The notes under the pieces are model-generated. The model was not told the DNA's origin and did not search any database. It saw only the letters and a program-made list of their open reading frames with translations. This document shows positions 1 to 64,000 of a stretch of 64,000 nucleotides of DNA, piece by piece (within the stretch, counting starts at the first letter, position 1; every line of letters begins with the position of its first letter). Source of the stretch: Vampirovibrionales bacterium. Its GTDB lineage: Bacteria; Cyanobacteriota; Vampirovibrionia; Vampirovibrionales; JAJTHC01. Made by a program: the position numbers and the translations under genes. The stretch lies in assembly GCA_046341215.1 (NCBI GenBank), contig JBKDRU010000007.1, forward strand, positions 799-64,798. Direction: 5' to 3'.

Positions 1-1713
1 GAAAGTGGCGATAGTTTGCCTTCTTTTGAAATTCGCCTGGAACTCTACGGAACGATAAACGCCGAAAGAAACAACGTGATTTTGGTCTGCCACGCCTTAA
101 CAGGCGATGCCCACTTGGCAGGCAAACATCACGCCGACGACAAAAAATTGGGCTGGTGGGATGATCTCGTCGGTGAAGGCAAAGCCTTTAATCCCGAAAC
201 GCACGCCATTCTTTGCACTCATGTGTTGGGCGGATGCAACGGTTCCACAGGCCCTGAATCCATCAATCCCCAAACCCAAGAGGCTTATCACACCAGCTTT
301 CCACCGATTACGATTGCGGATATGGTGAATGCTCAACACGCCGTCATGCAAGCCCTTCAAGTGGCTCAATGGCATGCCGTTGTGGGCGGTTCAATGGGAG
401 GCTTTCAAGCCCTTGAATGGGGCATTCGTTACCCCAATGCCCTGAAAAAATTGGTGATTGTCGCCAGTGGAGCTTGTTATAGCACGCAAGGCATCGCCTT
501 TAATGCCGTGGGTCGCCATGCCATTATGCACGATCCACAATGGAAGCAGGGACTCTATCAAACGCATGGCACCGAACCAAGGCAAGGGCTAGCCACCGCT
601 CGTATGCTGGCTCATATTACGTATGTCAGCGAAGATAGTTTGGATCAAAAATTTGGACGCTCCTTAATTGAAGGGCAGTCTACTTTACCTGCTCAAGCCC
701 CCGAAGCAGGTACGCCCTTTCAGCCCGAGTTTCAGGTGGAATCGTATTTGGATTATCAAGGGCAGCAGTTTGTGAATCGCTTTGACGCCAATAGCTACCT
801 GTATTTAAGCAAAGCACTTGATGCCTTTGATGTGGTGGAATCGTGGGGTAAAGGAGATCTCAAAACAGCGATGGCTCGCCTTGAAGCCGACTGTTTATTT
901 GTGGCGTACGACACCGACGGCTTGTTCCCACCTAAAGAAACGAAACGCTTGGTGGATGCTTTAGTCACGCTCCACAAACCGCCTTCTGCCCTAACGCTTT
1001 CGACCCCTTGGGGGCATGACGCTTTTTTAATTGACACCGCAGAGCTCAATACCATTATCTCTCCGTTTTTATACGAAGCGACACGGGAACTAAGCAAGAA
1101 ACACAAGACGCCTTTGCTTAATCGTGATGACCTTGACCCGCTACTCAGCTTAATCAACACGCACGACACGGTGCTAGACTTAGGATGCGGTTCGGGGGAT
1201 TTACTCGCCATTTTAAAAGCACAGGGGACGCATCCTCGTTTACTAGGTGTGGAACAGAAAGAAGCGTCGGTGAAAGACGCCTTAAACAAAGGCTTGCCTG
1301 TTTTGCAAGGCGATATGCTTGATACCTTAAAACAGCTCCCTGATGCGTCTTTTGATGTGGCGGTGCTTCACTTGGCGTTACAATCCCTGCAAGATCCTTA
1401 TCGTGTGTTGCAAGAAATGAAGCGAGTCGCCACCCGTTCTGTGATTGGTTTCCCGAACTTTGGCTTCTTACCGATTCGCTTGCAGCTTTTATTACGTGGA
1501 CGCATGCCCACGTCTTCCGCCCTGCCTTACATGTGGTATGATACGCCAAACATCCACCTTTTTACGCTCAAAGATTTCACGACCCTTTCGGATGAGCTGG
1601 GCTTTACGCAGGCTCGGCGGGTGTATCGCTTTGGGGACAGGTGGCAGGCACGCCCTCGTCAGGCGTGGGGCGTGAACTGGCGAGCGTCTTATGCGATTTA
1701 CGAGTTAGTGTAA
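1..1713 (+). CDS. metXW: Homoserine O-acetyltransferase MetX fused to a MetW-like domain; 5' end appears to run off the window
   Basis: The N-terminal part carries MetX motifs (NVILVCHALTGDAH, GGSMGG nucleophile elbow). The C-terminal ~190 aa carries a MetW-like methyltransferase motif (LDLGCGSGDLL). The frame is open back to position 1, and the first listed codon is TTG at 16. Confidence 0.85.
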   Translation, partial: ESGDSLPSFEIRLELYGTINAERNNVILVCHALTGDAHLAGKHHADDKKLGWWDDLVGEGKAFNPETHAILCTHVLGGCNGSTGPESINPQTQEAYHTSFPPITIADMVNAQHAVMQALQVAQWHAVVGGSMGGFQALEWGIRYPNALKKLVIVASGACYSTQGIAFNAVGRHAIMHDPQWKQGLYQTHGTEPRQGLATARMLAHITYVSEDSLDQKFGRSLIEGQSTLPAQAPEAGTPFQPEFQVESYLDYQGQQFVNRFDANSYLYLSKALDAFDVVESWGKGDLKTAMARLEADCLFVAYDTDGLFPPKETKRLVDALVTLHKPPSALTLSTPWGHDAFLIDTAELNTIISPFLYEATRELSKKHKTPLLNRDDLDPLLSLINTHDTVLDLGCGSGDLLAILKAQGTHPRLLGVEQKEASVKDALNKGLPVLQGDMLDTLKQLPDASFDVAVLHLALQSLQDPYRVLQEMKRVATRSVIGFPNFGFLPIRLQLLLRGRMPTSSALPYMWYDTPNIHLFTLKDFTTLSDELGFTQARRVYRFGDRWQARPRQAWGVNWRASYAIYELV

Positions 1714-2334
1714 AACCGCTGTTTCGGCTTGTTTATTCACATATCGCTTATGACACCACGCCAAAACAGCGATGCTTAGCGGAACACTTACCACTAACAA
1801 GGCGTGATTGAGATCTAGCCTAAATTGGGCATTGTCCAAGCTCCACACATAAGGGATGTATATAGGTGTGTCCCAAGGACTTTGCTGATAGACCCGACCC
1901 GCCCCTTCATACAAACAACGAGACAACAGAAATGCCCATACTTCTATTCCCAAAAGCCATACCAAGCTTAGATATTTAGTTACTTTATACACAAACTGCT
2001 TCGTCCAGCCTAAATCTCGGTATAAAAACCACGCATTCACAAAGAAAATGATTTGAATCAATGAAATAAAAGGAACACAATGAAGAGGTGTAAATAACAA
2101 ATGTAAAAAACAATCTAGCAAAAAAAACGAAACTACTCCCACTACAGATTCTAATAGCAGGTCATCAAAACGATGATATTGAATAATTTGCGTTGCTAAA
2201 TTAAGTAAAAGCAAAGCGATTAAACACCACTTGTTTAATCGCATACGACTTAATATCAGGTAGTGAAAGCCGATAAAGCTTATAATGCCTAGCACAAAAA
2301 AAGCATGAAGGATTAAATCTTGGCTGTGTTGCAT
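1705..2334 (-). CDS. Polytopic membrane protein (paralog A of a duplicated cassette), unknown function
   Basis: 209 aa with about 5-6 hydrophobic helices. The C-terminal 45 aa (IPYVWSLDNAQFRLDLNHALLVVSVPLSIAVLAWCHKRY) and the underlying ~120 nt are nearly identical to the next gene. AT-rich. Confidence 0.6.
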   Translation of the reverse strand: MQHSQDLILHAFFVLGIISFIGFHYLILSRMRLNKWCLIALLLLNLATQIIQYHRFDDLLLESVVGVVSFFLLDCFLHLLFTPLHCVPFISLIQIIFFVNAWFLYRDLGWTKQFVYKVTKYLSLVWLLGIEVWAFLLSRCLYEGAGRVYQQSPWDTPIYIPYVWSLDNAQFRLDLNHALLVVSVPLSIAVLAWCHKRYVNKQAETAVLH

Positions 2335-2340
2335 AGTTGT

Positions 2341-2460
2341 ACTTCTTTTATTCTCATAGGTCTATTCTAAAATCCCTTTGGGATAAGTTGACTTTCCTTT
2401 TAAAATGTTTTCAGCTTTTTTGGGAATATCCTTGACACTTATCTTACCATTTTTTAAGTC
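2341..2460. repeat. Copy 1 of a duplicated ~100-bp upstream block (aaaatccctttgggataagttgactttcctttt...cttgacacttatcttaccattttttaagtcatcgc)
   Basis: Near-identical to 3140-3245. Together with the 1741-1860 / 2503-2620 identity this defines a tandem duplication of roughly 780 bp. Confidence 0.85.
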
Positions 2461-3112
2461 ATCGCTCAGCTTGAAACGCTTCTTCCGTTTGACGTTGGAT
2501 GTATCGCTTATGGCACCACGCCAAAACAGCGATGCTTAGCGGAACACTCACCACTAACAAGGCGTGATTGAGATCTAGTCTAAATTGGGCATTGTCTAGG
2601 CTCCACACGTAAGGGATGGCTTTATAGGTGTCAGAATCGACAGAAGCATCCGCACGTAACACAGGGTAAGCCGTCAAAAGAGGCACTTGAATGCCTAAAA
2701 ACCAACGAATTAGTAGATATTGAGAGGTTTTTTTCCAAAAGTCCTTTAGCGTGGCTTCATTTCTATATTTAAACCAAGCTCTCGTCACAAAGGCGACTTG
2801 AACCCCTACCATAAGTAGTAAAATGTAATTCATAGAATAGGTAAAAGGCACATAAATAATCATTAACAGAACAAGTAAAAGACCTAAAATATTTTGTATT
2901 ATTTTACCCATCATCCCCATATTTTCAAAATGTAAATTACCTAGACTACCTCCAATGAGAGGAATGAGAGACTCAGAATCAAGCCAAAGAAAACTTACCA
3001 AAATAAGCATCACCCATAATGCAAGTTTTATTTTTTTCGGTATTTTAAAATAAAATAAGTGAGTGGCAAAGAAGATAAATGCCCCTATATAGCTCCAATC
3101 AATGTCTCTCAT
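2459..3112 (-). CDS. Polytopic membrane protein (paralog B), unknown function
   Basis: 217 aa, multi-TM, with the same conserved C terminus as paralog A. RBS-like GAAGGAAAAAGGAA lies before the ATG. A ~100-bp upstream block is duplicated in front of both genes. Confidence 0.6.
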   Translation of the reverse strand: MRDIDWSYIGAFIFFATHLFYFKIPKKIKLALWVMLILVSFLWLDSESLIPLIGGSLGNLHFENMGMMGKIIQNILGLLLVLLMIIYVPFTYSMNYILLLMVGVQVAFVTRAWFKYRNEATLKDFWKKTSQYLLIRWFLGIQVPLLTAYPVLRADASVDSDTYKAIPYVWSLDNAQFRLDLNHALLVVSVPLSIAVLAWCHKRYIQRQTEEAFQAER

Positions 3113-3139
3113 TTCCTTTTTCCTTCAAAACTTAATATA

Positions 3140-3245
3140 ATTTTCTAAAATCCCTTTGGGATAAGTTGACTTTCCTTTTAAAATGCTTTCTGCTTTTTTA
3201 GGAAATTCTTTGACACTTATCTTACCATTTTTTAAGTCATCGCCC
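3140..3245. repeat. Copy 2 of the duplicated upstream block
   Basis: Direct sequence identity with 2341-2460. Confidence 0.85.
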
Positions 3246-3331
3246 AACTTATACGCTTGAACAGAAAGATCCCAATCTTGTTTACTACCGACAGTTTAAA
3301 GGATTGAACAGTGCATAAAACACACTATTTT

Positions 3332-3856
3332 TTATCGGCAGGCTTGACAAGTCCCTCGCAAGACCAGCTCTTCGATAAAGGGTAAATCGCCCTTCTTGGC
3401 ATCCCCTAGCAAGGTCGACAAATCCACCGCCACCTCATAGCATTCCACCCGATGACAGAGGCTACACACAAAATGCGGATGATGCGTATGCACCGAATGC
3501 GGATGCCCCACCTCGCAATGCACGGCTTCACACGCATGAGATGGATCTTCCAGCACATGCGGATTCAAACTAAACCGCCACACATTGTCCCCAAAATGGT
3601 GACGCAAACACACGTTCATTTCCACCAAGTACATCAAATTACGATACAAGGTCGCTCGATCAAAGCCCTTGTCTTCCAAGGCTTGCACGACATCCGCTAG
3701 GCTAAGAGGCGTCTTGCTATTTAAGATCGTCGTCAACACCTCGACACGAGACGCCGTCGTTCTTAAATCCAAGGCGTGCAAAATGCCTTTTGCCGTCAGT
3801 GTTGAAGGTAAGGTGGCTTCTGTCGTGGGTGAAGCAAAATCAAGCGTCGTCTTCAC
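3332..3856 (-). CDS. Fur-family metal-responsive transcriptional regulator (Fur/Zur/PerR subtype not resolved)
   Basis: Winged-helix N-terminal domain followed by a His/Cys metal-site cluster (HCEVGHPHSVHTHHPHFVCSLCHRVEC). There is an unusual ~30-aa N-terminal extension. Confidence 0.85.
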   Translation of the reverse strand: MKTTLDFASPTTEATLPSTLTAKGILHALDLRTTASRVEVLTTILNSKTPLSLADVVQALEDKGFDRATLYRNLMYLVEMNVCLRHHFGDNVWRFSLNPHVLEDPSHACEAVHCEVGHPHSVHTHHPHFVCSLCHRVECYEVAVDLSTLLGDAKKGDLPFIEELVLRGTCQACR

Positions 3857-3859
3857 AGA

Positions 3860-5131
3860 TTAGGCTCCCATCCACACGCTGGGGTCTAAGTCCTTCAAGT
3901 AGCTGGTGACTTGCTCTTCAATGGAAGGAGCACCCGACTTCTTAGCTTTTTCAGCCAGCTTGGCGATGCGTGCGGCGTCTCGCTTGTCTTTTTCAGACTG
4001 CTTAAACGCTGCCATCGCTCCATTTTTAAGGGATTGCACATCGTTATAACGCAATTCACGATGTTCCCCTGGTTTTAGACCCGACAACTGAAACGCCCCA
4101 ATCGCAATACGCTTGAGTGCCACAACATCATAACCGCAGGCTTCAAACATGCGTCGCACTTGGCGATACATGCCCGAATTGAGGCTCACGCCCCAAATCG
4201 TGGGCTTCACCATAAAGACTTCAACCGCTTGAGCCAACTGCTTTTCGCCTTCAAGCTGAATGCCTTCTAAGAAGCGTTGTGCCAAGCGTTCGGGGTTTTC
4301 CACCGCACGATCCAGCTCCACCCGATACACCTTCGTTAAGTGATATTTCGGATGCGTCAATAGATTCACCATGTCGCCGTCATTGGTCAACAATAGCAAG
4401 CCTGTGCTGTTACGATCCAAGCGACCGATGGGTTTCAAGCCTTTTAAGTCTTCAGGCAACACGTCGTAAATCGTGCGACGCCCACGTTCGTCGGAACGTG
4501 TGGTGATGCAGTCCTTGGGCTTGTTCATCACAATGGTACGAATGCGTTGCTGGGTTTTGATCAACTCGCCTTTGACTTCAATGCGGACGCTTTGGGGCTT
4601 TTCAATCAGCAAGCCCAATTCCGTGACTTTTTTGCCGTTCAGCGTGACTTTGCCAGCTTCAATCAGGGCATCGGCTTGGCGACGGGAATAGGTCGAAAAG
4701 TTGGCAATCAGCTTGTTGATTCGTGTGCCTTCTTGGGCGACGACTTCATCGGGGCGTTTGGACGTTCGTAAGGGTTTAGAAGGGGGGCTTGCCTTTTTAG
4801 AGGCTGACCCTCGTTCCGCTTCAAACGTGCTGGATTGAGCGGTTGCGGATTTAGACTTCACGCGTTTAGCAGGTTTCATAAACTGGCTAAATTGATGCGT
4901 CTTTTTGTTGGTGGCGTCGCTGGATTTCTCGCTTTTGGCGGATTTCGCCGTTTTAACAGACGCTTCGGCTTTGCCTGCTTTGGAGGCGGACTTTTTACGT
5001 TCTTCGGCGATAATGGCGTCCCAGTTGAGGGTTTCGCCTTTTTTCGCTTTGCTGCGAACTTTTTTGGCGGTGGTACGTTCTTGCAAGGGCAGAACGTCGT
5101 GGGTGAAGGCGGATCGTTGTTTCGTGGTCAT
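3860..5131 (-). CDS. rluB: RluB/RsuA-family rRNA pseudouridine synthase with a ~150-aa Lys/Ala/Ser-rich N-terminal extension
   Basis: S4 domain (RINKLIANFSTYSRRQADALIEAGKVTLNGK) and catalytic motif GRLDRNSTGLLLLTNDGD. The N terminus is low-complexity and K-rich. Confidence 0.8.
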   Translation of the reverse strand: MTTKQRSAFTHDVLPLQERTTAKKVRSKAKKGETLNWDAIIAEERKKSASKAGKAEASVKTAKSAKSEKSSDATNKKTHQFSQFMKPAKRVKSKSATAQSSTFEAERGSASKKASPPSKPLRTSKRPDEVVAQEGTRINKLIANFSTYSRRQADALIEAGKVTLNGKKVTELGLLIEKPQSVRIEVKGELIKTQQRIRTIVMNKPKDCITTRSDERGRRTIYDVLPEDLKGLKPIGRLDRNSTGLLLLTNDGDMVNLLTHPKYHLTKVYRVELDRAVENPERLAQRFLEGIQLEGEKQLAQAVEVFMVKPTIWGVSLNSGMYRQVRRMFEACGYDVVALKRIAIGAFQLSGLKPGEHRELRYNDVQSLKNGAMAAFKQSEKDKRDAARIAKLAEKAKKSGAPSIEEQVTSYLKDLDPSVWMGA

Positions 5132-5343
5132 ATTGAAGAACCTTGAGGGTTAGGCTGATTCACATCAGTCTGTAATGAATTCAGTTCCATTGTATAGTAA
5201 GCACGTTTGCACCGCAAGGCTTTGTTTGAGATGAAAGCTGATGAAGCAAAACGTGGGTTTTACGCACTAGGCGAAGGCTTGAAAAGGTGTCATACTGAAA
5301 CAGAGTGGCTCTTTGAAAACGGCATAGATGCGTCCAAACCGAC

Positions 5344-5514
5344 GACTTTCGTGGCCAGAAATCGGACTTTCGTGGCCAGAAATCAGACTTTTGTGGCCAG
5401 AAATCGGACTTTCGTGGCCAAAAAACAGACTTTCGTGGCCAAAAAACAGACTTTTGTGGGTCGAAAAGTCGACTTTTGTGGGTCGAAAAGTCGACTTTTG
5501 TGGGTCGAAAAAGA
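5344..5514. repeat. Tandem array of about 8 units of 21-22 bp (gactttcgtggccagaaatcg and variants)
   Basis: Contiguous head-to-tail repeats in three subtypes (..ccagaaatcg x3, ..ccaaaaaaca x2, ..gggtcgaaaagtc x2-3) with no spacers. Intergenic, about 210 bp upstream of the rluB start and 3' of typA. Confidence 0.9.
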
Positions 5515-5563
5515 CGCCTTTCTTGATGAAAAACGTCTTTTCTAAATGCTTAATTTTTTAAAA

Positions 5564-7375
5564 TTAACCTTTGAAGTTCAAGTTAGCCTTACGCAAACGA
5601 ATGCTCTTAGGCGTGACTTCCATGAGTTCATCTTGAGCGATGAAATCTAAGCCAAACTCAAGGGTCACAGGGATCGGCACTTGAAGTACGTCCATGACAT
5701 CGGCCCCTGCACTTCGCATGTTGGTGAGCTGCTTGGCTTTCGCCACATTCACCGCTAAATCGCTTTGACGGTTGTATTCGCCAATAATCATGCCACGATA
5801 CACATATTCACGAGGACTCACAAAGAAACGCCCACGATCTTCCAGCTTTTTCAAGGAATACGCCGTTGCATCCCCCGCTTCGTTGGCGATAATGGCGCCG
5901 TTGCGGGTCTGGTTCATCTCACCAGCCCATGGCTCGTAACTCGCAAACGAAGCGTTCATAATGCCTTCGCCTTTAGTCATACGGATGAACTCTGAGCGAA
6001 AACCCAATAGTCCACGAGACGGCACAAAGAACTCAAGGGTGGTGCGTCCGTTTTCGCTGTACATGTTACGCAATTCGCCCTTACGCTGACTGCTCAAGCG
6101 TTCGATGCAGGTTCCGCTACAATCTTCAGGGACATCCAACAACACGGATTCAAACGGCTCGTGCTTGGCACCGTTGATTTCTTTCACCAAAACTTCAGGC
6201 TTGGATACTTGAAACTCGTAACCTTCACGACGCATGGTTTCAATCAAAATCGTTAAGTGAAGCTCTCCACGCCCTGAAACGACAAAGGCATCGGCACTGT
6301 CACCGTCGAGGACTCGCAAGGCCACGTTGGTGCGGATCTCACGATACAAACGATCACGCAACTGACGGCTGGTGACAAACTTGCCTTCTTTACCAGCCAA
6401 CGGGCTGGTATTGATGCTAAAGGTCATCTGCAAGGTAGGCTCTTCAATGTCGATCAAAGGCAGTGGATTCGGGTGTTCCACGTGGCAAATGGTCTCACCA
6501 ATCGTCGCTTCGCTGATGCCTGCCACCGCCACGATGTCGCCTGCGATGCCGACTTCCGCTTCAATACGCTTTAAGCCTTCAAAGGTAAACACTTTGACGA
6601 TGCGGTGCTTTTCAACCGTGCCTTCACGGGTACACAAAGCGATTTGCTGCCCGACGTTGATCGTGCCTGACTTGATGCGTCCGATACAGATACGCCCTAA
6701 ATAGTCGTTGTAATCAAGCGTAGAGACTTGAAGTTGCAAGGGGGCATCCAAAATAGCAGGAGGCACAGGCACATGCTCTAAAATGCTTTGAAACAGTGGC
6801 TCTAGGCTTTCTTGAGGGCCGTCATGCGTTAGAGACGACGTACCAGCCAAGCCACACGCAAAGACGACAGGAAACTCAAGCTGATCTTCATCGGCACCGA
6901 GTTCGATCAACAAGTCAATGACTTGATCCACGGCACGAAGCGGTTCCGCCGCAGGGCGATCCACTTTATTGACAACAACCAAGACTTTCAACTTGTTTTC
7001 TAGAGCCTTACGAAGCACGAAGCGAGTTTGAGGCATAGGGCCTTCAACGGCATCCACAACCAAAAGGGCAGCGTCGACCATGGTCAAAACACGTTCGACT
7101 TCACCTGAAAAGTCGGCGTGACCGGGGGTGTCCAAAATGTTGATGCGGTAGCCGTTGTAAGGAATGGCGGTGTTTTTCGCCAAAATGGTAATGCCACGTT
7201 CACGTTCAAGGTCGTTGGAATCCATCATGCGTTCGCTGGTGGCTTCGTTGTCTCTGAAAATACCGCTTTGTTTGAACATGCTGTCCACCAGCGTGGTTTT
7301 GCCGTGGTCAACGTGTGCGATAATCGCAATGTTTCTAATTTTGTCCGTGGTTAGTTCGAGCATTTGAGCGTTCAT
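5564..7375 (-). CDS. typA: Ribosome-associated translational GTPase TypA/BipA
   Basis: G-domain AHVDHGKTTLVD, DTPGHADF, NKVD; 603 aa with EF-G-like architecture. Confidence 0.9.
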   Translation of the reverse strand: MNAQMLELTTDKIRNIAIIAHVDHGKTTLVDSMFKQSGIFRDNEATSERMMDSNDLERERGITILAKNTAIPYNGYRINILDTPGHADFSGEVERVLTMVDAALLVVDAVEGPMPQTRFVLRKALENKLKVLVVVNKVDRPAAEPLRAVDQVIDLLIELGADEDQLEFPVVFACGLAGTSSLTHDGPQESLEPLFQSILEHVPVPPAILDAPLQLQVSTLDYNDYLGRICIGRIKSGTINVGQQIALCTREGTVEKHRIVKVFTFEGLKRIEAEVGIAGDIVAVAGISEATIGETICHVEHPNPLPLIDIEEPTLQMTFSINTSPLAGKEGKFVTSRQLRDRLYREIRTNVALRVLDGDSADAFVVSGRGELHLTILIETMRREGYEFQVSKPEVLVKEINGAKHEPFESVLLDVPEDCSGTCIERLSSQRKGELRNMYSENGRTTLEFFVPSRGLLGFRSEFIRMTKGEGIMNASFASYEPWAGEMNQTRNGAIIANEAGDATAYSLKKLEDRGRFFVSPREYVYRGMIIGEYNRQSDLAVNVAKAKQLTNMRSAGADVMDVLQVPIPVTLEFGLDFIAQDELMEVTPKSIRLRKANLNFKG

Positions 7376-7639
7376 AGGGGCATCTTTCTGGGTAAGCTAG
7401 CAGTGACGCCAGCGTGAGGGGGTTAATAAGGGAAAGCAAAATACCTTACAGTATACTCTTATTAAAACGCAAACATAAAATAATGTGAAGGGGGCGTTTT
7501 TTCTAAATAAAATCCTGCTTATTGCCCTTTAAGGGGAGGGCGTGAAGCGTAACCCCTTGACAAAGGTTGACAGATTTGCCACAATATAAAAAGGGGGAGT
7601 CCCCAAGTGTGTAAGACTTGAAGACTCCACGCTATCTTC

Positions 7640-7699
7640 TTAGTTTTTTAGGACTAATAAGAAGATTATCAACAGAATGATGGTTTCTGATGTAATCAT
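7640..7699 (-). CDS. Candidate 19-aa hydrophobic small peptide (MITSETIILLIIFLLVLKN)
   Basis: Strong RBS GGAGGTGAGCTAAA immediately 5' of the ATG. A single TM-like peptide. A hairpin plus T-run lies downstream on the minus strand. Confidence 0.3.
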   Translation of the reverse strand: MITSETIILLIIFLLVLKN

Positions 7700-7888
7700 T
7701 TTAGCTCACCTCCTTTCTGTACAGAACGGGGGTGTTGCTATATAAGCAACCCTTTTAAGGCTTTATTTACTTTAACACAAAGGTATCGTTTTTGAAACGC
7801 CATCCTAAGCCCTCTTGTAAAGTCACTTACTTGACAAGATAAAGCACTTTTGTCATACTTTTATAATCAAGTAAAGGTTCAAATCCGT

Positions 7889-8188
7889 ATGACACGAGAC
7901 AATGAATTGGTCGATTATAAAGGCAGTGAATTGACGCTTGCCCAAGTGATTAAGGCTCATCGTGAATGTGAAGGTTGGACGCTTGAAGAAGCGGCTCAAA
8001 AATTAGGGATGAGTCGACAAGCCCTGCATCAATATGAATCGGGGGCAGGTTTGCCTAGTATTGAACAGACCATACGGCTTGCCAATGGCTTGGGTGCGAT
8101 GCCTGATATGTGGCTGATTTACCGTATTGAAGCGGAACTTAGAAACCAAGGCATGGACTACAAAGTGATTCTCAAACGCCGTGCGTAG
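7889..8188 (+). CDS. XRE-family helix-turn-helix transcriptional regulator
   Basis: HTH_3-like segment LTLAQVIKAHRECEGWTLEEAAQKLGMSRQALHQYESG. The ORF could begin at 7850, but the ATG at 7889 has a better context. Confidence 0.7.
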   Translation: MTRDNELVDYKGSELTLAQVIKAHRECEGWTLEEAAQKLGMSRQALHQYESGAGLPSIEQTIRLANGLGAMPDMWLIYRIEAELRNQGMDYKVILKRRA

Positions 8189-8217
8189 CCTTTCTATCAC
8201 CACGGTTTTGTGCTAAG

Positions 8218-9717
8218 ATGAAAATCGAATCCACAAACGCCATAGGATACCCCACGATGTCTGCCCAACGCCACAAATCGAAAATCAGCGTGCATCAATG
8301 CCTCACCGATGTTAGCACGCCACTGCAGATTTTCAACACCCTAAGCCACCATTGCAAGCAAGCCGTCTTGCTTGAAAGCACCGATGCCGACACTCGCTTG
8401 GCTCGCTTCTCCTTCCTCGCGTGGCGACCCTACTTGTCTTTCAGTGTGAAAGACGGCATGGCAACGCTCATCAACCAACACACCCATGAAATAGATGTCT
8501 TTGAATGCTCAAACCCATGGCAGTGGATGCGTGACACCCAAGCCAGCTGGTTGGCGGAAAACGGCTTCACCCTTGAAGAACTGAAAAAAGAAAGCAGCCT
8601 ACCAGCCTTAGGCGGATGGTTTGGCTACACGGGCTACAACGCCGTACAACACAATGAAGCCATCCCCATGCAAGCTAGCGACCCTTTGAATGTGCCTGAT
8701 GTCGCCTATGGTTTTTACAGTCATGTGCTGGTTTTTGACCACCTCACCCGCACGCTCAGCTCAGTGAGCCTGTTGCAAGATGAAGAAGCCAATGCTCGTG
8801 TGTGGGGAGAAGTCTGCCATGCCTTGAAGCATCCGCTACCGCTGGCACCCTTGCCGTTGGTGGAAGGGCTGGCAAAGGAAGATCCCATGGAAGGGGTAGG
8901 CTCTAACATTGAAAAAGAGGACTTTTTGGCGAAAGTCTTGGCGTGTAAAGCCTTGATTGAAGAAGGCGAAGTCTTTCAAATTGTGTTGGCTCAACGCTTT
9001 AGCCGAAGCTACACGGCTGAACCGCTCGATGCCTATCGCACGCTGGTTTCGCTCAATCCGTCGCCATACGCCTATATCCTCAAATACGACGGCTTTTGGT
9101 ATGTGGGCTCTTCGCCTGAAACCTTTGTGGAATTGCAGGATGATACGGTGTTGTTGCGTGCCTTGGCAGGGACTCGAAAGCGGGGTGAAAATGCGGAAGA
9201 CGACGCTCGTTTAGCCAAAGAATTACAAGCCGATGCCAAAGAACTGGCTGAACATAAAATGCTGGTGGATTTGGCTCGCAACGATTTAGGGCGGCTCTGC
9301 CAAGTGGGGACGATTGAAGTCGGCGAACTGGCTCAAGTGCATTATTACACGCATGTCATGCATCTGGCCACTGAAATCAAGGGGAAGAAGGATCCGAGTA
9401 AAGATGCCTTTGATGTGCTAAAAACCGTCTTGCCTCGAGGCACCGTGAGTGGGGCGCCGAAGATTCGAGCCATGCAACATTTGGCGAGCTTGGAGCCTGA
9501 CCGTCGCGGCATTTACGCAGGTGCCGTCGGTTACTTTGATGTGAAAGGCAACTTGCAAAGTTGCATTGCCATTCGATCCGCCTTGATTAAAGACGGTGTT
9601 GCTCATGTGCAGGCAGGGGCAGGCATTGTCTATGATTCGGTGCCTGAACTGGAATACGAAGAAACACTCAACAAGGCTAGGAGTGTCTTGGTGGCTCTGC
9701 GTTGGGCAAGCCATTAG
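8218..9717 (+). CDS. trpE: Anthranilate synthase component I
   Basis: Chorismate-binding C-terminal domain (GTVSGAPKIRAMQHLASLEPDRRGIYAGAVGYF) and an N-terminal LLES Trp-feedback motif. No trpG or other trp genes are adjacent. Confidence 0.8.
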   Translation: MKIESTNAIGYPTMSAQRHKSKISVHQCLTDVSTPLQIFNTLSHHCKQAVLLESTDADTRLARFSFLAWRPYLSFSVKDGMATLINQHTHEIDVFECSNPWQWMRDTQASWLAENGFTLEELKKESSLPALGGWFGYTGYNAVQHNEAIPMQASDPLNVPDVAYGFYSHVLVFDHLTRTLSSVSLLQDEEANARVWGEVCHALKHPLPLAPLPLVEGLAKEDPMEGVGSNIEKEDFLAKVLACKALIEEGEVFQIVLAQRFSRSYTAEPLDAYRTLVSLNPSPYAYILKYDGFWYVGSSPETFVELQDDTVLLRALAGTRKRGENAEDDARLAKELQADAKELAEHKMLVDLARNDLGRLCQVGTIEVGELAQVHYYTHVMHLATEIKGKKDPSKDAFDVLKTVLPRGTVSGAPKIRAMQHLASLEPDRRGIYAGAVGYFDVKGNLQSCIAIRSALIKDGVAHVQAGAGIVYDSVPELEYEETLNKARSVLVALRWASH

Positions 9718-9761
9718 GGTTGTTTTCTATAGAAGGCTTTGCAGAAAGGCTTCTTTGCTTT

Positions 9762-9890
9762 GTTCCTCCTCCCTTAGGGAGCACGCCTTGCCGATGGCGG
9801 GCTACGCTAGGAGGAGGGACTCACCAGCTTAGATGGGACACCCCGAATCCCTCACCCCAACCCTCTCCCTAAGGGAGAGGGAGTAAAACC
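9762..9890 (+). mobile_element. MITE-like ~130-bp element, copy A, with terminal inverted repeats (cctcccttagggag ... ctccctaagggagagg)
   Basis: The ends match copy B (41241-41346) in reverse complement, and the internal segment matches partial copy C (53440-53492). Confidence 0.6.
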
Positions 9891-9985
9891 AATTCGAAGA
9901 ATACTCTAAAGAAAAGGCACAAAAAAGAGACGACTTTGGTTTTATGCTGGTGACGTAGTTTTATTTATATTAGGGAACTCACCGT

Positions 9986-11401
9986 ATGACCTACTCATAC
10001 AATTCAACCAATAATATTAGCAATGGGAGCAAGCTTCCTGTTGGGGAACGCCCCTTGCCAAACGTGGAACAGATCGAACCTATTGATTTAAGTCAGTTTA
10101 GAAACGTCGAACCGCAAAGCTCTCGCAATGGCATTGTTGATCTAAAAGAAAGCGGTCTCTTCCGTTTTGACGAACCCCTTCAAAAGGCCACGCTTCGCTC
10201 TTCAGGCAAAGCCCAAAGCTATTTTAAAAATAACGTCAACCGACTGGACATGTATGGCACGAATCGTGACAGCTTCAATCAATCTATGGTTGAAGGCAAT
10301 GTGCAAAGCTTGGGGCAAATGGGCGAAAATGGGTCATCTAACGACGTTCACATACTCGGTGACCTGGGTGGTAGCTTTCAATCAAGCCATCAAAACGCTC
10401 GTAACGAAGTCTTGGTTCAAGGAAAAGTCTATTCTGCCATTATGAATGGCGAACAGGATGCCACGAATCGATTCACCGCAGGCTCCGTCGGAGACATGGC
10501 ATTGGGAGGATCAGAGGCTTCTCTCGTAGGAGGTTCTAGAAATGATGCCGTTGTGCTGGGCAAAACCCAGCGACTTTTAACCGCTGACTATAATGGCTTG
10601 TCTTCAGGGCAGTTTTACGGCGGTGTTCATCAGTGGGAAGATAGTGCTGTTAATGCCACGACGCAGATTTTAGCCGAAAACATGGGCAAAGTCTACTTGG
10701 AAGGACAAGGCAATCGAAACCATGTGCTGGTCAATAAAGGCATCAAAGAGCTAGGTATTGGGGAAGTCGCCAACGGCAATACAAACACCATTACGGCAAA
10801 TGGAGGCATTGAACGCTTTGGCTTGCTCGGTAAAAACAATGAAAGTAAAATCTTTAGTTTTTCTGGTGCAAAAGCATCTGAAGCGGTCTTGCAGGGTACA
10901 AAGAATACAACCTTGTATGGTGGAAATGGCCAACAAACCGTTCGTGTTGGAGGTAGTAACAATGACAGTATTATTGCCACCAGCGATTTGACTGGCCGTA
11001 AATTTAAGTCAGATTATGACCGCAAAGTCTTTGAAGCTAAACAAAAAGATACCTTAGAACTCGGCGGCACAGGCAATAAAGTCCAAGCCGACTTAGGCGT
11101 GGGTAATGATGATATTTTCGTGCATGCGGGTACCAAAAATAAGGACAATCAATTTGAAATTGTGGGTGGAGCAGGGCAAGACGTTATGACCCTTGAAGGG
11201 ACGAAACAGGATTGGAAATCGGTTCGCAATCAAGATGGTAGTTTGACTTTTACGCATCGTCGTCTCAATCAAGCCGTCACCGTTGCAGATGTGGAAGATA
11301 TTCGTTTCAGTAAGAAAATTGATTCTAGTAAAATAGGTTTTAAGACTCCTCCTGCTGAAGAGAGGCAATTGAATTTACCCGGACCCACTTGGCTCGTTTA
11401 G
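9986..11401 (+). CDS. Gly/Asn-rich secreted repeat protein with RTX-like (GGxGxDxUx-type) nonapeptides; likely T1SS substrate or adhesin
   Basis: Motifs GGSRNDAVV, GGSNNDSII, GVGNDDIFV and GGAGQDVMT. No N-terminal signal peptide. Low-complexity N/S-rich N terminus. Confidence 0.5.
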   Translation: MTYSYNSTNNISNGSKLPVGERPLPNVEQIEPIDLSQFRNVEPQSSRNGIVDLKESGLFRFDEPLQKATLRSSGKAQSYFKNNVNRLDMYGTNRDSFNQSMVEGNVQSLGQMGENGSSNDVHILGDLGGSFQSSHQNARNEVLVQGKVYSAIMNGEQDATNRFTAGSVGDMALGGSEASLVGGSRNDAVVLGKTQRLLTADYNGLSSGQFYGGVHQWEDSAVNATTQILAENMGKVYLEGQGNRNHVLVNKGIKELGIGEVANGNTNTITANGGIERFGLLGKNNESKIFSFSGAKASEAVLQGTKNTTLYGGNGQQTVRVGGSNNDSIIATSDLTGRKFKSDYDRKVFEAKQKDTLELGGTGNKVQADLGVGNDDIFVHAGTKNKDNQFEIVGGAGQDVMTLEGTKQDWKSVRNQDGSLTFTHRRLNQAVTVADVEDIRFSKKIDSSKIGFKTPPAEERQLNLPGPTWLV

Positions 11402-12657
11402 TTTGAAAGAAACTGTTCCACAAACTTAAGTACCACCAAACGAGCGTGAGAATACACCAAACCGCCTTGAAAGTAAAAGGTATACGGTGGACGCACAGGC
11501 CCGTCGGCGGAAAGCTCAATCGAAGAGCCGTCAATAAAGGTTCCCCCTGCCATAATGAGTTCGGACTCATAACCAGGGGCATGAGCAGGCACAGGCGTAA
11601 TATAGCTCGAAACGGGCGACCATTCCTGCACGAGTTTGGCAAACGCCATTTGGCGTTCAGGGGTTTGAAGCCACAGGGTTTGGATAATATCGCTACGATC
11701 GGCATCCCATCGAGGGGACGCCTGCATGCCAAGAGCTTCAAGCACATAGGCACTTAAGCACATGCCTTTAACGGCTTCTTTCACCACATTCGGTGCCAAA
11801 AACAAGCCTTGCAAAAAGGTACGAGTGAGTTCAAACATATACCCACCATTCGCACCGATGCCTGCACAAGTGAGGCATTCCGCCACTTGCTCGATGAGAT
11901 CCGCACGTCCAGCGACGTAGCCTCCTGCTGGCACGATGCCTCCACCGGGATTTTTAATGAGAGACCCTGCCATAATATCCGCCCCAATCGCCGTTGGCTC
12001 ATGGGCTTCAAGGAATTCGCCGTAGCAATTGTCCACCATGACAATGGCGGTGGGGTTGTAGACTTTTAACGCTTCAATCACCGCTTGCATGGCAAGTAGC
12101 GTCATGGGTTGACGGGTGCTATAGCCTCGTGAGCGTTGAAGGTAGAGCATCGAAGCGTTTTCAATAAGCGTGATTTCAGCATCGCTAAAACTGGTGCGGA
12201 TGCGTCCGTCGTCTTCAAAAACGCTAAACTCGTCATACGTCACGCCCTTGGCTTTGAGCGACTGCTTCGATTCGCCTCGTAAGCCGATGACTTCTTCAAG
12301 CGTGTCGTACGGGCGACCGGTCACCGAAAGCATGGCATCGCCGTGGTGGAGGCATCCGTTTAAGGCGAGCGAAAGGGCGTGTGTGCCTGACACAATATGC
12401 GGACGCACCAAGGCTGATTCCGCTTCTAGGGCATCGGCGAAGATTTTGTCGAGTACCTCTCGCCCCATATCATGATGTCCGTAGCCCGTGACGCAGGCGA
12501 AGTGTTCTTCGCCGAGGCGGTGGCGTTTCATGGCGTTCAAGACCCGTTCGGTGTTGGCATGGCACAAGGCTTCTAGATGAGGAAAGACGCTTGCTTGTAA
12601 AGCGGTTTCAGCATCGTGAATGAGGGTTTCGGCGTTAGTTTTCTTAGGGTGAGGCAT
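11398..12657 (-). CDS. YnbB-type PLP-dependent Cys/Met-metabolism family protein (methionine gamma-lyase family, 'aluminium resistance protein')
   Basis: 419 aa. The fold-type-I PLP pattern and length fit the YnbB family. 4-nt overlap with the upstream gene end. Confidence 0.7.
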   Translation of the reverse strand: MPHPKKTNAETLIHDAETALQASVFPHLEALCHANTERVLNAMKRHRLGEEHFACVTGYGHHDMGREVLDKIFADALEAESALVRPHIVSGTHALSLALNGCLHHGDAMLSVTGRPYDTLEEVIGLRGESKQSLKAKGVTYDEFSVFEDDGRIRTSFSDAEITLIENASMLYLQRSRGYSTRQPMTLLAMQAVIEALKVYNPTAIVMVDNCYGEFLEAHEPTAIGADIMAGSLIKNPGGGIVPAGGYVAGRADLIEQVAECLTCAGIGANGGYMFELTRTFLQGLFLAPNVVKEAVKGMCLSAYVLEALGMQASPRWDADRSDIIQTLWLQTPERQMAFAKLVQEWSPVSSYITPVPAHAPGYESELIMAGGTFIDGSSIELSADGPVRPPYTFYFQGGLVYSHARLVVLKFVEQFLSN

Positions 12658-13052
12658 TGTTGGGCATCCTGCTTATCTTCTTGATGACCTTGATGCTAAC
12701 ATAAAAACGCTTCATTTTTGCAGAGCCTTCTATAAGATTTATCAATGTAACGGCATAAAACCTTGCAGATGAATCCCAAATGAAAGACACGCATCCTCAC
12801 CAGTTGGGATGTTCAACCCAATCCAAAGAGTGATCAGAAAACATAAGAAATCTTTCTGACACAAACGTTAAAGCATTTGACGTGGGATTCTGTTTTGATT
12901 ATAGTGATAAGATAGGTGCCGTAAGATGTTCCTTTGAGACTGTCTTACGTTCTTCGACCCGTGTGCCTAGCACAACGGCTATTGATTCAAAACCCTACGC
13001 TAATGAGCGAAGAAGTAGGAAAGTTCACGACATTCAACATAAAGGACTATAA

Positions 13053-13496
13053 GTGATGCAACATCCACTTATTCGTGAAATCGAAAAAGAGTACACCCGT
13101 ACTGATCGCCCCGTTTTATTCCCTGGGGACACCGTACGTGTCAACGTAAAAATCGTTGAAGGCAGCAAAGAACGTATTCAGGCCTTTGAAGGCATAATTA
13201 TCGCCAAACGCGGCGCAGGCGTGGGTGCCACCTTCCGTGTGCGTAAGGTGTTTCAAGGCGTGAGCGTTGAGCGTACCTTCCTAATTAACTCCCCACGAGT
13301 TGAAAGTATTACCGTATTGCGTCGTGGACGTGTGCGTCGTGCGAAGCTTTATTACTTGCGTGACCGTATGGGTAAAGCGGCACGTATCCGTGAAAAAACC
13401 ACAGGTTATGCGGCGCCTACGAAATTCGGATCGATTTTGGTCGCCAATGCCAACAATCCGACTGAAGGCACGAAAAAAGCCAAGAAAAAGAAATAG
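13053..13496 (+). CDS. rplS: 50S ribosomal protein L19 with a Lys-rich C-terminal tail
   Basis: Strong L19 match ([32 protein letters not shown]...). Extra tail [12 protein letters not shown]. Not in the usual rpsP-rimM-trmD context. Confidence 0.9.
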
Positions 13497-13517
13497 TTTT
13501 TTCTTTTCATTTAGGTT

Positions 13518-13553
13518 TAAACAGTGGAAGCATTTGCTTCCACTGTTTTTTTA
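13518..13553 (+). terminator. Rho-independent terminator after rplS
   Basis: Stem cagtggaagc/gcttccactg followed by T7. Confidence 0.7.
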
Positions 13554-13933
13554 TGTCTGATTGTTTCTAATAAGCAGACGTTTTGAAGGCTTCTCTCCTC
13601 CACTTAAAGGAGCTTCCACAAGTTCCCGTCTCACCCACCGATACACTCTTCACAAGCGTGTCAAACATTCGCTAGACCAGAGAGATTTTTATTTTAAAGC
13701 CTTAGAAGTAGCCTTCTATAGTATTTTAAATAACTTCCCCTACAGTGTCTATACTTTGTCGCTACGATTATTTTGTTCTGTTATGTAGGTCTGTCTACAC
13801 GCCCTCACAAAATAATCTAGGCTCCTCGTCTAGCCTACTGTATGGAAAACTCTTTAAAACACTATATTTCAAGCGCTAGATTTTGTGATTTTGTAAACGG
13901 ATTTACCAAGAGAGATCAGGAGAGATAAGAACC

Positions 13934-14794
13934 ATGGGCATTATTATTAATACCAACATTCAGTCGATTAGTTCACAACGTTTATTAAACGTCAATACGA
14001 TGAACCTGTCCAAAAGCTACGAAAAATTATCGTCAGGCTTTAAAATTAACCGATCCAGCGATGATGCCGCAGGACTTCAGATTTCTGAAAGTTTGCGTTC
14101 TCAAATTCGAGGGTCTCAACGAGCCTTAGACAATACCCAAGACGGCATTAACGTCCTAAACGTGGTGGACGGTACCTTTCAAACCGTCATCGACAACCTC
14201 CAGCGGATGCGTGAATTGACGGTTCAAGCCGCCAACGACACCAACTCTTCCCAACAACGTAGTGCGGTGAGTATTGAAGTTCGCCAGCTTTCAGCCGATT
14301 TAAACCGTATTGCGGCGGCGACGCAATTCAACAAGCGTAGCTTATTGAATGGATCAATTGCGAATTATTACTTGCAAGTGGGGTCTAATTCCAATTCGCA
14401 GGTGGACCGTATTGATATTGCTAACGTGGGGGGCGTTAATCCTTTTAGTAGTATTACGTCGTCGTCTTTATTTAGCATGACGGCAGGGTCTTCACTCGGT
14501 TTTGGTAACAACAGTTCGGCTCTCAACACACTGAGTAAAATTGATATTGCTTTAGCACGAGTGGGTAACCGTCGAGCCTCCTTAGGTGCGATGATTAACC
14601 GCTTAGAATCGAGCAGTAAGAACCTCGGCATTGCCATAGAAAACTTGTCAGGGTCTGAATCACGCATCCGTAATACGGATATTGCGAAAGAATCGGCTGA
14701 AATGACCAAGAATCAGATTTTACAGCAGGCTTCGGCGCAAGTCTTATCGCAAGCGAATCAATTGCCACAGCTGGCGTTGAAGCTTTTGCAATAG
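13934..14794 (+). CDS. fliC: Flagellin (short form, conserved D0/D1 only)
   Basis: N-terminal flagellin helix (INTNIQSISSQRLLN...SSGFKINRSSDDAAGLQISE) and C-terminal helix (LSQANQLPQLALKLLQ). 286 aa. RBS AGGAGAG. Confidence 0.85.
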   Translation: MGIIINTNIQSISSQRLLNVNTMNLSKSYEKLSSGFKINRSSDDAAGLQISESLRSQIRGSQRALDNTQDGINVLNVVDGTFQTVIDNLQRMRELTVQAANDTNSSQQRSAVSIEVRQLSADLNRIAAATQFNKRSLLNGSIANYYLQVGSNSNSQVDRIDIANVGGVNPFSSITSSSLFSMTAGSSLGFGNNSSALNTLSKIDIALARVGNRRASLGAMINRLESSSKNLGIAIENLSGSESRIRNTDIAKESAEMTKNQILQQASAQVLSQANQLPQLALKLLQ

Positions 14795-14798
14795 TAGT

Positions 14799-14912
14799 TT
14801 TTTCATCTCTCTCTCTCGCTTTCTCTCATTTTTCAGTTCTGGCTTTTCTTTCTAAGGTATTTTTTTCTTTCTCTAATTTTTTCTTTCTTTCTCTCTCTCT
14901 CTCTCTCTCTCT
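14799..14912. repeat. CT-rich tract ending in a (CT)11 dinucleotide microsatellite (14891-14912)
   Basis: Directly visible. Lies in the 3' UTR of fliC, before the terminator. Confidence 0.9.
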
Positions 14913-14916
14913 TAAA

Positions 14917-14957
14917 TAAAAGCCCCCGTCTCACGAAGAAGGGGGTTTCTTTTTTTG
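14917..14957 (+). terminator. Rho-independent terminator after fliC
   Basis: CCCCC...GGGGG stem followed by a T-run (tttctttttttg). Confidence 0.65.
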
Positions 14958-15120
14958 ATTATTTTGGACTTTTACAGAGAATTTTGTCACAAATGTAACA
15001 GATGTATCATCCCTAGCACAGAACTTTCTTAAGATTGTTTTAATACTTGTATAAGATTAATCTCAATGCAAGATTTTAAACCCTCTCTCTTCCCACCCCC
15101 AGTAAAGGATAACCCTCTCT

Positions 15121-15771
15121 ATGTCTAACTCAGAACGTAAAACTTTTGTCTTAAAATGTGACAAACCCCGTTATGACGGCGGTATTGAAATTGATTTAGA
15201 ACGCTATTTCGGTAGACGCTTACAACCAAACTTAACCTCTTTAAAGGGTATGGCACAAGAACATCTCAACAAAGACCAGATTAAAAAGTTGGGTGATGAT
15301 GCTGTATTAAGCCCAACGCAAGTGATTGCTCGTGCCAAAGCGGCTCATTCCAAGCGGAGATCTCTATTAAGTGAAGACACCGTTTATGACATGGATGAAG
15401 CCTTAGAACGCAATATGGCAAGCGAAGATTTAAGCGAGTTTTTTCCTTACAAACGTGTCAGTAAAGTGGCCCGTCCAAAAGCGGATCGCAGTGTGAACGA
15501 TGCTCTTAAAGTCAGCGATGCGATGCATCCGATGATGCGTCAGGCTCGTTTGAAAGACGTCTTCATGCAAGGCCCCCTTCAAATGGGGATTGGTTTAACA
15601 GGATTACTTACCAGCCTTCTTGCCCTTTGTGCCATGAACTTGTGCGCCAGACCGGAAGGTATTCGTCACCAAGCTCGTCAACTTTTTCATGAATGTACGA
15701 GAGTTTTTTGGAAAGGCTTGTGGAATACGCTACTTTTACCTGCTTCTACGATGAAGGCCGTGATAATTTAA
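15121..15771 (+). CDS. Hypothetical protein with a C-terminal hydrophobic segment
   Basis: 216-aa ORF. A TGTAACAGATG motif sits in its promoter region. No recognisable domain. Confidence 0.4.
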   Translation: MSNSERKTFVLKCDKPRYDGGIEIDLERYFGRRLQPNLTSLKGMAQEHLNKDQIKKLGDDAVLSPTQVIARAKAAHSKRRSLLSEDTVYDMDEALERNMASEDLSEFFPYKRVSKVARPKADRSVNDALKVSDAMHPMMRQARLKDVFMQGPLQMGIGLTGLLTSLLALCAMNLCARPEGIRHQARQLFHECTRVFWKGLWNTLLLPASTMKAVII

Positions 15772-15877
15772 TCATGAAGAGTTTGACCAAAGATAGCCGT
15801 CCTTTAAAAGGGCGGCTATTGTCTCATGCGTATGCTAAAATGAAATAAAATCCCCCTGCTTTATAGGATGCCTCCTA

Positions 15878-17350
15878 ATGCCCAAGCCAGTAAAGGCTTC
15901 TAAAACACGTTTAAATCACCCGATTTGGTTGCCTTGGTTGCGTTTGTTCAAGCAAGGTTATCGTTTGTTGGCATCCATGGAACTTGCCATCGTTTTACTG
16001 ATTGCGTTAGCTTTGGCGTGTATTGTGGGGAGCTTAATGCCCCAAGAAAGTTTAGTTAATTCGGCGGATATTCAACGTCAATTTACTAACGCTACGCCCT
16101 ATCTTAAAGCCATGGGCTTTTTTAATGTCTTTTATAGTAACTGGTTTTTTAGTTTAGAAGCCCTGTTCTTTCTGTCGATTGTGCTGGGGTCTTTTCGTTG
16201 GTTGCGTCCTGCATGGCGTTCAATTACCCTTAAAACGTTGATGAATGCCTCACATATTCAGAGTTGTTCTACAGGTCGTTCCATGCGACTTTCTCCTGCG
16301 GTCGCCCCTCCTGAAACGCTGGCGACTTTAACACTGGCGTTAAAGCAAGAAGGCTTTAAAGTAACGCCTTCAAGCCTTAAGCACCCATGGAGCCTTTACG
16401 CTCAACGAGGCTGGTTGGGGCGTGTTGGACCCATGATTACGCATTTGGGGATTGCTTTAACGTTGTTGGCGGGTTTGTATGGGGCTTTTAGTAATTTTAC
16501 GGCTCAAGCCACGCTTAAGCCAAGTGAATCCTTGTATTTGAGCGAAGCAGATTCCTTTCAAACTTCAACGAATCCACCCTATTGGTTGGGTCGTATTCCT
16601 GAATGGAAGTTAAAAGTAACCGATTTTGATATTGAGTTTCAAAAAAAATCACCACTGATTCCAAAGCAATTTACATCCACGTTGCAGATTCTAGATCCTT
16701 TAACCGGCGAAGTGCTTGCAGAAGGGAAAAGTTCGGTGAACCATCCCTTTGTGTATGACGGTGTGACGTTTTATCAGGCTCAATTTTCACCAACGACTTT
16801 GCATGAGGTGTTGATTAACCAAGTCCCTTTCCGTCTTGATGCCTCCCAAACGCTGGCAGGGCGTCCTTATGCGGTGCATCCTGTGAATGCCACGACTCGC
16901 TTGTTTATCTTCCCACTGGGGCGTTTTACGGATGGTCTGCCTCGTAACCGCTTACATGTTTTACTGGAGCGCAACGGTGTGTTAGAAGGGTATCAAAAAG
17001 GGTTTAGTGAAGCCAATAAAACCATTCTTTCTTTAGAAGAAGGGGGTGCTTCAGCGACGCTAGGGGGAGAGACTATTCAGTACAAAGAAGCGGTCATGGC
17101 CACAGGTTTGCAAATTAAATATGCCCCTGAAACGACGTTTTTATATGTCAGCCTCTTTATTTTAGCACTAGGGTGTGCGTTAAGTTTTATTCCGCACTAT
17201 CAGGTGTGGTTTGCTTTGTATTCGGAAGAAGGGGACGGGAAGGCTCCTCCCACGGAGTTGTGGTGGTATTCAAAGGCAAAGAAACGTCAGCATGCCTTAG
17301 AAGAGGCGTTGACTCGCTGCCTAGCCAAGATGCCTTGCGCCTTGCGTTGA
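15878..17350 (+). CDS. ccs1: Ccs1/ResB-family cytochrome c biogenesis protein (system II)
   Basis: N-terminal pattern RLLASMELAIVLLIALALACIVGSLMPQE, a large soluble middle domain, and a C-terminal TM. Resembles the ResB/Ccs1 architecture. No ccsA adjacent. Confidence 0.6.
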   Translation: MPKPVKASKTRLNHPIWLPWLRLFKQGYRLLASMELAIVLLIALALACIVGSLMPQESLVNSADIQRQFTNATPYLKAMGFFNVFYSNWFFSLEALFFLSIVLGSFRWLRPAWRSITLKTLMNASHIQSCSTGRSMRLSPAVAPPETLATLTLALKQEGFKVTPSSLKHPWSLYAQRGWLGRVGPMITHLGIALTLLAGLYGAFSNFTAQATLKPSESLYLSEADSFQTSTNPPYWLGRIPEWKLKVTDFDIEFQKKSPLIPKQFTSTLQILDPLTGEVLAEGKSSVNHPFVYDGVTFYQAQFSPTTLHEVLINQVPFRLDASQTLAGRPYAVHPVNATTRLFIFPLGRFTDGLPRNRLHVLLERNGVLEGYQKGFSEANKTILSLEEGGASATLGGETIQYKEAVMATGLQIKYAPETTFLYVSLFILALGCALSFIPHYQVWFALYSEEGDGKAPPTELWWYSKAKKRQHALEEALTRCLAKMPCALR

Positions 17351-17351
17351 T

Positions 17352-18464
17352 CTAAGGATTTTCAACCGTAGTTGTATTGGTGGTGAACTGTTGCGTCGGT
17401 AAAATGTAGTTCTGTATTTTAGAAACATCAGAAACACTAAGATTGCCTAAGTTCCCTAAACTAGACAAAGGCTGTTCACTTACCGTTAAAATCGGGAAAC
17501 GTAAATCTGCCTTCAATCGCCATACCACATTCGAATGACCGTTTCTCACCGTATTCAGCGTCACCGTCACCCAACTCAACTCAGGACGGTTGACTTCTTT
17601 TTCAAGTTTCGTAATGGTACCAGCTAGGCTCGAATCTTCCACAATCACATCCTTATTGCTGGGATACAACGGTACGTTCAAGCGAAAAAATAAGGTCTGT
17701 CCCAAGCGTAAGCGAGGGCCGAGTATGGCTTCTTGAGGCGAAATCACTAAGTTAAAACCCGCCCCTAAGCTCGGGATCAATCGCCAGGAAACGCCCGTAA
17801 AGCCTCGTTTGGCATCAATTGTCAACATCTCTTGGGCTTGGGGCAAAAATGCCAGTCGATCGTTGAGCCAACGGTCGGTTACCGTTGTTTTCGGCGTCAA
17901 CGGCAAGTCTCGAAACACATCAAAGACGTAATGTTCATATAAAATCGCCAAGTCCTTTTGCGTCGCTTCAGGCAGGGCTTCAAAGCTCTTGTCTTCAGAA
18001 AGTAAAGCGAGTGTATACGCATCCTTGAGCGGTTCTTTGGTGAAGAGCAAGCCTTTTAACGCCAACCACGCATCGAGCTGGCTCATCGGAGCCTGTGGCA
18101 CGAGGCGCCAAGACGGTTTCGGCGTCAAGACATGAAACTGCCACGCCGTTTCAAGCAAAGGATACTTGGGATGGGTCGTCGGTACATCTCTAAAGGGAGA
18201 AAGATCCGTGAGCGTCCATGAGGGAGGGATCTGAAAATGGGTCAATAGGGCTTCTGCCACATCCAAGCGAGTCAATATTTTTTCTGGAAGCATTTCGCCT
18301 GTGGAACCGTCGGCTTGAAGAGTCGTTACTGTGGGGACAATCGCCGTTTCCGCATGCAGCACGCCTATACTCAACAGAGCCATACCTAGACAAATGAGGA
18401 GTGGATGTTTAAATCGCATCGGCATCGCCCTACTTTCCGCTAATGAGCGTGTTAGGAAAATCAA
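17352..18464 (-). CDS. Secreted hypothetical protein; possible SLH-like motif (FRDVPTTHP...AWQF)
   Basis: Signal peptide MRFKHPLLICLGMALLSIGVLHA. Weak resemblance to an S-layer-homology motif. Unknown function. Confidence 0.45.
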   Translation of the reverse strand: MIFLTRSLAESRAMPMRFKHPLLICLGMALLSIGVLHAETAIVPTVTTLQADGSTGEMLPEKILTRLDVAEALLTHFQIPPSWTLTDLSPFRDVPTTHPKYPLLETAWQFHVLTPKPSWRLVPQAPMSQLDAWLALKGLLFTKEPLKDAYTLALLSEDKSFEALPEATQKDLAILYEHYVFDVFRDLPLTPKTTVTDRWLNDRLAFLPQAQEMLTIDAKRGFTGVSWRLIPSLGAGFNLVISPQEAILGPRLRLGQTLFFRLNVPLYPSNKDVIVEDSSLAGTITKLEKEVNRPELSWVTVTLNTVRNGHSNVVWRLKADLRFPILTVSEQPLSSLGNLGNLSVSDVSKIQNYILPTQQFTTNTTTVENP

Positions 18465-19680
18465 AGTTTAGGCTAGAGGCTTCGCCTGTTTCAAAGTTTT
18501 TGAACGGAATCACGCCCGTTTCCAACTCTTGCGAGCCAATCGTATACACATGGCGAGCCGAACGCTTACCCGCGGCTTGCAATTGTTTGCCAAAATTACG
18601 ACCGCTTAAATCGACTTCCACTTTTAAGCCTGCTTCACGCAAATGTTCGGCAAAGGCAAAGGCTTCGGCGTGGCAATCGGTTACGATATAGGCATCCAAC
18701 GCAGGGGCTTCGGGGTGTTCGGTGAGCTTAAACAAACGCTCAACCCCCATCGCCCAGCCGATCGCAGGGGTAGACGTGCCACCAAGTTCTTCAATCAAGC
18801 CGTTGTAGCGACCGCCTCCGCAGACGGTGCCTTGGGCACCAAGTTTGTCGGTGATAAACTCAAACACCGTACGAGAGTAATAGTCCAACCCACGCACCAT
18901 ACGGCGGTTGACGGTAAACGGCACGCCATTGACGCTTAAAATATGGCACAATTGCTCAAACGCCTCGCTGGCTTCGGGTGACCATGCAAAGTTTTGTAAG
19001 AAATCTTCCACCGCATCGCTGGTGTAAACGGTTTGACACGTAGGGACTTTGCAGTCCAACATGCGAATGGGGTTTTGCTCAAAGCGACGTTGACAGTCCG
19101 CACAAAGCGTTTCAAAGTGAGGCTTCAACAACCCTTGTAGAGCTTCACGAAAACGAGGGCGATCATCAGGATCCCCCACCGTATTCAGTTCTAAACGTAA
19201 ATCCGAAATGCCCAATGCCTTCAAAACCTGCCACGCCAACAGGATGCTTTCGGCATCGGCGGCAGGGGTGTCGAGCCCAATGAGTTCCGCTCCGATTTGG
19301 TGAAACTGTCGTTGCCGACCTTCTTGCGGACGCTCATATCGGAACATCGCTCCTATATAATAGAGTCGTTGGGGTAAACCGAGCTGGCTCAACTTGTTTT
19401 CAACAAAGGCACGCACCACGCCCGCCGTCCCTTCAGGACGTAGCGTCAAACTTCGATCACTTTTTTCAAAGCTGTACATTTCTTTGTTGACAATATCCGT
19501 CGATTCGCCCACCCCACGAGCAAACAGCGACGTGGCTTCAAAAATCGGCGTATGAATCGCCTTATAATTCGCCAATTCTAGCGTGTGAATGGCGACATCC
19601 TGCAAGTGCTTCCACGCATGAGAAAGATCAGGCGTAATATCTTGCGTGCCTTTGGGGCGTTGTATTTTTTGAGACATCAT
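18430..19680 (-). CDS. hisS: Histidine--tRNA ligase
   Basis: Class II aaRS motifs, HisS-specific regions and an anticodon-binding C-terminal domain. Confidence 0.9.
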   Translation of the reverse strand: MMSQKIQRPKGTQDITPDLSHAWKHLQDVAIHTLELANYKAIHTPIFEATSLFARGVGESTDIVNKEMYSFEKSDRSLTLRPEGTAGVVRAFVENKLSQLGLPQRLYYIGAMFRYERPQEGRQRQFHQIGAELIGLDTPAADAESILLAWQVLKALGISDLRLELNTVGDPDDRPRFREALQGLLKPHFETLCADCQRRFEQNPIRMLDCKVPTCQTVYTSDAVEDFLQNFAWSPEASEAFEQLCHILSVNGVPFTVNRRMVRGLDYYSRTVFEFITDKLGAQGTVCGGGRYNGLIEELGGTSTPAIGWAMGVERLFKLTEHPEAPALDAYIVTDCHAEAFAFAEHLREAGLKVEVDLSGRNFGKQLQAAGKRSARHVYTIGSQELETGVIPFKNFETGEASSLNFDFPNTLISGK

Positions 19681-19698
19681 TATTTAGGTGTGACTCCT

Positions 19699-21018
19699 TT
19701 ATACCGCAATAACAGGATTGAAGACGTCTTGACGCATCATGGTTTGCTGACGTTCAGGGCCGACGCTCACCATCCACACTGGGCAACGGGATACCTCTTC
19801 TAAGCGTTTTAAATAGGCTTTGCACGCAGGCGGCAAATCGGCGTACTGCGTGATTTGCGTGGTATCGCTTTGCCAGCCTTCAAGCGTTTCGTAAACAGGC
19901 TCTAAATCCGCTAAGACGCTCAAGCTTGCTGGGAAGCGATGATAGGCTTCATGTGTCACCTTATGCTGGTAATGCGTGGCGATTTTAATTTCTGCAAAGG
20001 TATCCAAGACATCCAACTTGGTCAACGCAATACCGTCTAAGCCGTTGACTTCAACACCGTAACGAGCCACCACACCGTCAAACCAACCCGTACGGCGTTT
20101 GCGTCCAGTCGTCGTGCCGAACTCCTGCCCACGCTCGCCTAAAATCTCACCGACTTCGTTTTGCTGTTCAGTCGGGAACGGTCCTTCACCCACACGGGTC
20201 AAATAGGCTTTCATCACGCCTAAGGTCGCATCAATTTTAGAAGGCCCTACGCCTGTTCCTGTGCAGGCTCCGCCAGCAGTCGAGTTTGAACTGGTCACAT
20301 AGGGATAAGTCCCAAAATCCACATCCAAGAGCGTGCCTTGTGCGCCTTCAAAAAGCAATCGTTTGTTTTGAGCTAACGCCTCTTGCAATAGGGCGACGGT
20401 ATCGGTGATGTAAGGGGCTAAAATGCTTTTGTACTGCTTACAGACTTCCAGCAAATACGGAACGCTGGCTTGTTCAAAAAAGCCTTTTTCAGACACAATC
20501 CGCTCAATCTGCTTACGCAAAACATCAGGAGATTCAAGCAAGTCGCCTGCTCGAATGCCGATGCGTCCGACTTTGTCCATGTAGGTCGGTCCAATGCCTC
20601 GTCCTGTGGTGCCGATCTTCGATTCAGGGGCGTTTGCCGTGCGTAACAATTCTTGACGCTTGTCTTGCTCAATGTGATAAGGCAAGGTGACATGACAGCG
20701 TTCGGATATTTTAAGGTTGTGTGTAGAATAGCCCTTGGCGTGAATGTCTTCGAGTTCTTTTTTCAACACTTCAGGGGCAATGACCACACCTGAACCGATA
20801 ATGCACCATTTTTCAGGATACAACAGCCCAGAAGGCAGGTGATGAAACTTGAAGGTTTCGCCGTTAAATTTGACCGTATGCCCAGCGTTGCATCCGCCTT
20901 GGCTACGAATGACGACATCCGCCTGCTCTGCGAGCATGTCCACGACCTTCGCCTTGCCTTCATCGCCCCATTGGGCACCCACCACAATCACATTATATAG
21001 TTCTTCTTTTTGAATCAT
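19699..21018 (-). CDS. purA: Adenylosuccinate synthetase
   Basis: GAQWGDEGKAKVVD P-loop and GPTYMDK, TTGRKRRTGW motifs. Confidence 0.9.
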   Translation of the reverse strand: MIQKEELYNVIVVGAQWGDEGKAKVVDMLAEQADVVIRSQGGCNAGHTVKFNGETFKFHHLPSGLLYPEKWCIIGSGVVIAPEVLKKELEDIHAKGYSTHNLKISERCHVTLPYHIEQDKRQELLRTANAPESKIGTTGRGIGPTYMDKVGRIGIRAGDLLESPDVLRKQIERIVSEKGFFEQASVPYLLEVCKQYKSILAPYITDTVALLQEALAQNKRLLFEGAQGTLLDVDFGTYPYVTSSNSTAGGACTGTGVGPSKIDATLGVMKAYLTRVGEGPFPTEQQNEVGEILGERGQEFGTTTGRKRRTGWFDGVVARYGVEVNGLDGIALTKLDVLDTFAEIKIATHYQHKVTHEAYHRFPASLSVLADLEPVYETLEGWQSDTTQITQYADLPPACKAYLKRLEEVSRCPVWMVSVGPERQQTMMRQDVFNPVIAV

Positions 21019-21225
21019 CCTACCGCTTCCTTTTAGATTTAAGCACGAGCCGTTAAATATTATCGCACAAAGTCTTTAAATAGAAAGTTTTTGTTCTTGA
21101 ACCGTCTCAACCAAATGGCCTAGAAAGCCTTTTCCCTTTAACGAAAACGTGCTAGAATCAACTATGATATGGCTTGTGTAAGCCTTTTTATATGTATGGT
21201 TTAAATTGTGAAGGAAAGATCGATT

Positions 21226-21711
21226 ATGTTGAATGCTCTGTCTCGTCGTATGTCTTGTGTCGCACTCGCCTTAGTTTTATTAGGCTCTGCTACTAGCCAA
21301 GCCTTTGCAGATGTCGTGGGTTATGTCAATTATGATCAAATTCGTAATGGTTATGAAAAAGCCCAAAAATTGATTGGCGAAATCAAAGTGAAAGATGCCG
21401 GTCTTCGTAAGAATCAAGCCGATTACGTTAAACAAATTGAAGACAGTCGTGCGTTGAATTCTAAGAATCCTATTGCCACCAAAAACTTAGAACAGCAATT
21501 GGAAACAAAATTGCAAGGTGAAATTAAAGCCTTCCAAGAGTGGTCCAATGCCAGCTTGAAAGCGGTAGACGACACGGTAACCACGACTATTAGAAAAGTG
21601 GCCCAACAAAAAGGCGTGACCGTTGTCATGGATCAACAGTCTATTGTTACGGGTGGAACAGATCTAACCCCCGAAATTATTCGTGTCTTGAACACTACTT
21701 CAACACCTTAG
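21226..21711 (+). CDS. skp: Skp/OmpH-family periplasmic chaperone
   Basis: Signal peptide followed by a coiled-coil, Lys/Gln-rich ~140-aa OmpH-like body. The ORF could start at 21208. Confidence 0.65.
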   Translation: MLNALSRRMSCVALALVLLGSATSQAFADVVGYVNYDQIRNGYEKAQKLIGEIKVKDAGLRKNQADYVKQIEDSRALNSKNPIATKNLEQQLETKLQGEIKAFQEWSNASLKAVDDTVTTTIRKVAQQKGVTVVMDQQSIVTGGTDLTPEIIRVLNTTSTP

Positions 21712-21730
21712 TTTTTACTGATGTTTTTCT

Positions 21731-21762
21731 TAAAAGCAGGGGATTTACCCCTGCTTTTTTGC
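21731..21762. terminator. Bidirectional rho-independent terminator between skp and tktC
   Basis: agcagggg-attta-cccctgct with an A-run 5' and a T6 run 3'. Confidence 0.7.
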
Positions 21763-21836
21763 TTTGTTCGACAAACGTACATAAACCAAACAAAAAATCG
21801 TAGCGACAAAATACGACATTTAATCGTTTGATTGGT

Positions 21837-22841
21837 CTAAAGCCAAGCTAAAACGGTGGCTTCAATAGCAGACGCATCAATGCCGTATTCTTTAAACAAG
21901 GCATCGCCCGTACCGCTTTGACCAAATTTGTCTTGTACGCCCAAACGCTTTAAGGGCGTCGGTTGATGCTCACTCAAGGCTTCCGCAACGACACCACCGA
22001 GTCCGCCAATAACGCTATGGCTTTCCACCGTCAAGACCTTGCCTGTTTTCTTCGCCGATTTTGCCAAAGTTTCGGCATCAAAAGGCTTAATGAACACCGC
22101 ATTCAAGACTTCCGCTTCAATCTGATGTTGCTCACTCAAATGTTTCGCAGCTAGCAAGGCGTGATACACTGTTTCCCCTGTGGCGACGATGGTAATATCA
22201 GACCCTTCACGTTCGACAAGAAGCTTGCCTGCTTCCACTTTGTATTCACTGCTTTTGTGAATCACAGGAATGTTCGGACGCACCAAGCGAATATACATGG
22301 GGCCTTGCGTTTCAGCCGCATAGCGAATCAGTGCATCCGTTTCAACGCTATCACTCGGCACAATGACGGTCATATCAGGAATCACACGCATTAAGGCAAT
22401 GTCTTCAATCGACTGATGCGACGCACCATCTTCACCTAAGCTAATGCCGCTATGGGTGGGGGCAATTTTCACATTGAGTTTGGAGTAAGCAATCGTATTA
22501 CGAACAGCTTCCCACGCTTTACCACTGGCAAACATCGCAAAGGTGGACACAAAGGGAATCTTACCGACGGTAGAAAGTCCTGCCGCCGTATTGATGAGAT
22601 CCATTTCCGCAATACCTTGATTGAAAAAGCGTTCAGGAAAGGCATTGGCGAAAAATTGCGTTTGCGTCGAACAAGCCAAATCGGCGTCCAACACCACGAT
22701 GTTGGGGTTTTCATGCCCTAGGCTCACCAGCGTTTCGCCATAGGTGACGCGAGGGGCTGCTTTCTGCGGTTTTTCTAAATCAATGTCGGCTTCAAAGGTC
22801 TTGGTGTCGTTTTGTTGAACGGGGCTTCCCATGCGTGTCAT
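21837..22841 (-). CDS. tktC: Transketolase, C-terminal (pyrimidine-binding) subunit
   Basis: Pyr and C-terminal domains of split transketolase (FFNQGIAEMDLINTAAGLS...). Confidence 0.85.
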   Translation of the reverse strand: MTRMGSPVQQNDTKTFEADIDLEKPQKAAPRVTYGETLVSLGHENPNIVVLDADLACSTQTQFFANAFPERFFNQGIAEMDLINTAAGLSTVGKIPFVSTFAMFASGKAWEAVRNTIAYSKLNVKIAPTHSGISLGEDGASHQSIEDIALMRVIPDMTVIVPSDSVETDALIRYAAETQGPMYIRLVRPNIPVIHKSSEYKVEAGKLLVEREGSDITIVATGETVYHALLAAKHLSEQHQIEAEVLNAVFIKPFDAETLAKSAKKTGKVLTVESHSVIGGLGGVVAEALSEHQPTPLKRLGVQDKFGQSGTGDALFKEYGIDASAIEATVLAWL

Positions 22842-22898
22842 CCTTCTTTAAAAGCATTTATAATGTCTATCTATTGTATCATAGCAAGTCAAACGAGA

Positions 22899-23771
22899 TT
22901 AGCTGAATTGAGCCAAGCGGGCTTCAATTTCGGCAACGGCATCGTCAAATTGTTGTTGATTGGGGGCTTTTCCGTGCCAGCCTGCTTGATTTTCCATAAA
23001 GGAAACGCCTTTGCCTTTCACGGTATTCGCTACAATACAGGTGGGTTTGTCGCTAGAATCCGCCCACGCATCGGCTTGGTCAAAAGCTTTGGCAAGCGCC
23101 TCAAAATCGTGACCGTCGACTTCTAAGACGTTCCAACCAAAGGCTAAAAACTTCGGAGCCACTTCGCCAAGAGCCTTCACCGACTCCGTACTGCCGTCAA
23201 TCTGCAAGCGATTACGATCCACAATCGCCGTCAAACGAGACGTCTTGTGATGAGCTGCCGACATCACGGCTTCCCACACATTGCCTTCTTGCAATTCGCC
23301 GTCGCCCATGAGTACCCACACTCGAGCATCACGGTGATCTAAGCGATGCCCCAACGCCATACCGACCCCACAAGACAACCCTTGCCCTAAGGAACCTGTT
23401 GAGACATCCACGCCCTTGAGGTACTTGGACGCAGGATGCCCTTGCAACTTACTGTTAATGGCTCGTAAGGTGGGGAGTTCCGATTTGTCGATGTAGCCCG
23501 CTTCCATCAAAACAGCGTACAAAGCAGGAGCCGCATGCCCTTTGGACAAGATAAAACGATCACGATCCACCCAATCTGAGTCCAAGTGGGTGTGATCCAT
23601 GCGAGCAAACCATAGAGCGGCGATAATATCGACACACGACAACGAACTCCCGGGATGCCCCGATTGAGCGGTGAAAATCATCTGCAAAATATCGATGCGT
23701 AAGCGTGTGGTGAGAGCATCTAAGGTGGTGGGATTGAAGGGTACTTTAGCATGTGTTTTGGGGTCTGTCAT
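22899..23771 (-). CDS. tktN: Transketolase, N-terminal (TPP-binding) subunit
   Basis: TPP-binding motif GDGELQEGNVWEA and HPGSSLS. A separate ORF precedes the C-terminal subunit. Confidence 0.85.
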   Translation of the reverse strand: MTDPKTHAKVPFNPTTLDALTTRLRIDILQMIFTAQSGHPGSSLSCVDIIAALWFARMDHTHLDSDWVDRDRFILSKGHAAPALYAVLMEAGYIDKSELPTLRAINSKLQGHPASKYLKGVDVSTGSLGQGLSCGVGMALGHRLDHRDARVWVLMGDGELQEGNVWEAVMSAAHHKTSRLTAIVDRNRLQIDGSTESVKALGEVAPKFLAFGWNVLEVDGHDFEALAKAFDQADAWADSSDKPTCIVANTVKGKGVSFMENQAGWHGKAPNQQQFDDAVAEIEARLAQFS

Positions 23772-23941
23772 AGGAGGTGTCCTTTTTGTTGTGGCGTGCT
23801 TGTTTTTTATTGTCTCACGAATGGGGGTGATATTCTAGTATTTTCTTCTCCCCTATTTTGTAACAAGATTTTGTGCTTTTTCGTCCTTTCCTTTAGAATG
23901 AGACATGAAAGATGTATCGTTTATATAGAGAGGACTCCCCC

Positions 23942-24664
23942 ATGACCACGACTTTAGAAGCATCGAAGAAAATTAATGTGTTGGATCACGGCTTTGTCGA
24001 ACTGATTGACGCCCTTGGCAGTGATTTAACCGTGGTGAACTCCGCACGTGTAAGCTTTGGCAAACGCAAAACTGAGCTTGATGAAGCGGATGAAAAACTC
24101 ATTAAATACCTTGCCAAACACCAGCATTGGTCGCCGTTTCGTCATGTGCAGTTGCAGTTTCATTGCAAGGTGCCTGAATTTGTGGCTCGCCAGTGGTACA
24201 AGCACGTCGTAGGCATTGCTTACACCGAAGGGCATGGGGCGTACACGGTGGATCACGCATGGAATGAAGTGAGCTTGCGTTATGTGGATGCCAGCGACTT
24301 CGATTTTTACACCCCACAAGGGGGCTTTCGCACGCAGTCTGAAAGCAATAAGCAGGCGTCTACCGATGAACTTATTCAAAACGATGTGCTGATGAAGGCG
24401 TATACCGACCATGCCCAAGGCACCTTTGCCTTGTATAAAGAGCTGGTGGATGCAGGTGTAGCCAAAGAGCAGGCTCGTGGGGTGTTGCCGTTGAACATTT
24501 ACACGGAGTTTTACTGGACGATTAGCTTGCAAGCCTTGACGAATTTCATCCACTTGCGGACGCATGCAGGGGCTCAGTATGAGATCCGCGAATACGCCGA
24601 TGCCTTGGAGAAGCTCACCCAGCTCGTGGTGCCTGTGTCGTACAAGTATCTGTTGGAAGGATAG
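23942..24664 (+). CDS. thyX: Flavin-dependent thymidylate synthase ThyX
   Basis: ThyX signature around WSPFRHVQ...ARQWYKH. ~240 aa. The ORF could start at 23912. Confidence 0.85.
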   Translation: MTTTLEASKKINVLDHGFVELIDALGSDLTVVNSARVSFGKRKTELDEADEKLIKYLAKHQHWSPFRHVQLQFHCKVPEFVARQWYKHVVGIAYTEGHGAYTVDHAWNEVSLRYVDASDFDFYTPQGGFRTQSESNKQASTDELIQNDVLMKAYTDHAQGTFALYKELVDAGVAKEQARGVLPLNIYTEFYWTISLQALTNFIHLRTHAGAQYEIREYADALEKLTQLVVPVSYKYLLEG

Positions 24665-24706
24665 TTCATAATACGGAGTGTCTATTAATGAAAAAATTCC
24701 CCTTTA

Positions 24707-25009
24707 ATGGAGATGGGTTTCTTCTTTTTTTATATTATCTGCCCACTTATTGGCTTGGGTATGCTTATGCTTCGAATTGAATCATCTTGGCTTTGGCTAT
24801 TACTTGGGCTAATTATTTCTATTCCAACGACATGGCTTTGGTGGCAGGGGCTGAAATGTATTGCTAGATTAATAAAAGAAATATGGAACTACCATATGAT
24901 TAAAACCCAGCCTACTCAGTCTCTTAGATTCTCATATATCACTTTAGTTTTTTTATTGATTGTACTTGTATTTTATCCACTCTTCTTAATTATGCGTGAA
25001 TTTGGATAA
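24707..25009 (+). CDS. Small hydrophobic membrane protein (about 3 TM), unknown
   Basis: 100-aa AT-rich ORF, strongly hydrophobic. No homology recognised. Confidence 0.35.
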   Translation: MEMGFFFFYIICPLIGLGMLMLRIESSWLWLLLGLIISIPTTWLWWQGLKCIARLIKEIWNYHMIKTQPTQSLRFSYITLVFLLIVLVFYPLFLIMREFG

Positions 25010-25094
25010 CTTGGAAAACGGCGGGCGGTGAAACGCTCGAAGCGGTGAATGCTCGCTTGGGTAATCCGCTCGGGCGTTAGTAGCCGTCTGAATT

Positions 25095-26162
25095 CTAGCG
25101 TTTGCCTTTTTTGGCATACACCGCCGCCAAGACTTCCGCCACCGCCAAAAAGAGTTCAGGCGGAATCATGTCCCCATAACCCACTTGATCGTACAAGGCT
25201 CTCGCCAGCGGACGATTTTCCACCAGCTCAATGCCCAAAGACTGTGCTTTGGCTTTAATTTTTTGAGCAAAGGCATCCACCCCAATCGCCACCACATGCG
25301 GAGCAGGGGCAATATCAGGGTCATATCGTAACGCCACCGCATAGTGGGTCGGGTTGGTGATGACGACATCCGCCGTGGGTAAGTGCTTTAACTGCTTGGA
25401 TTGCAAAATTTTCATCCCTGCCTGCTTGATGTTGGCTCGCATTTTTTGGTCGCCTTCCAAGTTCTTGGATTCATCCTTAATGTCTTGCTTGCTCATGCGT
25501 AACTGCTTTTCATTTTGAAAGGCTTGATAACGCCAATCCGCCAATCCCAGTACCAAATACACCATAAACACCCAACCCGTGAGCTTAAAGACCAAGCTCC
25601 CCATCGTCGCCAATAGAATAGTGGGGTTTGCAAAACTCAACTGTTGCAGTTCAGGCATGGCTCCTTGAATGACGTTATAGCTTACGGAACCCACAATCGA
25701 CATTTTTAAAATGCCCTTAATCAGTTCTACAACCGAACGTTGAGAGAAAATCCGCTTCATGCCTTTCATCGGGTTTATTTTGTTCAGGCTAGGTTCTAAA
25801 GGCTTTAGGGTAAACAAGGCTCGCACTTGCATGAAGTTTATGCCCAAGCCTGCAATCACCATTGCTCCCATAAAGGGAATTAAAATGAGTCCCAATTGGT
25901 GCATGGTTTCATTAAAAGCCCCTAGGAACATGGTGCTGTTGAAAATGGTGGTGGCATCATCGAGTTCAAAGTTTTTTTTCATAAAGCTCATCATAATTTG
26001 CATGAAATACGAGCCAGACATCCCAATGAGTAGCAATGCCATGCCGAGCAAACCTGCGGCGTTAAGATCCACGCTTTTCGCCACCTGTCCGTCTTGCCGA
26101 GCTTTGGAGACTTTGTAAGCGGTGGGTTTTTCAGTTTTTTCACCTTCAGACATCATCATCAT
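25095..26162 (-). CDS. flhB: Flagellar export apparatus protein FlhB
   Basis: N terminus EKTEKPTAYKVSKARQDGQVAKS, 4 TM, and a C-terminal autocleavage region with NPTH (VVITNPTHYAVAL). Orphan; no fliPQR/flhA adjacent. Confidence 0.85.
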   Translation of the reverse strand: MMMMSEGEKTEKPTAYKVSKARQDGQVAKSVDLNAAGLLGMALLLIGMSGSYFMQIMMSFMKKNFELDDATTIFNSTMFLGAFNETMHQLGLILIPFMGAMVIAGLGINFMQVRALFTLKPLEPSLNKINPMKGMKRIFSQRSVVELIKGILKMSIVGSVSYNVIQGAMPELQQLSFANPTILLATMGSLVFKLTGWVFMVYLVLGLADWRYQAFQNEKQLRMSKQDIKDESKNLEGDQKMRANIKQAGMKILQSKQLKHLPTADVVITNPTHYAVALRYDPDIAPAPHVVAIGVDAFAQKIKAKAQSLGIELVENRPLARALYDQVGYGDMIPPELFLAVAEVLAAVYAKKGKR

Positions 26163-26467
26163 TCGGACGGACTCACTTCTATTCTATGGGGCGCGTTCTT
26201 TTTATCATGAAAGTTTAAAGCATTTGAGTCAAGCCTCGCAGAAGGAACATCCGTTAAATAAACTATCCTCCTTGGCGAGCAAGAAGGATAGGAAATTACT
26301 TTGAATGGTTTCGCATTTAGGAGGGGGATGGGTTTAACACATATCGTTGACTTGACCCTGTTACAAACCCGCTTCCTGTTATTTCGTCAATATGAATAAA
26401 GACGCTTGACAAGGGCTTGTTTTTGAAAGAAGATAAGTTCACTCAAAGCAATGAAATTCATTGATGT

Positions 26468-26543
26468 GGGGGATTAGCTCATTTGGTAGAGCACCTGCTT
26501 TGCACGCAGGGGGTGAGCGGTTCGAATCCGCTATCCTCCACCA
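26468..26543 (+). tRNA. tRNA-Ala (anticodon UGC), CCA encoded
   Basis: GGGGGAUUAGCUCA...CUUUGCACGCAG...GGUUCGAAUCC...CUCCACCA. G3:U70-type acceptor stem. Canonical cloverleaf. Confidence 0.9.
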
Positions 26544-26781
26544 TTTTTATTTCAAATGCCAAGAATCGACTTTTTTAATCAGTTTGGGGTTTTTCGAATT
26601 TTAGTGATCGCAATGACGATCGACTATGAATACTAAGGCCAAAGAGACTTTGGCAGAACTTACCTATTGAACAGGAATCGTTACATTAAATGTAACGATT
26701 AAGCATATTTTGGCGACAAAATACCTTTATTAGTATAGACGCCATTACACCTGATTATCTCATTAAGTAGACAGGTTATTT

Positions 26782-27072
26782 TTGAACTGTATAGCCTATA
26801 GAAACGGAACAAACTCAACCATGAACGCTATTGTCGACGACATTCAAGCTTGGCTCAGTTTAAGCTCTAGCTTTTTCAGCCGTAATAATCCCATAGTGGC
26901 CGTTTCGCTTCAAATAAAAGGCACGGTGGATTATGTCATGAATTTTTCGAGCCATCGTAAGCTCATGAAATATCGTTCCATGATTTATGTAAAACAACTC
27001 AATCGCATGGAAACTAATTTATTATCAGGCATTGTCGTGCCTGAAGGTGATAAATTGGATCGCTATTATTAA
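26782..27072 (+). CDS. Hypothetical small protein in an AT-rich region downstream of tRNA-Ala
   Basis: 96-aa ORF with no recognisable motif. Weak. Confidence 0.25.
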   Translation: MNCIAYRNGTNSTMNAIVDDIQAWLSLSSSFFSRNNPIVAVSLQIKGTVDYVMNFSSHRKLMKYRSMIYVKQLNRMETNLLSGIVVPEGDKLDRYY

Positions 27073-27485
27073 ACTTTCGGCTAAATTAGCCTGTTACTGT
27101 TAACTATATGTAGAGAAAGGATGCTACTCACTTAGTTTTTTTGTTAACATTTATAAAGAAGGAGCTTTATCAAAAAACATTCATCCACAATTCTAAATAG
27201 AGGTACACCACCATAATTTTTATGAATCCCCAAGCGTTTTGCACGTTTGGGGATTTTGCTTGCAGGGAATCGATTCGCTTACGTTGTTTTTTGGATGCCC
27301 TCTTAAATTAAAAAGCTTGCCTTTTTAGCATGTTTTAGATTGAATAGAAGTATTCTTGTATCGTTGAGGGATGCCTTGTCGGATTTAAACTTAGAAACGT
27401 TTGGCACACCTTGCTTGAGTATCTATCTTCTATTAAACACCTTGTTTAACCCTTTAATAACAGAAAGTATAAAGAGACTAAACGA

Positions 27486-29591
27486 ATGGAACAAACTTTA
27501 TTATATGTTGCCTTAGCCGCTGGACTGCTTGCCTTACTTTATGGCGTTGTCACACGTGGTCAAATTTTAGCCCTTCCTGCAGGTAATGAAAAAATGCAAG
27601 AAATTGCAGCCGCTATTAAAGAAGGGGCATCGGCCTACATGAACCGCCAGTATTCGGCGATTTCATTGGCAGCGATTATTTTAGCCGTCTTAATGTTTTT
27701 CTTGTACACCAATGTAAAGGGTGCAAGTTATGCCACCTTTATGACAAGCGGGTTCTTAGTCGGTGCTTTCTTAAGCGGACTGGCTGGCTACATTGGCATG
27801 TTTGTTTCCGTTAACGCCAACGTGCGTACCGCAGAAGCGGCTCGCTCTGGCATGAATCCAGCCCTTGCCGTTGCCTTCAAAGGCGGAGCGGTCACGGGTT
27901 TGTTGGTCGTCGGCTTAGCTTTAATTGGTGTAACAGCTTTTTACATGATGGTTCAAGATGCACCTGATTTAATTCCAACCTTGGCTGGTTTGGCGTTTGG
28001 TTCTTCATTGATCTCCGTGTTTGCTCGATTGGGTGGTGGGATTTTCACCAAAGCTGCCGATGTGGGAGCAGATCTCGTCGGTAAAATTGAAGCGGGTATT
28101 CCTGAAGATGATCCTCGTAACCCTGGTGTTATTGCGGACAATGTGGGCGACAACGTCGGTGACTGTGCAGGTATGGCAGCCGATTTGTTTGAAACGTATG
28201 CGGTTACGATTGTGGCTGCGATGTTGCTGGGTCATTTGTTGTTTAAAGATACGTCGGCTGCGTTGGTTTATCCGTTATTGCTTGGGGCTTTATCGATTGT
28301 CTCTTCGATTATCGGGACTTACTTTGTTAAAGTCGGTGCAGACAATAATCCCATGAACGCTTTATATAAAGGCTTTTATGTGGCGATTGCCTTGTCAATG
28401 GGAATGATTACCTTTGCTACCTTGAAGTTCTTCCCCAACGGTATTGCAGACTTGTCTGCCGTGCAGTTGATTGTTTCTTCCGCAATCGGTATTATGGTGA
28501 CGCTTGGTTCCGTTTTTGTAACCAACTACTACACCGCAACGGAGTTTCGTCCTGTTCAAGAAGTTGCTGAAGCGTCTGAATCAGGTCATGGTACGAACGT
28601 TATTGCTGGTTTAGCAATCGGTATGGAAGCGACCGCTGCTCCTGTTATCTTGATTTGTATCGGTATTTTGACTTCCTTTATGATGGGTGGGCTTTACGGT
28701 GTGGCGATTGCTGCAGTTGCCATGCTTTCCATGGCAGGCATTGTCATCGCCTTGGATGCCTTTGGTCCCATTACAGACAACGCGGGTGGTATTGCTGAAA
28801 TGGCGGGTATGCCTTCTGAAGTTAGAGCCATCACCGATCCCCTAGACGCCGTGGGTAACACCACAAAAGCGATTACCAAAGGTTACGCCATTGGTTCAGC
28901 TGGATTGGCTGCGGTTGTTCTGTTTTCATCTTACATTATTGATTTAGAAGATGCGGCTCGTGTCGCTGGAGATGTAGCCCTTTCCGTTCCGGGTGCGATT
29001 CAAGGACTCTTTAGCTTAGGCGATCCTTTAGTGGTTGTGGGCTTATTCATCGGTGGATTGGTGCCTTACCTTTTTAGTGCCTTAGCCATGAAAGCGGTGG
29101 GTCGTGCAGCGGGTTCCGTTGTGAGCGAAGTGCGTCGTCAATTCAAAGAAAAACCCGGTATCATGGAAGGTACGGAGCGTCCTGATTACGCCACTTGTGT
29201 GGATATTGTGACACAATCCGCCTTGAAGCAAATGGTGGTTCCCGCCTTATTGCCTGTTTTGGTTCCGATTGCCTTGTTGTTTATTGGTAACTTATTAACG
29301 ACTCAAGAATATGCCAGCATTAAAATGATTGGTGGTATGTTGATGGGTAGCATCGTTACAGGCTTGTTCGTGGGTATTTCCATGACAAGCGGTGGTGGAG
29401 CGTGGGACAACGCCAAGAAGTACATCGAAGATGGGCACCATGGTGGTAAAGGTTCCTTTGCTCATGCTGCGGCGATTACAGGCGACACGGTCGGCGATCC
29501 TTATAAGGATACAGCTGGCCCTGCGGTGAACCCTGTCATTAAAATCATTAACTTGGTTGCCTTGTTGTTGGTACCTTTCTTGATCGGTTAA
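27486..29591 (+). CDS. hppA: Membrane-bound H+-translocating pyrophosphatase
   Basis: 701 aa, about 16 TM. Motifs [27 protein letters not shown] and the C-terminal [18 protein letters not shown]. Confidence 0.9.
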
Positions 29592-29618
29592 TCGATTGTA
29601 GAAAAGTCTAAATGGAAT

Positions 29619-29642
29619 TAGCTCCTTCGGGGGCTTTTTCTG
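29619..29642 (+). terminator. Rho-independent terminator after hppA (UUCG tetraloop hairpin plus T-run)
   Basis: agctcc-ttcg-ggggct followed by ttttt. Confidence 0.6.
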
Positions 29643-29871
29643 TTTATAGAAAGCTCTGTGAAACCAAAAAATACACTGTCATTACGAGCGTAACGTGGAT
29701 ATTTCTTTCACACAAAGGGCTTTCGCAGAGTCTTCTATAGTGTTTGAATTTCTAGATCCGTCTTGAGCTTTTGCTTAGCAGAGCAAAGATCCCCAAGCAC
29801 TAGCTTAAATCAAAAAAGAAAAGCACAAAATCACTCTCTCAACATAGAACACTCGGCGGATTTAAGAATGT

Positions 29872-30528
29872 CTAAGGCAGTTGGATCTTCAGTAAAACTT
29901 CACCCGCTTTGACCATGTCCAAATAGCCACGAGCCAACGCTTCAGCGTCTTCACCACTCTGAATACGCTTGATTTCAGACTTCAATGTCGTATTCTTGGC
30001 ATGATGCGATTCATACAAGCCCTTGACAACAGGGGCTTCTTGATGCACGCTAACCATTCCAGCGATCAATGCAACACTTGAAACAAAGAGATAAAGCGAA
30101 AGTAATGAAAAAAGAACTGATTTTACAGCGTTCTTCACCCATATTTCCGATTGGTTCCAACCTTTAATTAGCGACTTACATCCCAATATCGTAAGTAAAC
30201 CAGCCCCCACGCCCAACTTTAGGGTGCGAACCGCTACATTATTGGAAAAATCTTTTTTTGTGCGAGGACTAGACGTCTTAGTGAATGGCAATTCATCTGG
30301 CCAAGTCTCTGCGGGTGAATCATACTCTTCACTCAATAATAAATCCACAACATTACTTTGCCCTGCACGACGCTTTAAACGACGCAATGAACTGTTTTTA
30401 CGTGAACTGTTTTTATTGGGAGCCGCTAAAGAAATAGCTTCCAAACCAGGAAAGAAATCCACACCACGCCAAGCAGGTGCCGTAGAGGCTGATAAATAAG
30501 GTGGTAAAGAAACAGATGACTGCGTCAC
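29872..30528 (-). CDS. Hypothetical membrane-anchored protein
   Basis: 218-aa ORF with two hydrophobic segments. Preceded by a 360-bp very AT-rich region containing a TTTGTAA-N5-TTACAAA palindrome. Confidence 0.45.
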   Translation of the reverse strand: MTQSSVSLPPYLSASTAPAWRGVDFFPGLEAISLAAPNKNSSRKNSSLRRLKRRAGQSNVVDLLLSEEYDSPAETWPDELPFTKTSSPRTKKDFSNNVAVRTLKLGVGAGLLTILGCKSLIKGWNQSEIWVKNAVKSVLFSLLSLYLFVSSVALIAGMVSVHQEAPVVKGLYESHHAKNTTLKSEIKRIQSGEDAEALARGYLDMVKAGEVLLKIQLP

Positions 30529-30888
30529 AGGCGGGGGATTCCTATTCTAAAAGGGTGGGGCGTGGAGGAAAAATAGTCTAATTCTCAAGTCGTCTACTCA
30601 TTTTATAGAAAAACCTTCGTAAGGAGGTAACAATTAAAAAGAAGACATTAAAAAAATATTAAGAATATTTATATAAAGTATAACAAACAATTGTGAAGTT
30701 GACACACTTAATTTTAGTGAATTTTCAAATTTCATCTATATAGTGGATGCACAACACGAAGAGGCTTATTGTAAAGAAGACACAAGTCTTTTGTTGTTTA
30801 GTAAAATCAATTAGTATATAATAAATAGTCTAAACCCATGAAGGGAAAAAAGCTCAAAAATAAACCTTTAGATTAATTAAGATCAGAT

Positions 30889-31848
30889 CTAAATTGTAAC
30901 GTTTTGTAACGAAATTACAAAAAACCTTGTCTGCCAAATCTTAACGTCTAAAGACGAGGCTAAATCCTGCTGTTCAAGTGGGCCCGGTATTTTGCCACAC
31001 TCAAAAAAGCCGATCACCGCAGAACCACTCCCGCAGAGCATGGCATGAAAGGCACCCGCTGCTAGTAAACGCTTTTTCAACGCTAGTAAAGCAGGGTATT
31101 TCCCAAAAACGATGTCCTCAAAATCATTGTGCATATAATGTTTTAACTCTTTTAAGGGAACCCCCTTTTGTAGAGCATCCAGAAAAGCACCATCTGGCGT
31201 GCTATAGGCGTTTTCTTCATGTACCCACGCATAAGCGTCTTTGGTGGAAATGGCGATAGGCTTAGATTTCAGGACAAGCGCTTCTACCCCTTCAAAGGTC
31301 TTTGCCTTGCCGTCAATCGGGACAAGGATTTCCCCACGACCTTTTACTTGCATGAGGGATTTTTCCCTCAGAAACAAGGGTACATCTGATCCAATGCTTG
31401 CCCCTAATGCAAGTAGTTCTTTTGAACTAAGGGGTGTTAGCGTAGGGAAATATCGGCAAAGTAAGCCGTGATATAAGCGAATGGCGGCTGCAGCATTGGA
31501 CGATGCGGAACCTAGCCCTGCTTGATAGGGTAAACATTTTTCTAAATAGACGTCCACAGGTGGAAATGTCACGAGCTTATGATGATATTGTCTCACATAT
31601 TGCTGAACGGCGCGAATGCCTCGAAGTACCAAATTGTCTTCGCCTAGGGCTTCAAGGGTTTTGTCGTTGGATGTAAAGTGAACGTCTTTTTCAAAGGGGG
31701 ATTCGACCTCAGTTCGCAAACTGATGACCAGATCATCGTGCCAGTTTAATAAGGCAACCACACTGTCTAGGTCGCTGAAGCCGTCGGGACGCTTGCCTAA
31801 AATGTGTAAGGATAAATTGATTTTAGCGGGGCAGTGCATGAATGGCAT
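30889..31848 (-). CDS. ispE: 4-diphosphocytidyl-2-C-methyl-D-erythritol kinase
   Basis: GHMP kinase with N terminus PAKINLSLHILGKRPDGF. Start chosen at MPFMH; overlaps the 3' end of ksgA. Confidence 0.8.
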   Translation of the reverse strand: MPFMHCPAKINLSLHILGKRPDGFSDLDSVVALLNWHDDLVISLRTEVESPFEKDVHFTSNDKTLEALGEDNLVLRGIRAVQQYVRQYHHKLVTFPPVDVYLEKCLPYQAGLGSASSNAAAAIRLYHGLLCRYFPTLTPLSSKELLALGASIGSDVPLFLREKSLMQVKGRGEILVPIDGKAKTFEGVEALVLKSKPIAISTKDAYAWVHEENAYSTPDGAFLDALQKGVPLKELKHYMHNDFEDIVFGKYPALLALKKRLLAAGAFHAMLCGSGSAVIGFFECGKIPGPLEQQDLASSLDVKIWQTRFFVISLQNVTI

Positions 31849-32770
31849 CCGTGAGTTTGGCGAAGGCTTCAATGCTCAAGGTTTCAGGACGGGCTTGCGG
31901 ATCCACCCCCGACGCCTCTAAGACGCCATCCAGCTCTTCGGCCTTTACGAGGTGGTCGTTTAATAACGTATTTCGCAACATTTTACGACGCTGTTGAAAC
32001 GTCGTTCGCACGACTCGTTGCATAAGCGTTAAATCGCTGACAGGGCATAGCCCTTCTTGACGAGGATACAAGCTAATCACCACCGACATCACCTTCGGTT
32101 GGGGTTCAAACACGGTGGGAGGCACCAAAAACTCCAGTTGGCAATCAAACCAATATTGAAGGGCAATCGACAAAGGCCCGTAATCTTTAGAACCTTCTTT
32201 GGCGGTGATGCGTTCGCCCACTTCTTTTTGCACCATAAACGTGAGCTGTTGCACACGTTTGCGAAGGGACATATCCGTTTGCGTCATTTCCCCCGCGAAC
32301 TTAAACAAAACGCCACTAGTGATGTTATAGGGTAAATTGCCCACGACCTTAAACCGTTCGCTTGGCATGAGTGCAGGTACATCTACCGACATAATGTCTT
32401 GCGAAACGAGGTTCATTTTCGACCATTCAGGCGTGCGACGGAAGTAGTCGCCGAGATAGTCCACCATACGGTAATCGAGCTCAACCGCAGTGAGATGTTC
32501 CACTTGAGGTAGCAGACTGCGTGTGAGAAAACCCAAGCCTGGTCCAATTTCAAGGACGTTGTCTGTGGGGGAAAGATCCAAGCACCGTACGATGCCGTCA
32601 ATGGTGCCTTGATGCACCAAGAAGTTTTGCCCAAATCGCTTACGAGCGAGCATTCGCTTGGCTTCAATCAAAAGCGGATTCGGCTTTTTTTCAGCACGCG
32701 CTTTGGCTCGTTTGGCGTCTTTGTCTTCGGTTTTAGCACGACTGCGTTTAAATTTGTCTTGAATGCCCAA
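31823..32770 (-). CDS. rsmA: 16S rRNA (adenine1518/1519-N6)-dimethyltransferase RsmA/KsgA with a ~40-aa Lys/Arg-rich N-terminal extension
   Basis: FGQNFL, VLEIGPGLGFLT and NLPYNI motifs. ksgA-ispE adjacency. Confidence 0.85.
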   Translation of the reverse strand: MGIQDKFKRSRAKTEDKDAKRAKARAEKKPNPLLIEAKRMLARKRFGQNFLVHQGTIDGIVRCLDLSPTDNVLEIGPGLGFLTRSLLPQVEHLTAVELDYRMVDYLGDYFRRTPEWSKMNLVSQDIMSVDVPALMPSERFKVVGNLPYNITSGVLFKFAGEMTQTDMSLRKRVQQLTFMVQKEVGERITAKEGSKDYGPLSIALQYWFDCQLEFLVPPTVFEPQPKVMSVVISLYPRQEGLCPVSDLTLMQRVVRTTFQQRRKMLRNTLLNDHLVKAEELDGVLEASGVDPQARPETLSIEAFAKLTDAIHALPR

Positions 32771-32870
32771 GGGGTCTTCCTTTTTACGTTATACAATGGA
32801 TACAGCTTAGTTTAGCTCAAACATAAACGCATGGACGTCTTTTTATGTTTTCTGTGCCTTCCAATAGCAG

Positions 32871-34379
32871 TTAAGCATCCAAACAAGCGGTGATGGCGTC
32901 TCGAATATTACGCACAAAATAAAGTTCTACCCCTAGCGGTAATTCTTTTTTTAAGGCATCCACATCTATGGCTTGCGTACGACCTTGTGGCAACGGCAAC
33001 ACAATCCGTGTAAAACCGATCTTCACCGCTTCCATGAGCCGTTCCCGCCAGCGACGCACACTGCGAATTTCCCCAGTCAGCCCAATTTCACCCATCAGCA
33101 CCGTGCCTGATTTCACACTCACGTCTCGTAAGCTGGTGACCAACGCCAACGCCATACCCAAGTCCACCGCAGGCTCGTCAATCTTCATGCCCCCAACGAC
33201 GTTGATATACAAGTCTAAATCGGCAAAACTCAAGCCTACCCGACGCTCCAAGACCGCAATCACCTGATGCAAACGGTTCGTTTCGACACCATTGACCACC
33301 CGACGCGGCGACGCATACACGCTTTGCCCTGCCAAGGCTTGAAGTTCAATCAATAAGGGACGGCTCCCTTCCAAGCTACAAACGGTGACGCATCCTGGGA
33401 CTGGGTGCAAGGCAGCGTCTGATAAAAAGACTTCAGAAGGATTCAACACGTCTTTCAAGCCACTTTCCTGCATTTCAAAGACGCCCATTTCTTGGGTGGA
33501 ACCAAAGCGATTTTTCACCGACCGCAAGAGCCGTAAATCCTTGTAACGCTCGCCTTCAAAGTACAAGACGGCATCCACCATATGTTCCAGCAATTTAGGT
33601 CCCGAAAGTTGCCCGTCTTTGGTGACGTGGCCAATTAAAAAGGTGGTGATGTTCAAGCCTTTGGCGACCTGCATCAACGCATTGGCACAGGCTTTGACTT
33701 GGTTGTTCGCTCCTGGAGTCCCCGAAACATTGGTATCCATCAGCGATTGAATGGAATCGACAATCAGCACATCGGGCTTTTCAAGCACGATGGCTTGCAA
33801 AATGTTTTGAAGCTTGACTTCTGCTAAAAGCAGAATCTGGCTCGCGCCTTCGAGTTGTAAACGCTCCGCTCGATGCTTAATCTGCACGCCCGACTCTTCC
33901 CCTGTGACATAAATGACTTTTTTGCCTGTTAACGCCAAGTTCGCAGCGGCTTGAATCATCAAGGTGGATTTGCCAATCCCCGGATCGCCCCCGACCAAGA
34001 TGTAAGCCCCTTGCAAGAGTCCTCCGCCGAGGACACGGTCGAGTTCAGGCATCAGCGTTGAAAAGCGAGGGGCGGTGGACATATCCACATCCGACAAAGG
34101 CATAAGCTGGATTTTATCCGTGCTAAAAAGGGGGGCGGTTGAAAGGGGGGAGGCTCCAAACGACGGTGTGGGGATGTTCCCACTCCAAGACGCTTCACTT
34201 TCAAGATCCAAATCACCACGGCTCAAGCTGGCGTAGGCTGGCAAAGCAACAGCAGAAGCAGGGGCTTCCACGACTTCTTGAAAGCTATTCCACGCACCAC
34301 AATTATGGCAGCGCCCCACATGCACGGCGGATTCATATTCACAGGATTGACAGACATACTTGCGTTTGATTTTTGCCAT
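32871..34379 (-). CDS. radA: DNA repair protein RadA/Sms
   Basis: N-terminal zinc ribbon CxxC...CxxC, Walker A GDPGIGKST, KNRFG motif and a Lon-like C-terminal domain. Confidence 0.9.
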   Translation of the reverse strand: MAKIKRKYVCQSCEYESAVHVGRCHNCGAWNSFQEVVEAPASAVALPAYASLSRGDLDLESEASWSGNIPTPSFGASPLSTAPLFSTDKIQLMPLSDVDMSTAPRFSTLMPELDRVLGGGLLQGAYILVGGDPGIGKSTLMIQAAANLALTGKKVIYVTGEESGVQIKHRAERLQLEGASQILLLAEVKLQNILQAIVLEKPDVLIVDSIQSLMDTNVSGTPGANNQVKACANALMQVAKGLNITTFLIGHVTKDGQLSGPKLLEHMVDAVLYFEGERYKDLRLLRSVKNRFGSTQEMGVFEMQESGLKDVLNPSEVFLSDAALHPVPGCVTVCSLEGSRPLLIELQALAGQSVYASPRRVVNGVETNRLHQVIAVLERRVGLSFADLDLYINVVGGMKIDEPAVDLGMALALVTSLRDVSVKSGTVLMGEIGLTGEIRSVRRWRERLMEAVKIGFTRIVLPLPQGRTQAIDVDALKKELPLGVELYFVRNIRDAITACLDA

Positions 34380-34420
34380 GACTTTATTATAAAAGAAAAG
34401 AACGCTTTAGGTCAATTTTT

Positions 34421-35098
34421 TCAATAGACAAGGGCGGCTAGAAACTTTAATGCCGCCTTGAAAAGTGTTACGGCCTCTTCAGAGCTTATTCCTGCCTTGG
34501 GAGGCAGAAGGTCACCTTGGGCCCTTGATTGACCACCTGTTGCGGGGCTCAATTTCTGTCGCCATTTGGGAAGGTGTGGGGGTAACAGATATTCTCTGAT
34601 GAGGTGACTTTGTAAACGGTGCAAGTAACTTCGGATGTCACATTCAGCCGAACTAAGAAAGAGCCAATTGTTCCAACGATGCTGAAGAGAGACGCCAATA
34701 AGTCCAGACTCTTTTTGAGGAGTCTTAGGCAGGTCTTCTATATAATATTCTTTTAAAGCGTTCAATAATTTTATTAGGCATTTAATTTCATTTTTGGGGA
34801 GTTTACTTTGAATAGTAACACTGGCAACCATACGCTTATTTTTTGACATTTGATGTCTTAGTACTATTTCTGTTAACTTGCTATTAGGATCTATCCCAAA
34901 CATTAAATTATTTATTGTAGGTTCCAGAGTCGTTAATAATTCTTCTGCTTCATGTCCCTCAACAAGAAGACCAAGTGTTATTTTCCCTGATCGGGCGTTT
35001 TGAGCCAAAGCAGGTTTTATTAATGGCCCCTGTTGGGCTGAAGGGATCGGAGAAAGCCGCATAACAGTTTCCTTAGTGTTGAGAGAAAATGTAATCAT
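34421..35098 (-). CDS. Hypothetical protein; composition switches from AT-rich 5' half to GC-rich 3' half
   Basis: ORF only. No motif recognised. Possibly chimeric or partly recent. Confidence 0.35.
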   Translation of the reverse strand: MITFSLNTKETVMRLSPIPSAQQGPLIKPALAQNARSGKITLGLLVEGHEAEELLTTLEPTINNLMFGIDPNSKLTEIVLRHQMSKNKRMVASVTIQSKLPKNEIKCLIKLLNALKEYYIEDLPKTPQKESGLIGVSLQHRWNNWLFLSSAECDIRSYLHRLQSHLIREYLLPPHLPKWRQKLSPATGGQSRAQGDLLPPKAGISSEEAVTLFKAALKFLAALVY

Positions 35099-35210
35099 CT
35101 ATTAGAAAAGCAATAACCATTATACTATACTATTTGCAGACAAAAAGTCAAGTATTTAAATCACCAATGCCAGAATGAGGGGTTCCCGTCTCGTACTAAA
35201 ACCCATGTGG

Positions 35211-35744
35211 CTATTTGTGGTAGGGTTCGTGGTTCAAAATACGAAAGGCCCGATAGAGCTGTTCCACCCACAACAGGCGCACCATTAAATGGGGAAAGGT
35301 CATCGGACTTAGCGACAAGGCCCAATCCGCCCGAGCTAAAACCGCCGAACTCAAGCCTGTGGCTCCACCCACCACAAAAATAAGATGCGGACGCTCCCCA
35401 CTGTGCTTGCCTCGACTCAGGCTGTTTAAGCCAGGATGCCGCTGGTAAAAGGCTTCCGCAAATTGTGGGGAATCGAGTGCTTTGGCATGCTCAGTGAGTA
35501 CCACGACATAGGCAGGGTGAGCATCCAAATACTTTAAAATGCGGCTGCCTTCAAGGGCTTGTACGTCTTGTGTGGTATGGCTGGCTTTGATTTTTTCATC
35601 AGGCAATTCCGTGACGATGAGCTTGCAATACGGTTTGAGGCGCTCAGCGTATTGAGCAAACCCTTCTTGTAAATAGCTGTGATGAGCACCTTTGAGCTTG
35701 CCCATGCAGAGAAGTTCAACTGAAATTAACGGGGTTTGTGGCAT
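35211..35744 (-). CDS. rlmH: 23S rRNA (pseudouridine1915-N3)-methyltransferase RlmH (SPOUT)
   Basis: Aligns to RlmH over its length (VELLCMGKLKG..., C-terminal LVRLLWVEQLYRA). Confidence 0.8.
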   Translation of the reverse strand: MPQTPLISVELLCMGKLKGAHHSYLQEGFAQYAERLKPYCKLIVTELPDEKIKASHTTQDVQALEGSRILKYLDAHPAYVVVLTEHAKALDSPQFAEAFYQRHPGLNSLSRGKHSGERPHLIFVVGGATGLSSAVLARADWALSLSPMTFPHLMVRLLWVEQLYRAFRILNHEPYHK

Positions 35745-35756
35745 TGGTTTTCCCCG

Positions 35757-36743
35757 CTACAAGTTTCGTCGATGGTTGATGCTGTAAATCAAGGCAAAGG
35801 AAAGCCCACCCAAGACCAACGCCAGTAAAGCCGCCCACCAAAACCCATTGGGGTCATCCGAAAAAGGAATATGCGTAAAGTTCATACCCCACAAACCCGT
35901 GATAAACATCAGCGGAATCGACACGGTCGCCACCACAGAAAGCCATAAATTGCTCTTATTAATGCGGTCATTCAGACGGTGACGCAACTCGTCTTGCACA
36001 ATTTGTGAACGCTCTTGCATCATTTCCAAGTCTTCAATGAAGTGTGTAATACGATGCAACTGTTCTTTCAAGGCCTTTTTCGTTCGGATGTCTTGCACCA
36101 AGAAATAATCCAATTGCAAAAGTGTTTTCATTGCATCTCGTTCTGCGGACAGATTACGCCGAAATAACAAGGTTTGCTTGCGTAAATCAGGTACCTTGGC
36201 CATGGCTGTAGATGTACTAAAATCTAGCAAATGTTCTTCCATGTGATTGGTGTCAGCGTCTAAAGCCGTTAAAACAGGTTCCAAATTATTGAGTATACAA
36301 TCAATTAAAAAAGGTAAGAACGCCAATAGGTTTTTGGGACCGGTGCCGTTTTCTAAGTGATGTGCCATGTCTCGAATGGCTTTAACAGGTCGGCGTTCTA
36401 GGGTGATCACCGTATTGGATTGGATCCAAATCCGTAAGGACACCATGTCCGCACGATTGGACTCAGGGTTCAAATTCGCTGCTCTTAACACCAAAAGCAA
36501 GCCGCATCCCAAGACTTCTGCATGGGGGCGTGTTTTCGCTCGTAAGAGGCTTCGCCAAGCAAGGGAATTTTCATGAGCCAAATGATCTTGCAACCACGGC
36601 TTAGCATCGGGATGCATCGTTTGTAAATGCACCCAAATCGGACGATTTTCCGCAAAGGCTTGTTCTAACTCATCACCTTCTAACAGATTTCTTCCGCCTG
36701 TTTCAGAAAGTTCATAAGCAAATAATATCGGAGATTCACTCAT
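35757..36743 (-). CDS. corA: Magnesium/cobalt transporter CorA
   Basis: C-terminal two TM with the GMNF signature (LWGMNFTHIPF). Confidence 0.85.
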   Translation of the reverse strand: MSESPILFAYELSETGGRNLLEGDELEQAFAENRPIWVHLQTMHPDAKPWLQDHLAHENSLAWRSLLRAKTRPHAEVLGCGLLLVLRAANLNPESNRADMVSLRIWIQSNTVITLERRPVKAIRDMAHHLENGTGPKNLLAFLPFLIDCILNNLEPVLTALDADTNHMEEHLLDFSTSTAMAKVPDLRKQTLLFRRNLSAERDAMKTLLQLDYFLVQDIRTKKALKEQLHRITHFIEDLEMMQERSQIVQDELRHRLNDRINKSNLWLSVVATVSIPLMFITGLWGMNFTHIPFSDDPNGFWWAALLALVLGGLSFALIYSINHRRNL

Positions 36744-38110
36744 GAGAGGACCCCCACGTTTTCAAGGGATTCTTGTTCAAGAAACTGCTCTAACGCCGAA
36801 AGACTGCGTGCAATGTGACGCTTGGCTCGTTCTTTTTTATCCTTTAGGCGCTCTTCCCACGCAGGCAGAATACCCCAATTACTATTGATCGGTTGAAAGG
36901 CTTGCCCCACCGCTTCTTCACGAGTGATGTACTGCAATAACGCCCCGAGCATCGTTTCAGGAGGCAAAATCATCGGAGCTTGCCCTCGTAAAAGGCGTCC
37001 GATATTTAAACCAGCCATCAAGCCTGTGGCGACACTTTCGGTATACCCTTCGGTGCCAGTTAATTGCCCTGCCACTAAAATATGCGGATGCTGTTTCATC
37101 TGCAAAGTAGGCGTCAAGACTTCAGGACTATGCAAGAAGGTGTTGCGGTGCATGACCCCGTAACGCACGACATCCGACGATTCAAGCCCTGGAATAAGCT
37201 GAATCATCTCTTTTTGCGCGCCCCATTTAATATTTGTTTGAAAACCCACCATATTGTAAAGGGTACCACTGGCGTTGTCTTGACGAAGTTGCACCACCGC
37301 ATAAGGCCAGCGGCCCGTGCGAGGGTCATCGAGTCCGACAGGCTTCATCGGGCCGTAACGAGGGGTGTCGACGCCACGGCGAGCCATTTCTTCAATGGGC
37401 ATACAGCTTTCAAAGAACTTGGTTTTTTGTAGGGCTTCTTCTTCAAAGGCTTTCATTTCGGTGCGTTCGGCTTGATTGATAAAGTTAATCAGTCGTTCAT
37501 ACTCGTCTTTATTCAAGGGGCAGTTGATGTAAGACGGCTCTCGTTCTTCGGAGAGATTCTTGTTGTAACGATCCGCCATAAAAGCGATGTCAAAATTGAT
37601 CGATTCCTTCGTGATAATGGGTGCCGCCGCATCGAAAAAATACAAGTTTTGGCGATTCAGAAGGCGCCCTAGACTGGCGGTTAAGCCTTCAGAGGTCAAC
37701 GGCCCTGTCGCAATCAGCGTATAGGCTGTATCGGTGGGGATTTCGGTGACGTCTCCCCCCACAAAGGTGATGTTGGGGTGTTGGTGAATGCGTTGGGTGA
37801 CAAGTTCCGCAAAGCGTTCACGATCCACGGCGAGGGCCTGCCCTGCAGGCACGGCACAATCGGTGGCGATTTCAATGAGTTCAGCTCCCAAGCGTCGCAT
37901 TTCTTGCTTGAGTAAACCGCTGGCACTTTCACCCATGGAACCAAAGCTATTGGAACAGACGATTTCTGCCAAGTTGTTGCTATGGTGAGCAGGCGAGCGT
38001 TTCACAGGCTTTAAATCATGCAAACGCACTTGAAAGCCTTGATTGGCGAGCTGTAAGGCCGCTTCAGTGCCTGCTAAACCAGCACCGATGATGGTGACTT
38101 GGGGCGTCAT
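36740..38110 (-). CDS. trmFO: Methylenetetrahydrofolate--tRNA-(uracil54-C5)-methyltransferase TrmFO
   Basis: FAD GxGxxG motif (IIGAGLAGTEAA), GidA-like. 456 aa. 4-nt overlap with corA. Confidence 0.85.
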   Translation of the reverse strand: MTPQVTIIGAGLAGTEAALQLANQGFQVRLHDLKPVKRSPAHHSNNLAEIVCSNSFGSMGESASGLLKQEMRRLGAELIEIATDCAVPAGQALAVDRERFAELVTQRIHQHPNITFVGGDVTEIPTDTAYTLIATGPLTSEGLTASLGRLLNRQNLYFFDAAAPIITKESINFDIAFMADRYNKNLSEEREPSYINCPLNKDEYERLINFINQAERTEMKAFEEEALQKTKFFESCMPIEEMARRGVDTPRYGPMKPVGLDDPRTGRWPYAVVQLRQDNASGTLYNMVGFQTNIKWGAQKEMIQLIPGLESSDVVRYGVMHRNTFLHSPEVLTPTLQMKQHPHILVAGQLTGTEGYTESVATGLMAGLNIGRLLRGQAPMILPPETMLGALLQYITREEAVGQAFQPINSNWGILPAWEERLKDKKERAKRHIARSLSALEQFLEQESLENVGVLS

Positions 38111-38348
38111 GTGTGTGGGGATTCCTTTCTGGAAGGGGCTGCGCTTTTACTCTAGCACAAAGATGCGCCCTGCAAAATTACCCAGTGTAAAAAACTTTTA
38201 AAAAAGGCGCACAAAAAAAAAGGCAGGGGCGTTTATGTACATACAATTAAATACTTGCACTTAAATCCTGCTTGATTTAATATAGTATAAAATACATTTA
38301 CAAGTTTGACTTTTTTGATGTTTTGCCCTCCATTTTAACTGATAAAGG

Positions 38349-47210: not shown

Positions 47211-50180
47211 CTAAACAGGCACAACGCTCGTCAAAGTCGGATCAATTAAACGCTTGCCCGCTTTTTCAAAGACGATTGAAAGCACTTTGCGATTTTCAAT
47301 ATCTACCACAGAATGCACCACGCCTACACCGTACACCTCATGCTGTACTTCCATACCAGGTGAATAATCTACAACCGTTTGTGTAGGGGTAGGGAGCATA
47401 GGCACAGGCTCTTGATATTCGTACAAAGGCACGTGTGCAACAGGCACGCCATCTAAAGAATAGGGCGGGGTAATGGCAGGCATGTGAGAAGCGTCTGCAA
47501 GCGTCCGCATGGGAGCCATCTGATTATATTGATTGCCCTTTAAAGGCACATAACCACTGTCCATTTCGGCTAACTCTTGTTGAAAAGACTGAATCAAGTC
47601 GTCTTCCGCTAATGACGCTTCATCATAAGCTGGAACTAAGAATTCAGGCATTCCTGTAGGCACCTGTTCTTCAGCAGTTACGGAAACATCTTCTTCAACG
47701 ACAGGGGAAGCTTCGTGCGTCATTTCAAAAGAAAAGCCCGCGAGCGGATCTTCAGGGTCTATTTTAGGAACGGTATTGGCCTCTTCATGCCCCATAAAGT
47801 CTTCAGAAGAAACAGGGTATTCGCTTACCATATCATTAAATTCAGTATGCACGGCTTTTTCAATAATGTTTAAATCAAAGCTAAAATTGTCCAAGTCTTC
47901 TAATTGTAAGCTTTCGACTTCAACGGCTTGATGCACAGGTAAGCTCACATTCCCTGCTTGAACGGCGTCAAAGACGCTGGTCATTTCTTCTAGTTGTTCT
48001 TGGGGATTAAAATGGCTTGGCGCACTAGGCAAAAAGGCATCGTCTTCAGTAGCTTGAGGGGAACGGCCTTCAATGATCGGTTCATTCAATAAGTCATCAT
48101 AAAATCCTTCGCTTTCAAACTCTAAAGATTCTTCAAGCGCCAAAGGACTTTCTTCTGCGGTGAAATCCTCGGTCAAATCCAAGCTAAAATCAGGCACATC
48201 TAAGTGAGCTTCAGGGGCAAGTGGGCTTGACATCAGTTCTAAAGAAGCTTCGACAGGCTGTTCTGAAGAAAGAGTTTGCATAGTTTCTAGAGTCGATCGA
48301 TCTATAATGGGACCTAGTAAACTACTGGGTAGTAGATCTGGTGTAGGCTCCTGAAAACTTTCATCAGGAGCGGGTACATAATAGGGATCAAAATCCTGCC
48401 CAAACATGGACTCATCTTGATACAAGGTTTGTTCCAAGGCTTCTTCGGTGCTTTGAGGCTTACGTTTTAGCTCTTCTTTACCGTCAATAATGTATTCCAT
48501 GTGGAGTACGGCTTTTTCAGGCTCATCAAAACCCGAATCGGCAGATTCATCCAAGTAAGGGGTGACGTCTTCTAGCATGGAATCAGGCAAGCAAGGGTGA
48601 ATGTGATGTGTACTGTCTATTTCTTCGGACGTATCTATAGGGGCTGGATCCTCTTCGCCCTTAGAAGGATTCAACAAAGGGGCTTCAAGAAAAGTTTGCC
48701 ATTCTTCAGGCATTTCGCCTAAAATTGAATTGTAATGATGCACTTCTTCTTCAGCGGGATGGGCTTGAAGGGTTTCTAAAACGGGGGGGTTGTCTGAAGT
48801 TTTCAAATCAGAAGAAAAAGAGCTTAAAACGTCATCATGCGATTCATCGAAAGAACGATCCATTGCTTTATAGGGAGCGGCTTCAACAGAAGGGGGCTCG
48901 ATGGCTTGAAACGGTGTGGAAGACGGATCTTCTATAGGTTTTTCGGATTCAGATGAGCGTTTCAAAGGAGCGAACACTTCTAAAGGGGGCAAAGCAGGAA
49001 AATCACCGAATAGAAGGGGGATGCCCAGCGTCAATTCACTTAAGAATAAGGCTGTGGATTGACTGGCATTCACCTGTAAGAGATGTTGCTCACCCGCTTT
49101 TAGAGCGTCCGCCATAGGCTCTTTGTGTAAAGGGTGCAGATTCACAACATTCACGCCTTGTTCCAATAGCTGATGCACTTCATGTTCAACTAAAGTGGGT
49201 AAAGTCTTGTTACGACTAATATTACCAACCAGTATATTGCTTAAAGGCAACATACTATGACGCAACGCTTGATTCAAAAGTTCCCAAATCCACGCATGAA
49301 AATCAACGCTTACACTAGAAAGATCCAGTACAAGGAGCTTACCTTCACTTTCGGCGTGCTTCAGTTCTTGCATAAAATGGACGCTTTGTTGATGTTCCCC
49401 TTCGCAAAAGACTTTGCTCGCCTTACATTGATTCAACAAGCGAAAGAGCAAGCCACTTTGGGTGCTTAAAAAAACTTCTTCGAGTTCACGCAAACTTTGA
49501 ACCCTGAAAATACGTTGCCCTGCAATGCTGTTCCATTGTTTCCAAGCTTCTTCGGCTTGTGTGGGAGCTAAGGCTTTCGTCCAGGACTCAATGAGACGCT
49601 CCACCCCCCATGCTTCCACAGGAAATGCGTGGGTACGCCCCAGTTCCACCAAGTGAATCCCCGGTAATTGACTGCGTTTTAAAAGCCCGTAGCCATCGAA
49701 AAGCAAGGGGTGCATGCCTTCTTGACGTGCATTTAACAATAGGGAAAGTAAGAGTTCAAGTCCTCGTTCTTCTTGATCCGATTCCAAACGGAGTTGCCCG
49801 TAAACGTCACGCATTAAAATACGTAGGGCAGGGAATTGTAGATCGATAAGGGACGCTTCTGGTGTATTCAATAGAAGCGCTGCGAGTCGCTCAGCAGAAA
49901 CACGAAAGAAAGACTGCACATTTAAAACAGGCACACCATAAACAGGGCTCAAATGCAGGCGAGCTTCTGTATTTGTGGCGCTTTCAATGTCCGTAATTTT
50001 CAAGAGTTGACGGCGATTTTGGGCATCCACGGCAAGGACAAGGGCATTGAGCACCAAGGCATCGGCTTGAGCGTGGGGAATTTCAAGCAATACGTTTGAG
50101 TTGTGACGGCTAAAGTGAATAAAGTCCAACGCCTCTGGCATTAAATCATCTAAGTTTAAGGCATTTAATGCAAAGCTCAC
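47211..50180 (-). CDS. 989-aa protein: ~450-aa folded N-terminal domain, ~480-aa hyper-acidic (D/E/P/S) disordered region, C-terminal UvrD-C-like Tudor-fold domain
   Basis: C terminus VQHEVYGVGVVHSVVDIENRKVLSIVFEKAGKRLIDP matches the pattern of the UvrD/PcrA C-terminal domain (xRHxxFGxGxVxxxxGxxxxxVxFxxxGxKxL). The N-terminal domain is unrecognised. Confidence 0.6.
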   Translation of the reverse strand: MSFALNALNLDDLMPEALDFIHFSRHNSNVLLEIPHAQADALVLNALVLAVDAQNRRQLLKITDIESATNTEARLHLSPVYGVPVLNVQSFFRVSAERLAALLLNTPEASLIDLQFPALRILMRDVYGQLRLESDQEERGLELLLSLLLNARQEGMHPLLFDGYGLLKRSQLPGIHLVELGRTHAFPVEAWGVERLIESWTKALAPTQAEEAWKQWNSIAGQRIFRVQSLRELEEVFLSTQSGLLFRLLNQCKASKVFCEGEHQQSVHFMQELKHAESEGKLLVLDLSSVSVDFHAWIWELLNQALRHSMLPLSNILVGNISRNKTLPTLVEHEVHQLLEQGVNVVNLHPLHKEPMADALKAGEQHLLQVNASQSTALFLSELTLGIPLLFGDFPALPPLEVFAPLKRSSESEKPIEDPSSTPFQAIEPPSVEAAPYKAMDRSFDESHDDVLSSFSSDLKTSDNPPVLETLQAHPAEEEVHHYNSILGEMPEEWQTFLEAPLLNPSKGEEDPAPIDTSEEIDSTHHIHPCLPDSMLEDVTPYLDESADSGFDEPEKAVLHMEYIIDGKEELKRKPQSTEEALEQTLYQDESMFGQDFDPYYVPAPDESFQEPTPDLLPSSLLGPIIDRSTLETMQTLSSEQPVEASLELMSSPLAPEAHLDVPDFSLDLTEDFTAEESPLALEESLEFESEGFYDDLLNEPIIEGRSPQATEDDAFLPSAPSHFNPQEQLEEMTSVFDAVQAGNVSLPVHQAVEVESLQLEDLDNFSFDLNIIEKAVHTEFNDMVSEYPVSSEDFMGHEEANTVPKIDPEDPLAGFSFEMTHEASPVVEEDVSVTAEEQVPTGMPEFLVPAYDEASLAEDDLIQSFQQELAEMDSGYVPLKGNQYNQMAPMRTLADASHMPAITPPYSLDGVPVAHVPLYEYQEPVPMLPTPTQTVVDYSPGMEVQHEVYGVGVVHSVVDIENRKVLSIVFEKAGKRLIDPTLTSVVPV

Positions 50181-50326
50181 GTTTTGGCTCCTTCAAATTC
50201 TCTCACATATCTTTACATTATACCCATTTTATAGGAAAAGGGCTAGAAAAGCTCCTTGCCTTCCTCTTGATGTGGGTTATGGGGTTCTTGTGGAAGGCAT
50301 TCTATAGAAGGCTTTCGTAAAGCCTT

Positions 50327-51772
50327 CTAATCGATATGAATCCCCAGCCCTAAGTGACGTTCCGCCACTTCCAACCACGCTTCAGACAAGCTCGGGTGCG
50401 GATGCACACTCAACGCCACATCTTCCACCGTCGCACCCAGTTCAATGGCTTGAAGCATCTGCGAAATAAGGGCATCCGCATAAGGGCTCAAAATCTCCGC
50501 CCCTAAAATGGCTCCCGTGGCATCATCCACCACGATGAGGGCTTGCCCTTCGCTAATGCCGTCAATGGTGGCACGACCCAAGGCAGCAAACGGCAGTCGG
50601 GTGACTTTTGCTGTATAGCCCCGAGCCGTGGCTTCTTCAAGTGAAAGCCCCACACGCGCCAGTTCAGGTTGTGTATACAGCACGGCAGGAATCTGCGTGA
50701 GGGCATCCAAGCCGTTTTGCTTTCCTGCGAGCGTTTCAGCTAGCACAATCCCGTGATGCGATGCCACATGCGCCAGTTGCGGATGCCCATGCGTGACATC
50801 GCCAATGGCGAAAATATGCGGTTGACTGCTTTGTAAGGCGTCATTGATGAGTATACCGCCTGATTGCGGATGCACGTCCACGCCTGCGTTTTCAAGATCT
50901 AAGCCCTGCGTATTCGCCCGCCGCCCTGGAGCAATCAAAAGGCGTTCCACCGTCAAGGTTTTCTGCTCTTCTGGATTGAGCAAGGAACTGATTTTGAGTG
51001 TGACCTGATTCTTGGCTTCATCCACCACGGCCGCTGTAATATCAGCATTAAAATGGAAGGTAATGCCTTCTTTTTGGAGTTTTGATTGCAAAATCGCCAC
51101 GAGCTTGGCATCATACTGCGGTAAAATACCACTTAATCGATCCAGCACATGCACTTCTACACCCAGTCGTTGAAAGGCTTGAGCCAATTCTAGCCCAATG
51201 ACGCCCGCCCCCACGATGCCTAAGCGTTTGGGCAATGCCGGGATGTCAAAAATCTCTTTCACCGAAAGAGAAAAACGAGGGTCTAAGCCTTGAAATACTG
51301 TAGGTACAAGGGTTTCCGCCCCTGTGGCGATGACAAAGGCATCCGCTTGCAAGACTTTTGAGCCTCCTTCAAGTAGAGCCACTTCAACAGAAGTAGGTGA
51401 AATAAAGTGGGCTTTTCCCTTGATGACATTGACTTTCAGGCGTTTTAGGCGGGCTTCAATGCCGTCTCGCAGATGCTGAACATCCTGATCTAAGTGAGTG
51501 GACAATTTTTGCCAATCCAGCGAGACCTTGTCCACCTTTATACCTAGTGATTCCAAGGCTTTTGAGCGTATTTTGTAGTAGTCATTACTAGCGTGGATCA
51601 AGGCTTTAGACGGAATGCACCCCCAATTTAAGCAGGTGCCGCCCACGTAAGTAGATTCAATCAGCGTGAGCGAAAAGCCCCGTTGAGCCAAGCGAATGGC
51701 GGCGATATAGCCAGCAGGGCCTCCGCCGATGATGAGTAGCGACTTGATATGGGGGGGAATTGAATCTAGCAT
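50327..51772 (-). CDS. lpdA: Dihydrolipoyl dehydrogenase (E3)
   Basis: FAD GxGxxG (IIGGGPAGYIAA), redox-active disulfide GGTCLNWGCIPSK, and a C-terminal HPHPSLSE dimerisation motif. Confidence 0.9.
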   Translation of the reverse strand: MLDSIPPHIKSLLIIGGGPAGYIAAIRLAQRGFSLTLIESTYVGGTCLNWGCIPSKALIHASNDYYKIRSKALESLGIKVDKVSLDWQKLSTHLDQDVQHLRDGIEARLKRLKVNVIKGKAHFISPTSVEVALLEGGSKVLQADAFVIATGAETLVPTVFQGLDPRFSLSVKEIFDIPALPKRLGIVGAGVIGLELAQAFQRLGVEVHVLDRLSGILPQYDAKLVAILQSKLQKEGITFHFNADITAAVVDEAKNQVTLKISSLLNPEEQKTLTVERLLIAPGRRANTQGLDLENAGVDVHPQSGGILINDALQSSQPHIFAIGDVTHGHPQLAHVASHHGIVLAETLAGKQNGLDALTQIPAVLYTQPELARVGLSLEEATARGYTAKVTRLPFAALGRATIDGISEGQALIVVDDATGAILGAEILSPYADALISQMLQAIELGATVEDVALSVHPHPSLSEAWLEVAERHLGLGIHID

Positions 51773-51858
51773 GGGGGACTCCTTGAACGATTTGGACTTT
51801 TATTATAGCTCAAAAAGTCGGGAATTGGATTGAAGTACTAAAGATTGGCTTAGTTTTC

Positions 51859-51980
51859 GACACACGAAATTCGATTTCTGACACACAAAACCCTGATTTT
51901 CGACACACGAAACCCTCATTTCTGACACACGAAATTCGATTTTTGACACACAAAACCCTCATTTCTGACACACGAAACAC
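51859..51980. repeat. Tandem array of about 5.7 units of 21-22 bp (gacacacgaaattcgatttct / gacacacaaaaccctcatttct)
   Basis: Contiguous repeats in two alternating subtypes. The unit is related, in reverse complement, to the 5344-5514 array (CGATTTCTG..ACGAAA.TC core). About 90 bp upstream of the lpdA start. Confidence 0.85.
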
Positions 51981-52095
51981 AAAGGGAATGATCCAAATGC
52001 TCTTCAAAAGAAAAGATTTATGCGTTTTTCAAGGAGCCACTCTTTTTCAGTATGACCGCTTTTTGACCGCTTGCCTAGTGCCTAAAAACCACGTT

Positions 52096-53187
52096 TTAAA
52101 GCTCGTCTTCATCCTCATCTTCGGATTCAAGCACCAAGAAATCCAAGATTTCTTCACGCAAAAAGCGAGGCAACTCTTCAATGTCTAACAAACCTTTTAA
52201 GGCAGGCATGCCACCAATACGGTACACCCCTGTCAACGCCGCATGAGCCACTTCCATGTTTTCGTCAAACAAGCGTTTGTGCAGAACCGCCAAATGAGAC
52301 AAGTCGCCAATCGAACTCAAGGCTTCTACCGCAGCGAGTCGAATGGCATTGGCGGGATCGTTTACCGCACTTAAAATGCCGTTTAACGCTTGATTTCGTT
52401 CGTTTTGAGACAACCCGTCTTCTTTTGCGAGCATGCCTACCGAATCCAAGATGCGTTCAATGAGAAATTGGCACTTTTCACGCACGCCTTTTTTGGATTC
52501 AAACAAATCCAGTAAGGGGCTTAACGCCCTAATATCGCCCAATAAACCCAAGGCTTTCACCGCCGATTCCTGCAAGTACATCGAAGATTCTTGATCGTCT
52601 TTCAGCACACGCAAGAGCGGTTGAACGGCATTGGGATTCTTGAGGCGTCCTAAGGATTCTGCCGCTTCTAAACGCACCCGATAGTTGGCCTGATTGTCAT
52701 TCAGCAAGCCCATTAACGGGATAATCGCCGTTTGGTTATTGAGCAAACCCAGCAAGCGAATGCTGGTGCATCGTAATTTTAGGACGGCTTCTTCTTCAAT
52801 AAAGGCACGGTAATTTTCCGCCTTTTCAAATAAGGCAATGCCTGTCGCCAGTGCAATATCCACCAGCGTGTCGTGCAAGCAAAACGCTTTGACGTCTCCC
52901 AGTAGCTTGACTAAAGCGTGAACCAAGGCAACATCTTCAGACGTACGCAAGAGTTTGACCAATTGGGGCAGGACTTGAAAGCCTGACGTGCCTTGGGTAT
53001 GGGGTTTAATGCGTTTTAAGGTATCCAACTTTTGAGCATGGGAGATTTCGTCACTTTGAAGACGCTCCAACATTGGCAACCACGCTGGGAGTAGGTGTTG
53101 AACATCCGCCAAAAGGGCATCTGCTTCAGAGAGGGGAGCAGGCTGGTTGGCGTTATAGGCATCTTCAGAAGGTGACCCCTGAATCAT
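52096..53187 (-). CDS. HEAT-repeat protein (PBS-lyase / E-Z-type HEAT-like repeats)
   Basis: Multiple LGxLGDxRAxxPL-type repeats (ALGLLGDIRALSPLL, AAESLGRLKNPNAVQPLL). Acidic C terminus EDEDEDEL. Confidence 0.7.
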   Translation of the reverse strand: MIQGSPSEDAYNANQPAPLSEADALLADVQHLLPAWLPMLERLQSDEISHAQKLDTLKRIKPHTQGTSGFQVLPQLVKLLRTSEDVALVHALVKLLGDVKAFCLHDTLVDIALATGIALFEKAENYRAFIEEEAVLKLRCTSIRLLGLLNNQTAIIPLMGLLNDNQANYRVRLEAAESLGRLKNPNAVQPLLRVLKDDQESSMYLQESAVKALGLLGDIRALSPLLDLFESKKGVREKCQFLIERILDSVGMLAKEDGLSQNERNQALNGILSAVNDPANAIRLAAVEALSSIGDLSHLAVLHKRLFDENMEVAHAALTGVYRIGGMPALKGLLDIEELPRFLREEILDFLVLESEDEDEDEL

Positions 53188-53439
53188 GAAGAAGGGTTCC
53201 TGATTCTATCAACGATTAAAGCTGTTTCGCCATAATAGTATCATTATAATAGTTTTATTGTATCGAAAATCCGCAAAAAGTCAAGAAAGGCAGTGAAATG
53301 AATTGTTTCGCTACCTTATTAGCTTAAAGCAGAAAAATATTTAGCTGCGTGCAATTCTGCCTATCCCGTTCGGGAACTCAAGCCGTTCTTTCAAGTGGAG
53401 ATCTCGATCTGGATGAGTTCGTTTGAATGTATCTACTTC

Positions 53440-53492
53440 CCTAGAGCACGCCTCGCCGATGGCGGGTTACGCTAGGGAGAGGAGGGATGCCT
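53440..53492 (+). mobile_element. Partial MITE-like element copy C (internal segment, same orientation as copy A)
   Basis: cctagagcacgcctcgccgatggcgggttacgctagggagaggagggatgcc is similar to the 9775-9826 segment of copy A. Confidence 0.4.
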
Positions 53493-53538
53493 AAAATCCA
53501 GTGTTTAGCTCTACTCAAAGGGGGAGGGGGTAAGAAGA

Positions 53539-54336
53539 CTAGAAGCCTACGGCGTGGAAGCCCGCATCCACATGGATGACTTCACCGGTCACACCGCTTG
53601 AAAGTTCGTCGCACGCCAAGTACAAACCGGTTCCACCGACTTCGTCTTGCGTCACGTTGCGTTTCATGGGCGTATGCTCTTCCATGTAGTTCAAAATATC
53701 AGAAAAGCCTGAAATCCCACGAGCGGCTAAGGTCTTAATGGGTCCTGCGGAAATTGCATTGACGCGGATGTTTTGAGGCCCTAAGTCGCTGGCTAAGTAA
53801 CGTACGGACATATCTAACGCGGCTTTTGCCACGCCCATGACGTTGTAATTCTTCACGACACGCTCACCACCTAAGTAAGTCAAGGTCATGATGCTACCGC
53901 CGCCGTTTTTAACCAACAAGGGCTGGGCGTATTTTGCCACAACCGTCAAGGAATAGGCGGAAATATTGTGAGCGAGCATAAAGCCGTCACGGCTGGTGTC
54001 GATGAATCCGCCAGCGAGGTCTTCTTTTTTAGCGAAGGCAACCGAATGGACCACCGTGTGAAGTTTTCCAAATTCAGCATCGAGTTGGGTGAAGACGGCT
54101 TCGACTTGGGCGTCGTCGGTCACATCACAATCGATGAGTAAAGAACCGGGCATTTCTTCATCAACGAGTTTTTTCACGTTGTCTAACAAGCGTTCGCCTT
54201 GATAGGTGAAGGCGAGCTTCATGCCAGCTTCGTGGAGCTTTTTGGCAATGCCCCATGCGATCGATGTTTTATGGGCAACGCCGAAAATAACGCCTGTTTT
54301 ACCTGCTAATAAGCCTTGAAATTTGTTGTCTGACAT
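53539..54336 (-). CDS. fabI: Enoyl-[acyl-carrier-protein] reductase (NADH) FabI
   Basis: SDR fold with the FabI-type active-site region (SYLGGERVVKNYNVMGVAKAALD). Confidence 0.9.
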   Translation of the reverse strand: MSDNKFQGLLAGKTGVIFGVAHKTSIAWGIAKKLHEAGMKLAFTYQGERLLDNVKKLVDEEMPGSLLIDCDVTDDAQVEAVFTQLDAEFGKLHTVVHSVAFAKKEDLAGGFIDTSRDGFMLAHNISAYSLTVVAKYAQPLLVKNGGGSIMTLTYLGGERVVKNYNVMGVAKAALDMSVRYLASDLGPQNIRVNAISAGPIKTLAARGISGFSDILNYMEEHTPMKRNVTQDEVGGTGLYLACDELSSGVTGEVIHVDAGFHAVGF

Positions 54337-54480
54337 TGTTAAATCCTCCTCACAATTAAAAAATGTTTATTTTAAAAAATTAACATGAATACAAAATAAC
54401 ACAAATAGTTTATTTGGCATTTTATTTGCCTGACTTTTTTTGTAGAATAGAAACAACACAAGAGAAGGATGCCTACCCTA

Positions 54481-54687
54481 ATGACCTCAAACGCAATGAC
54501 TAAAGCGGATTTTAACACCCTTTGGCAAGACCTTGAGCCACAACTCGTCCCACAATGGGACATGACCGAGCGGTGCTTTTACCTGTCGCATCCTGCCTAC
54601 CCCACACTGGCCGTTTCCGCCCCCAGCGATGCCTTGGCGATGCAAGCGTTTTATAACGCTTTAAAGCAATATCTTTACAATATGTAA
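54481..54687 (+). CDS. Candidate 68-aa small protein upstream of minC
   Basis: ORF with a GAAGGA RBS about 11 nt upstream of the ATG at 54481 (alternative start 54469). Its stop overlaps a TGTAACAAT motif. No homology recognised. Confidence 0.3.
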   Translation: MTSNAMTKADFNTLWQDLEPQLVPQWDMTERCFYLSHPAYPTLAVSAPSDALAMQAFYNALKQYLYNM

Positions 54688-54765
54688 CAATACATTTGGC
54701 GATACCTATGTTAAACTAAGCTTATACGCTCACACTTACTATATACGTTTGTTGAGGAACTCAAA

Positions 54766-55758
54766 ATGTCCCAAAATGCTTTGTCTCCCGTCCTAAATAC
54801 AGCCCCTGCAAGCGTCACTCGTGTTGAACACGGGCTAATGGATGTCGCCCACGCCGACAATGCCACCGAAGCCTTGATTATGCTGGCCCAAGCCTTACAA
54901 TCAGGCGTTATGGACGACTGGCACGATGAAATCGATGTCAACACGGGCTATATTGTTTTGGCTCCCGCTCAAATACGTCGTATTGCTAAGTTGTTGGAAG
55001 AAGCAGGCAAGCCTTTTGGTGTCTTGTTTAGCCACGTGCCTCAAACCCAACAATCCGCCTTGAGTCAAGGGTTTATGGTGCGTGAAAATCCGGTGATTCG
55101 TCCGCCTCGGCAAGTGGTGATTCAAGAACATTTGTCATTTAACACCGCTGAAAATGGTGTTAATCCCCCTCATGCAGAAGCGTTTGCTCAAGCGGTCTTG
55201 GAAGATTCGCAGTTGACGCTGGTTAATAACGACACTGCCCCAGAAGACATGGGCTTACCTGCTTTAGAAGTCCAAGCGGTGGAAGTGAAAGGTCTTTATG
55301 AATGTGAAGCACTTGAACAGGCGTCGTTTCCTGAAGAGCAAGGGACTTGTTTTGCAGAAAGTCAAAACACCGCTCATGCGGATTTACCGACGAAAATCAT
55401 TAAAGGCAACTTGCGTTCAGGGCGTTTTGAACAGTACGGGGGGCATCTCGTTATTGTGGGAGACGTGCATACAGGGGCGGAAATCCGTGTGCAAGGGGAT
55501 GTTTTGGTGTGGGGCGAGTTGAGAGGTTTAGTTCACGCAGGCTTTAAGGGCAGTCGAGACGCCGAAGTGCGTGCCTTGAAGTTGGATGCGGTTCAGATTC
55601 GTATTGCGGATATTATGGCGCGCCGACCCGATCGTCACACGCAGTTACCGACGGCTCAAGAGCCTTGGAAGGCGCCTCAGGGGAGCTTTTACCCTGAAAT
55701 CGCTCGTGTGGTAGATGGTGAGATTCAGCTCTACACCACCCGTCGCCATGCGAACTAA
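54766..55758 (+). CDS. minC: Septum site-determining protein MinC (no minD/minE adjacent)
   Basis: C-terminal beta-helix domain (HLVIVGDVHTGAEIRVQGDVLVWGELRGLVHAG) and an unusually long N-terminal region. Confidence 0.75.
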   Translation: MSQNALSPVLNTAPASVTRVEHGLMDVAHADNATEALIMLAQALQSGVMDDWHDEIDVNTGYIVLAPAQIRRIAKLLEEAGKPFGVLFSHVPQTQQSALSQGFMVRENPVIRPPRQVVIQEHLSFNTAENGVNPPHAEAFAQAVLEDSQLTLVNNDTAPEDMGLPALEVQAVEVKGLYECEALEQASFPEEQGTCFAESQNTAHADLPTKIIKGNLRSGRFEQYGGHLVIVGDVHTGAEIRVQGDVLVWGELRGLVHAGFKGSRDAEVRALKLDAVQIRIADIMARRPDRHTQLPTAQEPWKAPQGSFYPEIARVVDGEIQLYTTRRHAN

Positions 55759-55856
55759 TTAAATAATCAACCCTAATGTCTCTTCCTTCTCTTTGATACA
55801 AGCAAGCCGTAACGCCTAGCTTATACGTAAGCTTTTTCTGTGGGTTCAAATATCTT

Positions 55857-56285
55857 TTATTTCACGTCATAGAGCAAAACCGACTGCTGATAGACGGATT
55901 CAGCCAGACCAAAACCCTGCCCTGCTTGCTTACTAATGTTCGTCGCCGTTTCTTGATTCAACATGCCTCGGAAGGTTTTTTCGGATTCGCCTCCACTTAA
56001 AAAGCCTTCTTCACGATCCACGGTGGAATCCATGGCTTCAAGCAATTGTTGAAGAAATACCGCTTCAAACTGTTGAGCCGCCGTTTTTAACTCTTTTTGC
56101 TTAGGCGTTTGTGGATCCAAAAAGCTGGCTCGCAAGTCTTTGAGTCGTTCAGCCATTGGTTTGGCCACATCGCCTTCTTTAGTCGCTAGTTCAGGCACGA
56201 GTGAATTGTTTGGCTTAAACTTATACGCAGGCAATTCCGTAGGCGGTAAAGCAATATTGGGTAAGGCAAAGGAAGATAAATCCAT
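55857..56285 (-). CDS. flgJ: Flagellar rod-binding protein (FlgJ N-terminal-domain-only type)
   Basis: Rod-binding motif FEAVFLQQLLEAM, 142 aa, located immediately downstream of flgI. Confidence 0.6.
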   Translation of the reverse strand: MDLSSFALPNIALPPTELPAYKFKPNNSLVPELATKEGDVAKPMAERLKDLRASFLDPQTPKQKELKTAAQQFEAVFLQQLLEAMDSTVDREEGFLSGGESEKTFRGMLNQETATNISKQAGQGFGLAESVYQQSVLLYDVK

Positions 56286-56287
56286 GA

Positions 56288-57466
56288 CTAAATAATCTCC
56301 AGCTCCGCTTCAAGGGATCCTGCGGCTTTCAAGGCTTGTAAGATTGAAATCAAATCACTCGGCGTCACACCGATCGCATTTAAGGCGGTGACTAAATCGT
56401 GCAAGGTATTGTTCGCCCCTAACTCAATGAGACTACCCTTTTCTTTGGTAATATCCACCTTGTCATTGGTGACCAAAGCCGTGTCTCCGCCAGCTAGGGC
56501 ATTGGGTTGTACCGCTTCAGTGGTGCTTTGAATGGTCACAGTAATTCCCCCATGAGCCACCGCTGCAGGCAGGAGCCTTACACTACTACCAATCACTACG
56601 GTGCCTGTACGTTCATTCACCACGACTTTGGCATTGTCATTCGGCACATCCACCGTCAATTGCTCTAAAACCGACACAAATGCCACCCGATTATTCAGGT
56701 AACGGGTGGGCAGTTCCACGCGAATGGAAGAGCCATCCAAGGCAACCGCAGGGCATAAACTGGTATTTATTTTTGCAGCGATACGATTGGCTAACGTATA
56801 ATCCGTGCGGTTTAGTACCAGCGTTAAGCCTGTGGTATCGCCGACTTGCGTGTTCATTTCTCGCTCAATAATACCACCATTGGGAATCCTCGCACTGGTG
56901 GTAATGGCGGTTTGCTTGGAAGACCCGCCAGACGACACCGAAGAGCCACCTGTAGAAACAGGACCTTGAGCGACCGCAATGACTTCGCCGTTAGGGGCTA
57001 GTAATTGAGAGGAAATCAGGACGCCGCCTTCTAAGCTTTTGACTTTACCAATGGCAGAAAGGGTGACATCAATGCTGTCGCCTGCTTTAGCAAAGGGAGG
57101 AATCTTCGCAATCACCATAACTTGAGCCGCATTCGAACCTTGTAAATCGTTGGGATTGCTGATTCTTCCGCCTAAGTTGTTCAGCATATTCCATTGAGCG
57201 GTACGGGTCGCCACTGAGCTGTCGCCCGTCCCGTTTAGACCCACAACCAAACCATAGCCCACGACTTGGTTCATGCGAACATCTTTAATTCGTACCAAAT
57301 TTTTAAGGCTGATCGTTGTTTTGGCTTGGGCATGTGGGAGGAAAGCATCTGTTGAAACGGTGCTAAACGCCAAGATACTGACACTTAATAGAAACGCCAA
57401 TGAACGAACGGCGGTTTTTGAAAGGGATGAAGATAAACGCATGGTGTTAGATTTCCTTGAGGCCAA
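56288..57466 (-). CDS. flgI: Flagellar P-ring protein FlgI
   Basis: Signal peptide followed by conserved IKDVRMNQVVGYGLVVGLNGTGD; full-length FlgI. Confidence 0.85.
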   Translation of the reverse strand: MASRKSNTMRLSSSLSKTAVRSLAFLLSVSILAFSTVSTDAFLPHAQAKTTISLKNLVRIKDVRMNQVVGYGLVVGLNGTGDSSVATRTAQWNMLNNLGGRISNPNDLQGSNAAQVMVIAKIPPFAKAGDSIDVTLSAIGKVKSLEGGVLISSQLLAPNGEVIAVAQGPVSTGGSSVSSGGSSKQTAITTSARIPNGGIIEREMNTQVGDTTGLTLVLNRTDYTLANRIAAKINTSLCPAVALDGSSIRVELPTRYLNNRVAFVSVLEQLTVDVPNDNAKVVVNERTGTVVIGSSVRLLPAAVAHGGITVTIQSTTEAVQPNALAGGDTALVTNDKVDITKEKGSLIELGANNTLHDLVTALNAIGVTPSDLISILQALKAAGSLEAELEII

Positions 57467-57486
57467 CGCCTCTGTGTATTATATTT

Positions 57487-64000: not shown

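Follow-up and report, generated by a model that had tools for sequence, protein, structure and literature searches.

CDI (cdiA-CT/cdiI) and Rhs systems are polymorphic cassettes, and orphan modules with toxin-gene fragments lie downstream of their main locus. They combine a huge conserved N-terminal delivery region with a C-terminal toxin domain that is variable in its entirety, and the orphans retain this variable toxin CT. Bacteriocin-immunity proteases of the CPBP/Abi type share conserved EExxxR, FxxxH, and HxxxB motifs. In Vibrio cholerae, T6SS clusters contain orphan immunity arrays derived from sequential effector displacement, in which the 3' ends of the effectors are kept, and the proposed benefit is protection from kin still carrying the old effector (PMC5361080). 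In Firmicutes, the T7SS immunity paralogues esaG and tipC, as well as strings of polytopic tsaI genes located beside the membrane-depolarising toxin TspA, recombine at homology blocks (PMC9484751).

The locus described here lies in a 64,000-nucleotide stretch of DNA from a Vampirovibrionales bacterium, referred to below as the window. It is a decayed copy of X-M, a module of two genes that was found only in Vampirovibrionales and was previously undescribed. X is a soluble gene product of 198–246 aa (~230 aa), and M is a polytopic membrane protein of ~210 aa whose N-terminal two-thirds vary and whose C-terminal third is almost invariant. As in the V. cholerae arrays, modules are exchanged by homologous recombination, and putative immunity genes occur without their effector but with fragments of its 3' end. 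Unlike those arrays, X-M has no T6SS or other secretion genes nearby, its families are unrelated and unannotated, and the invariant C-terminal third of M itself serves as a crossover site. Tandem, non-identical genes with end blocks of high identity are shared with the T7SS immunity arrays, where recombination leads to gain, loss, and chimeras, and M resembles TsaI in being a multi-pass membrane protein. However, there is no LXG/T7SS toxin with X-M, no similarity of M to EsaG (DUF600), TipC, or TsaI in Pfam scans, and only two copies are present, with one of the homology blocks in the 3' end of the putative toxin gene rather than in the immunity gene.

Like CDI and Rhs, X-M is a polymorphic two-gene cassette replaced by recombination at conserved sequence, but X is small, varies only in a ~35-aa loop, and leaves as its relic the conserved extreme C-terminal tail. 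M also resembles the immunity proteins of the CPBP/Abi type in being small, polytopic, adjacent to a putative toxin gene, and sometimes multicopy. In contrast to these systems, none of 18 M family members matched CPBP (PF02517) or another Pfam family at E ≤ 10, and X is no bacteriocin peptide of the small, secreted type. Together with the lack of a transporter or other family match for M in NCBIfam, this speaks against the CPBP/Abi or transporter membership suggested in a preliminary description of this DNA.

Organisation of the locus and the remains of gene X

The window contains two intact, co-directional ORFs, M_A (209 aa) and M_B (217 aa), in the order Fur – X relic – M_B – X relic – M_A – (metXW) (Table 1). 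A direct repeat of 108 nt in the blocks upstream of the two genes (2365–2472 and 3143–3250) was 93% identical at a spacing of 778 nt, and a second one in the coding ends (D3; 159 nt) was 84% identical at a spacing of 760 nt. Within the latter, a 117-nt core encoding IPYVWSLDNAQF...HKRY showed 94% nucleotide identity and 39/39 identical amino acids. Probes of 32 and 47 nt, taken from each block, gave exactly 2 matches in the 64 kb, with 0.00 expected by chance. The first ~90 residues of M_A and M_B could not be aligned, and residues ~93–150 were ~40–50% identical. The GC content was 0.38 in both M genes and 0.29–0.35 in their cores, compared to 0.51 in the neighbouring genes and 0.46 in the window. 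ORFs, repeats, and base composition confirm the two-copy tandem unit, with near-identical ends and divergent, AT-rich N-terminal halves, that was noted previously.

Table 1. Positions of the M genes, the X relics, and neighbouring features in the window.
Feature	Position	Strand	Evidence or remark
M_A, polytopic membrane protein with type-A N-terminal core, orphan immunity-like (putative)	1705..2334	-	ORF, orthologues, dN/dS
X relic 2, last ~39 codons of X (residues ~203-241 + stop)	2365..2481	-	tblastn 82-85% to X C-termini
M_B, polytopic membrane protein with type-B1 core, orphan immunity-like (putative)	2459..3112	-	ORF, 96% to L009 M_B
X relic 1, last 56 codons of X (residues 191-246 + stop)	3128..3295	-	tblastn, translation
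Deletion junction, 600 bp missing relative to L009	3292..3293	.	blastn colinearity break, junction sequences
Conserved C-terminal block of M_A (IPYVWSLDNAQF...HKRY + tail), right-hand recombination anchor	1714..1872	-	repeat D3
Conserved C-terminal block of M_B, second copy of right-hand anchor	2474..2632	-	repeat D3
Fur-family regulator gene, neighbour outside the module	3332..3856	-	PF01475, 35.6 bits
metX-metW, convergent neighbour	16..1713	+	end overlaps M_A end by 9 nt

An independent MAG (L009) carried the same M_B–relic–M_A arrangement at 89.5% identity to the window; therefore, the repeat is not an assembly artefact, an alternative that had initially been left standing. The proposed tandem duplication held only in part: the repeat is real, but a simple duplication followed by divergence does not apply, since the M_A and M_B cores are different alleles, each of which also occurs singly in other genomes. 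The M_A orthologue was 92% identical in L009 and 78–83% identical in L005, L011, and L028, where it lies directly downstream of an intact X. Likewise, the counterpart of M_B in L009 directly follows an intact X.

This X upstream of L009 M_B ends in exactly the sequence of the window's upstream block. The block had been regarded as a conserved 5' flank or promoter; it is instead relic coding sequence, the 3' end of the deleted partner gene X. The two upstream blocks are X tails, and the two 3' coding ends are the invariant block of M. In tblastn searches, X relic 1 was 96% identical to L009 X and 100% identical over 51 aa to L005 X, and 163/165 nt were identical to the end of the intact X in L021. 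It is preceded by an in-frame stop and lacks the first ~190 codons of X, which are deleted. X relic 2 has no start codon, and its fusion with the 3' end of M_B is out of frame; the same junction between M tail and X recurs in L009 and L027, as seen by alignment and three-frame translation. Because the L027 copy is frameshifted, the relics are not maintained as coding sequence. A 40-codon ORF (3125..3247) was considered as a small gene and rejected: it is the in-frame X tail without a conserved start, its second copy lacks a start, and its copy in L027 is frameshifted.

Window and L009 were colinear in blastn (93.9 and 89.5% identity) save for 600 bp over the 5' part of X. The missing sequence corresponds to L009 3561–4160, i.e., the remainder of the Fur–X spacer and X codons 1 to ~190. 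L001 shares the deletion junction of the window to within ~3 nt, and its Fur and RluB genes differ from those of the window at dS 0.22–0.30, so that the X-deleted state with intact M is common to lineages ~0.25 dS apart. An intact X may be present elsewhere in the genome of the window strain, beyond the 64 kb. The orphan M genes are under purifying selection, with dN/dS values relative to L009 of 0.32 for M_A and 0.22 for M_B, compared to 0.08–0.10 for the neighbouring genes. Between alleles, X and M evolve faster (dN/dS 0.28–0.55), with all gene-wide values <1.

Distribution and allele exchange among Vampirovibrionales

The population comparison comprised 28 fetched loci, ~15 of them distinct, and the population picture is limited to these since scans of metagenome contigs (protein patterns and a degenerate DNA pattern) and of viral contigs gave no relatives. 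Among 1.84 billion proteins, the X-M family formed 6 clusters at 50% identity and was not found outside one order. An intact X lies directly upstream of M in ~12 related loci, and the order X then M was read in L005, L009, L011, L014, L015, L018, L020, L022, L023, L025, and L028, with 9–33 nt or a short overlap between the genes; the distant genome L020 contained two different X-M pairs in tandem. M genes preceded only by X 3' relics rather than by an intact X were found in the window (both genes), L001, L009, and L027, while none of the ~15 distinct loci had an intact X without a downstream M.

The modules occupied five unrelated chromosomal contexts flanked by housekeeping genes, at a GC content of 0.34–0.43 vs. 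0.44–0.51 in the flanks. Low GC, multiple contexts, and a strain-variable copy number agree with the accessory, AT-rich DNA that had been suspected. No support for an origin from phages or plasmids emerged, since X had no tblastn match in collections of either. Nor was a conserved accessory gene found next to X-M: neighbours of 76, 200, 214, 251, and 263 aa had no Pfam match, and direct comparison of 251 vs. 263 aa and of 251 vs. 214 aa revealed no similarity.

X begins with an N-terminal beta-hairpin (WVTINGxPVLI), which is followed by a linker rich in G, K, and S, a helical core that is conserved, the ~35-aa hypervariable loop (residues ~150–185), and a Lys-rich conserved tail of ~50 aa. Strains with 97–100% identical flanks bore different X loops and M cores. 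Between L011 and L014, for example, the flanks were 100% identical for ~500 nt either side of the module, while identity was 32–74% in the X loop, 90–98% in the X tail, 34–56% over M codons 1–165, and 94–100% thereafter. L021 was 99.9% identical to L011 through X codon 241, after which M_B1 starts in L021 and M_A in L011. The unit exchanged between such near-identical strains comprises the X variable loop and M codons 1–165, and conserved X sequence and the conserved C-terminal block of M in practice act as anchors for homologous recombination. This block retained 86–97% nucleotide identity over all alleles in close relatives, regardless of the N-terminal type. The extreme tails of M tracked the locus (...KQAETAVLH at the Fur/metXW locus, ...NQHSCKESP at the PFK locus) and both were found on A and B cores, so that each of the four possible pairings of core and tail occurs.

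X loops and M cores mostly co-varied: var1 was paired with B1 (L009, L014), var2 with A (L005, L011, L028), var3 with A' (L015), and var4 with B2 (L018, L022, L025). The coupling was not strict, as L021 carries var2 followed by B1. Allele swaps and locus comparison agree with the earlier proposal of a cassette locus diversified by recombination, variable among strains in copy number and core.

A putative effector-immunity module and its alternatives

No significant match was obtained for X, its longer paralogue X', M_A, or M_B in Pfam, NCBIfam, PHROGs, or PADLOC (best PADLOC E-value for X, X', and M, 0.031), nor for X and M against PDB sequences and profiles, and a profile search with 13 X sequences retrieved no new relatives. 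X is an all-alpha soluble protein, and its structure model (pLDDT 74, pTM 0.73) had no Foldseek match in PDB or BFVD (best TM-score 0.35, E = 3.5). A DUF6973 phage protein retrieved from BFVD (TM 0.27/0.35, E = 3.5) was dropped as insignificant. The model of M (pTM 0.34) was too uncertain for interpretation. X contained neither a signal peptide nor a transmembrane segment, and secretion-system genes were absent from the flanks of all loci read and from the ten large window ORFs scanned. Nor did X have a trafficking domain of the kinds associated with PAAR/VgrG, LXG, CdiB, Rhs, MuF, or XVIPCD. The N-terminal hairpin and Lys-rich C-terminal tail of X are candidate trafficking signals.

The functional analogy that fits the locus best is the immunity-gene array anticipated in the preliminary description. 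We assign roughly even chances to the reading, made from sequence, in which X is a putative polymorphic effector or toxin and M its membrane immunity protein, so that the window would retain two orphan immunity genes. Gene order (X then M on the same strand), cassette replacement, and the combination of orphan M with X fragments argue for it, as do purifying selection on the orphan M genes and the low GC and five contexts of the module. Against it stand the absence of recognisable toxin or trafficking domains and of linked secretion genes, the imperfect coupling of X loop to M core, and gene-wide dN/dS values <1; moreover, in contrast to classical polymorphic toxins, X is largely conserved and varies in one short loop. 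The X loop and the M core would determine specificity. The 600-bp deletion would have removed the putative toxin from the window strain at this locus, and the two orphan genes would guard it against neighbours still producing X variants. The direct repeats formed by X tails and M ends would allow unequal crossing-over, through which units could be gained, lost, or become chimeric.

A more specific version can be offered only tentatively. Predatory or epibiotic Vampirovibrionales might secrete X as an effector of novel fold that acts against bacteria or possibly against algae. The variable transmembrane bundle of M might recognise the X loop, and a constant contact and/or an export signal might be provided by the Lys-rich tail of X and the invariant IPYVWSLDNAQF loop of M, which probably faces the periplasm. 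If true, no effector-immunity (or kin-recognition) system would have been described before from the non-photosynthetic sister lineage of Cyanobacteria, and the architecture of conserved body, variable loop, and conserved tail would be unusual. A literature search found no paper linking Vampirovibrionales to toxin-immunity systems. If the toxin-immunity reading is correct, it would provide a first handle on genes of interbacterial or predator-prey warfare in Vampirovibrionia, a little-known, mostly uncultured lineage related to Cyanobacteria, and add two protein families for which neither relatives nor a known fold could be detected. As a natural example of how an immunity-gene array could form, the locus is unusually clean: the junction of the 600-bp putative toxin deletion is shared across lineages, alleles are swapped between 100%-identical flanks, and the anchors lie inside both genes. 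It also shows that what passes for a conserved "promoter block" ahead of tandem genes may be the pseudogene remnant of a partner gene that was lost.

Alternatively, X-M could be a membrane complex particular to this lineage that serves ordinary physiology, e.g., a regulator or enzyme that is soluble and docks on a partner in the membrane; the two M genes would then be plain paralogues, the loss of X neutral decay, and the mosaic the result of conflict-free gene conversion. No toxin, trafficking, or immunity domain was recognisable in X or M by family, profile, or fold searches. Strong conservation extends over most of X and over the C-terminal third of M and, as in enzymes, includes numerous invariant polar residues (H, E, D, N). 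Together with the gene-wide dN/dS values, these features are compatible with such a role. We nevertheless consider it unlikely. A housekeeping pair would not be expected at five loci and at an AT-richness above that of the genome, to be replaced allele by allele between strains with identical flanks, to occur as two different copies per genome or sample, or to lose X but never M; the restriction of the family to one order also counts against it.

The accessory, AT-rich, multi-locus, and strain-variable nature of X-M would equally suit an anti-phage or abortive-infection pair with X as a variable sensor, M as a membrane-disrupting effector, and orphan M genes as inert leftovers, and two-gene modules with a transmembrane effector are common among defence systems. 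However, PADLOC and PHROG matches were absent, the housekeeping flanks offered no defence-island neighbours, and inert effectors should decay, while the orphan M genes are constrained and lineages ~0.25 dS apart share the X-deleted state with M intact. Exchange of cassettes with matched variable parts is, moreover, typical of toxin-immunity or recognition pairs, and we regard an anti-phage role as improbable.

In the Proteus IdsD/IdsE pair, a membrane protein of the recipient reportedly uses its own variable region to read that of a transferred protein. A comparable kin- or self-recognition pair, setting social behaviour without killing, would account for matched variable segments in a soluble protein and in the transmembrane region of a membrane protein, for allele swaps between close strains, and for several M types in one genome. 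Ids homology and a linked T6SS were absent and transfer of X was without support, leaving this reading a slim chance, although sequence alone would not separate it from toxin-immunity. The converse assignment, in which X would be the antitoxin and M the membrane toxin (holin-like or type-I/TA-like), is barely credible: a small two-gene operon that includes a membrane protein would suit it, but in the window, as in L001, M has stayed intact and constrained (both genes in the window) despite the deletion of X, and loss of an antitoxin with the active toxin kept should be lethal.

The Fur-family neighbour and expression of the orphan M genes

The Fur-family gene had been described as a convergent neighbour, which was incorrect, as it lies upstream on the same strand as the M genes; the convergent neighbour is metX-metW. 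A metal-linked function had been considered on account of this gene. Allowing up to 3 mismatches, no Fur box was found in the whole window, and X-M was present at four other loci without a Fur gene. With the box, a transporter family, and a conserved linkage to the regulator all missing, and the module in five unrelated contexts, Fur/Zur-regulated metal transport was not supported. The repeated blocks contained no palindrome, inverted repeat, or sigma-70 promoter beyond chance, and an Rfam scan of positions 1–8000 gave nothing relevant. No terminator-like site was found on the minus strand between 3332 and 2334, so none separates the Fur gene from M_B. The orphan M genes are probably read through from the Fur-like gene, and M_B has a ribosome-binding site (AAGGA) 5 nt ahead of its ATG.

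Conserved blocks around two divergent membrane-protein genes

The tandem arrangement of the two minus-strand membrane-protein genes, M_A and M_B, with conserved ends and a divergent middle, had been proposed in the preliminary description and was borne out by a repeat finder, by pairwise alignment and by probes from each repeat block, which gave exactly two matches in 64 kb (0.00 expected by chance). Copies of the repeats upstream of each gene were spaced 778 nt apart, and those at the 3′ coding ends 760 nt. The 117 nt coding IPYVWSLDNAQF...HKRY were 94% identical between M_A and M_B, with all 39 residues the same, whereas the first ~90 residues could not be aligned and residues ~93–150 were about 40–50% identical. 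GC content was 0.38 in both genes and 0.29–0.35 in their cores, vs. 0.51 in neighbouring genes and 0.46 in the window. Because an independent MAG showed the same layout at 89.5% identity, the repeat is not an assembly artefact.

Features of the M_A/M_B locus and their positions in the window
Feature	Position	Strand	Remarks
metX-metW fusion	16..1713	+	overlaps M_A end by 9 nt
M_A	1705..2334	-	intact ORF, 209 aa
Direct repeat pair, 3′ coding ends of M_A / M_B	1714-1872 / 2474-2632		159 nt, 84%
Direct repeat pair, just upstream of each M gene	2365-2472 / 3143-3250		108 nt, 93%
X relic 2	2481..2365	-	X residues ~203-241, 82% identity; out-of-frame fusion to M_B end
M_B	2459..3112	-	intact ORF, 217 aa
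X relic 1	3295..3128	-	X residues 191-246, 96% identity; stop codon precedes
Deletion junction	3292/3293		relative to L009
Fur-family gene	3332..3856	-	PF01475, 35.6 bits

Loss of the partner gene X

The family of M_A and M_B was very small, with 13 clusters at 90% identity (5.8 billion proteins searched) and 6 at 50% identity (1.84 billion proteins searched), and its genome matches were all Vampirovibrionales MAGs from Lake Mendota and other waters. The closest relative, locus L009, has the order Fur - X - M_B - short block - M_A - metXW, in which X is an ORF of 236–246 aa with the C-terminus ...GSKQDFDLSVQAYKLGDDLKNGKISVKEFPKKAESILKGKSTYPKGILENYIKF. This is exactly what the upstream block of the window encodes, and a tblastn map placed just two X 3′ relics in the window; the block, at first described as an upstream flank of each gene, is by these matches leftover X 3′ coding sequence.

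The window and L009 were colinear (93.9%, 89.5%) apart from L009 3561–4160, and the 600 bp missing in the window comprise X codons 1–~190 together with what is left of the Fur-X spacer. The same deletion junction, within about 3 nt, was present in L001, which differs from the window by a dS of 0.22–0.30 in Fur and RluB, holds one M with only 59% identity to M_B and has a right flank unlike the window's. The window, L009 and L027 all have the junction of M_B tail and X relic, in L027 at a different place in the chromosome, and the frameshift in the L027 relic shows that these relics are not kept up as coding DNA. Between the window and L009 the relics matched at 107/117 nt, a roughly neutral divergence. 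The near-identity of relic 1 to the X end of L021 (163/165 nt) indicates that the window ancestor may have been X(var2) - M_B1 - relic - M_A, var2 and B1 denoting types of X loop and M core. Taken together, the alignments show the window locus as an X-M module minus X, its repeated blocks being X tails and invariant M ends.

The dN/dS values between the window and L009 were 0.32 for M_A and 0.22 for M_B, compared to 0.08–0.10 for Fur, RluB and MetXW; values for X and M between alleles were 0.28–0.55. The orphan M genes are thus constrained, if less tightly than housekeeping genes. In L009 (~5125–5165 vs. window ~2296–2302) the poly-T tract at codon ~12 of M_A is T6 rather than T7 and the gene is frameshifted, a difference that may stem from pseudogenisation, from switching by slippage or from an error in the assembly.

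The X-M pair and its exchange among relatives

Every intact X was followed by M, 9–33 nt apart or with a short overlap, in five contexts: between a Fur-like gene and metXW or an S26 peptidase; upstream of PFK; adjoining a MacB/OEP efflux operon; adjoining a TPR gene and NADH-dehydrogenase genes; and near MlaE in a distant relative (L020), where two different pairs stand in tandem as X′ (347 aa) - M′ (177 aa) - X - M. There (L020 4335–7260), X′ is an X paralogue that shares the N-terminal hairpin motif and carries a long insert, M′ is M-like, and a standard X-M follows. No conserved accessory gene was found among the flanking genes. At the Fur locus of L028 (2657–6193), a 198-aa gene and two transposase genes of the IS1595 family come after X-M_A, a possible route for movement of the module between loci.

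Neither a TM segment nor a signal peptide was found in X. Its AlphaFold model (pLDDT 74, pTM 0.73) predicted a beta-hairpin at the N-terminus (WVTINGxPVLI), a disordered linker rich in G/K/S and a body of nine helices; the sole internal stretch of low confidence is the hypervariable segment (residues ~157–181). M was predicted to be helical with about five TM spans, and the positive-inside rule would place its invariant acidic and aromatic loop, IPYVWSLDNAQFxxDLNH, on the periplasm side.

Comparison of L011 with L014 at the same locus showed flanks of 97.4% and 98.4% identity overall, and of 100% over ~500 nt on either side. Between them, identity went down to 32–74% in the X loop, back up to 90–98% in the X tail, down to 34–56% in M codons 1–~165 and up again to 94–100% in the conserved M block. 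L021 was 99.9% identical to L011 as far as X codon 241, past which L021 begins a B1-type and L011 an A-type M. Loop and core types were mostly paired: var1 with B1 (L009, L014), var2 with A (L005, L011, L028), var3 with A′ (L015) and var4 with B2 (L018, L022, L025), the exception being var2 with B1 in L021, whose contig stops 72 nt into M. The extreme M tail tracked the locus, not the core (...KQAETAVLH at Fur/metXW and ...NQHSCKESP at PFK, with A and B cores alike). Since all four core/tail combinations were found, the right-hand crossover must, judging from these alleles, fall inside the conserved M block, which had 86–97% nucleotide identity across all alleles of close relatives; that of the window M_A was 94.0% identical to M_B, 95.7% to the L001 M and 88.9% to its L009 orthologue. 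These comparisons show X tails and M ends as the sites of cassette exchange by recombination, between strains and loci, in line with the recombining, putatively immunity-like cassette proposed at the outset.

The proposed metal-linked function was not supported. The Fur-family gene, described as convergent, is co-directional with and upstream of the M genes, and metX-metW is the convergent neighbour. No Fur box was present in the entire window even with 3 mismatches tolerated, including the upstream block where one had been envisaged, and no palindromes lay within the repeat blocks. As X-M also occurs at four further loci without Fur, the adjacency reflects synteny, not function. Promoter-like matches occurred at chance frequency, none of them on the minus strand inside the X relics. 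Because the stretch from the Fur-like gene to M_B and M_A contains no terminator-like site, transcription may plausibly read through into both. The Fur-family protein (174 aa) is atypical: its N-terminus is extended by ~25 aa, it contains a stretch rich in His (HPHSVHTHHPH), and its scores fell far short of the NCBIfam equivalog cut-offs for Fur and PerR. The metX-metW fusion joins metX (a homoserine O-acetyltransferase-like hydrolase) and metW in a single 565+-aa ORF, also present in L009, L022 and L025; its dS between the window and L009 (0.73), much above that of Fur or RluB (0.21–0.24), is a hint that a recombination boundary may lie where M_A meets metXW.

Possible function, and other features of the window

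The evolutionary anatomy of the locus is solid; its function we infer. At about even odds, X-M is a polymorphic effector (toxin)-immunity pair, in which X would be the effector and M its cognate immunity protein, and the window would have lost X and kept M_A and M_B as two orphan immunity genes. This reading is favoured because X and M are tightly paired with matched variable parts, alleles are replaced between identical flanks, several types occur per genome or sample, the modules are AT-rich and spread over several loci, M is found without X and X never without M, orphan Ms are still constrained, and the X-deleted state persists across diverged lineages. Considerable evidence speaks against it: searches recovered neither a related fold nor any domain of a toxin, trafficking or immunity kind, neither an export signal on X nor a linked secretion system was found, X varies in a short loop only, and loop and core types do not pair without exception. 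Vampirovibrio was reported to encode a T4SS (PMC4451040) and some T4SS effectors have a conserved C-terminal recognition domain (PMC11253643), reports that serve as leads only. An ordinary lineage-specific membrane complex is a distinctly less probable account of the pair; an anti-phage pair and a kin-recognition pair are each unlikelier still. That M is a toxin and X its antitoxin is very improbable, contradicted by the loss of X while the M genes are intact.

Two-gene polymorphic cassettes that include orphaned immunity genes and remnants of effectors are already known. As with M and the X relics, older immunity genes persist in Vibrio cholerae T6SS clusters once the effector has been displaced, and so do the 3′ ends of effectors (PMC5361080); T7SS immunity paralogues recombine via short homology blocks, as at X-M, and polytopic TsaI genes form strings beside a membrane-acting toxin (PMC9484751). 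The X and M families themselves are new, unannotated and confined to Vampirovibrionales, and their designs are unusual: a conserved body, variable loop and conserved tail in X, and an invariant C-terminal third in the immunity-like M.

Elsewhere, the RluB-BipA intergenic region (5344–5511) carries about 7.5 copies of 21/22-nt tandem repeats, GACTTTCGTGGCCAGAAATCA shading into GACTTTTGTGGGTCGAAAAGTC, with a sub-threshold Rfam match only; this motif also forms arrays in L001 (3668–3773), L025 (1652–1842) and L018 (1113–1284), once at a different locus. Four large ORFs lack a Pfam match (E <= 1e-5): 41941–43500, 43779–45362 and 47211–50180 (all -) and 9986–11401 (+), of 519, 527, 989 and 471 aa, respectively. 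Otherwise the window is housekeeping chromosomal sequence (TrpE, ResB, H+-PPase, RadA, UvrB, Lpd).

Follow-up and report, generated by a model that had tools for sequence, protein, structure and literature searches.

Two tandem repeat arrays in a 64,000-nucleotide stretch of DNA from a Vampirovibrionales bacterium (hereafter the window) belong to a lineage-restricted composite interspersed repeat with a fixed internal polarity, in which a conserved non-repeated head is followed, on the same strand, by a locus-specific linker and an array of short units. We show that the head and linker are under constraint, that block duplication and conversion renew the arrays at a very high rate, and that six units is the minimum array size. 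The Vampirovibrionales, predatory relatives of the cyanobacteria, have hardly been brought into culture, if at all, and we know of no non-coding RNA or repeat family described for them. The first-pass annotation of this DNA was concerned with the arrays; the conserved head module and the family-wide distribution were absent from it, and they change what the object is. Our preferred reading, which we hold tentatively and with rather less than even confidence, is that the elements are a family of small RNA genes bearing multivalent protein-binding repeats, a function that is inferred.

Both arrays are true tandem arrays with homologous units, as was originally annotated, and this is supported by TRF and by parsing of the units on the anchor TTYNRTG. 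Array 1 (5344–5514, plus strand) contains eight units, of which the first five are of type A (GACTTTCGTGGCCAGAAATCG, or a variant ending in AAAAAACA, 21 bp) and the distal three are of type C (GACTTTTGTGGGTCGAAAAGTC, 22 bp); TRF places it at 5344–5511 with a period of 21/22 and 89–100% matches. Array 2 (51851–51980, minus strand) contains six type B units (GGGTTTCGTGTGTCAGAAATGA and variants, 21–22 bp) and is placed by TRF at 51855–51978 with a period of 22. Periods of 43 and 65 score higher for array 2, which indicates blocks of two and three units and agrees with the expansion by multi-unit blocks that had been suggested from the sequence. The proposal that the two arrays are related in inverse orientation also stands, as their consensus units align with a score of 9 against −0.6 ± 1.9 in shuffles (reached by 1 of 2,000) and the heads that precede them are 83% identical. 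The units abut without unique spacers, only 5–6 variable nucleotides lying between the conserved unit cores, and the arrays are therefore not CRISPR, as had been recognised. No coding potential was found in the arrays, where any frame is broken by the mixture of 21- and 22-bp units, and short-read contigs of the window’s own strain terminate at both arrays.

The element has a head that was not part of the original description. A 72-bp non-repeated segment precedes each array on the same strand, at 5248–5319 (plus) and 52097–52026 (minus), and the two segments are 83% identical over 72 nt when inverted (blastn E = 9e-8). The presence of a homologous head before each array makes the two loci paralogous copies of one element consisting of head, linker and array. 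The assignment of the head of element 1 rests on this blastn match, on an nhmmer score of 75.8 bits and on block conservation among 18 independent copies. Specifically, from its 5′ end on the plus strand it incorporates; 1) an A-run with a short palindrome (5248–5267); 2) the motif TAGGC (5268–5272); 3) a 15-nt purine-rich spacer (5273–5287); 4) the motif TGTCATACT (5288–5296); and, 5) a near-invariant core, GTCATACTGAAACAGAGTGGCTCTTTGAAAA (5289–5319). A locus-specific linker (5320–5343, plus) then leads to the array. The last unit of array 1 is overlapped by a terminator-like hairpin, AAAGACG...CGTCTTT followed by a T-run (5510–5543, both strands), which is seen in the sequence and in its predicted fold, is conserved at two further loci (L026 and L011) and can serve both element 1 on the plus strand and the convergent typA on the minus strand. 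In element 2 the head (52026–52097, minus strand, with its core at 52034–52056) starts at the stop codon of a HEAT-repeat gene (52096–53187, minus), the linker (51981–52025, minus) is pyrimidine-rich and again locus-specific, and the array is followed at 51773–51850 (minus) by a tail (AAGCCAATCTTTAG...) together with lpdA’s own promoter and 5′ leader, in which TATAAT lies at 51802–51807.

Across the 18 independent copies the conservation of the head runs in blocks. The A-run with GTGGGTTTTA and the block CACTAGGC each reach 0.85, the 15-nt spacer falls to 0.61, the core GTCATACTGAAAAAGAGTGGCTC reaches 0.98 and the TTGAAAA that follows reaches 0.92, with the flanks of the head at 0.4–0.5. The value for the core has to be read with the fact that it is part of the search pattern and was hence selected by it, whereas TTGAAAA lies outside that pattern. 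The spacer has a fixed length in 17 of the 18 copies and is 71% purine, while its sequence differs among all paralogous heads, which implies that there was no recent burst of copying. RNAalifold found no conserved structure in the 26 heads (−5.7 kcal/mol, one compensatory pair), and small ORFs reading over head and linker, as judged from the sequences, have frames that differ among the copies. The linker tolerates insertions of 100–350 bp. We also observed a lone partial head, limited to its first ~28 nt (AAAAATAGTGTGTTTTATGCACT), at 3291–3330 on the minus strand (partial nhmmer match, E = 0.038), which carries the A-run and an AGTG..CACT palindrome, has neither core nor array, and lies directly after the stop codon of a fur-like gene. 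Similar partial head matches occur at L019 and L014, and smaller motifs may make up the head as a mosaic.

Using the 23-nt core of the head (GTCATACTGAAANAGAGTGGCTC, with one free position) as a search pattern over 185,579 species genomes, we found 24 further copies, all in six closely related MAGs, giving 26 copies in seven genomes when the window is included. Five of the six MAGs are labelled Vampirovibrionales, and the LpdA of the window has a counterpart of 100% identity among the proteins of a Vampirovibrionales MAG. The sixth, JBEISK01 (‘Gammaproteobacteria bacterium Sample-107-S80-bin-40’), is labelled Gammaproteobacteria; however, its DNA is 93–97% identical to the window and to the Vampirovibrionales MAGs at shared loci, and its label is thus very likely wrong. 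The family is confined to a single Vampirovibrionales clade. In 25 of the 26 heads an array of at least six units lies on the same strand, 35–415 nt downstream, the exception (L021) being a head without an array. A head HMM run over the window, the 24 loci and another ~190 kb from these genomes and their relatives detected no further or decayed heads, and there were no orphan arrays either; the clade DNA covered amounts to ~450 kb. This survey, together with the 11 loci present in JBEISK01 alone (L008, L010, L012, L015, L016, L019, L020, L022, L023, L024 and L026), suggests roughly 10–20 copies per genome. Neither head nor array was found in viral contigs (IMG/VR), blastn of both elements against PLSDB gave no match, and Rfam scans of the window, of element 1 and of an element with an inserted palindrome, at gathering and E-value thresholds, gave only chance matches. 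When an array-only pattern was applied to public metagenome contigs, none of the 120 matches listed had a head. Most of the matches listed, of which there were at least 120 (L027–L146), are (TTTCGTG)n heptamers repeated perfectly or almost perfectly in tandem, a kind of repeat that abounds in such contigs, and unrelated tandem repeats were matched as well.

In 192 units the invariant positions are TTT..TG..C..AAA. The pair that would close a hairpin within type A units is CG in 33 cases, CA in 29, TG in nine and TA in three, and no covariation of the unit hairpin was detected in the 192 units, either within units or between adjacent ones; inner units thus look like sequence motifs that would be equally readable on DNA. 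In the 25 arrays and the arrays of the lpdA locus the number of units ranges from six to at least 15, and none has fewer than six. Where arrays are mixed, A units are proximal to the head and B units are distal. Arrays usually close with a type C unit, which forms a perfect 7-bp hairpin, or with a CGG variant (GTGTGTCGGAAAT). A single inverted unit was seen, a type B unit (TTTTCGACACACAAAA) that ends the rluB–typA array of JBIKTR01 (L025:~985–1010).

The evolution of the element can be followed at the HEAT–lpdA locus, which we compared in seven element-bearing genomes. There the array has six type B units in the window, in L153 and in L161, and seven in L155, whereas it has eight type A/C units in L157 and L016 and six in L003. 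The expectation in the first-pass annotation that array length varies among related genomes is thus borne out (6, 6, 7, 8, 8, 6 and 6 units, in the order window, L153, L155, L157, L016, L003, L161). Both array types are present in both lineages, and L003 and L161 have A/C and B units respectively, yet their HEAT genes share 98.8% identity and their head and linker do not differ at all (100%). At the rluB–typA locus, likewise, the window has A/C units and JBEISK01 (L026) has mostly B units. Arrays have therefore been replaced wholesale between genomes that are 97–99% identical around them. In the opposite direction, when the window is compared with L161 the flanks are 85% (HEAT) and 76% (lpdA) identical, but head and linker are 96.6% and the array 94.4% identical, meaning that conservation of the element, with the locus-specific linker counted in, exceeds that of the neighbouring coding DNA. 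Over the orthologous loci as a whole, head and linker are 96–100% identical and the flanking genes 76–99%. One relative (L158, LpdA 90% identical) has an empty site, with a HEAT–lpdA gap of only 67 bp and an unchanged lpdA TATAAT promoter, and individual copies are thus dispensable. No target duplication is visible when the filled site of the window is compared with this empty one, the right boundary being fuzzy, and relatives whose TypA is 83–93% identical have no element beside typA.

Every copy is intergenic and nearly fills the gap between two genes. As judged from the sequences at 18 independent loci, the neighbours are housekeeping genes, encoding GroEL, TypA, LysS, DnaE, YidC, PurD, RadA, HisF, ProA, PdxA, FlhA and others, with no common function, and their immediate flanking ORFs include neither rep-like ORFs nor cas genes. 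The orientation of the element relative to its neighbours is mixed (eight tandem-sense, six tandem-antisense, five convergent and two divergent). Such mixed orientation and functionally unrelated neighbours are as expected of a self-contained unit. In seven of the 18 independent loci an upstream gene of the same direction has its stop codon within ~0–10 nt of the start of the head, or overlapping it, and at two of these loci (L008 and L017) the upstream ORF enters the head and stops at its conserved TAG. The two copies of the window are convergent. The distances to gene starts that had been noted for them were right (~213 bp for rluB and ~83 bp for lpdA), although the geometry differs between the two, as element 1 points away from rluB, with its head between array and gene, and element 2 points toward lpdA, its array ending ~20 bp upstream of the lpdA −35 region. 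Both flanks of each array are syntenic in all the related genomes sampled, which speaks against the suggestion that the arrays mark the breakpoint of a past inversion. Directly downstream of lpdA (47211–50180, minus strand) we note a protein of 989 aa, of low complexity and strongly acidic, that has no Pfam match and whose position is kept in all close relatives (L153–L157).

We hypothesise that each element is a transcription unit. The head would act as a promoter, with a −32-like CACTAGGC, a fixed 15-nt purine-rich spacer and a −12/−10-like GTCATACT, a layout that is suggested by the two conserved boxes around a spacer of fixed length and variable sequence. Behind it would lie a conserved 5′ leader of ~20 nt (AGAGUGGCUCCUUGAAAA), and if the promoter is correctly read, transcription of element 1 would start near 5302 on the plus strand. 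Transcription from head through array would give a small RNA of ~200–400 nt, composed of the leader, the locus-specific linker and 6–15 tandem units with a specialised last unit, and its 3′ end would be formed at the stronger hairpin of that last unit, with a U-run behind it or a terminator close by. Such an RNA would display at least six copies of a 16-nt motif, UUUYRUGKNNC-RAAA, and could serve as a multivalent decoy or platform for a putative binding protein, in the manner of the CsrB/RsmZ sponges but with another motif. Slippage, block duplication and gene conversion between copies would drive turnover of the arrays, so that motif types A/C and B replace each other at the same locus.

Several findings favour a self-contained transcription unit of this kind, namely the promoter-like head, a strand-specific terminal hairpin, T-runs, the tolerated linker insertions and the independence from neighbouring genes. 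On the element’s strand the last unit is more stable than the inner units (−3.22 against −1.49 kcal/mol, p = 4e-6; p = 0.009 when the last two units at independent loci are considered), and on the opposite strand the difference between last and inner units is not significant. A TTTT is found within 18 nt after the array in seven of 15 independent loci, against a background of 11.8% (p = 9e-4), and a canonical terminator lies close by at several further loci, as in element 1. The small RNA reading is further supported by the same-strand linkage of head and array in 25 of 26 cases, the lack of orphan arrays and decayed heads, the block-wise conservation of the head, the lower limit of six units and, at the lpdA locus, a conservation of head, linker and array above that of the flanking genes. 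However, most 3′ ends of the elements are not canonical intrinsic terminators, and at least ten paralogous sponge-RNA genes per genome would be unusual, both of which count against it, as do the lack of conserved structure in the head, the lack of covariation in the unit hairpin, the negative sigma-70 scan, the GTCA in place of GGTAA and the empty site of L158.

As to which polymerase holoenzyme might read the head, the cyanobacterial SigF promoter has TAGGC at −32, GGTAA at −12 and a purine-rich region (PMC2532724), and the TAGGC-N15-(N)GTCA of the head has the same spacing and purine-rich setting (PMC2532724). TAGGC and GTCA separated by a 16-nt gap, which is the SigF spacing, occur in 14 of the 26 heads. 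However, the −12 box of the head is (N)GTCA and not GGTAA, with 3–4 of five positions matching a consensus that is cyanobacterial and not this clade’s own. A relative encodes a group 3 sigma factor of the FliA/WhiG type. A SigF-type promoter in the head is thus a lead only. A more ambitious version of the small RNA reading is a regulon of ~10–20 small RNA genes per genome under a group 3 SigF/FliA-like sigma factor, whose products would be multivalent decoys with A/C and B alleles swapped by gene conversion and kept polymorphic across lineages; taken with all its parts, we consider it distinctly improbable. A sigma-70 scan found no promoter in the head, and sigma-70, sigma-54 and sigma-28 readings of the head, by scan and by eye, gave weak matches and were set aside. 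One perfect TAGGC-N15-GGTAA occurs elsewhere in the window (56240–56264, plus strand), in a purine-rich gap between the ORFs 54766–55758 (plus) and 56288–57466 (minus); chance alone would give ~0.5 matches of this kind in the DNA that was searched, and this one has no obvious downstream gene.

The main rival to the small RNA reading is that the element acts at the DNA level, as a platform for protein. The arrays would then offer phased sites to a protein that binds or wraps DNA, for example a nucleoid-associated protein, gyrase (compare the BIMEs of E. coli) or a titrated regulator, and the head would be a nucleation or accessory site. That the arrays hold multivalent binding sites, as the first-pass annotation had supposed, is possible, and we regard a function exerted on DNA as somewhat unlikely overall. 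The conservation of the units is consistent with it, being of a sequence-like kind (TTT..TG..C..AAA) without hairpin covariation, and the period of 21–22 bp amounts to two helical turns, with the T- and A-tracts about one turn apart. Moreover, the six-unit minimum of ~130 bp suits a wrapping length, two further YGTGG motifs are found in the head, orientation relative to genes is irrelevant, and a plasmid-like metagenome contig has similar 21-bp iterons beside a Rep-like ORF. Under a wedge model, most arrays also rank among the ~1% of 126-bp windows with the strongest curvature; however, the pure type-A1 arrays (L018 and L025) are not predicted to be curved, and static DNA curvature is thus not the property that the arrays share. 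Against this reading, nothing at the DNA level readily accounts for the strand-specific terminal hairpin or for the enrichment of T-runs, large insertions between head and array are tolerated, no candidate protein was found, and a perfect match to the DnaA box occurs only in the rare variant TTTTGTGGACAA, the T/A combination being present in three of 77 type A units.

Another possibility, which we judge to be unlikely, is that the element is a composite repeat of the BOX/MIRU type, selfish or neutral in nature, which spread by some form of transposition and carries a minisatellite drifting by slippage and conversion, any effects on neighbours being incidental. It has the same build as BOX elements, with a head, tandem modules in variable number (strains differ in their count of boxB) and an end of specialised form, it occurs in a narrow clade only, relatives with 83–93% TypA identity lack it beside typA, and one empty site (L158) is known. 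The two loci at which the upstream ORF stops at the TAG of the head look as they would after insertion, and the genomes hold several other small palindromic repeats, some of them inserted into the element. However, there are no terminal inverted repeats (p ~0.15–0.19) and no target duplication between filled and empty sites, no decayed copies were found, and no array is shorter than six units. Conservation is block-wise and not uniform, flanking coding DNA has diverged more than the locus-specific linker and array, and all paralogous heads differ in their spacer.

Finally, a cis-regulatory or contingency element, in which unit number would alter rluB or lpdA expression through promoter spacing or phase or through protection of an mRNA 3′ end, is very improbable, since although array length differs between near-identical genomes, the head adjoins or overlaps a co-directional upstream stop codon at seven of 18 independent loci and array 2 ends just upstream of the lpdA −35 region, the arrays are found neither within ORFs nor in any −35/−10 interval, the mixed 21/22-bp units break any reading frame, the orientation to neighbours is mixed, these have no function in common, and the empty site of L158 has the same lpdA promoter; the promoter-spacing role proposed in the first-pass annotation is thus not upheld.

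Small hairpin repeats abound in the element-bearing genomes. One of them, an imperfect palindrome of ~75 nt (GTCATCCTGAACGCATGTGAAGGATCTCC...GGAGATGTTTCGTTACACTCAACATGAC; fold −28.6 kcal/mol, z = −2.95; no Rfam match), occurs at L005:3855–3930, with equivalents in L007, L009, L011, L012, L013, L014, L017 and L021, and upstream of the head in L010. In at least eight elements, mostly those with type B arrays, it lies in the same orientation 5–25 nt after the TTGAAAA of the head, and it may represent either an additional module that marks a subfamily or a MITE that favours this target. A further small palindrome, CTATAGTGTTCGATAGA, is found repeatedly beside several elements (L024:4690–4715, L025:~1040–1070 and the tails of L013 and L005), and yet another inserted repeat (..CCTCTCCTTGAGGAGAGGGTTAGGGAGAGG..) is present in L019 and L022. 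Within the window, tandem repeats of 21, 27, 60 and 39 bp (41960–42134, 43789–43928 and 44643–44783) lie inside the long minus-strand ORFs 41941–43500 and 43779–45362, which encode repeat-containing proteins and are unrelated to the element, and a TC/TTTC microsatellite of ~100 bp (14806–14913) is found in the gap between the ORFs 13934–14794 and 15121–15771.

If the elements are transcribed, they would constitute an unusually large family of repeat-bearing small RNAs, and there is a minority chance that they represent a new class of repeat-bearing regulatory RNA. Should the decoy regulon be real, it would be a rapidly evolving RNA–protein titration system without a described counterpart. In practical terms, the arrays break short-read assemblies of these genomes and could be used as high-resolution strain markers, like MLVA loci.

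Comparison with known systems places the element between several of them. CRISPR leader–repeat arrays resemble it in having a leader-like head on one side, a polarity of the array and a divergent terminal repeat, but the element has no spacers, its units are shorter than CRISPR repeats (at least 23 bp), and no cas genes are found among the immediate neighbours of the 18 independent loci. The iterons of plasmids such as Rep_3 replicons are tandem direct repeats of 21–22 bp, as are the units described here. Iterons in general are direct repeats of ~17–22 bp to which an initiator binds, and it is in period and direct orientation that the units fit this pattern. In contrast to iterons, the element has no rep gene near it, is chromosomal and multi-locus among housekeeping genes, and has a conserved head where a plasmid origin has DnaA boxes and an AT-rich unwinding element. 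The lack of a rep gene and the chromosomal, multi-locus setting therefore exclude plasmid iterons, and the iteron-like role first considered for the arrays falls with them, there being at least 11 loci in one MAG and no match in PLSDB. On contig MWWE01000889.1 (L102:120–260), 21-bp direct repeats (AAAAAAGACTTTTCGTGTAGC) that resemble type A units lie just upstream of an ORF whose N-terminus (..RQHNALTNARYEYTELQLDLFFF..) resembles that of a Rep_3-type initiator, and these repeats are probably plasmid iterons.

MIRU-VNTR of mycobacteria and the STRR and BIME repeats of cyanobacteria and enterobacteria are, like the element, intergenic tandem-repeat families with strain-polymorphic copy number. 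Their unit length and sequence differ from those of the element, and to our knowledge none of them has been described with a conserved non-repeated head in fixed orientation. The REPs of BIMEs, furthermore, alternate in orientation, whereas the units here are all direct. A MITE was considered and rejected, as there is no terminal inverted repeat and, within the limits of a fuzzy right boundary, no target-site duplication is visible between the window and L158.

On the preferred small RNA reading, the element would share with CsrB/RsmZ a promoter of its own, many short motifs of which some lie in small hairpins, an end formed by a hairpin and U-run, and a fast-changing repeat number. It differs in having roughly ten or more paralogues per genome, against one to five for CsrB/RsmZ. 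The CsrA-type motif A(N)GGA, which defines those RNAs and recurs there in hairpin loops, does not account for the units, as GGA occurs only in the GTGGACA/ATGGACA sub-variant and is absent from GTGGCC, GTGTGTC and GTGGGTC units.

By analogy, the build is closest to that of the pneumococcal and S. suis BOX elements, in which boxB is ~45 nt long. BOX elements consist of boxA, a variable tandem array of boxB and boxC, with boxA and boxC of ~50 nt each; their length is strain-variable and they can be transcribed (PMC3049150). The build was compared by description, and no sequence relationship to BOX emerged from the Rfam scans. The element also lacks the terminal inverted repeats and fold-back of the BOX type, as head against reverse-complemented tail gave a mean of 5.5 against 5.2 in controls (p = 0.15–0.19). 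It is further set apart by its units of 21–22 bp, its lower copy number, its different host phylum and its two interchangeable unit types at the same locus. What the two have in common is a conserved head, tandem internal modules that vary by locus and strain and a distinct end module, in dispersed intergenic copies, numbering dozens or fewer, beside unrelated genes.
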